The position numbers and the translations under genes are program-made. A DNA stretch of 64,000 nt from Torpedo marmorata (taxonomy: Eukaryota). The stretch is taken from NCBI GenBank assembly GCA_977017645.1, contig OZ360220.1:135222001-135286000 (forward strand), given 5' to 3'. Below are positions 1 to 64,000 of the stretch, one piece after another; positions within the stretch are counted from its first letter, which is position 1, and the number at the start of each line of letters is the position of its first letter. The notes under the pieces were generated by a model. That model was not told where the DNA came from and searched no databases. It saw only the letters and a program-made list of their open reading frames with translations.

Positions 1-57
1 GGATTACTCATGAAATATGTTTTCAAAGCTAATTCCGGCCTCTTTTGTCTGTTCTAG

Positions 58-195
58 GTTCGTACTCTTCTGATGTCTTTTCATGGAAGCAAGGCCAGAA
101 ATTGATAAGATTGTTACTTGGCCCACCCCCCAAACTTCCAAAGAGCCCAGCTTCAACTCGAGATATAGGTGACAGGAACAGGCAAAAACTTTCAG
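58..195 (+). CDS. CEP350/CCDC187-like exon (phase 1-1)
   Basis: ttctAG|...CAG|gtaat; encodes [18 protein letters not shown], resembling CEP350 SWRDGQKLVKKILGPAP. Confidence 0.8.
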
Positions 196-3100
196 GTAAT
201 TTTCAAAACTACGTAACCAAAGAAGAAGTTGCTTTGTCTGCTCATGTCTCCTTTCGTGGTTTACTCATTATGCTTTTTGTAGTGATTGACATCTCCTACC
301 TTCTACCTTTTGTTATTTTTATTTCCTTGGTGTAGAAAGCTTTATTTTGTCTCTTTTATTACAGTTATTGTAATCGACTTCATACATCTGCCTGATACCT
401 TAATATACCAAATGACTGGCAGTCTTTGGCCCGCTTCAATTGTTTGCTACATGGTGTTCTGTTAAATTGGATATCTTCGGCTCTGTTGCACTAGTTTGTT
501 CCTAAAGCTGTTGATAAGAAATGAGTGGAAGTCTTCAACCTTGGCCTTAAGAAATAGCTTTAACTATGTGTGAAGTATCAGCAATACCATAAAAAGCAGC
601 TGGATGACATTCAGCAATAACAATTTCCATTTATAGGGGCTACAAATATTGTCCAAAATGTTTCTCACAAAGTAAGTTGGTATCTCTCTGAAGCTATAAT
701 AAATGCTCAGATTGGTGTTAGACAGCAATAATTATTTTTCATCTTCCTTTTGAATGCAGAGGTTAATTGGAAGGATGTTTTTGTTGTAGATGTGTGATGG
801 GAATTTCTGTTGGAACTTGCCCTGTATAAAGTGTAGTTTTGAGACCCTGTGCAATCTGTTATAAAAATAGGAATTAATGCCGTGATTTATATTATTAACG
901 AGTTTCCAAAAAATGGAAACGTGCTTTCAGCTCTATCCTGCTCGTGAAACACTTTTGTTGTAGGTGCTGTGAGCTTGTAGGTGTTGTAGGTGTTGTGAGC
1001 TTGCTGCTCTCCTACTTATTATGCAGCACTTAAATACAATTTGCTCTATTTTTTGTTTGTTTAATAAAACAGATAAGCAAGTAAAAGATCTTGTGAAACC
1101 TGCAAGATCATCATCGTTTCAAAGGAGTCTCAGGCGAAGACTTTATGTTGCAAATGAGGATGATCAACACGGAACTTCCATGAAAACTGGATTGTTGGAC
1201 CTTGAACAGGCCTGCTTGGAGCCCGTGCAGTTAAGTGAGACATTAAAGGGTTTGCAATCAGGAAAGCCTGCTGGAATGAACCAAAACTTTACTTGGAAGA
1301 TGGGAGATGGTAATGCAAACCTTGAGGTGAAGTTTGGTGAAGGTAGTCAGGAGGGCCTTGTAACTCCTAAGAGACACAAATGCCTTGTACCTCGTGAGGA
1401 TGAGAAAGGTGGTCCAAATCAATGGAGCAGCAGCTTGACAAGAAATTGTGTCTTGAGACAGAAACCACATTTAGGGGGCAAGAGAAGACCTTTGCTTCCA
1501 AAATGTAGAGCAGGTTCCTGCAAAGCTGAGACGGAAAACTTGGGAGACCAGGCACGATCTCCTGTGGCTCGGAGTTATAATGTGGAGGAGGTCCGCGAGT
1601 ATATGAAAAGAGAGGCGGCCCAGCGCAAACGGCAGGAGAGTGAAAGGAAGCGATTGGCAATGCAGGCCATGGAGGTGAAAAAGAAGAGACTGCAGGAAGT
1701 CTACAGGAAACAGAAGGAGGCCATCTCCAAGCAAAAGAGATGTAGACAGAGGAGCACTCTGCCTGCTCAGCACTTTGTGGACAGATGCAAGGATTCCACA
1801 AAGCCAGTAAGTTTCTACCCCTTAGAACACAATTTCACCATTTTACCATTATCATGTGTTACGAAGTCTTTCCTGCTGATTGTATCAGCCTCTAAGAACC
1901 TTGAAAGCTGGCTTTGGAGGAAGCTGTCCGTTTGTGTTTAAAAACACAGCTGTTTCAGCAGTGCCTTACTTTTACCTTGTCCCTCATTTGACTCGATTTC
2001 CCCCACCAATATAGTTGATCCATCAGGCTCTCTGAAGTGGAGCTGCATGTTCCTGGCACGTGGCCAAGACAACGTGTTGGTGCATGCAGACACCATCTTG
2101 GTTGTTCTAGTTCTCCCTCACTTTTACTCACTAATAGTACTCAGGTTGCTTGCAGTGAGTGCATGTTCTGGCCTTTGTTGCTCTTTGCCGCCCACTGAAT
2201 TATCGTGGCATTTTATTGGATCAGGGATGTTTTAATGCTCTCAGCCTCCTTCCCTGTAGTTTGCTCATGTGGTTAAAAACAACTGGAGGCTTCCCTAATT
2301 ATCCATTAGTTAATTGTACTGCTGCAGGAACGCTTTCCTCAGGTCGGTATGGAGCCATTTCTGACTTCAGATTTCAGATTTATTGTCAGAGTACATACAA
2401 CCCTGAGATTCTTTTTCCTTAATGGACTGATGAGCATCCCATGCTATTCTCTTGGAATCCTAATAAATACCCCACCCAATATTAGTCCCCATTGATTTCC
2501 ACAGAGAATAAAAGTGAATGGTACATAAAACCAATGAAAATTTGCCCCTTTTGTATCAGTTGGAGCACAACTGGGAGGTTTTCTCCGATGGTGAAAAAAA
2601 AAAAAGGCACCGTAAGCTCTAATGACTCCTGTCCCCTGTGACCAAGATGTGGCAGTAAGAAGTATTACACTGTGGTGAAGTCATACGAGTTAGAAAGGCT
2701 CTGGTTTCCAATCACTGACCTGTGCTGAGTCAGCTGCGCTCAGCTCGAGGTGTCAGCAATGGGCAGGGGACGATAGTCTCTCATTGTGTGCATACGGGGT
2801 AGGTTGATGCATGGGGATCCCATCTATAGTGCTGTTCACTGCACCCATTAATGGTCATCTCACTGGACGGTAACAGCTGCCACTGCCATCCTCTTGTTGC
2901 AACTGGCGGCTCTTTGGTGTTATTGTGGCATTTCTGGAGGTCGTCCATTGATGGACAGTTAGGAACTGGTTGCATAAACTTGGTTTGTATTCCCTCGAGT
3001 GCAGAAGAGTAAATTGTGATCTAATTGTTCAGGAAGATTAAATAATTCCATACAGAGAATCTATTAGCTCTGGTGAATGAATTCAGAATAAGGGAACAAT

Positions 3101-6100
3101 GTTACATTAAGGTTAGACATTGGCCGTGCAAGTGTAATATCAAAAAAACAATTCATTTGGTGAAAATAGCTAACCCATTCAGGTAAAAATGGTCTTCATG
3201 CTGCATTCTGATGGGAAATTTCAAGGCAAATTGATTGCCTTTTAGATGAAATGTCACATAATCATGGTGAGGAGATGGTATTGTGGTGGAGATCACTGAT
3301 CTAATTGAATGGTGGACAGACATAAGGGACTGAACATTACCCAAGAAAAAAAGTAAAACACGAAAATCTGTAGACACCGTGGTTGAAGTAAAAAACACAA
3401 ATGCTGGAGAAACTCAGCAGGTCAAACAGTGTCTTTTATGTAGCAAAGGTAGAAATACATAACCGACGTTTCGGGCTTGAGCCCTTCACCAAAGTATGAG
3501 AAAATGCCGGCAGGCGTCCGAACAAAAGAGTGAGGGGGGGGGGGGGTGGCAAAGGCAGGAGATGATATATGTAACAAAGGTAGAAATACATAACATCTTC
3601 TGCCTTTGCCACCCCTCCTTCCCCCCCCCTCACTCTTTTGTTCGGATGCCTGCTGGCATTTTCTCATACTTTGATGAAGGGCTCAAGCCCGAAACGTTGG
3701 TGATGTATTTCTACCTTTGCTACATAAAAGACACTGTTTGACCTGCTGAGTTTCTCCAGCATTTGTGTTTATTACCCATGAAAATTTGCCTCACTTTTTT
3801 TTTACTCTGATGCTTGTATCTTCAGCTTGTCTTTTGTTCTGTATTTTTTCTTATCTTGGCTGAGATTGTTTGACGAGAACCGCAAATATATTTGCAAACT
3901 GTATGTTCTCATGCTGGGACGTAATTAATTATTGGACTTCTCACTTCTACCTATTAGGAAAAGAGTTTGGGGACGGCTCAACTGATGAAAGATCGAGCAC
4001 CAACAAGGGGAAGTCCAGAGGCTGGAGGCTTTGAGGAAAGGTACAGCTTGCTGAAACAATATCAGTGGTTGAGAAAACAAATTGCATTAATAAATTCGCC
4101 TATAATCGGTTACTTGAGCAAATGCACCATCTGGTGTAGGACCAAGGCACAGGAAACAGGATGTTATGATCATGGTGTTATGCTGTGTTAATTGACATTG
4201 CTCGAGGAATCAGTAGAAAGTGGACAATCTGCAGTCTCCAGTCTGCAGGAAAATGGTCCACTTGCAGCTCTGACAGTGGTGACGTGAAGGCAGAGGGGGA
4301 CAGATTCATGCTTTTCTAACTCATTTCCTGATGCTGTCATGCACTTTAAAACCCCACATACCAAGTCTTGTTCCCCAGATGAGCAATGAGGGCTCCTGTT
4401 ACCCAAGTACATGATCTCTGCATAAACACCATGGTGCGCTGCCTGAGTCAGTGCTCTGTTTTAATTTGAATGATCTGTGATATGTTTTATAAAGGACACA
4501 CATTTTGGCTCATTTTTTCATAGTGTACCTCACAAGTGATCAACTAGCTTTGTCCCAGGATTGAAAGGTTTGCACTCCAGTGGGTAATTTACGATAACTA
4601 TTTTGTATGAGTTAACTCTGTTTTAATTGAGGTTCCCTGTCTTATTGTAGCCCTGTGCAGCACAGTTGCTGAGAGTCAGTTGAGGAGGGCAGCTACCTTT
4701 AACAAGTACCTTTTCCATTTCCAATGGTTCACTCTTTGAAATTCAACACAGCAGAGGTTGAAACAGGGACTGGCTGAACGGTTGGAGCAGGGGACCTGTT
4801 TCAGGCTGAGCTCCTGCTGTATGGTTGCATCAACCTCTCCTATTCCCTCACCTCTCCCTCCACCTGTCACTTCCTCTCCAAAGATTCCCCTCCTCCTCCA
4901 CCTCTCATTATCTTAGCCTCTTACCCCTGCATCCCTTTACACTCCATCTCCTCGTATCCTCGCCCACATCAGGCCTCCCCTGACTGCATCTCCATTTCAC
5001 TCTCCTTGCCTGTATGTACAGCATCACCTTTTCCAGCATTTCAGTTTCCTCCTACTATCAACCCATGCCCACCAACATTACCCTGTATTACCTTCTATCC
5101 TCTCCCCATCTCCTGCCTTTGCCACCATTGAAGTGCTCACTCATGCCATGGGCACCTTCTACTCTCCACCTTGACATTGTTCTGTAGGTCCAAGTCTCCA
5201 CTGGCAAGGGGATCCTTTAAATTTTATGATCATGGGGTTAATACAGTGGGGACCAATCTGAAGCCAAGTGACAGAACAGTTATTCACTCCACTGTCATTA
5301 AGATTAAAAATCAAGCATTTCTGAGGCTCTGGCTCTCCAGCAAACTCTGGTAATGGGGATTCCCCCTGAAACAGTGAAACACGTGATGTTTATTCACTCT
5401 TCTTTGAGCTAGAGGAGAAAAACACCAAGAAGAGGTGGGCATGGAGATGGGGAAAATTCAATCTAACTTCATCTCTTGGGGTAAATGGAGCACCAAAATG
5501 ACACACTCTGATTTCGAGGTGAACAGAGGGGAGGTTTCCCCCTGAGAGGGAGTTTGTGGCCTGGCGGAATGATCTTAACATTGGAACAGAAACTACCTCT
5601 TCACACACAGCCTGGAGAAAAACTGCAACTTACTGTCAAGGAGCTGTCCGGTGTTCTGGGTGGGAAGCTTCAAAATATGGATTAAGTTATTTCAAGTTAT
5701 GGAGGAGTGTTTTTGTTTGACATTGAGGGTTACTGACCACAGGAAGAAGGATGTTGTCCGGCTATTTCCTGATGCAATGATGGAACTGACTGGAGGAGCT
5801 GGATGGCTTATTGCTGTTCCTGCGTGCCAGTTGAACTCTCTGGGTTTTGATCAGTGGCATGATAACTATTATCCCTCTCCAAGTCAAGACCAAAATTTCC
5901 AGATGCAGCACTTCTCTGGCTGAAGGACCAGCTGGAACGGGGAGTGCCAGTGGATACCTTCCTGAGTCCATGCTGCTTGTTGCAAAAGTCGCCAGTGCCT
6001 TTACCCATGTGGAGGCACTTCACCCCGATGGCATTTGAGGGCCCAAAACTCTGAGCCTGTCCCAAGAACCTCAACCAACGCAGTTGGAATGAAATGAAAA

Positions 6101-9100
6101 GAGAAAAGCTTGGAAACATCCAGCTGGTCAGGTGGCACCCGTGGAGAGAGAGAGAGAAAGATGGAGTTCATGCTTCAGGTCAAAGACCCTGCAATAAAAC
6201 TGCAATGTAAAGCTAACTTGTTCTCTCTCCTTCACAAGGGTTCTTGATCTGAAATGTTAACTCTGTAGCCCTGTGGCTGCCTGACCTGCTCAGTGTTTCT
6301 GGTATGTTTCAGACTTCCAGCAGTTTTGTAACGTCAAAGCAATTCCACAATAAGTTTCTGGCCAAGTTGAATCCTCGTCTATGATATCCGACTGTGTTCT
6401 GCAGTTTCCCGCATTATGTGAAGATGTGTTTCTTGTTAAAGTGATTGGAGGAAAGTTTAGGAGCGATGTCAGAAGTAGGTTTTTTACACAGAGAGTGGTG
6501 GGAACCTGGAATGCGTTGCTGGGGGTGGTGGTGGGGGCTGGTACAATAGAGGCATTCAAAATACTCTTAGCTCGGCACATGGATGTAAGAAAAATAGAGG
6601 GTTATGGGTGTGAGGAAGGGAAAATTAGATTGTTGTGGAGTAGGTTTGCATGGGTCAACGCAACATTAATGGCTGAAGGCCCTGTACTGTGCTGTAATAT
6701 TCTATGTTCTACGTTATACAGTGGGTCACGGAAACAGGATCTGAAGTATCCCATGGGGCCATTGTGTAACTGGATGCCTGGCCGGGGTAGCCCACTGAGA
6801 ATTCAGGACGTGGGACTGCTTCATCGCTCTCCAAAGCTGTCATCCCATCCAATACTCACCAATCAACCTCTTGCAACATGTGAGCAGGAAACCAGCTGCA
6901 ACACTACCATCCACAGGAGCGACGAGCGCAGAAACAAGCAGCAGCGCATCAAGGCCCTCCGTTCCATGGCCACCGCCCTCTGTGGCCGAATTGAGGACGA
7001 AGTGAAGAGATTGGGTGTGGAGACAGGGACTCTGCCGAGCCCTAGAGTCCACAGCAGCAACCAGGGATGGAAGGAAGGTGGATTGGGCTGGCTTGTGGGA
7101 GAAGATGCTGCAGGCACAGCGGCTGGTGGTTGTGGTCTGGAGTGGCAGAGTGAGCCACAAAGTTGCCTGGTCACATCACCAAGTGTGCTGACTGCCTTCA
7201 GTCTCCTGTCCAACTCTTTGCACAAGGGGGGAGGCCAAATGGAAACTGGTCGACAACAGGACAAGCATGCTGGGAGTAAAGCTGACCTGGAAGTTAAAGA
7301 ACTCGTGGATGAGCTGCTGTACAGTCCATCTTCTCAGAGTGATGACTTCCTGTGGAGTGACTCTGAACCTTTGGCAGAATGTGAACTTGTCTCCAAACCC
7401 AGAGAGCCAAGCGGCCAGCTGCTGGCTGAAGAGGAAGGTAGGACAAGTTGTGATGTACTTGAGCCATGCTCCTTTGGCCTTTCTCCACACTCTCCTTGCA
7501 CATACCTACTGGCATGAGCAAAGTATAATGCCTCCATTTTAAGTTTCTCTGGAGATGTGGGTACTGCCTGCAAAACCAATCTTAATCCAGTTTCCTTAAG
7601 AAGCTGTATGTGCAGCACCCTCTGGCAATTGTATGTACAACACATGAACCTGCTTGGCCATTTTGGGGGGCTTACACCTTCTAGGACTTGCATTCAGGCC
7701 TGATCAGGCTCGAGGGTGGAAGACAAGGTGAATGGGAAGATCTGCTTGCTGAAGGACATTTTGTGAAGCATGTTGGTTTTATGATCTGGTTTGTGGTCCC
7801 TGGAAATGTGCCATAAAGTCGAAGCCCTGGAGAATAATATCCCTCCTCATGATGGGATTTGAATCAAGATCTCTGGGCTTGTTTCCAAAATTAAGCCTGC
7901 ATGATTCATAGTTTGGATTGCAATGGCTTTTAATTCTGACATCTTGGAAACAACAGTTTAAAGTATATTGTCCTAAAGTTCAGATATTTCATCCTTGTTC
8001 TCTTTTGCTGGCAAATCCCCTGAATTCTTGATAAACAGAATGAAATAGTTTTTACCCTGCGATCAGTTGCAAGCTGTAAGATCGGAGCTCTGCCCCTCAA
8101 CGTCTGCAGTTGGTGAATTTACTTTTGTTCTTGCCTTTGTTCTCAGGGTTGGTAGACAGACGTGACCATGGAAACCATCAACTTGACAGGGAAGTTTGTG
8201 TGGACGAGTCTGCTTTTGATACACTTCAACCTGGGAACTGGTCTCTGGGAAGAAGGTAATGCATGACAGATTGTCACTGAAGCAACTTGCTGCAGATGCT
8301 AGCCTCGATGTCTTAGTGTGGTTCAGCATTTATGGTGTTTCTGAGGTGCATTGAGAGATGTTTCTGCTACGGTACAGTTTTTTAGGCATCATGTTGGAAT
8401 AATTAATGTGTGAGGGATTATGCATTGTAGCTGAAGATCAAGTCTGCATGTTACAGTACTGACCCAACCTCAGGACATTCTAATGAATATTATGATGAAA
8501 GGCTGTTGACTTGATGCATTATTTCAGTCTCTCTCTCCACAGATGCTGTCTGACCTACTATTTCTGGCATTTTGTGTTTTAATTTTGAATATTGAGTATC
8601 TAAAATTTCTAGCTTTTGATTCTGATGTATTTTACAGCCAATAAACGACAACCCAAGAAGAGTAGTGTGAGCTGCCTCAACGACTACCGCCTTGTAGCAC
8701 TATCTTCTACTGTGATGAAATGCTTTGAGAGGCTGGTCATGGCCAGAATTAACACGTACCTAAGCAAAGATCTGGACCCACTGCAATTTGCCTATCGTCA
8801 CAATCGCTCCACAGCAGATGCAATATCGCTGGCTCTCCACTCAGCTCTGGATCACCTTGAAAACAGCAATTCATACATACGGCTGCTCTTCATCGACTAC
8901 AGCTCGGCCTTTAATACCATTATTCCCTCAAGAAGCTACAAACTCTAAGCCTCTGTACCCCCCCTCTGCAACTGGATCCTTGACTTTCTCATCGGAAGAC
9001 CACAGTCAGTATGAATTGGAAACAACGTCTCCTCCTCACTGATTATCAACACAGGCACACCCCAAGGGTGCATGCTTAGCACACTGCTCTACTCGTTATA

Positions 9101-12100
9101 CACTCATGACTGTGTGGCCAGGCACAATTCCAATGCCATCTACAAGTTTGCCGATGACACCACAGTTGTTGGCAGAATCACAAACGGCAATGAGGAAGCG
9201 TACAGGAGGGAGATAGATCAGCTCGTTGAATGGTGTAACGACAACAACCTTGCGCAAAACAAAACCAAGGAGATGATTGTGGACTTCAGGAGGATGTCAG
9301 GGGAACACGACCCAGTCCTCATCGAGGGCTCAGTAGTGGAGAGGGTCAAGAACTTCAAATTCCTGTGTGTCAACATCTCCAAGGATCAGTCCTGGAGCCT
9401 CTACATTGATGCAATCACAAAAAAGGCTCGCCAGCGGCTATACTTTGTGAGGTGTCTGAGGAGATTCGGTATGTCACCGAAGACTCTCATAAACTTCTAC
9501 AGGTGTACCGTGGAGAGCATTCTGGCTGGTTGCATCACTGCCTGGTATGGAGACGCCAACTCTCAGGACAAGAATAAACTCCAGAGGGTTGTTAACTCGG
9601 CCTGTGACATCACAGGCACCAAACTTCACTCCATCGAGGACATCTACATGAGGTGGTGTCTTAAAAAAGCAGCCTCTATCTTCAAAGACCCTCACCACCC
9701 AGGCCATGCCCTCTTCACTCTGCTACCATCGGAAAAAAGGTACAGGAGCCTAAAGACGAGCATTCAACGGCACAAGGACAGCTTCTTCCCTGCTGCCATC
9801 AGATTCCTAAATAATCAATGAACCAAAGACACTGCCTTACTTTTCATGCACTATTATTTATATATATATTTTTATAGTAATGTCATAAGATGGTTTTAAT
9901 TTGAATGTTTGCACTATGATGCTGCCGCAAAACACCGAATTTCATGACTTGTTCATGACATTAAATTCTGATTCTGAAATGTGACTATTGTAGTAAAGAC
10001 TGCAGCAAGGTCCCAGAAAACACAATGTGATAATGACCAGAGAGTTCACTTCAGTGCTGTTGACAGCGAGCACAGCTTTTCAGCATCTTGAGGCCAATCT
10101 TGTCCAATGGAGAACAGAGAATCTTGGGGACACCTATGCCTGAAACTAAAATTAGCAACTTATTTGGAATTCAACAGTATTATTTTAATTGCATCTCCTC
10201 AGGTTGAAGAGGCTGATCATATAGTTTATGTCAGTGATGCTGGAACGATGTATTTGTTTATTTAAAAGAGACAGGTCCAGGTATGGTAGCAGATGAGTTG
10301 AAACTCCAATCGTGCGACATACTTGACCTATAAAGTTCAGACAAGATGCTTAATTTTGGCTTCAATTTCTTCCTCTGTTTTGTTCAGTTTGGAGTTCCAT
10401 GAGCCTGAAGATTTGGGGGGTGCAGGGGGGGTGAAAGAACCCCATGATTCAAGGATGCCCTGGAATTGCCTGTAATTAAAGACTGATCACTCAGGAGTGG
10501 GCAGAGAAAAATTATAGATCTCCCATTTCACTGTGCTGGAATGTACAGCACACAAAGAGGCTGCAATACAGTGTGGATACAATGTGCTGCCTGCACATGT
10601 TCTATACTGCAGAGCCACAAAATTCATTGGAGCAGCATCTAGGAAGCAAAAGATTTTGAACCTTTTGAACCTTTGCTGGTCTTTCTTTCTCTGCCACAAA
10701 TGCAAGCGTTTCTGTCATGAAGCAGGTGCCAAATAGTCGCTGAGACAAAGTTACATCAAATACAAAGAAGATTCAGCTTCAGTGACGCTAAGCTGAATTT
10801 TTCCCTTTCTGCTTTTTCACTCACATTGTCTGGAATCGTGTTAGAAACTGGATGCTGAGAAATTAGGAGGAAGCAGCAAAATACTGAATGCTAATTCCCT
10901 AAAACCCTCGCATAATAGAGGAACTTCAATAGGTTTTCTGAAATCATTTAAAAATCTTGGGCTCCTAATGGGAAAGTGCAAAGAGCCCAATTGAGAGTTT
11001 GGAAAGGTAATAGTCCATTCAGAAGCATCTAGGTTGAAGTTCTTTCTGAAGACCGGATAACTTGGTAGGTTAATTGGGTGTAATTGGGCAACATGGATTT
11101 TGATGGTTGGAATCGGCTTCTATACTGTGTTGTATTTTAAATGTAAATTTAAATTAAATATTAAATTTTAAATTTTAACTTTAAATTTTTTTAAATTAAA
11201 TTTATATTCAGACATACAGCACTGTAACAGGCCTTTTCTGCCCACTAGTCTGTGCCGCCCAATTTACACCCAATTATCCTTCACCCCAGTACGTTTCGCA
11301 CATAAAAAAAAATCAGAAAGTTTACCTGCAAATACGTTATGTCATTGAGGATGCTTGTTGTATGCAAATTGGTGGCTAAATTTCTCTTCAGAACAACAAT
11401 TGCACTTCTATCGTGATCACAGAGTATTTTAGAATCTTGCACAGATGTGAAGGGTGTGAAATAATTGTGAATTATTTGTTGAGGCTGTTCATCTGATGTT
11501 TGCAATAAGTACGTTGACCACATGGTGGCAGTGTAGCATCGTTTCCCCCCACTCCAGTGCAAAAGCGAAAGGATGCACTTCTCAATTCTCATCTTATTTC
11601 AAGAAGGTGTGCTATAAAATGCTTCGGTTTCCATAATCTGACCAATGTAACTATCCCTATCACTGCTTTTGAAATTGCTTTCCAGTCTGCTATTGTAAAG
11701 TTTATAAAATTCTCATCTGTGTTTTCAAATTATTCTGAGAGTTTACCTCCTCATTCTCAAGTAATGTCTTTGAGGCCACACAACCCACAGATCTTCCTGA
11801 GCAGCACCCTTGATACTAATTGCTCCATTAATGGTCAGTTACTGAAACCCCATTCTTTGGAATCCCTCAATTAATTTGCTTCTCTCTTTTCCTCGAAGAT
11901 TCTCGTAAAATCCTACCATTTTCACCATACCTTTGGTCAATTGCCTGAATATCTTCTTTAATTGGTTGGTGTTAACATTGATCTTATAAATGTCCCTATG
12001 AAGTAGATTGAAGAGCCCATACCTCCGAGTGGAATCTTCCCAAACCTGTGTGAATGTAGACCAAAGCATTGAGATCTGCAAATGGATGAACAGAACAAAC

Positions 12101-15100
12101 ATTCCCCAAGGAGTGATTGAAGTTCGGAACTCTGTTTAATGGCATGGTAGGTGGATGCAGTTCAGAAGATGCTTTCAAAAGGGAGTGAAAAATAACCTAA
12201 AGAAGATGAAATTCAAGTCTTTGGAGAAAAGAGCTATTCTGGTTCTGAACTATTCCATGAGCCAGCAGCACCGAACATGTAGAATGGCAGTAGTTGTGTT
12301 TTGCATACCCAACCTTAGCTGCACTTCAGACATACTATAGAATATGCAGTTGGTGTTTTATTGCACACTTAATGCTTCCGACCAAAGACAAATTTCACAG
12401 TATGTGATCTGGGAGGAAAGAGGAAGCCAGGCAAGATTGGTGGCATTTTCTAATGTGTGTAGAGGCGGTGGGATGAGGGTCTCTATCTGTGTGTGGGCTT
12501 CTTGCCAAATTTTATTGGGGAATACATAAGGGACTTTGAGAAAAACTGATGAACGCCTCTTGTTCAACACAGTTTCTGTCTGATGGTCAGAAATCTCTGT
12601 TTAATAGAGCTTCAGTCCTTTGTGTAAGTGATGCCTTGTCCAATAAAGTGCAGCGTTATTTGTTCTCACAGTTATTGGCAACTGATTAACTGTAAGTAAA
12701 TCTGCCAGTCAAGCTTTAATTTGTATCCTAATGTCCATTGATCATTTTCTGTTTGTTTCCTTCCTTCTCTCCTCCATATAAATATTGGCTCAGGTTCATT
12801 TCCTTCCCTGAGGAATGGACTAGTAATGTTTGATTAACTCTGTCCATCTCCAGGCCAGCTGTGGTGTCGCAGGGCCAGTGCACCTTCTTGCATCTCTTAC
12901 TGGATGGAGGGGTGATCTGTCTTGGTGGATGGGGACTAGGGCAGTCTTCTGGGGGACAGAGGGGATGAAGCTTGGGATGCTGCCCAGATGTTGGGGTGCT
13001 GCCCAGATGTTGGGATGCTGCCCAGATGTTGGGGTGCTGCCCAGATGTTGGGGTGCTGCCCAGATATTTGATTTGTGGACTTTCTGTATTTCTGTCATCT
13101 ATCCTTTCATTGCATTCTCCTTTCTTCAGCACCACTCCATGGATGATCCTCATTTTTGAATTCTGAAGGCTGTGGGTTCAATCCCAGCTCACAGACTTGG
13201 AAACAAACCTAAGGCTGCTGAACCACTGCAAGATCTGCACGAAATGTCAAGGCTTTGAGGTGGGAATAAGAGAAACTGCAGAATCATTCTGCAAGGTTTC
13301 ACTATGCGAGTCGAGCACACGGGGGTAACCTTTCTTCTCGCAGCGTATTATATGCAATATCCTCCTGTCAAAATTTGTCTCATTAAAAATCAGACCAAAA
13401 CACAGCTGTCGATGGAACTTGCTGTGTTTAAAATTGGCTCCCATGTACAATGATATTAACACGTAGAAAAATTTACCTCCCGTTCATCAGCCGAGAACAT
13501 CAGTTCATCTGTCTGTGGTCTTCCTTTGGATGAAAGTATTACAACTTGAATGAGAACAGAATTTCTGAAGGATTAACCAGAAGCTTAAGGTTAAGGCTGT
13601 ACTAGAAGTGTATATGCATCTATTTAATGAAAAAGCCTTCCTCTGGAGATTATCAGATCAAACAGTGGCAGTTTTAACTTGGGGTGATCATTTTGTTCTT
13701 TGTATGGGATGGTTTATGTTTTACAAAAGAGGCTCATGCAACACGATGAATTGTGTCATCACTATTTGCTGTTTTTAGCACTTAAAACAAGTGAAACAAT
13801 TTTGTGATTCCTGTTGACTGTTAAGGAAGAAAATCAATGACCTTGACGTAATAAAGCAGATTCTCCTGTGCTTCCAAACTGTCGAGTAGTGGCGAAAACC
13901 AAGAGAAGTTTAATGGCAGATGTGATGGCAGAGTGGTTTCGATAGTCACTCAAGAGCTGAGGTTGCAGACTGACTGCCTGGGCACAAATGTGTAAACCCG
14001 GGCAATCTCCAGTGGTCTCTGATGTCCAAAATGGCCTTTTGTTCTGATGGTCATCAAATGTGAGCTTGTGGGCTTACCCTTCCCTGTGGCCATTTGTCAC
14101 TCCAACAGCCTCCCGTCCTTTCAGCCTCTGGAATTTTAACTGCTTTCCCTCCATTTCTGTGCTCGATTATGTGCCGTTACCAGCTATTATGGAAGTGGGT
14201 TCTATTCCTGGAGTAACCCTTTAATCCACTATATTTGGTGAGACCTCAAACTACTAAGTTCTTGTGCCTTTCCAGTCCATTGGAGGACAGGAGAGTATCG
14301 CCTAATTACTGTGCTGCGATTTGAAGAGGGCTCGCAAAATTGTTGAGTACCTCTACCACCTCGCACACAGCATCTTTCAGCTACTCCCATCAGGAAAGAG
14401 ATACAGGAGTATCAGAGCCAGCACCACCAGGCTGAGAAACAACTTCTACCACGTGCAGTGAAACTGCTGAACGACTGATGTGAACTGCTCATCCAAACCC
14501 TCCGAAACTCTACTATTTATTAAACAATATTTAATTGTTTTTATGTATGTATATACATACTGCATATGTATCATTTGTCTGTATGTGTGTTATGTCTGGA
14601 TGTGTATTTGCATTTTTGTGCACCGAGGCCCGGAGAATGCTGTTTCGTCAGATTGTACTTGTACAAACGGATGATAAATAAACTTGAACACCCTTTTGAT
14701 GGTGTTTTCCTGTCCTTGCACCCACCGTTCTGTATTTTGATATTTTCTGCCAGCAAGTTTGTTGAAATGACTAGTGTTTATGAGCTTATCAGCTAGCCAC
14801 TGAGATTAGTCAATGAGATAGCCTCACAATGGGCCAAATGGCTTCCTGAGGCAGTTTCGTACACTGTTTCGACAAGTGGCTTTCTGTGGCATGTGCCACG
14901 TCAGGGCTGACATGGCCAGTAGGGGCGAATGACCTGTCTCTGTAATTTGAGGTTGTGTGGCTGAGGGGACTGGTCTCGAAAACTGTCCCAACCAGGAAAG
15001 GGTTGAGTTAACCAGGATGGCTGGAGCGTTCAAACAAAGACACACACTGCTACAATCTGAAGTGATGATAATGAAAATTTGTTGTCATTTCATATGTACA

Positions 15101-18100
15101 ATGAATGGATGCTCCAAAATTCTTACTTGCTGCAGCCCTCCAGCCTGAATATGCAATGTTAGTACATTATTTTTAAAATTGATGCAAAAAGGCATAATCT
15201 TTCTTTGAACCTAAAGACGACTTAATGGCAGATGAGTGAGGGTTCAGGAAAGGGATTAATAATCTTAACATCACAGACTACTTCCCTGAACTGCTGATGG
15301 CTTGTATCTCATGGGTTTATATCATCAAATTAATTTCAGTGAGAGAAGCTCTGAAGTGGAAGGTTCTTCTACTAATCTGCTAAACACTTGGAGCTGTTTC
15401 TCCTCAATCAACAATAATTCAAGTAGATAATTTTTTTCCATCTATTAATATTTTTAATGTATTCTCCCCAAACAATAGATATTGTGATGCTTAATACTGC
15501 CGGAGATCAGTTTTAAGGAGATTGTTCGTCAGCTCACGATTGTGGTTGGATTAGACAGTTGAAGCACTTGCCCCAGATTTTAACTTTCCAGCTTCCCTCT
15601 TCAGAGATCAAGGTCACATACCTTTTTTAGCTTTATTTTGGAATGTAAGGGGCAGATGGTTTTGAACCAAATAGTGTCTGGGTTTGCAAATTTGTGCTTG
15701 GGTTTGGAGCTGGTTATCTCTGAAAGGTTGGGTGATGGGGAGAAAAGGAGATGCTGTGGGACTCTGAGGGGAATGGCAGCTTGGGAAGGAAGAATGAGGA
15801 AAAAGGCAATGTGCAAAAGGAGAATTTTGGTCAGTTCAGAAACTATGTCAAATTTGCCTGCCTGAAAACTAACTAAAATGAAATAGAGATCATCCCCCCC
15901 ATCACTGTTTAATGAATAAAATCACTCTTTGGAAGCTATGCAATTTTTTTTTCAGATTTGCCCAGAATATTTCTGACTGTATTTTGTTCCAGGGATGGCA
16001 GTGGGTGGGTTCATCAGTTCATGAGATCACAAGATCTCATCCATGCATTTCACTGCTTTAAGTGCTCTGTGCCATGGGAAACAAGGCAGAGCCTGGACTT
16101 AACATATCAGCCACCATACAACAGCCCTGACTCTGCTGTGCAGAGAGGAAAACGCCCTTAATTTTTGTCTTCATATCTTTGGAGTTGGATTTGAACCTTA
16201 AGTGTCTTGCCTCAGATGCACGAACAATAACCATAGCAACACACCTGGCAGCTTGCCAGCTATGTATGAAGATGTACCCTGTTTCATTACTAGCAATGAT
16301 TAGATGAACTCTTTAAAACTGAGCCTTATGCCCAGATTTCAAAGCAACACTCTGCTTCACACTCTTTGCTTTAAAAAGAAATATGAGCCTTTAAAATCTT
16401 ATTTCTTTTAGAAATATGATGAGATTTTAAGAGGTTGTAGAGTATCAAATAACTAGAAAGTTCTCTGGTTTGAGGAAATACATGGATAATAGAAAAATGG
16501 GTTTCATTAATTAAACTCTCAACTAATGAGGTGATAGAAATGTTATAAAATCGCGAAGATTTGGGGCTGATTAGATTTAAGTGTAGCTTTGGGTAGGAAT
16601 TCTGGGATTGCAACAGCTGAGAGATCAAAAATTTGGGGCCAAAATAGGTTTTTAAAAAAAAAAAGTTGAGTGCAGCAGTTTCAGAAAGAATTGGAGAAAG
16701 ACTTTCAGGCAGAAGTGTGGGGCTGCTGGATGTTTTTCCAGGGATAGTTGTCAAGGCAGAAACTGTCAAAAATTCAAAAGGCTACTGAACAAGCAGCTGA
16801 GGAGACTGGGGTGGAAGTTGAACAGGAACAGAGTGGGTAAATGTGACAAGGATTATTCGCCGGAATGTTCGGTTGAAGCTCCTGAGGCTGCTTGTGTTTA
16901 TTCCGGTTATAATTTATTGATATTTCTATGTATTTGGGACAATACACAATCTGTGAAGCTCTTTTGGCTGTTTCTGTGTTGTTCCGTGCCAGAAAAGGAA
17001 CAGCTTATTACTGCAGAAATGCAATAAGATTTGTATAAGCCGATTGTAGTGCAAAGCACATTGACAGTTTTGTTTCCACGCAATTATACATCCATTGTGT
17101 GAGCCAAGGTAGACCAGAAATGCTCCTCTCTATGAAGGTCACTCCAAAGTGCATGTGGATTACAGTTCTCTTTGTGGGAAAATTCATCATTGATACCATA
17201 CGGATTTTCCACTCTTCCCTCGGGCGTTTCAGGTTGAGTTGAAAACCCACTCCAGAGACCTGATCACAACATTTTCAGCCAACGCACATTCAACCAGGAA
17301 TTGTTTCAGAAGTTGTTCATAAAATGTCACAGCAAAAGGTATGTGAATGTTTTTTGAACAACAATTTCCTCCTGTATAGTACCTTTAATGAAGCAAAATT
17401 ATCCCATGGTACTTCGGAGGAGCACTGTCAAGTGAGAGATGGTGATGGTTGTTTGGTGGAGAGGCACAGGAAGTAAACTAGCCTGGAGCATGAGTGTGTG
17501 CGAGGTGTTGTGAGCTAACAATAACTTGTGAACACATTTGTCTGATGGTCGTCAGTCCTTTCCACTGACTGAGGCAGGATGTTGGCTGAAAATCTCGGGC
17601 AACTTCTCCACTCAACAAGGGAAGTCGTCATCTTTGTACATCTTCTGTCAGCAAATTGTTGCTGACTTGCAGACTGATCATAGCTTCAATCGATTATATG
17701 CAAGGAATCCCTGTTCAATCAAACATCATGTGGTTATGAACAGTTTGTGGGCAGCTCTGTTGATGTTTGCCAGACTGATGGTCCCTGGGCCTGTGAAATG
17801 AGTCCTTGTGTTCAAGATTCCTCTGAACTGATAAGAGGGATTCTTTCTAACAATATGAATCTGCAGTGACCACAGGAATGTGGTGGTCTCACAATGCCTT
17901 AATTTGGTCCATTGTTTTCCATTTTCTAACATAATATGTGACTATTCACAATTTGGAATAAAGTACATAAGAAATTGGAACAGGAATAGGCTATCTGGTC
18001 CGTTGAACCTGCTGCATCATTCAACGTTCATGGCTGATCTGGCCATGGGCTCACCTCTACTTTCCCCCAGAAGCCTTAAGTTCCCTACAATGCAAATATC

Positions 18101-21100
18101 TAACTATCCGTGTCTTTTACTCTGTTCTACTGCTTCTTTGGTCAGAGAATTCCACAGATTCACTACTCTCTGGGAGAAGCAGTTCCTCCTCATCTCTGTC
18201 TTAAATCTACTCCCCTGAATCTTGAGGCAATGTCCCCTGGTTCTAATATATTGTAACTTTAAAAATATGAGGTTATAATGATATGTGGTTAAGTGTAGCT
18301 GCCTCTGCCATGGTCTTTTCTAACATACTATTATGTTAATCAGGGTTGGACTGGAAGTGACTTGTGTGGAATCTCATGACCAGCTTGGATCTACTGGACT
18401 AAATGGCCCGTTACAGTGCTATAAACTTTGCATAATTCTGTATTTTATAGAATAATAAAGCCATGTATTTTAACATTTCTCTGTTCCCCATCTTAGAGGA
18501 TCTTGGGAAACAAACATCATGCAAGATGGTAACAAATCCTTGATCCAAAGAAGTAAGCGATTGGGTTCACCACCTGGGACCGTGCCTACCTTGACTCCAG
18601 GAGTGAAGCAGTCTGCCAAAGGGAAAGAGAATGGTGGGTACCATTGTCTTCATGACCCTCGTGGGTATTAATGGTGGAGAAGACCTGTGGTTCAAGCCAC
18701 CATCAGAATCTATTGAGAATCCTTGTCACTTTTATGTGAAGCCTGTGGCAACTGTGGAAAATAGAGATCATGGATTCATAATCTTGCGGCATATTTATCC
18801 TTTTAACTTCAATCACATTTAAGGACAGCATTGGCTCTCTGCGATTATAAACTCTAAACATTTTGCAATAAATCACTTTGATCTTGCCATTAATTATATA
18901 TCATGTTGTAATTTGACAGCTATTGTTGAACCCAGCAATAATTATGTGAGGACTGAGTCGCCGAGAAGCTCTGGTCTCTCCATCCAGAATGGAAGGGTAA
19001 GATTTTCCTTCTTAATGGCTCCACCTCTGGTGGTGTTGTGAGTGAATCTGATGTGTTAGCCTTTTCGTTCCTCCCCTCCTTTTGGAGATTTGACCTCTGT
19101 AATATTACTGCTTAGCAAAATGAAGACATGGCTGCTTCACTCAAGACACTGCAAACATCTCCAACCGTATGTGGTAAACCACTGTATATGTATTGTGGGC
19201 TGGTGATAAGTTTGGACATGCCCTGCTGACTGTCCCGGTGGCTCCTCCCCCTACCCCCCTTGAATAAAGGCCATTGTGCCACAACTCCTCCCCCAGTCCG
19301 GGACAGATCACCAGCACGAATGTAGGTCCATTCTGTAGTTAATAAAAGCCTTTCAGTTCTAGTGCAACTTCCAGTCTTTTGGAGTTATTGATTGGCGTAT
19401 CAATTTTATTAACTACATTTTAAAATGGAGAGCGTTCTGACACCCGATAAACTGGACATCGACCCGCAGGCATCGGACGCCAGTAACGCCTTCGAACTCT
19501 GGCTAGTCTGCTTTGAGTCGTTTCTACGGGCGATCAAGGTGCAGGATGAAGAAGAAAAACGCATGGTCCTCCTCTCTAGGGTAAGCCCTTGAGTTTACTC
19601 AACGATCCGCGACTTGCAGACCTACGAGGATGCGATGGAAGCACTGAAACGGCAGTATATACAGCCTGTGAACTCGGTATACGCGAGGCACAGGCTAACG
19701 ACGCGGCAGCAGAGGCCCGGGGAGTCGATCGCGGAGTTCATACGGGCCATACAGACACTCGTGCGGGCGTGCGACTGCAGGGCGCTGACGGCCGAGCAGC
19801 ATGCAGAGTTGCTGGGGAGAGACACTTTTGTAACGGGGATCAGGTCAGTGTACGTGCGCCAGCGACTGCTGGAGCATGCTGACCTGACCTTCCGTTCTGC
19901 TATGGAACTGGCCCACACGCTGGAGGCCGCGCTTCAGAACGCGGACGCTATTCAAGCGCGCGATCTCCAGCAGGCCCCGTGGATGCCACCAAACCCCCCC
20001 ACCCTGCTAGCGACCCGACTACTGCCGCCATCAGCCGCGAGCCCGAGAAAATGTTATTTCTGCAGGCTCGAGAAGCACCCCCGAAAACGTTGCCCGGACC
20101 GCGAAGCAACCTGCTCCAGCTGCGGTAAGAAAGGCCACTTTGCGAAGGCCTGCCGCTCAAAGCCGCGAGCGGGTTCGAGCAGCGCCGCGTGCGAGATTCG
20201 GAGGCGGCCATCTTACGCACCATCACTTCCGGCGCCGCCGTCCTACCTACCCACCGCTGCCAACACGTGTGAAGAATGGGTGCAGCCATCTTGGACCTCG
20301 TCACTTCCGGCGCCGCCATCTTACCGACCCGACGCTTCACTTCCGGCGCCGCCATCTTACTGCCCCGACGCCAACACGTGCGACCCATGGGGGCGGCCAT
20401 CTTCTTCCACTCCGGAGAGCCGACACAGGGTGCCGCTACCCCGGGACAGCAGGCACTCCATCGCGACGTTGGATCAAGACAACGACCTAACACTGGCGTC
20501 AGTGACACTCGACCAGAGCGCACCCCATCAACTATTGAGGTCAATGATGGACATTCTGGTCGAGGGACACAGGACAAACTGCCTGTTCGACACAGGCAGC
20601 ACTGAAAGCTTTTTCCACCCTGACACAGTGCAGCGATGTGGCCTCGTGACACTGCCGGTAAGCCAAAGGGTTGCCATGGCTTCCGGGTCGCACACAACAG
20701 ACATCCGAGGGGGTTGTGTGGCGACGATAGTAGTACAGGGCACGGAATACCGGGACTTCACACTATTGGTCATGCCCCGACTGTGTGCACCTGTACTACT
20801 GGGCCTCGATTTCCAGAGCCACCTCCAGAGCGTTACCATGAAATATGACGGGCCCCTCCCACCGATTACCATCGGTAACCACCAGTTCCTCAGAAACACA
20901 CCCCACACTACCTGCGGTCTAGCCACCCTCAAGATCCCACCCCCGTCGCTATTCGCCAACCTGACCTCTGACTGTAAACCTGTGGCGACCAAAAGCAGGA
21001 GATATAGCGCAGGGGACAGAGCGTTCATCAAGTCAGAGGTGAGGCGACTACTCGGGAAGGGGATCATTGAACCGAGCACGAGTCCCTGGAGGGCCCAGGT

Positions 21101-24100
21101 GGTCGTCGTGAAGAACGGGAACAAAAATAGGATGGTGGTGGATTACAGCCAGACCATCAATAGGTTCACGCAGCTCGACGCGTACCCCCTGCCACTCATT
21201 GCAGATATGGTTAACCAGATAGCGCAATATAAGCTCTTCTCAACCATAGACCTCAAATCCGACTACCACCAGCTCCCCATCCGCCGAGAGGACCGCACTT
21301 ACACCGCCTTTGAGGCGGACGGCAGGCTCTACCATTTCCTGCGCGTCCCCTTTGGGGTTACAAATTGGGTATCCGTCTTCCAGAGGGAGATGGACAGGAT
21401 GGTGGACCAGCACAATCTAAAAGCCACCTTCCCGTACCTGGACAATATCACTATCTGTGGTCACGATCGCCAGGACCACGACAACAACCTCCGGAAGTTC
21501 CTCCAGGCGGCCAAAGCACTTAATCTCACATACAACAAGGATAAGTGCGTGTTCGGGACCACCCGACTCGCTATCCTGGGGTGTGTCGTGGAGAACGGGG
21601 TCATCGGCCCCGACCCCGACCCCGACCTCATGCGCCCTGTTGGAACTACCGCTTCCCCACACCCTCAAAAGGTGCTTGGGCTTCTTTTCGTACTACGCCC
21701 AGTGGGTCCCTAATTATGCAGACAAGGCCCGACCCCTAGTCAAGTCCACCACGTTTCCCCTTGCAGCGGAGGCACGTGAGGCTTTCAGCCTCATAAAATG
21801 GGACATTGCCAGAGCAGCAATGCACGCGGTGGACGAGTCCATCCCCTTCCAAGTCGAGAGTGATGCGTCCGACTTCGCACTGGCTGCTACCCTCAACCAG
21901 GCGGGAAGACCGGTGGCGTTCTTCTCCCGTGCCCTTCAAGGCCCCGAAATTCGGCACTCCGCGGTGGAGAAAGAGGCTCAGGCCATAGTGGAAGCTATCA
22001 GGCACTGGAGGCACTATCTCGCCGGCAAAAGGTTCAACAACCAGCAGCGGGGTAAAATCAAAAACGACAAAATCCTGAGGTGGAGAATTGAACTCTCCAC
22101 CTACAACTACGATATCATGTACCGGCCCGGGAAGCTCAATGAGCCCTCCGATGCTCTATCCCAGGGGACGTGTGCTAGCGCACAGATCGACCGTTTATAT
22201 GCCCTCCACTGCGACCTCTGCCACCCCGGAGTTACCAGGCTGTTTCACTTTGTGAAGGCCCGTAATCTACCGTACTCCCTAGAAGAAGTCAGGGCAATGA
22301 CCAGCAGCTGCCAGGTCTGCGCGGAGTGCAAACCGCACTTCTACCGCCCTGACAGGGCACAGTTAGTTAAGGCGACCCGCCCTTTCGAGCGACTCAGCGT
22401 CGACTTCAAGGGCCCCCTCCCCTCCACCGACCGCAACGTGTACTTTCTCAATGTTATTGACGAGTACTTGCGGTTTCCTTTCGCCATCCCCTGCCCCGAT
22501 ACCTCGGCCACCTCTGTCATAAGAGCTTTTCGCAAGCTCTTCACCCTGTTCGGTTTCCCCTGCTACATCCATAGCGACCGGGGGTCCGCTTTCATGAGCG
22601 ACGAGCTGAGACAATATCTGCTGGCAAGGGGGATCGCCACTAGCAGGACCACGAGCTACAATCCTCAGGGTAACAGACAGGTGGAAAGAGAGAACGCCAC
22701 GGTCTGGAAGGCCTCTCTCTTAGCACTTAGGTCTAAGGGACTACCAGTCTCCCGCTGGCAAGAAGTCCTTCCCGAGGCCCTCCATTCCATCCGGTCCCTG
22801 CTATGTACGTCCACTAACGCGACTCCTCATGAGAGACTCTTTTCTTTCCCCAGGAAGTCGACCACCGGGACGACCCTACCAGCATGGCTGACGTCCCCAG
22901 GGCCAGTGCTGCTCCGCAAACATATCAGGAGCAGTAAATACGCCCCAATGGTCGAGAGGGTCCAGTTAGCCCACGCCAACCCCCAGTATGCCTACGTGGT
23001 CTTCTCTGATGGGCGGGAAGACACCGTTTCCATCCGGGACCTGGCGCCCGCAGGAGCACCGGAACCCGCCCCCGAACACCCCCTTGTTACAATTACCCCC
23101 GTGCAAACATAAGATGCACCATTCGATCCCGCCACGACACCACAATCACCAGCACTTTCGCCGTCACCTGGCGTTCCGGTCCCCCAAACCAGGCAGGAGG
23201 TGGCTCCGCCGCCTGCCCCATCACCACAAGTACTGCGCCGATCACGACGTCAGATTCGACCGCCTGATCGACTTGATCTATGACTGTAAAATATTTTAGA
23301 TGTGTTGTAGTGTTCACTTCACCCCGCTGGACTCTTTTTAAAAAGGAGGGGTGAATGTGGTAAGCCACTGTATATGTATTGTGGGCTGGTGATAGGTTTG
23401 GACATGCCCTGCTGACTGTCCCGGTGGCTCCTCCCCCTACCCCCCTTGAATAAAGGCCATTGTGCCACAACTCCTCCCCCAGTCCGGGACAGATCACCAG
23501 CACGAATGTAGGTCCATTCTGTAGTTAATAAAAGCCTTTCAGTTCTAGTGCAACTTCCAGTCTTTTGGAGTTATTGATGGGCGTATCACCGTAAATCACG
23601 AAAATCTGTAGACACCGTGGTTGAAGTAAAAACACAAATACATAAAGGACACTCTTTGACCTGCTGAGCTTCTCCAGCATTTGTGTTTTTACAAACATCT
23701 CCAACCGTAGTGCATGCTCCAACATATGCACCGAGTTTTCAAAGTAAATATCCTTTAAGTGGAGAACTAACATGACAACAGTGTAACATCACTGCACTAC
23801 GTCATTGAACCCATGACTTCTCAAGAGCATACAAATGTCTTTTTCAAAACGTCCCTGTGTATCCAAAACCCACCCTCTGATTTTAATCTAAGGAGCCTTT
23901 GGGGCTGTCTGGGGTAATGGAAGCAGGACCAGCAGGAATCGTCCCTGTGATATCCATTGACCTGTTGGTCACTGTTTATTTCAATCCACAGCAGAGGTTA
24001 CTCAGTCAAACATTTCTCCCCTTTCTATGTCATCAACTTTGTTGGAGGGTAGAATCATGTCCTCCAGTAAGAATGATTTTGAGTGCCTTGCTGTGCCCAC

Positions 24101-27100
24101 CCCCTGCACCCCAGAAAACTATTTTGCATATGTTTAGACTTCGCTGTGCAGTGAAGAGAGGGGGCTGTCAGGAGCCTTGGTGATTGAAGGGCCATAGAGT
24201 GCATCTCAAAGGACTGAGAAAAATCAAGGGAAGTACTGAAGGAGAGTGAATCAGAGGGATTTGGTTTAAAGTCAGGTACACAAAGAGGCCTGGAGAATGG
24301 GAAAGAACATTTGGATTGTCAGAGAAAGAGAAAAGAATAGAAAAGTTAAAAAAAAAGTCCTTGCAAATTGTGCACCCAGTTTTGTTGACTGGAAATTCAC
24401 AAGTTGTTTGACAATTCATGCATTTGTTTGGTGGATCCTGAGCTGGCTTACCTCGCAGTTTGTCCAGGATAGGTATAACGAAATGAATGAAAAAAGAGGG
24501 TGAAAAAGACTACTGAAACTGTGAAATAAAAAGTGTTGCTGATAATATGAAATAAAAGGAATACTCAACTCATCAGATGGCCTCTGAGATGAGAGAAACA
24601 TTGAGTTAATGTTATGATGATTGATGACTTTTCATCAGTACTGAGCTCCCAGACAGTCACCGATCTCATTTCCCTCTTGTTCTTCCTCCAGTCTGATATT
24701 CCTCAACCCTGCACAGCCCACTTGTATCCCTTCATCAAAATCCACATACAGATTCATCTAGAGAAGCCCATGGTTTCAGCCTGTCTTGTCTCAGAGTTTG
24801 ACTACTTCCTATCTTGACTCAATTCTTTCTCCCTTTATCCATTTTCTTCCCATTTACATCTGTAACACTTTTGTGCCTCTTGACAATTTCTACTTTCCTG
24901 GTCCCAATCAGCTCCTTCTTACCAATTGTGTCCAATCTTTGCACACCTCCGTCCCACGTAAGGATGGCCCGAGGGACTTGCATTTCATCCTTTATTTTAT
25001 TTTAAAAAAAATTTTTATTTAAAAATTTAAATCACAAAATACATAAAATAAAATATGAAATTATCAAAATATTTGTGATACATTTTCACCCTCCCTCCCA
25101 CCCTCCCCTCCCCAACCCTCCCAACCCCACTAATCTAATAAAAATAAAAAATATAAAATAAAAATAGAGAAAGAAAAAAAAAGAAAGAAAAAGATAGGGT
25201 AAGGAGGATGCCAATCTAAAAAACATACATCTATAAACTAATTCTATTATGGAGGTTAGGTATGCCAGTAGATCCGATACCCAGAGATCTTCAAATCCTT
25301 AAACCAACAACTTTCATATATGGGCTCCAAATCTTTAAGAAAAAATGATATTTATTACGTAAATTATAAGTAATTTTTTCAAGTGGTATACACGAACGAA
25401 GTTCTGCATGCCATCTTTCTAATCCTAAATCTAAATCAGATTTCCAAGTAATAGCAATATATTTCTTTGAAACAGCTAAAGCAATTCGCAAAAATTCTAT
25501 TTGATACATGTTTAATTTCATCTTAATACTAAATTTTCTAATATCTCCAAACAAATATATCATAGGATCCATTGGAAATGTAATCATAAATACTTTATCT
25601 AAAATTTTTTTAACTTTCAACCAAAAATCATAAACTTTTGGACAAAACCATGTAGAATGTACAAAAGAACCTTCTTCTTTATTACATCTAAAACATAAAC
25701 CTGATAATGTCGGATTAAATTTCTTTAGTTTTTTAGGTGTTTAATATAATTGATGAAAAAAATTATATTGTACTAATCTATATCTAACATTAATAATCTT
25801 CGTCATACTTAATTTACATAATTCTTTCCAGTGATTCTCATCTATTGTTACATTCAAATCCAATTCCCATTTTAATCTTGATTTATGAATTCCTATTTTA
25901 GAAGTTTTCCTCTGAAACAATTTATACATTTGAGAAATAAATTTATTTACATCTCCTTTAGTAACTAATAATTCTAATTCATTCTGTCTTGGTAAAATTA
26001 AACTATAACCTAATTTCTCAATCAGAAATGCTCTAATTTGATAATAATCAAAAAGTGTATTATCTAGTATATTAAATTTATCCTTCATTCTTTGAAAAGT
26101 AATGAATTTCCCAGCTTCAAAACAGTCATTAATTTTCTTAATTCCTTTTTGAAACCAAATTTTAAATAATTGATTATTAATAGTAAATAGAATAAGTCCA
26201 TTTTGATATAAAGGCATCCTTGGAGAAATCATTGTTCTTCCCCCTATTTCCTTATCCGTCTTATTCCATATTTCTAACAAATGTTTAAAGATAGGAGAAT
26301 TTTTCCTTCTTGTTGATATTAATTTAGAATCCCATTTATAAATAACTTCTTCTTTGGAATCTTCTTCTATATTATTTAATTCTATTTTAATCCAAGCAGA
26401 AGATTTAGTTGGATCAAAAAGTTCATTAACAAATTTTAATTGAGCTGCTTTATAATAATTTTGGAAATTAGGAAGTTGTAAACCACCCATTTCAAAATTC
26501 AAAGTTAATTTTTCTATACCTACTCTTGCTAACTTTCCTTTCCATAAAAATTTCTAATAATTGAATTTAAGTCTCTAAAAATTTTTTGAGGAACTTCATA
26601 AGGAATTGATTGGAAAAGATATTGAATTCTTGGAAAAATATTAATTTTAATACAATTTACCCTTCCCATTAAAGTTATAGGTAAATCTTTCCAATTTTCT
26701 AAATCCTTTTTTATTTTCACAAATAATGGTAAATAATTTAATTTATATAATTATCCAATTTTGTATCAATCTTTATTCCCAAATATTTAATTCCTTCTTT
26801 TGCCCATTTAAATTGTGTAATTTCTTTACACTTACTATAATCCCCTTGTGATAATGCCATAATTTCACTTTTATCAGAGTTAATTTTATATCCTGATATT
26901 TCCCCATATTCTCTCAATATTGCATTTCATCCTTGAACAGAAACCAAATTAACTCCACCTCTCCTGCTGCCTTCCTTCATCTGGCTGAACTCATTCTCCC
27001 ATTAAACTCCAAATGTAGCTCAGAAAACTTGCATGGGTCCAATCTATACTTAACTCTTTAACGGATAGGTGAAACAGACCTTGACTGGTCCTATTAGGGT

Positions 27101-30100
27101 CCCTCTCCCACCTCTTTTTCTTGTTCAATGACGACTTGATTGGCACTGCTTTTTGCTCTTGTAGAGAACTTGAAACCTTTGCTGACAATTTCCATTGCCA
27201 CATTGTCCATTTCTCCCTCCTCCCTCTCCTGTTTTGACTTCTCTGCCTCCTTCTCAGGAGATACGTGAGCAATCTACATCCATGACAAACCCACAGGCTT
27301 TCCATGGCTGTCCTCACTACAACTCTTCCCACCCTGCTTCCTCCAGGGACTGCCAGCCATTCTTCCAGTTTAGCTGGCTCCATCGCATCTGTTCTGAAGA
27401 CGCAACTTTCCACACCAGTGCTTCTGAGATTTCAACATCTGCTCTTTAACCTCTTCTCTTCCTGCCATCCAGTCATCCAAACACTTCTTCCAGGTGATAC
27501 AGTGATGCATTTGTACCTCATTGCATTAAATGTACTGGTTTCAAGGTTGACGAATGGCATCTTGTCTTCCGATGAGGCACATCATGTCTCTGTGGACTCG
27601 ACATTGAATTCAGGAATTGAGTGATGTGTCATTGTTACAGGTTGGTGAACCTTCATACAAACCAATTACTTTGCTTTACATGAAGTCACCAACGTGTAAT
27701 GTTGACACTAGCTTTCTCTCTCCAAAGATGTAGCCTTTCTTGTTTGAGAAAACAGCTGGTACAAATGCTGTCTTGCAGCTTCAGCAATGTGGGTTCAATC
27801 CTAACCTCAGACACTGTCTGTATAGAGTTTGTGTGTTCTCCCTGTGACCATCAGGGCTTCTTCTCCGTGCTCCAGTCTCCTCCCATGTGTAAAAGGTTCA
27901 TTGGACAGTGTAAATTTTCACAAGTATGTACGTTAGTTGTAGAATCTGGGGATATTTGATTGGAATGTGGGGAGAATAAAAAGGGATTAGTGTAAAATAG
28001 TGCTTAATGGCTGGTATGGACTTTGGACTGAAGGGCCTGTTAATGTGCTGTGTGACTCTGAATATTTCCAACATTCTCTCATTTAATATTTCCAGCAACA
28101 GCAATGTTTTCTACCTCAGGTCCGGCATTGCTATTCCCTCTTACTCTGTGTTCACTTTAATCTCCTTCTAATAACCTCCTCCAAAGAAACAAGCCATTGC
28201 CACCCTCTCTCAGTGACACCATCATTGTTTGTGTCTCCACCCAACCACAAGTATTCCCTTTCTTCTCTCTGCTCCTCCACCTCCTCTGCAACATTGAACA
28301 TGTTTGATTTCTAACCTCCCCAAGTTCTGATGGACAGTAATAAAACTGAAACATTAACTCTGATTTTTCTCTCCACAAATGTTGCCTGACCTGCTGCAAA
28401 ATACACATTGGCCTTTATTGTAAAGTGCTAGAGTTCAGAAAGAGGCAAGCATTTTTACAATTCTCTCAGGCATTGGTGAGGTCACACCTTGAGTATTGTG
28501 CAGATTTAGTCCTCTTGTTTCAGAAAGGATATTCAATATTGAAAGAAGTCCAATGGAGATTCACCAGGCTAATTGTCAGGATAGAGAGTTTTCCTATATC
28601 TTTTTAAAGATCCGAAGGTGGCTGGATTGGGAGATACTCACTGTTAGATAAGAGGACATAGCTACAAGATATGGGATGGTAATTTAAAATGGAGTTGCAG
28701 GAATTTCTTTTTGCAGTGGATGGTGAATCTCTTGAGTTCTGGAGGTGAGATCATCAAAGGTATTGAAAGAAAAAGTAGACAATTTTTTGAAAGATCACAG
28801 ACCATTTCCCAGGGTAGATGAATGTAGGGCATAGGTTTAACGTGAGAGGGGAGAGATTTAAGAAAGTCCCGAGGAGCAACTTTTTCACTCAGAGGGCGCT
28901 CCGTATCTGGAGCGACTGCCAGAAGAAGCTACAGGGCTGGGTTCCACTGAAACGTTAAAGAAGCATTTGGACAGATATGTGGATAGGAAACGCTTGGAAG
29001 TATGTCAACCAAATGCAGACAAATGGGACTAGTCCGGAAGGCCAACTTGCTCAGCGTGGATGAGTTGGGCCTAAGGGCCTGTTCCTTGTTGTATGGCTCT
29101 ATCACAGGATTGAGGGCAATGGGGAACTGACACAGAAGGGGAATTGGAGCCTGGAGCTAATTAGCCATGATTGTGTTGAAAATGGGCAGGTTCGAGGGGT
29201 TCCATTTTCTTGTATTTTATTTCTTGTTCTGAGTATTTCCAATGTTTTCTGTTTTTACTTCATTTGTCCAGCTATTAGCTCCAGAATTCTACCTTTTGCC
29301 TCCTTTAAGATGTTACTTCAGATTTACAAGCACTTGTTTTTCTGTCCTAGTATCTTTTTGTATGGCTCTGTCTCAAATTTTGGCTGAGAAGTTTCATGAA
29401 ACACGTAGGAATGTTTCCCAGTTTGAAAGTACCGTGCAAATGCAGTTGTTGTACTTTTGCCACTTAGTTGAATGAAGCTGAAGGGGATGTTTTTCCTTTC
29501 AGCCATTGGCCGATTCCAGGCCTGCAGTCAACACCAGGAAAGTGACCACAAAAGAGATGGTTCAGAGGAAGGACGATCCTACTTCCCAAAGGCTGGCCGA
29601 GCGGATGAAGCAAATGCAAGAGGAAACTGAGGAGTTGAGGTGAAAGAAGACCCTGGTTTGGAGCAGTGACTTAGCTTCTTGCTCTCTTATGAAGCTCCCA
29701 TTTCTTTTGAAAGTTTTGGTCAATGATCAGCATGCTCAGACTCCACCATGCTGAGTTCTTGGTTTTGAGATTCTGGGACAAACTGCGCTAGTGAACTACA
29801 TTAGATGGATTAAACAGTTGCGTTCCATTCAATCATGGAGATTCCCTCTCCAAGATTAATGTGCACTCTGGCAAGCAGTGCTGCCACTCTCAACTGGTCA
29901 ATCCAGTGAGTGCTTCTTGAAGCTTAGAGGAAAGGCTATACTTGGATTTATGGCACAAATATGGTTTAAATGGATTAGTTTTGAATTTCCTCTTCAACTT
30001 CCCTCACCAAATCTAAACTGCACATTCAAAAATGAAGACTGAGAAGAGATGAGGTTAGTATTTTCAGGAACCCAATAATGTGGGCCAGTTTTGGTCACCA

Positions 30101-33100
30101 TATTAGGTTAGACTATCAGACTTAGGAGCTGAATTAGGCCATTTGGCCCATTGAGTCTGCTCTGCCATGTGAATCATGGCTGATGTATTTTTTCTCTCAA
30201 CCCCATTCTCCTGCCTTCTCCCCATAACCTTTGACACCAGGATGTGAAGTTCTTCCAGTCAGGTCAAAAAAGATCTGCTAGAATGCTTCCAGGGATTTCA
30301 CCCTGAAAGTTAGACTGAAGAAGTTGGGGTTGTTGGGACAAAGAAGGTTGAGAGGATATTTGATACAGGTGTGTAAGACATGACTGGCTCTGATAGAGTT
30401 GAAAATGGTTCTCATGTTTGTTTCTTAATAAAGAAACAGTTTCCCTGAACAGATTGTTCAAGGACCAAGGCAGCCCGGTGTAAAATGAAGGGAAAAAGGT
30501 CGAGCGAGATACAAGGACTTTCTTTTACACATAATAACTTTGACCTGAGTACAGTCACTATATGGACAGGGTCAATCAAGGTTCTCAGATATTCTAGGGG
30601 GGAGGCCTGTGTCTCTTTTCCCCATGTCAATGCCCAGCAATCTCAAGGTCCTTAGAACATCCATCATGTTTCATTTAGTCTTGCAAATAATGGATTGCAG
30701 CCTTGCCTTGTGAGTGTTTAATAAGGAGCCCGAGACAAAGCTACCACCTTTCTGTCACAAATTTTCAAGAAGCATATAGGAAGTCTGGCGTAGGTGTCGG
30801 GAGACATGTGGTAGCATTGAAATGAAATTGAATGATGGTGGGATGTTGTTAGATGTTTCACTGACATGGACCAGAGCCAGAACATTCTTAACTCTAGCCT
30901 GTCCTTGATCATGAGGAAAAATCTATTCTGAAATCTGCTTTCTCTGTCCTTCAAACCAGCTTCCACTGCAGAATGAACTGTACAGTGAAGGAATACTCAA
31001 TGATGGAGCTCAAGAGATCCTCTGCGTCACCTGACTCAACTGAACATCTGACAGAAACCAGGAGCAGGGCAAGTGCAGAGAACACAGTGGATGGCAAAGG
31101 TACAAGTTCTACAAAGCAGCCTGGAGCTGACTCCTCATGATTATTGGGTGCTCATTACCCTGGGTGACCACGGTGACATGGTGGGATGAGAGGGGAAGGA
31201 TATGCCATCTTTTGAAGCTGCTGGTGACTGAAGTTCGGTGGGTCATATCCCTGACTTTTTCTCTCTCGCTCCCTCCCCTTGGCCCATGAGCAGGTTCACT
31301 CTGGTCATTTTTAAATTCTTCTTGAGATACAGTCATTAGTGCCAAGACAATCATAGACATAGTTCGACATGGTGGCGTATCACTGCAGTTATGTTTACTT
31401 AATTGTATATGTAATTCTCCACCACTGATGTGGAGTTTGAACACACATGTCCATGGTGTTGGTCCAGCCTTTGAATTACTATTTCAGTGATTAAAATAAT
31501 TGTGCAACCACATATGAGGAGAAGAAAGAGTACCCAAGCAGTTTGTCATTCAAAAGTACCCAACTAGTTTGCTCTCTGTGTCCCTGTGTCTCTCCCCTTC
31601 CCAAGATCCCTCTCATTCATCCATGATTCAGGTTCAACGCCCTTTTTCAGAACTGGGAAGGAGACAAAAACAAGCTTGCTCAAATGTAGGGAGGCATGAG
31701 AGGAAGGATGCTATTAATCCTCACTAACAGCTCATGGTGAATGCATCACGTCACCTGTCACAGCTCTCTCTTCCATATGTCTAGGGTTCTGCAGGTAAAA
31801 TAATGTTTCTTCTTGTCGCTAGTGTCATAATTTTGTATTCCTGAACTCTGCATTTTCACCTTCAGGTTAAGGCTTGACCTTTCCCCTTCTGATTGACTCT
31901 ATTCCTCCCTCTTGTGGAGAATCTTCACATCAGCAAGATTGAGCATGGCCATTATTTTCAAATGGGGTTCAGCATGCAGTTGTCCCCGTGTCTGCACAGA
32001 ATTCCTCCGGGGCACTGGTTTCCTTCCATATCCCTAAGATGGACTGGTCGATAGATTAAATGCCTCTGTAAATTTCCCAAGTATGTAGTTGACTGGAAGA
32101 ATTTGTGGGGAATTAATAAAAATGTTGGAAGAATAAAAATTGGAATTAATGTAAATGGGTGGTTGATGGTGCAGATTCAATAGCTGCAGGGCCTGTTTCT
32201 GTGCTGTACCTCTCTATGACCCATTTTCTCAATAAATTATCATTATGCTCTTAACGTAGTCATTTAATCCACACGCAACCGTCCAGTTGGCAATGTGATA
32301 CTCTCATACTAGAGTTGTTCTCTATTTGTAGCAATCAATCTTCCTCAGTGAGACTCCATCATTAATGCAGGACCACACCAGGGCTGGAGAGCTTTGTGAT
32401 CCATTGGCCCAAAGTCACCAAAGCCCAGAAATGCCTCTCAAGCATTTTACATTTGACACAAGTCATGTTTCAAAATAAAAATAAACTGTATTCCAAAATT
32501 GTTTCAAATAAGTCTTATTAAATTTTCATTTGCTTGAATCAACTCCATCCACGATTTCCTCTCGGAACCTGGTCCCAACTACTCAGTTACTGAAATATTG
32601 TTTCTGCAGATTAGACTTGCTACAGATGATGTGATGAAGCTCTGCAGATCCCATAACCAGTGAAGTTGGTAATTTTGGTGACAATATGTCTATATTTGAT
32701 GCATTGTTCAGCTGCAAAGTTAGTCACTTTGCTCCATCATCTTCCAATCCTCCTCCATCACCTGCAGTGACCAATTAGTATAATTCTGAGTTACGTTCTC
32801 CTTTCTCGGAAGATACTCAGAAGCTCCAGAAAACTCATTGCCCAGACGAGCCTTTCTCCGATGTGACCATAATTCTGCAAATTTCTATTACAAACTGGTG
32901 ATCTTGGATCAAAGCCACATTTGGACAAATAGAAAATCTGAACAAGAAGCAGACTCATTCTTCGCTTTACTCAACTGTTGAATCTGTTTCAGGAACCGCT
33001 CATATTTCAGTCATCGATGGATCACTGATGAAGGATAAGTTAATGGAGCAGTCCCTTTGGTTCCTGTTGCCTTCTGAGAGCCATTATAGGCAGACAATGG

Positions 33101-36100
33101 AAAGCATCAAGAACTTGCATTTGGGGAACAGCCTTGAACGGCACAGTCCTGGCAATTCTTTTAGCAAGGTACAACCGCTAGAAACAAGAGCAATGTTGGT
33201 GTTTGTTTAGACATAAGAACTCAAAATTGTCAGATTTAGGTGACTTGGAATGCATTATCAAGCTAAAGATATTGTATACATACAAATCACTGTCAACTTG
33301 GGTGTGCTTGAGAAGGATTCGTAATTTTTAATTATAAGTTTAACTATGAAGATTGCAAATGAACCTTAGCAGAATGGTGTGTAGTTAACAGTGAAGAATT
33401 GCAGGCTTGCACATTCAACTGGAAGGGCAAAATGCTCCATTAACACAGGCGTTTCCTCTGACATGGAATATTGAGGAGAAATCTAAACATCTTGAAGGAA
33501 GGATGAATGTGGAAGATTGCTCCTGTTGATTGATAATAGAGGCACAAACTGAGTGCTGGGTTTAAAAGGAAATATTTTCACATGGATTATTAAAATACTG
33601 AGATCTTTCACTACAAGGCTGACTGGGTCTGTAAAAATGAAAAGAATTTGGATGAAAATTTAGGAAGGAAGTTTGTAAAGGATTAAAGAAAGGGAAGTAA
33701 GCTGCTTCAGTTGAACTGGTATCCATAGGATTATTCAGTGGAAAAACATCCCTCTATTGGAACCTACTTCTTTGACCAAGCATGAGATCGCCTGTTTCCT
33801 TTTTTGGCTCAATCTCATCATTTGTTTATAACGCTCTTGTGAAGTGCCTTGTGAACCATCCCTACATTAAAGGTGCTATACCTGTTCCATTTTTGGTATT
33901 ATACTCTTTAACTTAATACCACCATCCCTGGAGTAAGTGAGAACTGTCATGGTGCAAGCATTACAGTGACTACAATGCCCAAGGACTTTTAGAGACTGAA
34001 AACCTTGGGAGTTGAGGGTTTTATATCTGTCTTTATTCCAGTGGGAAGAAACAGGAAGGCATATCTTTGGGAATCCAGGTGCATTCAGCCGTTTTACCCT
34101 TGAAATGGCTCACCAGTACCTGAAGGAAGAGGATCTTCGAGCCAGGCACCAGACAGCTCTATTCCGACTGAGGGAGAAAGCACTGAAGGAGAAAACCAAG
34201 GCTGAGCTGACTTGGCTGGAGCATCAGAAAATGTGAGCCCCCTTTTCAGGTGTGCTTTTTGCAAGTTTTGCAGGAGAGTGGTGAATAGAAACGGTGTAGG
34301 AGCAGGAGGTGGTGATGCAGCGTCTTGAGTACAGGGAGAGGGACAAGTATTGGAGCTGGGATGCACCCCTCGTGGAGCTGGACCCATGTGCCTGCAGAAA
34401 AAGCTTTGTAATTTTCTGTGACGCCATGAAATGTTTTATTAGGGTATAATACAGAAATGTTATTAGTGTATTGTGTGATATGGCCCAGATAATAACATGA
34501 TATAAATGTGCTTCATCTGTGTTTATTGAATTGATTAATTCCACAGACATTTCCAGAACAAAGGCCAAGATGACAAGAGGCCTGTCATTGTCAGGAAGCA
34601 GCGGGAGGTTCTGCTGAAGCTACAAAAGGAAAAGGTGAGGAATGCTGATACCCACTTCCTGTCCATCATCTCCACAACCCTTTCATCCACTTGTCCCATC
34701 ACCTCTGGGTGGTTGATGGTCAGGACAGTTTCAGTAGCCAAAGGGCTTGATTCCTTGCTGTGTTGCACCATAACCTTAACTACCTTTACCCATCATGCCT
34801 GTAAGAGCCGTAGGCTCAATAACTTACCTTAATCGCGGTGCTCCGATGCCTCGACGGGTTAAGGAGAAGTTGCGACGTTTGTAGGCCGTCCTCGGCCTGT
34901 TTGTGCTCTGCGCATGCGCTGGAGTGCCGACGGGCGCATGCGCAGTCTGAAATTGACGTCATTGTGCGCGGTGTAGTGTGGGAGATGTAGTATGCGCGGT
35001 GGAGCGTGCGCAGTGGAATAGGAACATGGAGCATGCGCGAATCGGAGAGAATAGGAAAAAGATGGCGACGTAGGAGGGTGAGTGAGATCGCCATATCTTT
35101 ATTGACCGTTTCATAGACGTTTCATAGATCGTTTCATCGAACGTTTCATACATCATTTCAGACATCGTTTCATTGAACTTTTAAACTAGTTACTTTGTGG
35201 TTTAAAATCGTTTATTTGAACATCTAAATACAGTTTAAGGAATCATTTAAAGGAACTCATCATACATCGTTTTCAAGAACTGTTTATATTGAAGTCATTG
35301 AAGATTACTGCAAGTCACGTGTGTAAATAAAGTTTTTGAACATATTGGACTTTGTTGGTAAATTAATTGAAACGCGTCAAAGACAAGTATCTCACTTAGC
35401 CTCCAGGTGACTATTGTTGGATCGAAGTTACCATATTATAATGCCTTTACTCCATCAACCCACATTCCTTTCCAGTTCACCTTTCACTACTTGCCTCTAT
35501 AGTCCTGCTTGTCCCTTGTAAACCCTCACATCTTTCTTGCTTTCTTCCCCATTGCTCCTTTTCATCCCTCCCACACCTGCACCATTTCTTGCCCCTTTCA
35601 CTCCACTCACCCCTTGCCCCACTTGGCCTCACATTTCACCTCCCTCCTCCCAAACCCTCAATCCTTTCACTCCATTTTGCTCTTCACTCTTCCACCCTAC
35701 TCACCTAATTGCTTCAAATGCCCTCATGTTTGTCTTGTCCATCATTTGCCCCTTTTGCCTCTTTTCCCCTTTTGCCTCTTTTCCCCTTTTGCCTCTTTGC
35801 CCCTTTTGCCTCTTTGCCTTTGCCCCTTTTGCCTCTTTGCACCTTTTGCCTCCGCTCCCTTTTCCCGCCCCCCCTCTCGCCCCCCCACTCTTGCCCCCCC
35901 ATGGCCCCCCCATGGTCCCCCCATATACCCCCCATGGCTCACTCATGGCCCCCCCACTCATCCCCCACAGTCCCCCCACTCCCCCCCCCCCTTGGGCTCC
36001 CTTTCCCTTGGGCTCCCCCCCGACTTGGACGTGCCCCCCCCTCGTGGGCACCCCCTCCTCTTGGGCGCACCCCCCCTTAGGCGCCCCCCTCCATTGGGAC

Positions 36101-39100
36101 CCCCTTGGGCCCCCCTGGCCCCTTTCCCCCCCCCTTCCACCCCTCCCATTGCCCCTTTTAGTCTTTTATTTCCCTTTTTATGTTCTGTCACTCCTCACTT
36201 TGTCCCAAGTCTCCCTCTCGTGTCACATGACGTTGAAGTCAATTTAGTCAGAATTCCTGCTTTATTCTTGGTGCCGATTGCTCTCGGAGTTTATAGGTCC
36301 TGCCTTTGCATAAATGTGATCATTGATGGAGCTCCCATGACCAATGCCACGATGGTAATACTATTTACTGTCTTGTGCTGTTAACTTGAGGATCTGTGTG
36401 TCTAACTGGGGGAATGTAATCCAGTCATGTCCTCTCAGCACCAGACAGCACCCATGGAAAAATGCATTTCTTTGACTTTGGATACGTTGAAATGAATGAT
36501 CCCATTTAGATCTTCACCGGATTAACACTATGTAAAATCACTGGGGTCCCTGTAAATGAACCTCACCCAAAAACGGATGATTGCCAAAGCTATGTCCTCA
36601 GTGGGAGATCACAAGAACACAAGAAAACAGGAGCAAGAGCAAGCGTAGACCACCAGGCATTTCAGGCCTGCCCCACCATTCAATGTGATCAGCTGATCTA
36701 TGCTGGCCTCAGCTCTTCTTCTGTGCTAGATCCCCAAAACCCTACTTTCCTTGATCTTTCAAATATTTATGAATCTTCACCTCAATTATGTCCAATGATC
36801 TGGCCTCTCCCACTCTCGGGGCCAGAGAATTCCAGAGATTCACATCCACCTCATTTCTGAATGACTGTCCCCTTATTTTATAGCTCTGTCTCCTTGCTCA
36901 AGACTCTCCCACTATGAAAACAACTGTGAACATTTCCTGAGCAAAATATAAACTGGTGGAAGAACTCAGCAGGTCAGGAGGCAAAGGATGGTCGACGTTT
37001 CAGGCCAAGACCCTGCTATAGGACAAACATGAAGGTTTCTCGATGCTTCTCAGTTCCCTGAATTAAAAAAAAGGCATTAAAATTTTTTTGAAATAATTAA
37101 AAACTTCCACCAGACCAAATGCTTGAATGAAAGCAACCTACCTTTATTCTTGAACAAACAACTAACCACTGGAGGAACTTCATGGGTTGAGCAGTATCTG
37201 TGGAGACAAGGGAACAGTCAGCATTTTGAGTTGAGACCCTGCAGGACTCGACCCAAAAAGTTGCCCATTTTTCCTCTATGGATGCTGCTCAACCAGCTGA
37301 GCTCCGCTAATGGTTGTATTTTTGCTCCAGATTACACCATCTGCAATGTTCTCTACTTTATTCTTGCCTGTCTTTTTTTTTTTCAGTTGCATAATCCTCA
37401 TTTAGATGAATGGGTTTGTGAATTCTGTTACTGGTCTAATCCACTATGGGAATTGAGAGTGGGTATCCCTCTGTAAATGCTTCTGCTCCACTGTAGGACT
37501 CCACGCGAGCTCCCATGGCAGAGCCCAGACAAGGAATCATCAGAAAAGTTCAGCGATCATCTTTGGGTCTTGGACAATCGCCAGTAGAAACTACTTGTGA
37601 TGCTGGGTAATCCCTCGCTGTCAACCGTAACTTGATAGGTGGATTCTTGGTTTTGAGACAAAATGTGGCGGCCTTGGAATGTGATGTGAAGGGTGAATGC
37701 TGCACTGTCAGAGGTGCTGAGTTCAATTAAACCACGACTTTGTCTTCTCTCTCTGAAATGGGCCCCACAGATTTTAAGGCATGATTTGGAGTAAAGCCTG
37801 GGGATTTTTGTCTCGTCTCTGTGACCCTAACTATCCCTCTGCCACCTTTTTCACCTTTTCAATACACTGATAATCTGGTCATGATCACATTGTTGATTAT
37901 TCAAGTGTGTTGAGAACCAGTTGTCTGCCACGTTTATGACACCACAGCAGTGAATATGATTCATAGATATTTCCTGAGATGTGAAGTATTGTTCATTAAT
38001 GGAAGGTCCTGAAATGGTGAAAGGCACCAGAGAAAAAGGTCTAAATTGCAGAGATTGAGTGTCTTGTTTCTACTTGGTTTCAGTGACAGAATTACTCTCT
38101 TATTGCTTAACTGCATACATGCTATTGCTTAACATATTAATTCCCATTTTCAGGCAGAGATCAGGCACCTCCACAATGCTTGTCAGGTTGCCCACCAGGA
38201 GAGGAAGCTCCTCTTGAAGCAGCAGCAAGAGACTTTTAGGATTCATCAGTCAACAGCACACCTGCAGTGGCAGCTGGGCAGATCTGCAACAGCCTCCTGG
38301 GTGAGAAGCTGTAACATTACTACCTCCAAACTCCATCTGTCACACGTCTGACCCACCTTCCATCCTCAGCTCAACCAAACATCTGCAGCCCTCATCCTAG
38401 CGCACACCAAGTCCCTTTCATCCATTGCCCTCAGTCACAGTGGCTGCCAGTTTGACAATAATTTGCCCTGTCCCCTTTCCATGAAAACTGCCTGCCCCAC
38501 AATCTCCAAAATGTTTGTGTTCCTTTAATACCTATGTACATTTCTGTTTTACAATTCTCTGCTATCACTGCCCATGCCTTCATCTGCTATGGTCTTGAGC
38601 CAGCCAAGTAAATTGTGCAAGTTGGTTCCTACAATTGGAGAGATCCACCCTCTATCCTTACTACATTCTACAGGGGATGTATTGAGAGTATTCTGAGCAA
38701 TTGCATCACCGCTTGGTTTGTAAACTGTACCATCTCAGACCGAAAGACCCTGCAGAGGATAGTGGGGTCAGCGGAGAAAATTATTGGTGTCCCTCTTCCC
38801 ACCATGACGGACATCTACAACACACGATGCATGAGGAAGGCTAATAACATTGTGAAGGACTTCTCACACCCCTTTTGTAAACTTTTTCCCTTTTGCCATC
38901 TGGAAGGAGGTACCGAAGCATTCGGGCTCGTACGTCCAGATTGTGCAACAGTTTTTTCCCCCAAGCCATCAGGCTCCTCAATTTTTAGATATATATGTGT
39001 AATAGCATGTTATAGTTTTTTTTAAATTGTATTATGATATTTATGTACATTTGCTCATGGTCCTGGCGAAACGCTATCTCGTCTTACTGTGTATATGGTA

Positions 39101-42100
39101 ATGAACGACAAATAAAGGTGACTTGACTTGACTAAACAAAAGTGTGGCATGTTATGTTTTAAATTGCACAATTTTGTTGCTTGTGATAATTGGAGCAGTC
39201 TATACTGGAAATAGCGACTGCTGGGATTCCACTCCCAATGTGTGGTGACTCTGCACTGGGATGGTGGCTGGATATCCTGAGCTCTCTTGATCTTGTTTAG
39301 TTTTCAGGAGTGAAGGACACTTCATTGTCTTCAACTGCTGACAGTGAATCCACACATTTGACCGGTCCTGAGCATGGCCAAGATGCGGAGAGCTCTTCCC
39401 CTGGGTCGCTCCTGGGGAGTGAAGGCAACTCAGCAATGGACCAAATGAAGAAAATGGACAGCACACTGGATGAAAGGTGAGCTTCTCCATCAGTGACTGC
39501 TGCTGAATCCTGCGGGAGGCAGAACTGAGCAAGGTTAGAAAAATGTACTTCAGAAAGCAACTGTGATAACCAATTATAAGACCTGCATTACAAGTGTTTT
39601 GTTCATCTTTAACAAATGTGAAGTCAAATTTAAGAAAAAGAAGAGAAAGAATGAATGATTTGCATTTAATTGGCACTGTTTATGACATTAGGACACCAAG
39701 AGCGCTCTAGAGTTATTGTAATGTAGAAAATGGGGGAAAAATCTACCAGTTTACAAGTCCCTTCAGCCACTTGGAGAACTTAGGTTACATAATTGATTTG
39801 AGTGACAGGCTGAATTATTCTTTTTATCATCCTAAAATTTAAAAGAAATGCTGTGACCACATATATTGGCAAGCTAGGGAGGGGTGACCTTACAAAGTTT
39901 TATAAAATGGTGAGGGACATAGATAAGGTGAATGTTCTCCATCTTTCTCCCAGGGTAGGAAGTCTAAAACTAGTGTGCATAGGTTTAAGGTGCAAGGGGA
40001 AAGATTTAAAGGAGACCCGAGGGGCAACCTTTTCATACAGAGGGTAGTGAGTATATGGAGCTAGCTGCCACAGGATGCGGTAGTTACAGCATTGGACAAA
40101 CATCTGGACAGGTTCATGGATAAGAAAGATTCACAGGGATATAGGCCTTAAGCAGGCAAATGAGAATAGCACAGGAAGCATCTCAGTCTCCGGGGACATT
40201 GGTCCTGTTTCCGTGCTATAAAACTCTATCACTTTTTTTTTGCATGGTCCAGGAGGTAACATGGTATTGCACTTAAACTGAGCTGGTGCTTAGGACTGAT
40301 GGCGGTAGGGTTGCGCATAATGGCTCACAACATGGGGCAAAAAAGGCACCACCCTTTACCCCATTTGGGTGGGCCCCATCCACCTGTCCACCTGGGTGGG
40401 CCCCATCCCTTCTGCCCCACCTGGGTGGGCCCAATCCTCCTGTCCACCTGGGTGGGCCCCATCCCTTCTGCCTCACCTGAGTGGGCCCCATCCTTCTGTC
40501 CACCTGGGTGGGCCCCATCCCTTCTGCCCCACCTGGGTGGGCCCCATCCCTTCTGCCCCACATGGGTGGGCCCCATCCTCCTGTCCACCTGGGTGGGCTC
40601 CATCCCTTCTGCCCCACCTGGGTGGGCCCCATCCACCTGTCCACCTGGGTGGGCCCCATCCCTTCTGCCCCACATGGGTGGGCCCCATCCCTTCTGCCCC
40701 ACATGGGTGGGCCCCATCCCTTCTGCCCCACGTGGGTGGGCTCCATCCCTTCTGCCCCACCTGGGTGGGCTCCATCCCTTTTGCCCCACCTGGGTGGGCT
40801 CCATCCCTTCTGCCCCACCTGGGTGGGCACCATCCCATTCCTTGCCTCATCGGGGTGGGCAAAACAGCAATGGTGTGTCTATCATCCTAGTAGCTGTGTA
40901 TGCAGCTATTTGAGGTTGAAGACCATACTGTCTGGATGTCCTCTTGACCAGGTGGGAGTTGAGGGAAATCAATAGGCAAGGGCAGGGACACAGAATCATT
41001 GCCAGTGACTTTATGGTCATCAATGCCAATTCCACAGCAGCTCTGCTGATCCATGTTTGTCTGAGTTGGGGGCATGGGATTCTTATGCATTTAATAGGTT
41101 CCTTGCAAGAAAAGAGGAGGAACTTGTGAGAAGGCGAAGGCAGGCCATGGATGTGCTGGTGAGGAAGCAATCTTTTGATATGGAGGAACAAGTCTCTCAC
41201 AGGACTGAGATGGAAGCTTTGGCCATCTGGATTCCACAGGTCAGGGAACAAGTTCCAAGCATAGAGGCAGGTATGTTTCAGCTTAATTATTTCGTCGTGC
41301 TTTTAGTTTAATTTCTTGCAGGCTCCTCTCTCTTGTGCCTCACATCACACATTGGTCCTTTTGCCACCATCCCAGCCCCAGTGGCTGAAGCTCAGTAGTT
41401 GACTTCCAGGAAGTGTGTTTGAGGATAGGTGTGATCTCTATTCTCCTAATTTTCTGTCATTTCATGTAAAATAGTACCTGCTATTCACTGCCCACCACCC
41501 ACAACTCCAAACCCAAACCCAATTGGCCATCAATGGGGAGATGTTCCCCTTGTTCCTGATCTGTTGAAATAAAGATGAATTTAATTATGATGCTTTAAGA
41601 ATTGTTTGTAAACCTAACCATAAATTATAATAAAAATGGTTGAGATTTATAAAAGTATGAAGGCACAACCCAAAGCTGATTTCAATAGGAAATCATAGAG
41701 AGGGATGTGCTTAGACTGCAGCTTCCAAATGTTGCACACTAAATAGTAATTTTGCTTCAAAATTAGTATTTTCAAATAATATTTTGCCAGGGATTTTCCC
41801 ACATTAGTGTGGCTCTCTTTTGCAAATTTTGGCTCCTACTGGCTGAGTGATGAGCAGGAATCATCATTTATTTAAATAAGGTGCTGCCTCCTTGTCGCCA
41901 GCTTTGCTGGATTTCACATCCACTGAGAGGTTGTACTTCCTCCTTCTATTTGGTCCAGACTGATTTTGCTGACAAAATGCAACCGGTAAATTCAAAAGCC
42001 AAACTTTCCAGGGATGAGTCTGGAAGATTTCTGTTGATGCAAAATCTGCAAAAATGTTCTTTCTTTTTCAATATTTTTATTAACATTGAACATTGAAATT

Positions 42101-45100
42101 TCACATCCAAAAATACAGAGTACATATGGATATATGTTAAAATTCAAAAAGATACATTACACTTAAATCATATCATTTCATCCAAGGTACTCCACATTTT
42201 AATCAAACAGATTATATTGTATTGATATTATTTATTGTATTGATATTATTTTTAATATTAAAAAAGGAAATCTAAACCCACTACAAAGAAAGAAGTTGTT
42301 CTTTCTGATTCTTTTAAATTTGGCAAGTTGCCACAGTCTTTTTGAGGCTTCTATTTCACTAATTCTTAAAAAGAACAAAAATCCAGCCAAATGCTCTTCT
42401 TTTAGGCCAATTTCTTTACTCAATGTTGACACTAAAATCTGCAAAAATGTTGAGTGAAATCATCAGCGGGAATTAGAATTCCAGAAGAGTCCAAGAATGT
42501 GGCCAGGATGTTGATGCAGCTCAAACTAGCTAATAACAAGTATAGTCTGCAGCACAAACCTGCATCTCATTTGTGAGAAGGCTGATGGTTTCACTTAGCA
42601 GTAAATGCTTCCAATAACACTCTCCCCTTCCTGCATCTCTCTGTCTCCATCTCGGGAGACAAGCTTTCCACCGACATTTACTACAAACCCTCCAACTCCC
42701 ACAACTACCTGGACTACACTTCCTCACACCCTGTCCCCTGCAAGGACTCCATCCCCTTCTCTCAATTTCTCCATCTCCGCCGCATCTGTTCCCAAGATGA
42801 GGTCTTCCAGTCCAGATCTTCTGAAATGTCTGCCTTCTTCCACAAACGTGGCTTCCCCTCCGCCACCATCAACTCAGCCCTCACCCGCATCTCCTCCATT
42901 TCCCGCTCATCGGCCCTGGCCCCCTCTGCCCCCAGACGCAACAAACATAGAATCCCCCTCATCCTCACTTACCACCCCACCAGCCTCCGCATCCAACACA
43001 TTATCCGCCGGAATTTCCGGCACTTACTACAGGATCCCACCACCAGACACATTTTTCCTTCTCCTCCCCTCTCGGCCTTCAGCAAGGACCGCTCCCTCCG
43101 TGATTCCCTCGTGCACTCATTCCTCCCCACGAATCGCACCCCCGCCACCTTCCCCTGTGCCCGCAGGAGGTGCAACACCTGCGCCCACACCTCCCCCCTC
43201 ACCACGGTCCGGGGCCCCAAACAGGCCTTTCAAGTGAAGCTACACTTCACTTCTACATCCAGAGAACTTATTTACTGCATCCGGTGCTCCCTTTGTGGCA
43301 TTCTCTACATCGGAGAGACCGGTCGTAGATTGGGAGACGCTTCGCTGAGCACCTCCTCTCCGTCCGCAACAACAGCGACCTTCCAGTAGCCAGCCATTTC
43401 AATTCCGAGTCACACTCCCACACTCACATGTCTGTCCATGGCCTTATGTACTATCCCACCCAGACTACCTGCAAATTGGAGGAACAACACCTTATTTTCC
43501 GTCTGGGCACTCTCCAGCCAGATGGCATTAACACTGACTTTTCTGCTTTCCACTAAACCTGCTTGCCTTTTCGTTCCCCTCCCCCCTTACCTGTCCTTCC
43601 AGTTTTTTTCCACCCACCCAGCCATCCCTCATCCCCCTCTTTGCTGCTGTCCCCTCCCTCCTTTCTCCACCTATCATCTCCTGCCTTTGCCATCCCCCTT
43701 CCCCCCTCACTCCTTTGTTCGGACGCCTGCCGGCATTTTCTCATACTTTGATGAAGGGCTCAAGCCCGAAACGTCGGTTATGTATGTCTACCTTTGCTAC
43801 ATAAAAGACACTGTTTGACCTGCTGAGTTTCTCCAGCATTTGTGTTTTTTACTTCAACCACGGTGTCTACAGATTTTCGTGATTTACTAGTAAATGCTTC
43901 CATCTGTATTACTTCTTTCATAGTGTTCTAAAGCACTTTTAAATCAAAAAGGAACATTTTGAGCTTCTGTCACATTTGTAATGTGGAAAATGCAGCAGAC
44001 AGTATGAGATAATGGCAGCATAGAGGAACAGCAGTTAGTTCTGCTGCCTCACATCTCCTGATTCCATGTTCAATTCTGTTCTTGCATGCTGTTTCAGTGT
44101 TGATTGCAAGATTTCTCAGTATCCATTTACATCCCAAAAATGTGATGGTATTTTCATTGGAAATAGGGAAGGGGGAATGGGACTAATGGGATTACTTCCC
44201 TTGTGGTCAGTATTGCCTTGAAAGGCTGAATGGCCTTGTTCTGTGTTGTAATAAGTATAGTATATTTATTTACTGTGATGTTGGTTGAAGCATAAATACT
44301 GGCTCAAGCAAACTCCCTTGCTCTTAAAATATTCCCACAAGTCCCTTTGCATTTACTAGAAAAGACAGACTCCGTCTAATCCAAATGTTTCATGAGTGGA
44401 ACTTGAACTCTTAAAAATTCTGACAGAGATTGGAATGCTTCTCATTGAGCCTTGGCTGACACCAGGCCGAAAGCCTGGGACTGTATATTGGGATTGAAAT
44501 GAAATTTTATTTTGCTCAACAGCAAAACATTGTGCAAGGTGTGAAAGGAAGGGAGGTAAAGTGTGGTAAAGTGGGAATTAATTACCAGGAGCTTGATGAT
44601 ACTTTCAATAAGTATCTTAAGCGGATGAGGTAAACTTGCATTTTGTTTAAATACCCTGCACTCTGTCGCTGGAGTGTAGTGTAAATAAATCATAACTAAT
44701 TGCTACTGAACCTTCTAAGAGATTTGAGAACTTGCCAATTCCTGCCAGCTATTATGGATTTAGTAGGCAACAATATGCTTTGGCATGTTTTTATATTGTG
44801 CATTATGGACCTATTCAATGGCATTTTTCTCTGGGATTATCTTTTTTCATGAAGAAAGATTAATTCAAGGGCCTTGTCATGTTCTGGAACTCTATATTTG
44901 ACAAAGATTCAAAAATTGATGTAAGATTATAGACACATACAACTGCAGGAATAAATAACAATTGGATATTAGAATAGACAACAAGCTGGAACATTTCTCT
45001 AGAAGTGACAAAACTGAAGAGAGCTCCATAATTTTTTAAAGATTATGGATATGATAAAATGATCACTGCAAATCTGTTTCTGTGTCCGGGTGATACCAGA

Positions 45101-48100
45101 ACCAGGGACTGAAAGTATAAAGGAAAACTGAAAATAGTGGAAATACTCAGCAGGTTGAGCAGCTACTGTGGAAAGAGAATCAGGGTTAACATTTCAGAAC
45201 AAAAGGGCCTTTGATCTGAAACGTTAACTCCTTTTCTCTTTCCATGGATGCTGTCTAGCCTGTTAAGTGTTTCCTACACTTACTGTTTTTTATTTCAAAT
45301 TTCCAGCAACTGCAGTCTTTGGATTTTCCATTGAAATAAATACAAAGTGATCCTCAAGAAGTTCAATCATTCACTAATTGCTTGTAAGGTGTGTCAGAAG
45401 GCAATCTCATTTCTGTCAATCCAAGCTGAGGAAGATTGCACAAATGGATTTAATTGGAAGCTGGAGAAGCACTTGGAGAAGAAACATGGGGATGTGTTGA
45501 TGAAGAGTGGGAGGAGACTACTATGAATAAGACCTGCTCATAGACCCATCATAAAAGAGATTTAGACTGTTCCATCTCTTTCAAAATATATCCTCTGGAA
45601 TCCTTCTTATGAAGCCTTGACTGCCTCTGTTTATGTTTATAAGATTGAGGCCAAAACTGTTCACAGGCCTCCTGGTATGATTTCACCAAGTTGAAGATGA
45701 CTTCCCTGCTTTGTAATTCTAGCCTTCTGTGGAGATGAGTCCAGTGCTTCGTTTGCTTTTTTAATGAAGGCCTGTGTGGGTTATTTTGGTGATTTATGCC
45801 CTCAAATCCTTTTGTTCCTCCACTAGTTGTTGATCAAGGAATATGCAGCTTCTTCTTCCTTCAGAATGTAACACCTCTTATTTATCTGTATTGAAATACA
45901 TTTACCATTTACCTGTATTTGTGGATGTTTCTCATGGGATTTAGTGTCACTAACTTTGCCAGAATTATTGTCCATTCTTAAATGCCGAGAGATGTTGATG
46001 GTGAAATTCTGCCTTGACCTGCTGCAATTCTTCTAGTGAAAGTATTCCCATTATGCTGTTAAGGAAGGAGTTCTGTGATTTAGACCCAGTGACAATGAAG
46101 GAATGACAATGTACATTTTTGTCAGGGTGATGTTCAAAGTATTCCTAAATACCCGGTACCTTGTCCTTAGTGGTAGTGGATTTTGGGGCGTGCTGTTAGA
46201 GTAGTCCAGACAAATAAATTTATAGCTGGGTCCCTCAGATTGATAAAAAAGCAGTACCTGGCATGATTTTGAAGAAGAGCAGGGAAGTTCTCCACGATGT
46301 CCAGGCCAATAATTAACCACTTACAATCAATAACAATAGATGATCTGGTCTGTAACAACATTGCTGAACATAAATTCAATGCTGTATTTCCTACATTACC
46401 ACACCAAGCACACTTCAAAAAATAAAGATTCATTGGCTATAAAGCACCTTGAGATGTGTTGGGATGATTGAAAATCATGTGTAAAAACAGGTTCTTTCAC
46501 TGAACAGATAGAATCCCTCTTTCACTAATCAAGGAGTGATTTAGCCAATGTTGGCACTTTAACCATGGCTAACCCAACAATGACCAGACATTGAAGCGGG
46601 GATCTGCTACATCTGAGTGTTGTGGCATGAGATATTATGCTTCTTTTTGAATCTCTCTCCCATGTGAATTAGATAACTGGAAGTCTGAAGAATGCTCACA
46701 TTCCTCAGAATCAACTGAACACCTTGAGATAACCAAAATGGTGGCGTGGGCTGCAGACTTTTCTATGGACAAACTAAATGAAGGGAAGCAGAATGTGGTA
46801 AGCACAATGTCAGTGTTTTGGTCCAAATTTTGGTGGTTTACTTATATTAATTGTCTTCATTATGTAAAGATTGTAAAGGGTTAGTTGCTAAATTCTGCTC
46901 CCAGTGAGCTACTGAGAACAAAATAAAGATTTAACTCTCGCAGTCTTGTTTAAAATAACAATGAATAATTTTAAATTAAAAATCAGCATAGATTCTTCCA
47001 GCTGCCTGACCCACATTGGAAATCTGTGAGAGAGAGCAGGAGCAATTTCACCAACCACCTTCCCTTCCCATACCATGCCTTTGGCACAATAGCATGCTGA
47101 TGGTTTCTATTCCTTTATGGCTCTTCATGGAACTTCATCTGGAAAATGATATATGGCTCTGGCCTTCCTACTAACCAAGGATATAATGAGGCTAGACTGA
47201 TTGCAGTGAAGGTTCACCAGATTGATCCAAGGATTGGGAGATGTCATATGAGGAGAAATTAAGCAGACCAGGGTAGTTTTCTCAAGTTTAGATGTAATTT
47301 AATTTGAGAAAAGTTAAATCCCATGAGTAAGATGTAATTTCATTGAAACATGCACATTTCTATGGAGCTTGATGGGTTAAACAGAGCATTGATATTTCCC
47401 TTGTCTGTGTTTTCTGGAACTTGGGGACATAATCTCAAAATAAGGGGATAGCCTTTCAGGACAGATATGAGAAAATATATCTTCAGCCAGAGGGTAGTGA
47501 ATCTTAAGAATTCTCTACCGAATATTGCTGTCGAGACTCGCTGAGTATATTCAATGGATTTTTGTCTGTTTCAGGAATGAAGGGATAAGGGATGACTGAT
47601 TTGCATAAAAGATCAGCCATAATCTTACTGAATGGCAGGGAAGGCACAAAGGGCCAAATAGCCTACTCCTGCTTCTATTTTTTTTATGTTCTTACTCCTA
47701 TTCAACCATGTAGACATCAGAAGATAAACATTGACCAAAGAACTTTAACCCAGCACGAGAAGAAACCTCATGGGGAAGTATAACAAAATATCTTAGTATT
47801 CGTTACTTGTACTTTTTCAATTCAGCAACAAGAAGCGTTTAAAGAGAAGTGATAAATGGGTATTAGTTTTATCAGATTTAATGTCAAAGAATGAGATCTG
47901 AGCAAGCACCTGCCTCCAGAAGTTGATAGGATTCTTGATGCACATGAAGAGGTTAATGCACTTCATATTAATCTTGTTTTAACCAAGGTAAATAAAACAC
48001 TATTTAAATGTGAGACAACCGTATAATAAAGCAAATATAAATACCATTTAATATTTGAGCTCCCCAAATGTATCTTGTCCAAAGATTACATCAGCAGCTG

Positions 48101-51100
48101 TTTTTGTTTAAAATTCATTTGGATTAACTAGACTAAATCTACTCAACATGAAAGGAGGGTGAACAGAGATCCTATGTGTTATGATTCCACACAACAAATT
48201 GGAATGGCATGTCATTTGGTCCATTAGAATTCTACAAGAGTGTTTCTGAATGGGAAGATGTTAGATTTCATTTGATGGATAAGAATAGAAAAGGTTGATT
48301 TGTTTTAAATTCTGTAAAAGGTTCTGGAAAAGGATTTGTTGGAATTCAGTGCAATAAAACAGCGCTGACATTCTGGGATATGATTTATTTGTTAGAGTTT
48401 TAAACCTGATTACACAATGCAAGAATGAGGAATAGAAATACAAGGAGGCCCCTTGTGCCTGCTTTGCCATTCATGAGATCATAATTACTTTAATTCCACT
48501 TCCCTGCACTAACCCCACTTTTTCCTTGGTATCCAAAATCTCATAACCTCTCCCTTGAATATTACTCAGTGCTGAGCCACTGGGATCAAATCTGCACCTT
48601 TTCTCTTTTATAGGTATGTTGTTCATTACATTGGAAGTCCAAAGCAATATATGCCATCTAATCTAACCAGTGCCCCATATAATTGCAGTAACTCCACTCA
48701 AATCCTCTTGCGATAAAGGCCAATATATACCAATTGTCTACCTAACTGCTTGCCATTCATGATGTAGTAGTCTGATATAGGACAATTCTACAGTATCTAC
48801 GATCTTTCTTATTGGAAAGTACCTGAGAGTTGGGGCATAACATTTCATCTGAAATTTCAACCATGAGTTAGTGAGCATTTTGATTTTGCAGTTTATTGCA
48901 AAATTATGTCATCATGTCAACAATTATAATAAAGCATATGAACACGAGAAAAGGAATGGCATAGCCATCGGCTGCTCTGGCATTCATTATGATCATGGCT
49001 GATCTTCTATCTCAGTACAATTTCCAGTACCATTCCTATCTCTCTTGATCACCTTAATGTCCAGAAGTCTATTAATCTTTATATTAAATGATGCCTTCAC
49101 AGACGTCTTCGATAGAGAATTCTAAAGGTTTGCCACTGTCTGAGTTTAGGAATTTCATCTCATCTCAGTCTTAGATTAGATTAGATTAGATTAGATTAGA
49201 TTAGATGCACTTTATTGTCATTGTACCAGTTCAAAACAAGCCAATGAGATACAACTAGCATCCAACCAGAAGTTAAAAAATAGTGCTATATACATCACAG
49301 TAAAACATGTGCAATTAAAACCAACAATAACCTAATCAACAACGATAACCTATTCAACAACAAACTATTATAAAAGTACTGATATTACAATGTGAGTGCA
49401 GTACCACTCAACGCTGTGATTCAGTGTTCATCAGGCTCACAGCCTCATGAAAGAAACTCTTCTTCAGCCTGCTGGTACGCGAGCGAAGGCTCCTGTAGCA
49501 TCTGCCCGATGGGAGAAGAGTAAAAAGTCTGTGATTTTGGTGTGATGCATCCTTAATAATGTTCCTCGCCCTGCCCAGACACCGTTCTCTATAGATGTTC
49601 TCGATGGTGGGCAACTGCATGCCAATAATCCGCTGGGCAGTTTTCACCACCCGCTGGAGTACTTTGCAGTTACCATACCACGCCGAGATACCATATGTCA
49701 ATACGCTCTCAATGGTACATCTATAGAAATCCAATAATATCCTAGGACAGAGGTGTACCTTCCTCATGCTTCGCAGAAAGTAAAGACGCTGTTGTGCCTT
49801 TTTAATCAGCTTTGAAGAATTCAAGGACCAAGTAAGATCTTCAGAAATCTGGATGCCAAGAAATTTAAAGCTTGACACACGTTCCACCACAACTCCATGG
49901 ATGTAAATAGGGACGTGAGTGTGGCTTCCAGCACACCTAAAGTCCACAATGATCTCCTTGGTCTTCTGAGTATTAAGTGTCAGGTTATTATCGGCACACC
50001 ACAAGGCCAGGTGCTGAACTTCATCCCTATAGGCCGTTTCATCGTCCCCTCTGATCAGGCCAACCACCGTGGTGTCATCTGCGAACTTGATTATAGAGTT
50101 CGTACTATGTACAGGAACGCAGTCGGAGGTAAAAAGGGAATACAAAAGAGGGCTCAACACACAACCCTGAGGTACGCCGGTATTCAAGGTGAGAATGGAA
50201 GAGAAAAGATTGCCTAACTTAACAGATTGGGGTCTGTTAGTTAGAAAGTCCAAAATCCAATTACAGAGGGATGAGCTGATACCAAGCAGACAAAGTTTGG
50301 TAATCAGCTTGGAGGGAATAACAGTGTTGAAAGCCAAGCTGATGTCTATGAACAGCATTCTGACATAAGAGTTAGAGCTGTCCAAGTGTGTCAAAGCAGA
50401 GTGGAGCACTGTTGAAATAGCATCCTCGGTCGACCTGTTGGTACGGTAGGCAAATTGATGAGAGTCCATAGTGGCAGGCAAACAGAATTTCAAATGTGAT
50501 AAAACCAATCTCTCAAAACACTTTGCGATGATGGGAGTAAGTGCAACTGGACGGTAATCATTCAAGCTCCTGACAGCAGAACACTTCGGCACTGGCACGA
50601 TAGTAGCAATCTTGAAGCTCGTTGGTACAACTGCCTTGGCTAGGGACAGATTGAAAATGTCCATTAAAAACCCCAGCCAACTGTTCTGCACAGGCTCTAA
50701 GCACACGGCCAGGTATGCCATCCGGACCAGCAGCCTTCCGTACATTCACCCTACTCAAGGTGGCCCATACATCAGAGATGGAAAATGAGAGAGGCTTACT
50801 CTTAAATAGCTTACTCTTTATTCTAAAAAAAATTGCACCTTGATCCTAAACTCTTCGGCAAGGAGAAATGTCCTCCTATGTCTATTCTAGAAAACCTTGA
50901 AAAAAATTGTTTTGATGGGATCTCCTCTCATTCTTTTCAAAAGTCTTGCATCATCCCAATCTGCTTGTGTAAGTAAGGATATAGATGAAAGCAAGCACCT
51001 GATTGGCAAATTTATCATAACTTTGAAACAGTAACGATTTACAAAGGAACAAAAGAACCTGTGCTTTTATGCTTGTTTCTTCTGATACTGATGATTTGGC

Positions 51101-54100
51101 TGCCATCCATGCCAAAGTAGAGAATACTTTTCCAAGTAGAGGCAGTTCATCTCAGAACGTGTATCTCTGGAATTGATCGAATGGATGGGCAGTGTTCTTA
51201 CAGCTGGATGCATTAATGACATCTCCAATCTCAGCAGGTTACCATCACATATCCATTCCAGAGCTCAGACACCCTGGAACAGTGGTTCTCAACCTTTTTC
51301 TTTCCACTCACATACCACCTTAAGTATGCCATAGATGCTCCGTGATTAGTAACGGATTACTTAAGGTGATATGTGAGTGGAAAAAATAACACTGAGAACC
51401 ACTGATCTGGAACAACATAGCTCAATACCTTCTCCTCAAGGATTAACAATTGCAAGTATCTTGGAATTGAGCTGCACCAGACTGACCAACTAATGTCTTC
51501 TTGTGGAATTTGATTTTGTGCTTTGAACTTTGCAGTTAAAATCACGCCTTTTACATTTGTGTTTCTTCTTTATAGCAACCTGCTGAAACTCTGAAACAAA
51601 TCTCTACAGTTGTTCTGGAACCATCTGAAAAATCGGTGACAAAAGCAGCCAAGAATCAATCGGGGAAAGGTTTCCTCGCCAGTGGTAAGAAGTGAATCTG
51701 TCTATTGCCTTAAAAACAGAAATTATGATGTCATCACAACTCCAGAAGCTGGTTATGTTATTTCTCTGCATGTGGTTGTGTCTGGTTTGTACCATACATA
51801 AATAAATCCCATTTGTCAGGTTTGATAACAATTACTTTTCCTTTCCAAAATATATGTAGAAGATTGTTAATTTTAAAATAACCGAACATGAGTTTTAAAA
51901 TAATAGTCCAAGGCTAAAAATGGATACAGTGAAAATACCGCATCCTATGTCATCATGTTACCAAGTTGCATTTAAATGGCCAATTGTTTCCAACTGGTGA
52001 TGAGTACTGCAGCAAGTTCCAGCTGCCATTACCTATTACCACAAACAACTTGTACAATAGTACTGGCAACAGCCATATGATCAATCTGAAATATTTTTCA
52101 TAACAGAGACAACTACAGAGCCAACAGCTGGAGAAGCCTACACCTCACCACTGAGGTGTGAGTTGGTGAGCTGCAAAGAGATGATGAGCAGCATTTGGAG
52201 TGAGCAACGGAGGCGACAGAGGGAAAGGTTAAAGATGGAGGAAGCTGAACTGTGCAGACAGCTGGAGGTTTGTTGCATACATCAAATGAGAACAATTTAT
52301 TGTCATGACCCTTATCAACTGAAAGAATGGTGGTGTATTAGTAATTGGGTGGTTGTCGCGAATGTTCAAGTGCTACCGAGATGCAGAGTGGTAGTTGTTT
52401 AAAATAACAGCTAATTGAGGTATTTGTTTGCTCTGAAGTGTTTCTTATTATCCACGTTTGATGACTTGTCCAGTATTTGTGACTGTTACAGTTCTGTTGT
52501 TTTTATTGCAGGTGTATGATGCCTTTATCAGTCGGACACAAGCTGAATTGATTTTGGACACTGACGTCAATCATATTCAAAAGCCTCAAATTAAAACCCT
52601 TACTGGTGCTCAGTGCAAGTCACAAGTGAATTTTCCTTGGCTGCAGAGGTACAGAAAAATGTTAAACATTACTTCTGGCTGTAAAATGGTTGCAAAGCAG
52701 GAGGAATCAAAAAGAAACAGAAAAAGGTGAGTATAGAGAATGAACATGGAAAAAATGCACACAGAAAGCAAAAAGATCAGATAAGGGGAAAAATGGGCAA
52801 GAGAAATAGAAACAAGAATTTCAAACAAATTGCAATGAGGAGTGCAATGAGAGTCACCTCCATCCCCATTACTTCATCCCCAGTAATCAGCCCAAAAATA
52901 TACACTAACATCATGGACGAGTGAACATTTTCATGTTAGGGATGCTCACTTGCACATTCCTACAAAATGCAATAAATTTAGATTCTTCTGCACTTACCTA
53001 CCCCAGAACATGATAAAATTGAATTCCTTGAAGAAGGGCTTGTGCCCAAAACGTTGATTATATATCTTTATCTTCTATGGACACTGAATGACCTGCTGAG
53101 TTCCTCCGACATTTTTGTGTTTTTACGACAATCACAGCATCTGCAGACTTCCGTGTTTCATTTAATAATAAAATTGAGTGTGAGCTTCAATTGAAGATGC
53201 AAGGGAGTAGTAATGAAAGAATTTCTACCTCCACCTAGATCCAATCTTCTTCAACATTCAGCAAAACAAGGTGCTATGATACTTCAGTCACAAGACTTGC
53301 CTTCAGAGCAAGGTAGGGGATACATAAAAGGCTGGAAACAATGGTGATGTTAATTATTGCTACTGATTTAAATTGAAGGTAACTTCTGGCATCATCCATG
53401 CACGGTTAAACAGAAATGTGGAAAATGCTTTGGTTGATGACCTATTGCTTGACATTGTGCTCTTCTGTGGCCTTTGCATATGCAATCAGCACAATCGGTC
53501 ATTTGACATGAATTTACAACTTAAAAATATTAAGCCTTGTTTCATCCTGAGCAATTTAGTTTTTAATAGAGTTCCACATTATAACTACTGCTGAACATCC
53601 TCTTTGGCCTTAAAAATGGAATGTTTCAATTGTGGAGTCTCATTCACTGAGAATGATATGTAAAAATTGCATGTTTTTTCAAAAGAAAATCTTATGATAT
53701 ACTGTATTCCTTATGTTGGTAGTTTGATATTTGATCTGGTCTCAAGTGGCTCTCAGTTTAAGTTCAAGTTTATTATCATCCAGTTGCACAAGTACAACCC
53801 GACAAAACAGCATCCTCTGGTCCTCATTCTCCAGTCCGGTTTAGTACATCTCCATGCAATAATTTCAAATATGATATATAATTCTTTCATATTTTCTGCT
53901 TTCCAGACTCTTAGATTTCTTCAGTTTGCCAATAAACCCACCCGATTGCTGTATTGTCTCTTAATGCCTTTCCTCTCCTCTGTAGCCATACATTCAGAAT
54001 AATAGTGGAATTGGGAAATCAATGCTCAAAATTCCACAAAAATCTTTCTGGGGTGCTGTTCGAGGTCCACTTTGAGTGTTAGCCCAATGTTACTGACAGC

Positions 54101-55460
54101 AAATTCCAAGCCAATTATTCTTAAAACAATTGTTACTTTTATCCTGCATGCCATTGTTAATGAAAGTGTAAACAAGTGTGCACAGAATTACATAGACTAC
54201 AGAGAATTTACAGCACAATCAAGTCTATTTGACAGCCTCCTTTCCTTACTCTAGCAGTATGTCTTCTAATTTTTTCTCTCTCAAGTACTAAGCCAGCAAT
54301 CACTCCAATGCATCTTTGATCCTGTGCCCCTTTGGAAAGGCCTGAATGTTTTTTTAAATGTAGCTAGAGAGCTGCAGGTAGAAACTGCCCAAGGCAGAGG
54401 CACCAGTTTTTTTTTTAACTTCCTGCCTATTACTTGAGCACAATGGAAAGGGAAATGTGCCCCTGCAGTGCAGGAAGATGACGCAAGTAGAGGTTGAGTG
54501 TGGTTTTATCATCATCACATTGTCATTTCAGATGAAAAGGCTAAAGATGTGGCGAACGCTTTGAAACCACAAGAGATAGCTGCAGCTGACGATTTACCCT
54601 CACCTGACGAAAAGCCATCTCATGGCCCCAAACCCCAGCCACATCCTCCTTCCGATTCTCTTGGCTGTTTGCAGACTGAAGAAAACCACCCAGAAACTGT
54701 TAAACTGTATGTCCACCCAGAGTCGCCAGACAGTTTGAACATTGCTACGAAGCAATCAGATCCATCCACCAACTTCAATGAAGAGATTCTACAATGCAAT
54801 GTGTCTGACTATTCAGCTTGCAAAGGAACCAGTAGCAATGATCTATTGGCTAAAATATTTTCTGCTGAACAAAATGTGGCCACGTTGCCATTTAAACAAA
54901 GAGAATCATTGTTTGAAAGGATAGCCCAGTTGCATCCAAATGATTTTTGGAGCAATTTTCCCATGAAGACATCAGATAATTATTTACAAACCTCTTCTCA
55001 GCATTTGGAGAAAAGCAATACCAGTCTGAAAGCAGATCAAGGGGAAGAAATTGAGATGAATCAATCAAGCACTTTTGTTATGAACGCAGAAGACATCAAA
55101 GAAAATAGATTTGTATTTTGTATTAATTTGACAAATCTCTCTGGTTTCATGACTTCTAACCAACAGCTTGCTTTGGAGTTAAGACCAAGTGAAGTTAGTT
55201 GTCAAGAAATGATAGCTGCTGAATCACCCCCTAGAAAGGATGATAATCTTTGTGTACAATCTTCAATTCCTCCTCCACTGAAGAGCAGCTGCTTGCTGAA
55301 AGAGGATGTAGGTTTGTTACAGTGTCAGTGGATCCCTGCTAGAGACTCCAGGATTGCAGAAGTTATTTCTGCAGTAAACTTCCTTTCATTCATTGATGAC
55401 TTTTCCAGCACTGAAGATAACTCAGAAGACATTGTTTTGTTGAACAAAAGGGAAGTGTAA
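58..55460 (+). CDS. CCDC187: Multi-exon CEP350-family centrosomal coiled-coil gene (probably the paralog CCDC187), 5'-incomplete; about 1,500 codons in the window, ending at TAA 55458-55460
   Basis: 19 AG/GT-bounded exons with consistent phases. CEP350-like blocks occur in collinear order: [17 protein letters not shown]; [33 protein letters not shown]; [19 protein letters not shown]; LLPSESH; [49 protein letters not shown]; [41 protein letters not shown]. Strong divergence from canonical CEP350 favours the paralog, but the symbol is inference. Confidence 0.7.
1073..1806 (+). CDS. CEP350/CCDC187-like exon (phase 1-0), coiled-coil
   Basis: aaacAG| acceptor and |gtaagt donor; open frame within ORF 1021-1941; [10 protein letters not shown]...[15 protein letters not shown] motif. 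Confidence 0.85.
3350..3770. mobile_element. Penelope-like element remnant: two inverted copies of the 3' pseudo-LTR
   Basis: About 3393-3567 is the reverse complement of about 3595-3770, and both match 43675-43888; flanked by near-TSD attacccaagaaaa (3336) / attacccatgaaaa (3771). Confidence 0.85.
3958..4040 (+). CDS. Candidate short exon (phase 0-2)
   Basis: ctattAG|GAAAAG...GAAAG|gtacag; open; phases bridge the flanking exons; no strong motif. Confidence 0.55.
6435..6711 (+). mobile_element. CR1-type LINE 3' fragment
   Basis: Encodes [14 protein letters not shown]...FKILLARHM (CR1 ORF2 C-terminus); 3' UTR gaaggccctgtactgtgctgt and ttctatgttct tail; similar to 59220-59478. Confidence 0.8.
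6722..7437 (+). CDS. CEP350/CCDC187-like exon (phase 2-1)
   Basis: tatacAG| acceptor, GAAG|gtagg donor; [28 protein letters not shown] resembles CEP350 KLDRIEALKATAASLSSRIESEAKKL. Confidence 0.75.
8650..9976 (+). mobile_element. Rex1/Babar-type LINE, 5'-truncated, frameshifted RT
   Basis: [61 protein letters not shown]; tail aattctgattctga. Confidence 0.9.
11066..11297. repeat. Tail-to-tail pair of SINE 3' ends (HE1-like) around an AT-rich (TTTAAA)-type tract
   Basis: taattgggtgtaattgggc...tactgtgttgta mirrored by tacagcactgtaacagg...gcccaatttacacccaatta. Confidence 0.55.
12978..13066. repeat. 19-bp minisatellite (tgctgcccagatgttgggg), about 4.7 copies
   Basis: Direct tandem copies visible in the sequence. 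Confidence 0.95.
14280..14686 (+). mobile_element. Rex/Babar-type LINE 3' fragment
   Basis: Encodes [31 protein letters not shown]; AATAAA followed by a cttgaa tail. Confidence 0.7.
18920..18996 (+). CDS. Candidate short exon (phase 1-0)
   Basis: atttgacAG|CT...GGAAGG|gtaag; open; phase links 7437 to 29503; no motif support. Confidence 0.45.
19170..19402 (+). repeat. 5' LTR
   Basis: TGTGG...ATCA; direct repeat of 23356-23588. Confidence 0.97.
19425..23112 (+). pseudogene. Gypsy gag-pol polyprotein (single-ORF type), disrupted
   Basis: ATG 19425; premature TGA 19590-19592; zinc knuckles CYFC..H..C and [14 protein letters not shown]; protease LFDTGS; RT YLDN; frameshift near 21635; RNase H VESDAS with an internal deletion near 22033; integrase HHCC and DDE core (VDFKGP, HSDRGS). 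Confidence 0.93.
23356..23588 (+). repeat. 3' LTR
   Basis: Follows the PPT; followed by TSD CCGTA. Confidence 0.97.
23594..23691. mobile_element. About 100-bp Penelope-like terminal fragment with inverted ends
   Basis: Matches both orientations of the PLE 3' end (43800-43888); 18-bp TSD caaacatctccaaccgta at 19152-19169 and 23692-23709. Confidence 0.85.
24600..27560 (+). mobile_element. Old, decayed Penelope-like element interrupted by an L1
   Basis: 27250-27440 aligns by eye with the RT-thumb region of the PLE at 42620-42830 (ccatcgcatctgttctgaaga vs ccgccgcatctgttcccaaga); boundaries approximate. Confidence 0.5.
24993..26919 (-). mobile_element. L1/Tx1-type LINE, 5'-truncated, with A-rich tail
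   Basis: ORF2 C-terminal fragments ([29 protein letters not shown]); 15-bp TSD ttgcatttcatcctt at 24978-24992 and 26920-26934; same family as 61124-63860. Confidence 0.93.
27755..28060 (+). mobile_element. HE1-like elasmobranch SINE, degenerate
   Basis: B-box-like gggttcaatcc, body tgtctgtatagagtttg.gtgttctccctgtgacc, LINE-like 3' end gaagggcctgtt; related copies near 31970-32220 and 44010-44250. Confidence 0.6.
28395..29105 (+). mobile_element. CR1-type LINE fragments
   Basis: Encodes [19 protein letters not shown]; 3' part tttttcactcagagg...gggcctgtt. Confidence 0.65.
29503..29639 (+). CDS. Candidate coiled-coil exon (phase 0-2)
   Basis: ttttcctttcAG| acceptor, GAG|gtgaa donor; PLADSRP...[17 protein letters not shown], open. 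Confidence 0.65.
30960..31099 (+). CDS. Candidate exon (phase 2-1)
   Basis: tctctgtccttcaaaccAG| acceptor, AAG|gtacaa donor; open; phase-compatible with neighbours. Confidence 0.5.
32993..33168 (+). CDS. CEP350/CCDC187-like exon (phase 1-0); 5' boundary uncertain (alternative in-frame acceptor at 33011)
   Basis: [17 protein letters not shown] resembles CEP350 SFRSLLPSESHRR; CAAG|gtacaa donor. Confidence 0.65.
34042..34232 (+). CDS. Best-conserved CEP350/CCDC187 exon (phase 0-2)
   Basis: tttattccAG| acceptor, |gtgagc donor; [49 protein letters not shown]. Confidence 0.92.
34547..34634 (+). CDS. CEP350/CCDC187-like exon (phase 2-0)
   Basis: ccacAG| acceptor, AAG|gtgagg donor; [29 protein letters not shown] resembles CEP350 HLRDKGEDDKMPPLRKKQRGLLLRLQQEK. 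Confidence 0.9.
34800..35398 (+). mobile_element. Candidate solo LTR / CpG-rich promoter-like insertion
   Basis: Begins TGTAAG and ends ..CTTA; NRF1 motifs at 34909 and 34934, CRE TGACGTCA at 34954, YY1 AAGATGGCG at 35059, AATAAA at 35326; no clean TSD. Confidence 0.5.
35744..36160. repeat. Low-complexity tract: ttttgcc(c/t)c repeats followed by C-run repeats
   Basis: Visible tandem units; the overlapping ORFs are low-complexity artefacts. Confidence 0.85.
38154..38300 (+). CDS. CEP350/CCDC187-like exon (phase 0-0)
   Basis: ttttcAG| acceptor, |gtgaga donor; [26 protein letters not shown] resembles CEP350 AEIKRLQEANKAARKERQLILKQQEE. Confidence 0.9.
38643..39133 (+). mobile_element. Rex/Babar-type LINE 3' fragment
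   Basis: [27 protein letters not shown]; AATAAA and (GACTT)n tail. Confidence 0.85.
39301..39476 (+). CDS. CEP350/CCDC187-like exon (phase 0-2)
   Basis: tcttgtttAG|TTT TCA GGA...GAAAG|gtgagc; ends in [13 protein letters not shown], resembling CEP350 MQKLKKMRSRMDE. Confidence 0.8.
39865..40230 (+). mobile_element. CR1-type LINE 3' fragment
   Basis: [23 protein letters not shown]; CR1-like 3' UTR. Confidence 0.7.
40360..40840. repeat. GC-rich minisatellite of interleaved 29-bp and 27-bp units (cacctgggtgggccccatcc-cttctgccc / -acctgtc), about 17 units
   Basis: Tandem units directly visible. Confidence 0.95.
41098..41270 (+). CDS. CEP350/CCDC187-like exon (phase 2-1)
   Basis: ttaatAG| acceptor, CAG|gtatgt donor; [20 protein letters not shown] resembles CEP350 FLTKREQKLMQRRQHAEELL. 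Confidence 0.85.
42614..43888 (+). mobile_element. Penelope-like retroelement (RT thumb plus GIY-YIG endonuclease), 5'-truncated
   Basis: [44 protein letters not shown] followed by a 1-nt frameshift; 14-bp TSD agtaaatgcttcca at 42600-42613 and 43889-43902. Confidence 0.93.
43742..43786 (+). ncRNA. Putative minimal hammerhead ribozyme in the PLE 3' pseudo-LTR
   Basis: catac-t UUGAUGA a GGGC-ucaa-GCCC GAAAC gucg GUUA u-guaug; stem II and stem I pair; C3U core variant; PLEs are known to carry minimal hammerheads. Confidence 0.55.
46673..46797 (+). CDS. Candidate exon (phase 1-0)
   Basis: AG acceptor after a pyrimidine tract, GTG|gtaagc donor; open; phase-compatible. Confidence 0.6.
47170..47690 (+). 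mobile_element. Degenerate CR1-type LINE fragment
   Basis: gcagtgaaggttcaccagattgat...ttcagccagagggtagtgaatct...cctactcctgcttctat tail. Confidence 0.55.
49171..50797 (-). mobile_element. Rex1/Babar-type LINE, 5'-truncated, with long open RT ORF (49408-50745), nested in an older CR1 fragment
   Basis: [57 protein letters not shown]; (CTAAT)n tail at 49171-49205. Confidence 0.92.
51280..51404. mobile_element. hAT (Charlie-like) MITE
   Basis: TIR cagtggttctca...tgagaaccactg; extended internal palindrome; near-8-bp TSD ccctggaa/atctggaa. Confidence 0.85.
51576..51684 (+). CDS. Candidate exon (phase 0-1)
   Basis: tttcttctttatAG| acceptor, GTG|gtaaga donor; open; phase-compatible. Confidence 0.65.
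52107..52267 (+). CDS. CEP350/CCDC187-like exon (phase 1-0)
   Basis: tttttcataacAG| acceptor, GAG|gtttgt donor; [22 protein letters not shown] resembles CEP350 EQKKRQKERLKAQEASLIKQLE. Confidence 0.85.
52512..52648 (+). CDS. CEP350/CCDC187-like exon (phase 0-2)
   Basis: ttttattgcAG| acceptor; [13 protein letters not shown]...KPQIKTL resembles CEP350 SYDEFIKKTEAEL...KPQIKTL. Confidence 0.88.
53025..53160 (+). mobile_element. Older Penelope-derived 3'-end fragment with decayed hammerhead-like core
   Basis: ttgaagaagggc..gcccaaaacgtt...gacctgctgagttc...gcatctgcaga; similar fragments near 6110-6330, 36950-37350 and 45120-45330. Confidence 0.6.
53239..53312 (+). CDS. Candidate short exon (phase 2-1)
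   Basis: ctccacctAG| acceptor, CAAG|gtaggg donor; open; supplies the phase needed between 52648 and 54532. Confidence 0.5.
54532..55460 (+). CDS. Open 5' part of the giant CEP350-type exon, ending at the first in-frame TAA
   Basis: gtcatttcAG| acceptor; Ser/Glu/Pro-rich ORF (within 54498-55460). Confidence 0.7.
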
Positions 55461-57354
55461 TTGCCTGGGAAAGGTATTTTGTATACAAATGAAACATTCC
55501 CATCTTTAGCCCAACAAGCAAATTCATTAAGAAGTGAAGCAGTTGAAGAAGTGGCCTTGTATATCAAAGATCAGGCACCTGCATCAATATCAGGCATTGC
55601 ATCAACAAGTGTTCAATTGCCATTCTTGAATGCTGAAGGAGTATTGTGCAGTCAACAAGATTTGTTGCCAGTTTTAAAGTCCAGTTGCAAAAATAAATCT
55701 TTGGACATTCCACTCATTGACTCATCAGCTCAAAAGGAAAAGATATCTCTTGTGGAAGAAATCTCATTCATAAATGAAGAGCTACCATCTCCAATTGAGG
55801 AAGATAATATACTCTGTATGAAGGAATTGAAATCTCTAGTCGATGAATCAATGCTGTATGAAAGTGAAACCTCTTCACCTCCTGCTGAAGCAAGTATCTC
55901 GTTTGAAAATTAAGACTTTCCTCCACTGCCTGAGGAAATTATTATATGCCAAAGCAAAGAGCTTTCGTCTCTATCAAGAGAAAGTGGAATTGTTCGAACT
56001 GAAGACTTAGCACCTTCATCTGCTGGCATCTCTTCCATATATGAATCATCTGTGAGTGATAAAAACTCTGATGATTTCACTTGCCTTTCTCCTCCATGTA
56101 TTGAAAAAATGGTGGAAGAAATCAAAAGCAATGTTACAGAGAAATGTCCCTTCAGGACAAGTGAGGACCAGGAAACACCTGCACAGTTTTGTGGAGATAG
56201 TCTCTTGATAGTACCCTTAAGAATCCACCAATCTCAAACAGAACAATGAATGGGCAATCATTTAAGATGCTTTCCCATCAAAGATCAAGTGATGGTGGAT
56301 AACAAGGAGCCTGATTCCTTAAAGTTTAAAGGATACACAGCATTTGGTCAGGGTTATTGTGGTGGTGCAGAACTACATAAATCAAAAGGAAAACATAATG
56401 GAGCCTTTTGTGAGCTGAAATACATTAAATGCACAAAAGGAATGTGACAAATTTGTCACTCAAGAGCTTTCCCAACAATGGCATAATTTTGATGATAATT
56501 CCGATATCCTTAACTGTGAAGACTCATTCTCCGAGGGACCACCAATGCTCTACCAGAGAAATCTGGATGAGGAGCAGAAACAAGCTCATTCTTTTGAAGA
56601 AGAACCTGAAGAGAAAGTAAATGAGAAGGGAATTGCTTCCAAGACTAGGGATAAAAGACCTATTTCAGACCAAGGTGACCAGGGAGAGGCACATTGGAGT
56701 GGTAGCAATGATCTTGAGTTGGAATGGGTAATTCTGGAGTTGGAATGGGTAATTCTGGAGTTGGAATGGGTAATTCTGGAGAGTGCAGAGGCAGTTGAAT
56801 CTTTTTTAGGTTCTCAAAATTTGCATGATGCTGAACTGGAGCCAAAAATGCATTTACATGCTCATCTAAATTCAGGTTTAGTCTGCACTTGGGCACAACA
56901 GCACCCGATGGACAAAAACAGTGAGCAGTCAGTGAATGACGCTGAAGAGTATCTCTCTGAACATCTTGCAGAAGGAACTTTGGGTGAAGTGACCAGCATC
57001 AGAGACCATAAAAATCAAAACACCCAAAAGAGTCTCAGTCAACATCATATTCAGCTATGTTATTCTGAATTGACTCAGCAAAATTTTCAGCCAGTTAAGG
57101 GACAGAGAGATCACGACAGATTCTACAAAGAAGTCTTTGGACTTTATAGAACAGACTGTGTGCAGCTTCAAGATAAAACTGGAATTGCAAAGGCAAGCTG
57201 CAGTCAAGATTCCATTGATAATGTGACCAGAAATTTAATTATAGAAATCATAGATGAAGCCAGAAAAGAATACAAAAAAATCAAGAGAAAACATAGTAGA
57301 AATATAGAAGCAAAACTAATTCTCTGTCCACAGACTGCAGTAGAATGTTGGACT
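55461..57354 (+). pseudogene. Decayed remainder of the giant exon, including a degenerate CAP-Gly domain (about 56265-56450)
   Basis: The same frame continues through TAA 55911-55913 and TGA 56247-56249. FPIKDQVMVDNKEPDSLKFKGYTAFGQGYCGGAELHKSKGKHNGAFCELKYIKC matches the CAP-Gly pattern (GKHNG). A frameshift near 56435 leads into the ORF 56545-57414 frame. Possible old donor |gtgagt at 57355. Confidence 0.75.
56716..56778 (+). repeat. Perfect 21-bp tandem triplication (gagttggaatgggtaattctg) = (ELEWVIL)3
   Basis: Three identical units. Confidence 0.95.
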
Positions 57355-57744
57355 GTGAGTACTGATGCAATTTATTTAAATGAAAGTGATTGTTTCAATA
57401 CAATTAATAAATGAATCGCACAAGAGGGATGGAAGGAAACTTTTACACAGCAAGTTATGATCTGGAATGCAGTGCATCAAAGGGAGTTGGCAGAAGCAGA
57501 TTTAACAGTAACTTTTAAAGAGGAATTGGATGAATTCATGCAAAGGAAAAATTTGCTGAGCTAAACGGAAAGAAAGTGAGAGTCAAACCAATCAAATATC
57601 CATTTCAAAGGCACAATGGAACAAACAGTTTCCTTTCTGTTGTATATTTTTATATTGGGTAATCTTTCTTAATATACTGAACAATACTTTATTTCCTCAT
57701 GGCCCCTTCACAGTGATTCAGGTAGACAAAAGATCTAAAGAATG

Positions 57745-59478
57745 TCACGATGTCATGAAGGTTACAAGAGGATATAGACAGGATGCAGAGTTTGACAGAA
57801 AAGTGGCAGATGGAGTTCAATCCGGATAAATGTGAGGTGATGCATTTTGGAAGGACAAACCAGAAGGCTGAGAACAGGGTAAATGGCCGGTTACGTAGGA
57901 GTATGGATTGTTACAAATTCAAACCAGCAACGACAGAAGACGCAATGCAAAAGGGGTAAAATTGAAATTTATATTTATTAAAGACAATTAAACATATAAT
58001 TTCTTAACAATTAACCCCACTATAAACGTTTATAAACACTATTCTTATCTAAAGAGTGTGTGTGTAAAGCCCAGACCATTACAGTCTGTGCCCAACCCTC
58101 ATGTAAAAATGGAAAACCTTCCCCAAAACCCCAGGTCAGTCATAAAAATAAGTCAGTCCCAAAAATACAGTCCACAAAAATCACTCTCTATGTTCAGGGT
58201 CTAAATTCAGCTCTCTGCGCTGGCACGAAGGACTTCTTAATGAACGTTGGAGAGAGAGACAATGACTGTTTAAGCTTACGAATGCTTGGCCTGCTTTTCT
58301 TCCCTGATGACTTTCCCTTTTGGTAGGTGCACGAGGATTGCGATTCCAAATCAGTATACCACTGATTGAGGCGTATACTTGGATCTCACAGCCTGTCTCG
58401 TTGATCTCACGCCTGTTCTCCACGAAAGTTGCTTTATCTCAGGATTTTGCTGATATAGGAGGCCATGTGCTATTCTCCCAGCCATTCTCACTGAAATGCA
58501 CAAGCCTGGTTTTGATGTTGTTGCTCTAGCATTTTGCAACTCCAAACTGAATGCTTTTTGCAGAGGTTTGCACCTGTTTTTACAAAAGTGCAACAAAATA
58601 TCTTTCCACACCCTGTTTCTCTCTCTATGTGTGTCTCTCTCTCTCTGAGCACAGCCAGGACTGGGCAAGTTAACTCTTTCAGTACCTTGTGCCAGTGTGT
58701 ACTCAAAAAGATTTCATCCTTCCTGCTGACCGTCCGCAGTCCAAATGATCAGTCATTGTCCATAACAGGATGAACAGAGGGACCTTGGGGTTCAAATCAA
58801 TACATCCCTTAAGGTCGCTGCACAGGTTGATAGGATAGTTTAGAAGGCCTCTGGGATGCTGGGCTTCATTAATAGGGGGATTGAGTCCAGGAGTAGAGAG
58901 GTCATGTTGCAACTCTATAAATCTCTGGTGAGACCACACTTGGAATATTGTGTTCAGTTCTGGTCATCTCATTATAGGAAGGATGTGGAAGCCATGGAGA
59001 GGGTGCAGAGGAGATTTACCAGTATGTTGCCTGGATTGGAAAACAAGTTTTATGAGGCAAGGTTAGCAGAGCTGGGACTTTTCTCTTTGGAGTGTGGAAG
59101 GATGAGAGGAGACTTGATAGAGGTTTACAAGATTATAAGAGGCATAGATAGGGTGGACAGCCAACACCTGTTTCCCAGGGCAGGAATGGCAAAGACCAGA
59201 GGACATATGCACAAAGTTAGGGGTGGTACGTTCAGGGGAGACATCAGGGGTAAGTTTTTTACACAGAGTTGTGGGTGCATGCAATGCCTTGCCTGGGATG
59301 GTAGTGGATTCTGAAACATTTGGGGCATTTAAGAGATTCTTAGACAGGCACATGGGTGAAGGAAAAATAGAGGGTTAAGGGGTAGGGTGGGTTTAGTACT
59401 TTTTTTTAGGGATATATGGGTCGGCACAACATCGAGGGCCGAAGGGCCTGTACTGGTGCTGTAGTGTTCTATGTTCTC
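57745..59478 (+). mobile_element. CR1-type LINE (5'-truncated) split by a solo LTR
   Basis: KWQMEFNPDKCEVMHFG before 57908; resumes at 58772 with MLGFINRGIESRSREVMLQLYKSLVRPHLEYCVQFW; ttctatgttct tail. Confidence 0.9.
57909..58767 (-). mobile_element. Solo LTR (Gypsy-type), 859 bp
   Basis: TGTTA...TAACA termini; 4-bp TSD GGAT (57905-57908, 58768-58771) exactly interrupting CR1 coding sequence; AATAAA on the minus strand near 57975. Confidence 0.85.
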
Positions 59479-60372
59479 TCTTTCCTAGCCAGTATATTAC
59501 CCTGAAAAAGACAAACTTAAAACAGATTGGTTGCTAATGGGAAACTGATGCTTTGGAATAGTTACCTTATTTTTTTTAATTAAAGTATGTATTAAATAAT
59601 CCTGCTGACTTAGTCTTTGATTTTTTTTTTATTATTCCCCCTGGCTTTCTACATGGAGATGTCTAGAGCCTTTTATTTGATGAGTGGAAAACCATAAATG
59701 CATGTAACATTGTTCACTGGAGAAGTATAATGTGCTGAACCAGTCATTGCACAACTTCGAGTTAACTGTTCTCCTGCAATCGGACGAGGTTTACTCGGAG
59801 CACTTCATTTGCAGATGCATGAAAATTCTCATCCGACTCCTTGGATTTGAGCACATTCTCTAAGGGATCACTCCTGGTTCAATCCTGAGAGATTACTGCA
59901 TGGTCAGAGGTGCTGTCTTTCAGATGAGACATTAAGCTAAAGTTTTGTCTTCCCTCCAGTTTACATGGAGCGAAAAAAAAAATCATGGTGTCATCTCAAT
60001 GAAAAGTTTGAGAAATCTCTCCTGTTTTCCAATCAATATTTATTGCCTCAACCAGCCAGTTGTATGGAACAGATTTTCTGGCTATTATTTCCTTGGCTGT
60101 CAGATCTTTTTTGGCATGAACTTGCTGCTTTGCTTCCCATGATGCAGCTTGCTAATTTCCCCCTCCTTGCTCTATTGTAGTCCATGTCACTGTGATTCTT
60201 GTACCAGGTCACGAAAGCAGGTTGTCTAAATGTAGAAATTCAATTAAAATTTGCTGTTCCTTGCAATTTTTTTTTCTTAAAAGCAATTCAAAATTATGCA
60301 TAATGCATGGATATCTGGATATAGCCATGGTATCGGAAATTAAAATCTGAAAGGACTACAGCTATTCTTCAG

Positions 60373-60597
60373 AACCAAAACCAGTGGGCAGATGTTTCTG
60401 TTGGACCATTGGTGTTCTGCTCCCTGTAGACAGTCAGATGAAACTATTTTTATTGTGCCTCATCACTTCACAGATGTTCAACATTTAGTTGTAAATGCTG
60501 TCAATGCACCATGGAGCCAACCTGGCCAACTTCAAGCAGGCAATGAGACCAATGTGTTGGATGGACAAAAGGAAAGGATGCTGATGGAAACAAACAG
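60373..60597 (+). pseudogene. Downstream CEP350-like exon (C-terminal region), lying after the premature stops
   Basis: attcttcAG| acceptor, CAG|gtaaat donor; IFIVPHHFTDVQHLVVNAVNAPW resembles CEP350 VPHTAEEVEILVHNAAEELW. Confidence 0.6.
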
Positions 60598-61123
60598 GTA
60601 AATGCCATCAGGGTGGGTGGCATTTTTATTGCTCAGAAATGCAAGATCCTCCTGCATTGAGGTTAAACTGGAGATAAGACTCATCACAGAGAAAATATAG
60701 CGTAGCTATCCAGGTTAGGTAGAACAAAGGGGAGAAAGAAACAAAGGATATGCTGGCACAGGTAAAGTTTTGTGACAGGGAGGAATCTTATGTCGAGCAC
60801 AAACACTGCCACAGACCAACCAGTGCAGTACTGAGGCTGAGCCACCACCAGAAAATGTCTTCTAGGTAAGAGGTTAAATAGAGGCTTTCTTCCCTATCAA
60901 GTAGATCAAAAGATTTCCAAGTCCACAAATTAAGATGTGGAGTTTAATCTGCCCAGTGTTTATTTCTCAGCAGACACCACATAAACATTATCTGATTGAT
61001 ATTTAAGAGGAGCTCAGTCACCAGGATGGGAAAACTGGTCCTAGAAGTCTAAAGATTTGTGTCAGTTTTCCCTCTGCCACTGCTAAATGCAAAGACTGAA
61101 ATCACATTGGAAGTTGTTTCATA

Positions 61124-63860
61124 GGGGAATCACGTGATGCAGTGAGGAGGTAGGAGGTTGAAACCCGGAGCTCCCAGGATTAAATAAAATAAAGAAAGAA
61201 AAAGAGATTAAATTATCAAAAAACCTGGACAAACTTGGACAAACAACATTTAAAAATATGCCAAGAAGAAAACAACCTGCAATGTCGCCTTTAAAAGCCC
61301 GTCCGGCGGTAGACAGTGGTCGTGGACAGAGGTTACCTCAAAGAAGCCGGGGACGGTAGTTCGCCCTGCCCCACGCGTAAGTGGCTCGCCTGAAGAAGCT
61401 ACTGGGAGTGGGTCACCATCGGGAAGACAGGGAGACCGCACCGTGGATGAACGTTTTGGTCTATGTATCCGTGAGGGCAAGTACGTTTGTGACTTGGCCC
61501 AACATGGAAATACGGCGAGTCCATCTGGGGGTGAGCGGCAAGCGGCGACGGCAGCATCTGAAAGAGTCGGAAGCAGAGAGTGCAAGCGATGGCCTGGAAG
61601 AAAATCTAGAAGAAGGCACAAGTGTTGAAGACGTGGAACAAGAAGAAATTACGAAAATAAGAAGAGTAAAGAAGGTGCAGAAAGGTAAAGAAGAAAAAAC
61701 ATCAAAGTATAAAATTGATAACAAGTTTCTAAAACTATAAATGCTATAAGGAAGAAAAATACTGGAGAAATAACTTATAAACCTCAAGAGATAAATGAAT
61801 CTTTTAAAGATTATTATCAGAATTTATATAAATCGCAGATTGACCAAGATGATTCTAAAATTAATAGATTCCTATCTAAAATCATATTACCTAAATTGAA
61901 TATTCGGAGTAGAGACTCTTTAGATTTGCTTTTCACAATGAGGGAAGTTAGTGAAGTTTTTTCTTCGCTGAAGAGTGGTAAATCTCTGAGTGATGACGGG
62001 TTTTCATCAGAATTTTATAAAGAATTTAAAGATTTATTAATACCTCCATATATGGAAGTACTAGATCAAATTACGGAAACTCATTCATTACCGAAAACAT
62101 TCTTAAATGCTATAATTACAGTTATACCAAAGAAGGATAGAGATGTATTAAAAACTGAATCATATAGACCTATTTCATTATTAAACGTAGATTATAAAAT
62201 AATGGCAAAAATTTTAGCAAACAGAATGGCTAAATATTTGCCAGATTTGATACATATAGACCAAGATGGTTTTATTAAAAATAGATATTCAAAGGATAAT
62301 ATAGCTAGATTAATTAGTTTAATTAGTTTGCATAAAAAGAAACAAGATTTACCATTAGTTGTAACATTAGACGCTGAAAAGGCTTTTGATAGATTAGAAT
62401 GGAATTTTTTATTTAAGGTATTAGAAAAATTTGGTTTTGGAAATACATTTATAAATTGGATTAAAACTATATATAAAGAACCATCAGCTAAAGTAATTAC
62501 AAATGGACAAATATCGCCAAAACTTTCTTTGACACGTTCTACGAGACAGAGATGTCCCCTGTCACCAGCTTTATTTGTTTTGGCGATAGAACCCTTGGCT
62601 GAATTAGTTAGAAAAGATCCTAAGATAGTGGGTATTAAAGTTGGTATGGAAGAACATAAGATTAGTTTGTTTGCAGATGATGTATTGATATATATGACAA
62701 AATCTATTATATCACTTCAACAACTATCTATTATATTAAGAGAATATGGTGAAATATCTGGATATAAAATTAATTCTGATAAAAGTGAAATAATGGCTTT
62801 ATCTCAAGGTGATTATACTAGATGTAAAGAAATTACACAATTTAAATGGGCTAAAGAAGGAATTAAATATTTGGGGGTTAAGGTTGATACAAAATTGGAA
62901 AATTTATATAAATTAAATTATCTACCATTATTTGTGAAAATAAAGAAAGATTTAGAGAATTGGAAAGATTTACCCATAACTTTAATGGGAAGGGTAAATT
63001 GTATTAAAATGAATATTTTTCCAAGAGTTCAGTATCTTTTTCAATCAATTCCTTTTGGAATTCCTCAAAAAAATTTTTAAGATTTAAATTTTATTATTAG
63101 GAAATTTTTATGGAAAGGAAAGTTAGCAAGAGTAAGTATGGAAAAGTTAACCTGGAATTATGAGATGGGTGGATTGTAACTTCCTAATTTTCAAAATTAT
63201 TATAAAGCAGCTCAATTAAAATTTGTCAATGAATTTTTTGATTCAACTAAATCTTCTGCTTGGATTAAAATAGAATTAAATAATATAGGAGAAAATCTTA
63301 AAGAAGAAATTATTTATAAATGGGATTCTAAATTAATATCATTAAAAAAGAAAAATTCACCGATTATTAAACATTTGTTAGAAATATGGGGTAAGACGGA
63401 TAAAGAGATAGGTGGAAGAGGATTAATTTCTTCAAATATGCCATTATATCAAAATGAACTTATATCATTTACTGTTAATAATCAGTTACTTAAAATTTGG
63501 TTTCAAAAAGGTATTAAGAAGATTAATGATTGTTTTGAAGCTGGAAAATTTATTACGTTTCAAAGAATGAAAGATAAATTTAATATACCAGATAATACAT
63601 TTTTAGCTTATTATCAAGTTAAAGCTTTTTTGACTGAGAAATTAGGTTATGCTTTGATTTTACCAAGACAAAATGAATTAGAATTATTAGTTACTAATGG
63701 AGATGTTAATAAATTCATTTCTCAAATGTATAAATTGTTTCAGAAGAAAATGCCTAAAATAGGATTGCATAAATCAAGATTAAAATGGGAATTAGATTTA
63801 AATGTAAATATAGATGAAAATCATTGGAAAGATTTATGTAAGTTAAGTATGATGAAGATT
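61124..63860 (+). mobile_element. L1/Tx1-type LINE with 5' UTR, ORF1 start, large internal deletion and RT domain
   Basis: GGGG..TCACGTGA start; ATG 61258; RT motifs [37 protein letters not shown] (ORF 61896-63080); frameshift and stops downstream. Confidence 0.9.
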
Positions 63861-64000
63861 ATTTATTTATAATTTTATTTAATTTTTAAAATCACAAAAT
63901 ACATATATCAAAAAAATAGTATATTATTGAAAATACATGTGATATATTTACCACCCCCCCTTCCCACCCTCCCCTCCCCAACCCTCCCACGCTATCTAAT
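63860..64000 (-). mobile_element. 3' tail of a second, antisense L1 of the same family (continues beyond the window)
   Basis: Matches 24993-25140 (aaatcacaaaatacat...cccaccctcccctccccaaccctccc). Confidence 0.85.

Follow-up and report, generated by a model that had tools for sequence, protein, structure and literature searches.

Conserved complementarity between the LTR and the primer-binding site of a Ty3/Gypsy clade in Torpedo marmorata points to self-primed reverse transcription

The window analyzed here, a 64,000-nt stretch of the Torpedo marmorata genome, contains a young 4419-bp Ty3/Gypsy element on the forward strand, with LTRs at 19170–19402 and 23356–23588. The 233-bp 5′ LTR (TG...CA) differs from the 3′ LTR at three of 233 positions, and the element is flanked by two copies of the target-site duplication CCGTA (19165–19169 and 23589–23593). 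A region encoding gag, PR, RT, RNase H, and IN extends from the gag ATG at 19425 to 23271 and is followed by a polypurine tract (23340–23355) located directly before the 3′ LTR; Pfam identified Gag, zinc knuckle, protease, RT, RNase H, and integrase domains, and the RT contains the motif YLDN. This region is a single frame in relatives; the window copy is broken by a stop at 19590–19592 and by a frame change near 21637–21677. Assignment to Ty3/Gypsy is borne out by every character used (i.e., TG..CA LTRs, target-site duplication, polypurine tract, and gag-PR-RT-RH-IN order). Gmr1-like Gypsy elements, which are described as having integrase before RT (PMC3601003), were considered and rejected, as IN follows RNase H here. 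The host genome (6.2 Gb) contains 1484 candidate copies, and the 40 that were scored were 98–100% identical. The proline-rich spacer between the zinc knuckle and the protease consists of imperfect 36–78-nt repeats (20188–20403). Elsewhere in the window, two open frames on the minus strand (25291–26553) resemble, by eye, the C-terminal part of a LINE-1-type ORF2, and a tandem repeat with a 19-nt unit (approximately six copies) is present at 12972–13085.

A first-pass annotation of the window had seen no chromodomain at the integrase C-terminus, and PF00385 was indeed not among the Pfam matches to the window proteins, to P0006, or to P0009; the domain was also found in none of the 120 relatives listed. 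Among the matches listed, the nearest named proteins were from rays and sharks (72–88%), followed by unnamed and invertebrate relatives (~57–68%), while the best solved relative was the Ty3 RT (E 5e-27). In a quick RT tree (38 rows) that covered the clade and four host outgroup RTs, the elements were separated from these outgroups only; seven of 20 outgroup stretches had no RT match. A search of the host genome for a chromovirus outgroup found none, as none of 15 chromodomain matches was located beside a similar integrase; this genome may thus contain few chromoviruses or none. No relative of the element was found in the viral contigs searched. Ten bacterial genome bins (L091–L100) included contigs bearing these animal Gypsy elements, most likely representing host contamination.

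Two AATAAA hexamers are present in the 5′ LTR. The upstream hexamer (19263–19268, in U3), which had been overlooked previously, is a putative TATA-like box; it is located 31–32 nt before the A of an initiator-like CCAGTCC (19293–19299) in the aligned sister families, one of which has CAT in place of CAG. Transcription probably starts at A19295 or an adjacent base, as suggested by this motif and by the ends of fold-back insertions (see below). While the spacing between the TATA-like box and the initiator is constant at 31–32 nt, the distance from the initiator to the putative primer varies from 52 to 75 nt among sister families. A 9-bp inverted repeat (19229–19237 and 19298–19306), largely kept in sister families, flanks the promoter; it could form in the 3′ LTR transcript only, around the U3 AATAAA, and may promote skipping of this upstream hexamer. 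The second hexamer (19341–19346), a likely poly(A) signal, is contained in a 14-nt segment at 19334–19347 (TGTAGTTAATAAAA), for which the first-pass annotation had proposed exact reverse complementarity to the bases immediately downstream of the LTR and, thus, self-priming. Both the complementarity, to 19404–19417 (TTTTATTAACTACA), and the position of the hexamer were confirmed, as was the absence of a TGG-type primer-binding site (PBS): the LTR ends in CA at 19402 and is followed by a single A (19403; A in 28 of 29 families) and then by the complementary site, with no TGG. We refer to the helix between 19334–19347 and this putative PBS as P1. Matches of at least 13 nt were found in 0/5000 dinucleotide shuffles of the LTR (maximum 12; reversed 25 nt after the LTR) and in none of ~1250 other 233-nt stretches of the window (maximum 10); in a looser local control, which compared any 25-mer with the preceding 233 nt, matches of at least 14 nt occurred at 3 of ~2550 positions, with the PBS position itself not excluded. 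Folding with four assumed RNA starts predicted pairing probabilities of 0.76–1.0 for each P1 pair. With 14 complementary nt at an offset of 1 from the 5′ LTR, the site falls within the sequence rule described for plant self-primers (at least 10 complementary bases starting 0–5 nt after the 5′ LTR; PMC6317226). A comparison with host tRNAs, which the first-pass annotation had named as a check, gave a longest PBS match of 6 nt in an incomplete set of 32 tRNA genes representing nine anticodons.

P1 is a trait of the whole clade, and its distance from the end of the LTR is constant at 1 nt. Among 90 loci surveyed in metagenome and bin contigs, 52 had a Gag start and enough upstream DNA (seven loci were too short and 31 had no Gag start; several loci per family were counted). 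At least 11 perfect pairs were found at 44 of these 52 related loci and fewer than 11 at the other eight, while 0/50 control positions showed at least ten pairs. Pairing was also scored in 29 families (23 foreign and six host families) that were chosen after the helix had already been seen; although the family finder imposed the initial bases of the PBS in foreign families and, in part, the one-base spacer, the survey of 52 loci used no such filter and the spacer reappeared there. Across these 29 families, P1 positions 1–11 showed 317 Watson–Crick pairs out of 319, with one G-U and one mismatch, and positions 12–13 were Watson–Crick in 53/58 cases, with pairing fading by positions 16–18; of 62 pairs containing G, 61 were G-C and one was G-U. 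When each PBS was placed on the LTR of another family, a median of only 5 pairs (maximum 12) was obtained. The covariation proposed as a check in the first-pass annotation was observed in ten alignable host copies, with 160/160 cells paired and four pairs changed on both sides, although a shuffle test on these copies is inflated by the relatedness of the sequences. Two closely related copies (L036 and L040), with 3/220 differences in the LTR and 51/3751 in the interior (98.6% identity), differ by a matching transversion in both arms, representing one event. Three host copies extend the PBS to 25 nt with further LTR complement. By comparison, tRNA-type Gypsy elements in the same genome, in which integrase precedes RT, showed TGG in 8/10 cases and a self-helix of 5–8 nt in 10/10 with an LTR pair. 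A candidate TGG-type exception within the clade (L067) was rejected, as its TGG sits in U5 and the helix is present; the helix was fitted by eye in two loci (L086 and L094), and in a third (L080) the 5′ LTR is disrupted and the site is found in the 3′ LTR with one mismatch. Overall, P1 is real, conserved, and, most likely, functional.

A second helix, P2, adjoins P1. Its 5′ arm GCC (19348–19350) begins at the first base past the putative primer and pairs with GGC at 19394–19396. P2 scored 306, as compared to 205 ± 12 for shuffled sequences (0/2000 shuffles), with the peak at offset 0 from P1. The arms are partly shared motifs (score of 10.6 with their own family and 9.2 across families), and 16 of 126 P2 pairs are G-U, unlike in P1. 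Because G-U is nearly absent from P1 and frequent in P2, we infer that P2 may be an ordinary selected RNA structure while P1 would be re-templated in each replication cycle, a suggestion supported by L036, in which both arms changed together. A third duplex, between leader and U5, did not score above shuffles (380 versus 394 ± 14). A splice acceptor upstream of the primer was found in 6/29 families, as compared to 2.8 expected (56/1000 shuffles), and was not significantly enriched; seven loci (L067, L075, L080, L086, L094, L099, and L102) showed a pyrimidine run followed by CAG at a distance of 10–40 nt before the primer site. TACCT or TTACCT, which may be an antisense splice-donor-like motif, recurs upstream of the primer site in L014, L032, L073, L075, and L099.

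Folding predicted that the AAUAAA in the 5′ LTR is 89–99% free until the PBS has been made and 95–100% paired thereafter, while the 3′ copy (at 23527, with no adjacent partner) is predicted to be 54–91% free. A canonical hexamer is found inside P1 in 21/29 families and is absent there in the other eight, three of which carry one downstream, in a loop outside the helix; masking of the poly(A) signal therefore cannot be the conserved job of this helix, even though it is plausible as a side benefit predicted from folding. Promoter proximity alone could suffice to silence a 5′ poly(A) signal. Retroposed copies with poly(A) were found at three loci, two with an A run 17–20 nt after AATAAA and one representing a LINE end; as all three are located beside other A-rich repeats, they provide only a weak hint.

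The host genome also contains fold-back insertions, in which the LTR end and PBS are followed by continuing LTR complement. Searches with this pattern identified 12, 54, and 13 loci in the window family and its sisters, as well as five in a more distant family, while control searches with the reversed pattern identified none. The 79 fold-backs of the window family and sisters were mapped and, after removal of three duplicates (including L301), represented 76 distinct loci; in each, the PBS runs on as inverted LTR from the 3′ end of the primer. Exact 5-bp duplications in 6 of the 14 fold-back loci with two U3 ends indicate that these loci are integration products. The inverted arm reaches or passes the start of U3 in 60/76 loci (two assigned by eye due to internal deletions), and these are thus uninformative as to primer length; four of these arms (L209, L276, L280, and L295) extend through the polypurine tract and into internal sequence. 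Four others (L266, L283, L203, and L242) end within the polypurine tract, at a depth of 3–13 nt, a pattern that copying of a retained plus-strand RNA primer might produce. The 16 internal arm ends were located at −46, −45, −26, −17, −13, −8, −3, 0, +1, +1, +2, +8, +9, +15, +16, and +108, counted from the initiator A (19295), a motif that was one of four candidates noted before the fold-back loci were examined. Four of these ends are located 0 to +2 from the initiator (p = 1.5e-4), 11 do not extend beyond it (p = 3e-4), and one extends more than 16 nt beyond; these p-values, like the one given below, assume evenly spread ends. On the other side of the fold-back, the whole LTR was kept in 21 loci and only a remnant in 55. 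Relative to the predicted cut at 19347/19348, the 55 remnants end at −49 to −1 in 28 cases, at 0 to +2 in ten, and beyond in 17; the ten junctions within 0–2 nt of the cut compare to 1.7 expected (p = 1.3e-5), while one junction is located near the putative transcription start. No clear microhomology was seen at the ten junctions at the cut when compared with the window copy (an approximate comparison, since sister interiors differ), which is consistent with synthesis running off the end of a template. Four junctions (L252, L277, L289, and L296) are located 16–19 nt beyond the cut, where the helix ends on its far side, and may mark a boundary of primer trimming. Divergence between arms was 19/1001 in R and 28/2222 in U3 and, thus, not clearly higher in R.

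Self-priming as proposed in the first-pass annotation is strongly supported by covariation, the fixed register, the lack of a tRNA match, the second helix at the cut, and these fossil junctions, and we consider self-priming in some form very likely. The proposal of Tf1-like pairing held in part; the PBS would pair with the element's own transcript, but the paired stretch, based on fold-back ends and spacing, is likely ~40 nt inside this transcript rather than at its 5′ end. The fold-back junctions at the predicted cut and the internal ends at the initiator point to a primer derived from the capped front of the element's own RNA (approximately 19295–19347, ~53 nt) and cut at the end of the helix, a reading to which we assign a probability of roughly 0.6. 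Transcription would start at the initiator near 19295, and P1 and P2 would form once 19404–19417 has been transcribed, with P1 additionally predicted to mask the AAUAAA of the 5′ LTR. The RNA would then be cut at the junction of P1 and P2, probably by the element's RNase H as judged from the junctions and the analogy to Tf1; the cut is placed at 19347/19348 or as much as 2 nt into the A run (19345–19348) and would leave a 3′ OH after AAUAAA(A), with only the last 14 nt of the ~53-nt primer paired with the PBS. RT would extend this end into a strong-stop DNA of ~56 nt, which could transfer on the 15–25 nt of R that separate the cut from the poly(A) site; transfer on such a short remaining R would explain why primer and poly(A) signal overlap. 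The primer would stay attached and normally be trimmed to 13–18 nt, and plus-strand synthesis would copy the trimmed primer back into the PBS, keeping both arms exactly complementary, while trimming failure would yield inverted LTR copies. Evidence for the long primer comes from sister families in the host genome; the start site is placed by four events and the motif, with 5/16 ends located further upstream. The four arms that run past the polypurine tract require an extra template switch if the primer is ~53 nt long, and the accumulation of junctions at the cut could instead reflect the edge of a hairpin loop that coincides with it.

Self-priming could take other forms. A plain Tf1-type mechanism, with transcription starting at 19334–19337 and the first 11–14 nt serving as the entire primer, appears unlikely, although several observations are compatible with it; P1 position 11 is A in 23/29 families, with T-rich bases before it and G at position 10 in 27/29, representing an initiator-like context that would fit an 11-nt primer, above all outside the host genome. 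Cleavage where the helix ends and the presence of an adjacent helix both agree with Tf1 (PMC7175516), and snap-back of a 14-nt PBS would account for arms that end in U3. However, pairing remains almost perfect through position 13, fading only by 16–18, the internal arm ends cluster at or below the initiator at 19295 rather than across U3, and the TATA-like box keeps a fixed distance to this initiator and not to the primer. Priming from the 3′ end, i.e., by the 3′ copy of R with its tail cut behind AAUAAA, either in cis or from a co-packaged RNA, would account directly for the poly(A) signal within the primer and would allow the four arms extending through U3 and the polypurine tract to form in one step. 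One of these arms (L209) differs from its neighboring LTR at three positions, two of them within the helix, suggesting that its primer came from another molecule; all three differences, however, fall within the first 53 nt and none in U3. As this mechanism predicts a strong stop at the transcription start (~+53), where 1/55 junctions is found as compared to ten at the cut, and as, in the host families, the 3′ arm of P2 is located past the likely poly(A) site, such that P2 could form at the 5′ end only, we regard it as decidedly unlikely. A primer of some other length, resulting for example from mixed starts or from a second trimming cut before priming, would be consistent with the scatter of internal ends from −46 to +16 around the initiator and with the four left junctions at +16 to +19, but no other single position shows an enrichment as strong as that at the cut or at the initiator, making such variants improbable.

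Two explanations dispense with self-priming. The helix might be solely a poly(A)-masking or packaging hairpin, with priming by something else; predicted pairing of the AAUAAA after, but not before, synthesis of the PBS and the canonical hexamer within the helix of 21/29 families are in line with this, as is the control of the HIV-1 5′ poly(A) signal by a hairpin and U1 (PMC5961354). A hairpin alone leaves unexplained the fixed 1-nt offset, the lack of G-U in P1 as opposed to P2, the eight families with no canonical hexamer in the helix, the missing alternative primer site, and the pile-up of junctions; this explanation is therefore very improbable. Priming at 19404–19417 by a host tRNA, a tRNA half, or another small RNA, with the LTR match being secondary, has the least to recommend it and is scarcely credible. 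While the tRNA comparison covered nine anticodons, with mitochondrial tRNAs and other small RNAs outside its scope, the site lacks TGG, matches the 32 host tRNA genes over 6 nt at most, and changes in step with the LTR between sister families, which a fixed host RNA could not follow.

Compared with known systems, the clade combines familiar and divergent features. In Tf1, the first 11 transcript bases are described as pairing with the PBS, with an RNase H cut between bases 11 and 12 (PMC7175516), in a ‘pretzel’ structure of three duplexes (PMC7175516, PMC4600332, PMC5341516, bioRxiv 10.1101/2022.12.06.519325). Like the Tf1/sushi chromoviruses as described in these sources (Tf1 and Tf2 of Schizosaccharomyces pombe, Tj1, Tosmo1-3, and Tcry1), the window element is a Ty3/Gypsy element with no tRNA site, a PBS that can pair with its own LTR, a second duplex beside the primer duplex, and a cut, here deduced from the genomic evidence, at the 3′ end of the primer. 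It is set apart from them by the lack of a chromodomain and by a primer position and third duplex that do not clearly correspond; its helix spans 13–18 nt rather than the 11 nt of Tf1, the paired stretch is likely ~40 nt inside the transcript, overlapping the poly(A) signal, two duplexes are supported with no third (leader) duplex found, and the primer is likely longer than that of yeast Tf1 (~53 versus 11 nt). The plant lineages Tcn1 (Gypsy) and TAR/Houba/Osr-1 (Copia) are predicted self-primers and, unlike the window element, are described in the cited text with no cut site or primer length (PMC6317226). The window element shares with Tcn1 and TAR the complementarity defined by the plant rule, TAR representing an occurrence of this trait outside chromoviruses. 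HIV-1 is primed by a tRNA. Its 5′ poly(A) hairpin, an RNA structure over AAUAAA proposed to limit premature polyadenylation (PMC5961354), resembles P1 in this respect. The HIV-1 hairpin is, however, local to R as described, while the partner of the window hexamer is located outside the LTR and present at the 5′ end only. Among non-chromoviral animal Gypsy elements, Cigr-1 may be a candidate relative, as judged from its size. Cigr-1, Mag A/B/C, and MolGy1-16, compared here by description only, are compact like the window element, and the main text of the study describing these clades mentions neither ‘PBS’ nor ‘primer’ (PMC6238403).

In the literature searched, which did not extend to the primary Tf1 papers and Repbase reports, no description of self-priming in this clade was found; self-priming is there reported as experimentally shown for Tf1 only and is otherwise assigned to Tf1/sushi elements and two plant lineages. 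The clade probably uses a form of self-primed reverse transcription that differs from those in this literature, and the positions of the RNA cut and start are backed by evidence from the genome. As a more tentative proposal, for which the odds are somewhat against, a large animal Gypsy clade with no chromodomain may have reached self-priming separately from Tf1, using a capped primer of 50–75 nt cut behind AAUAAA at the junction of two helices, such that one helix would set the 3′ end of the primer, silence the 5′ poly(A) signal, and rewrite the PBS, with fold-backs mapping both cut and start. The fold-backs yield exact predictions, namely a start at 19295, a cut at 19346–19348, and a strong stop of ~56 nt, and insertions of this type may allow priming to be mapped in any large genome without RNA data. 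If this interpretation is true, the RNase H of these elements would cleave duplex RNA located internally in the leader, self-priming would be the rule in a widespread animal Gypsy clade scored as ‘no PBS’ by tRNA-based annotation, and this clade would be independent of host tRNA supply and of control by tRNA fragments.
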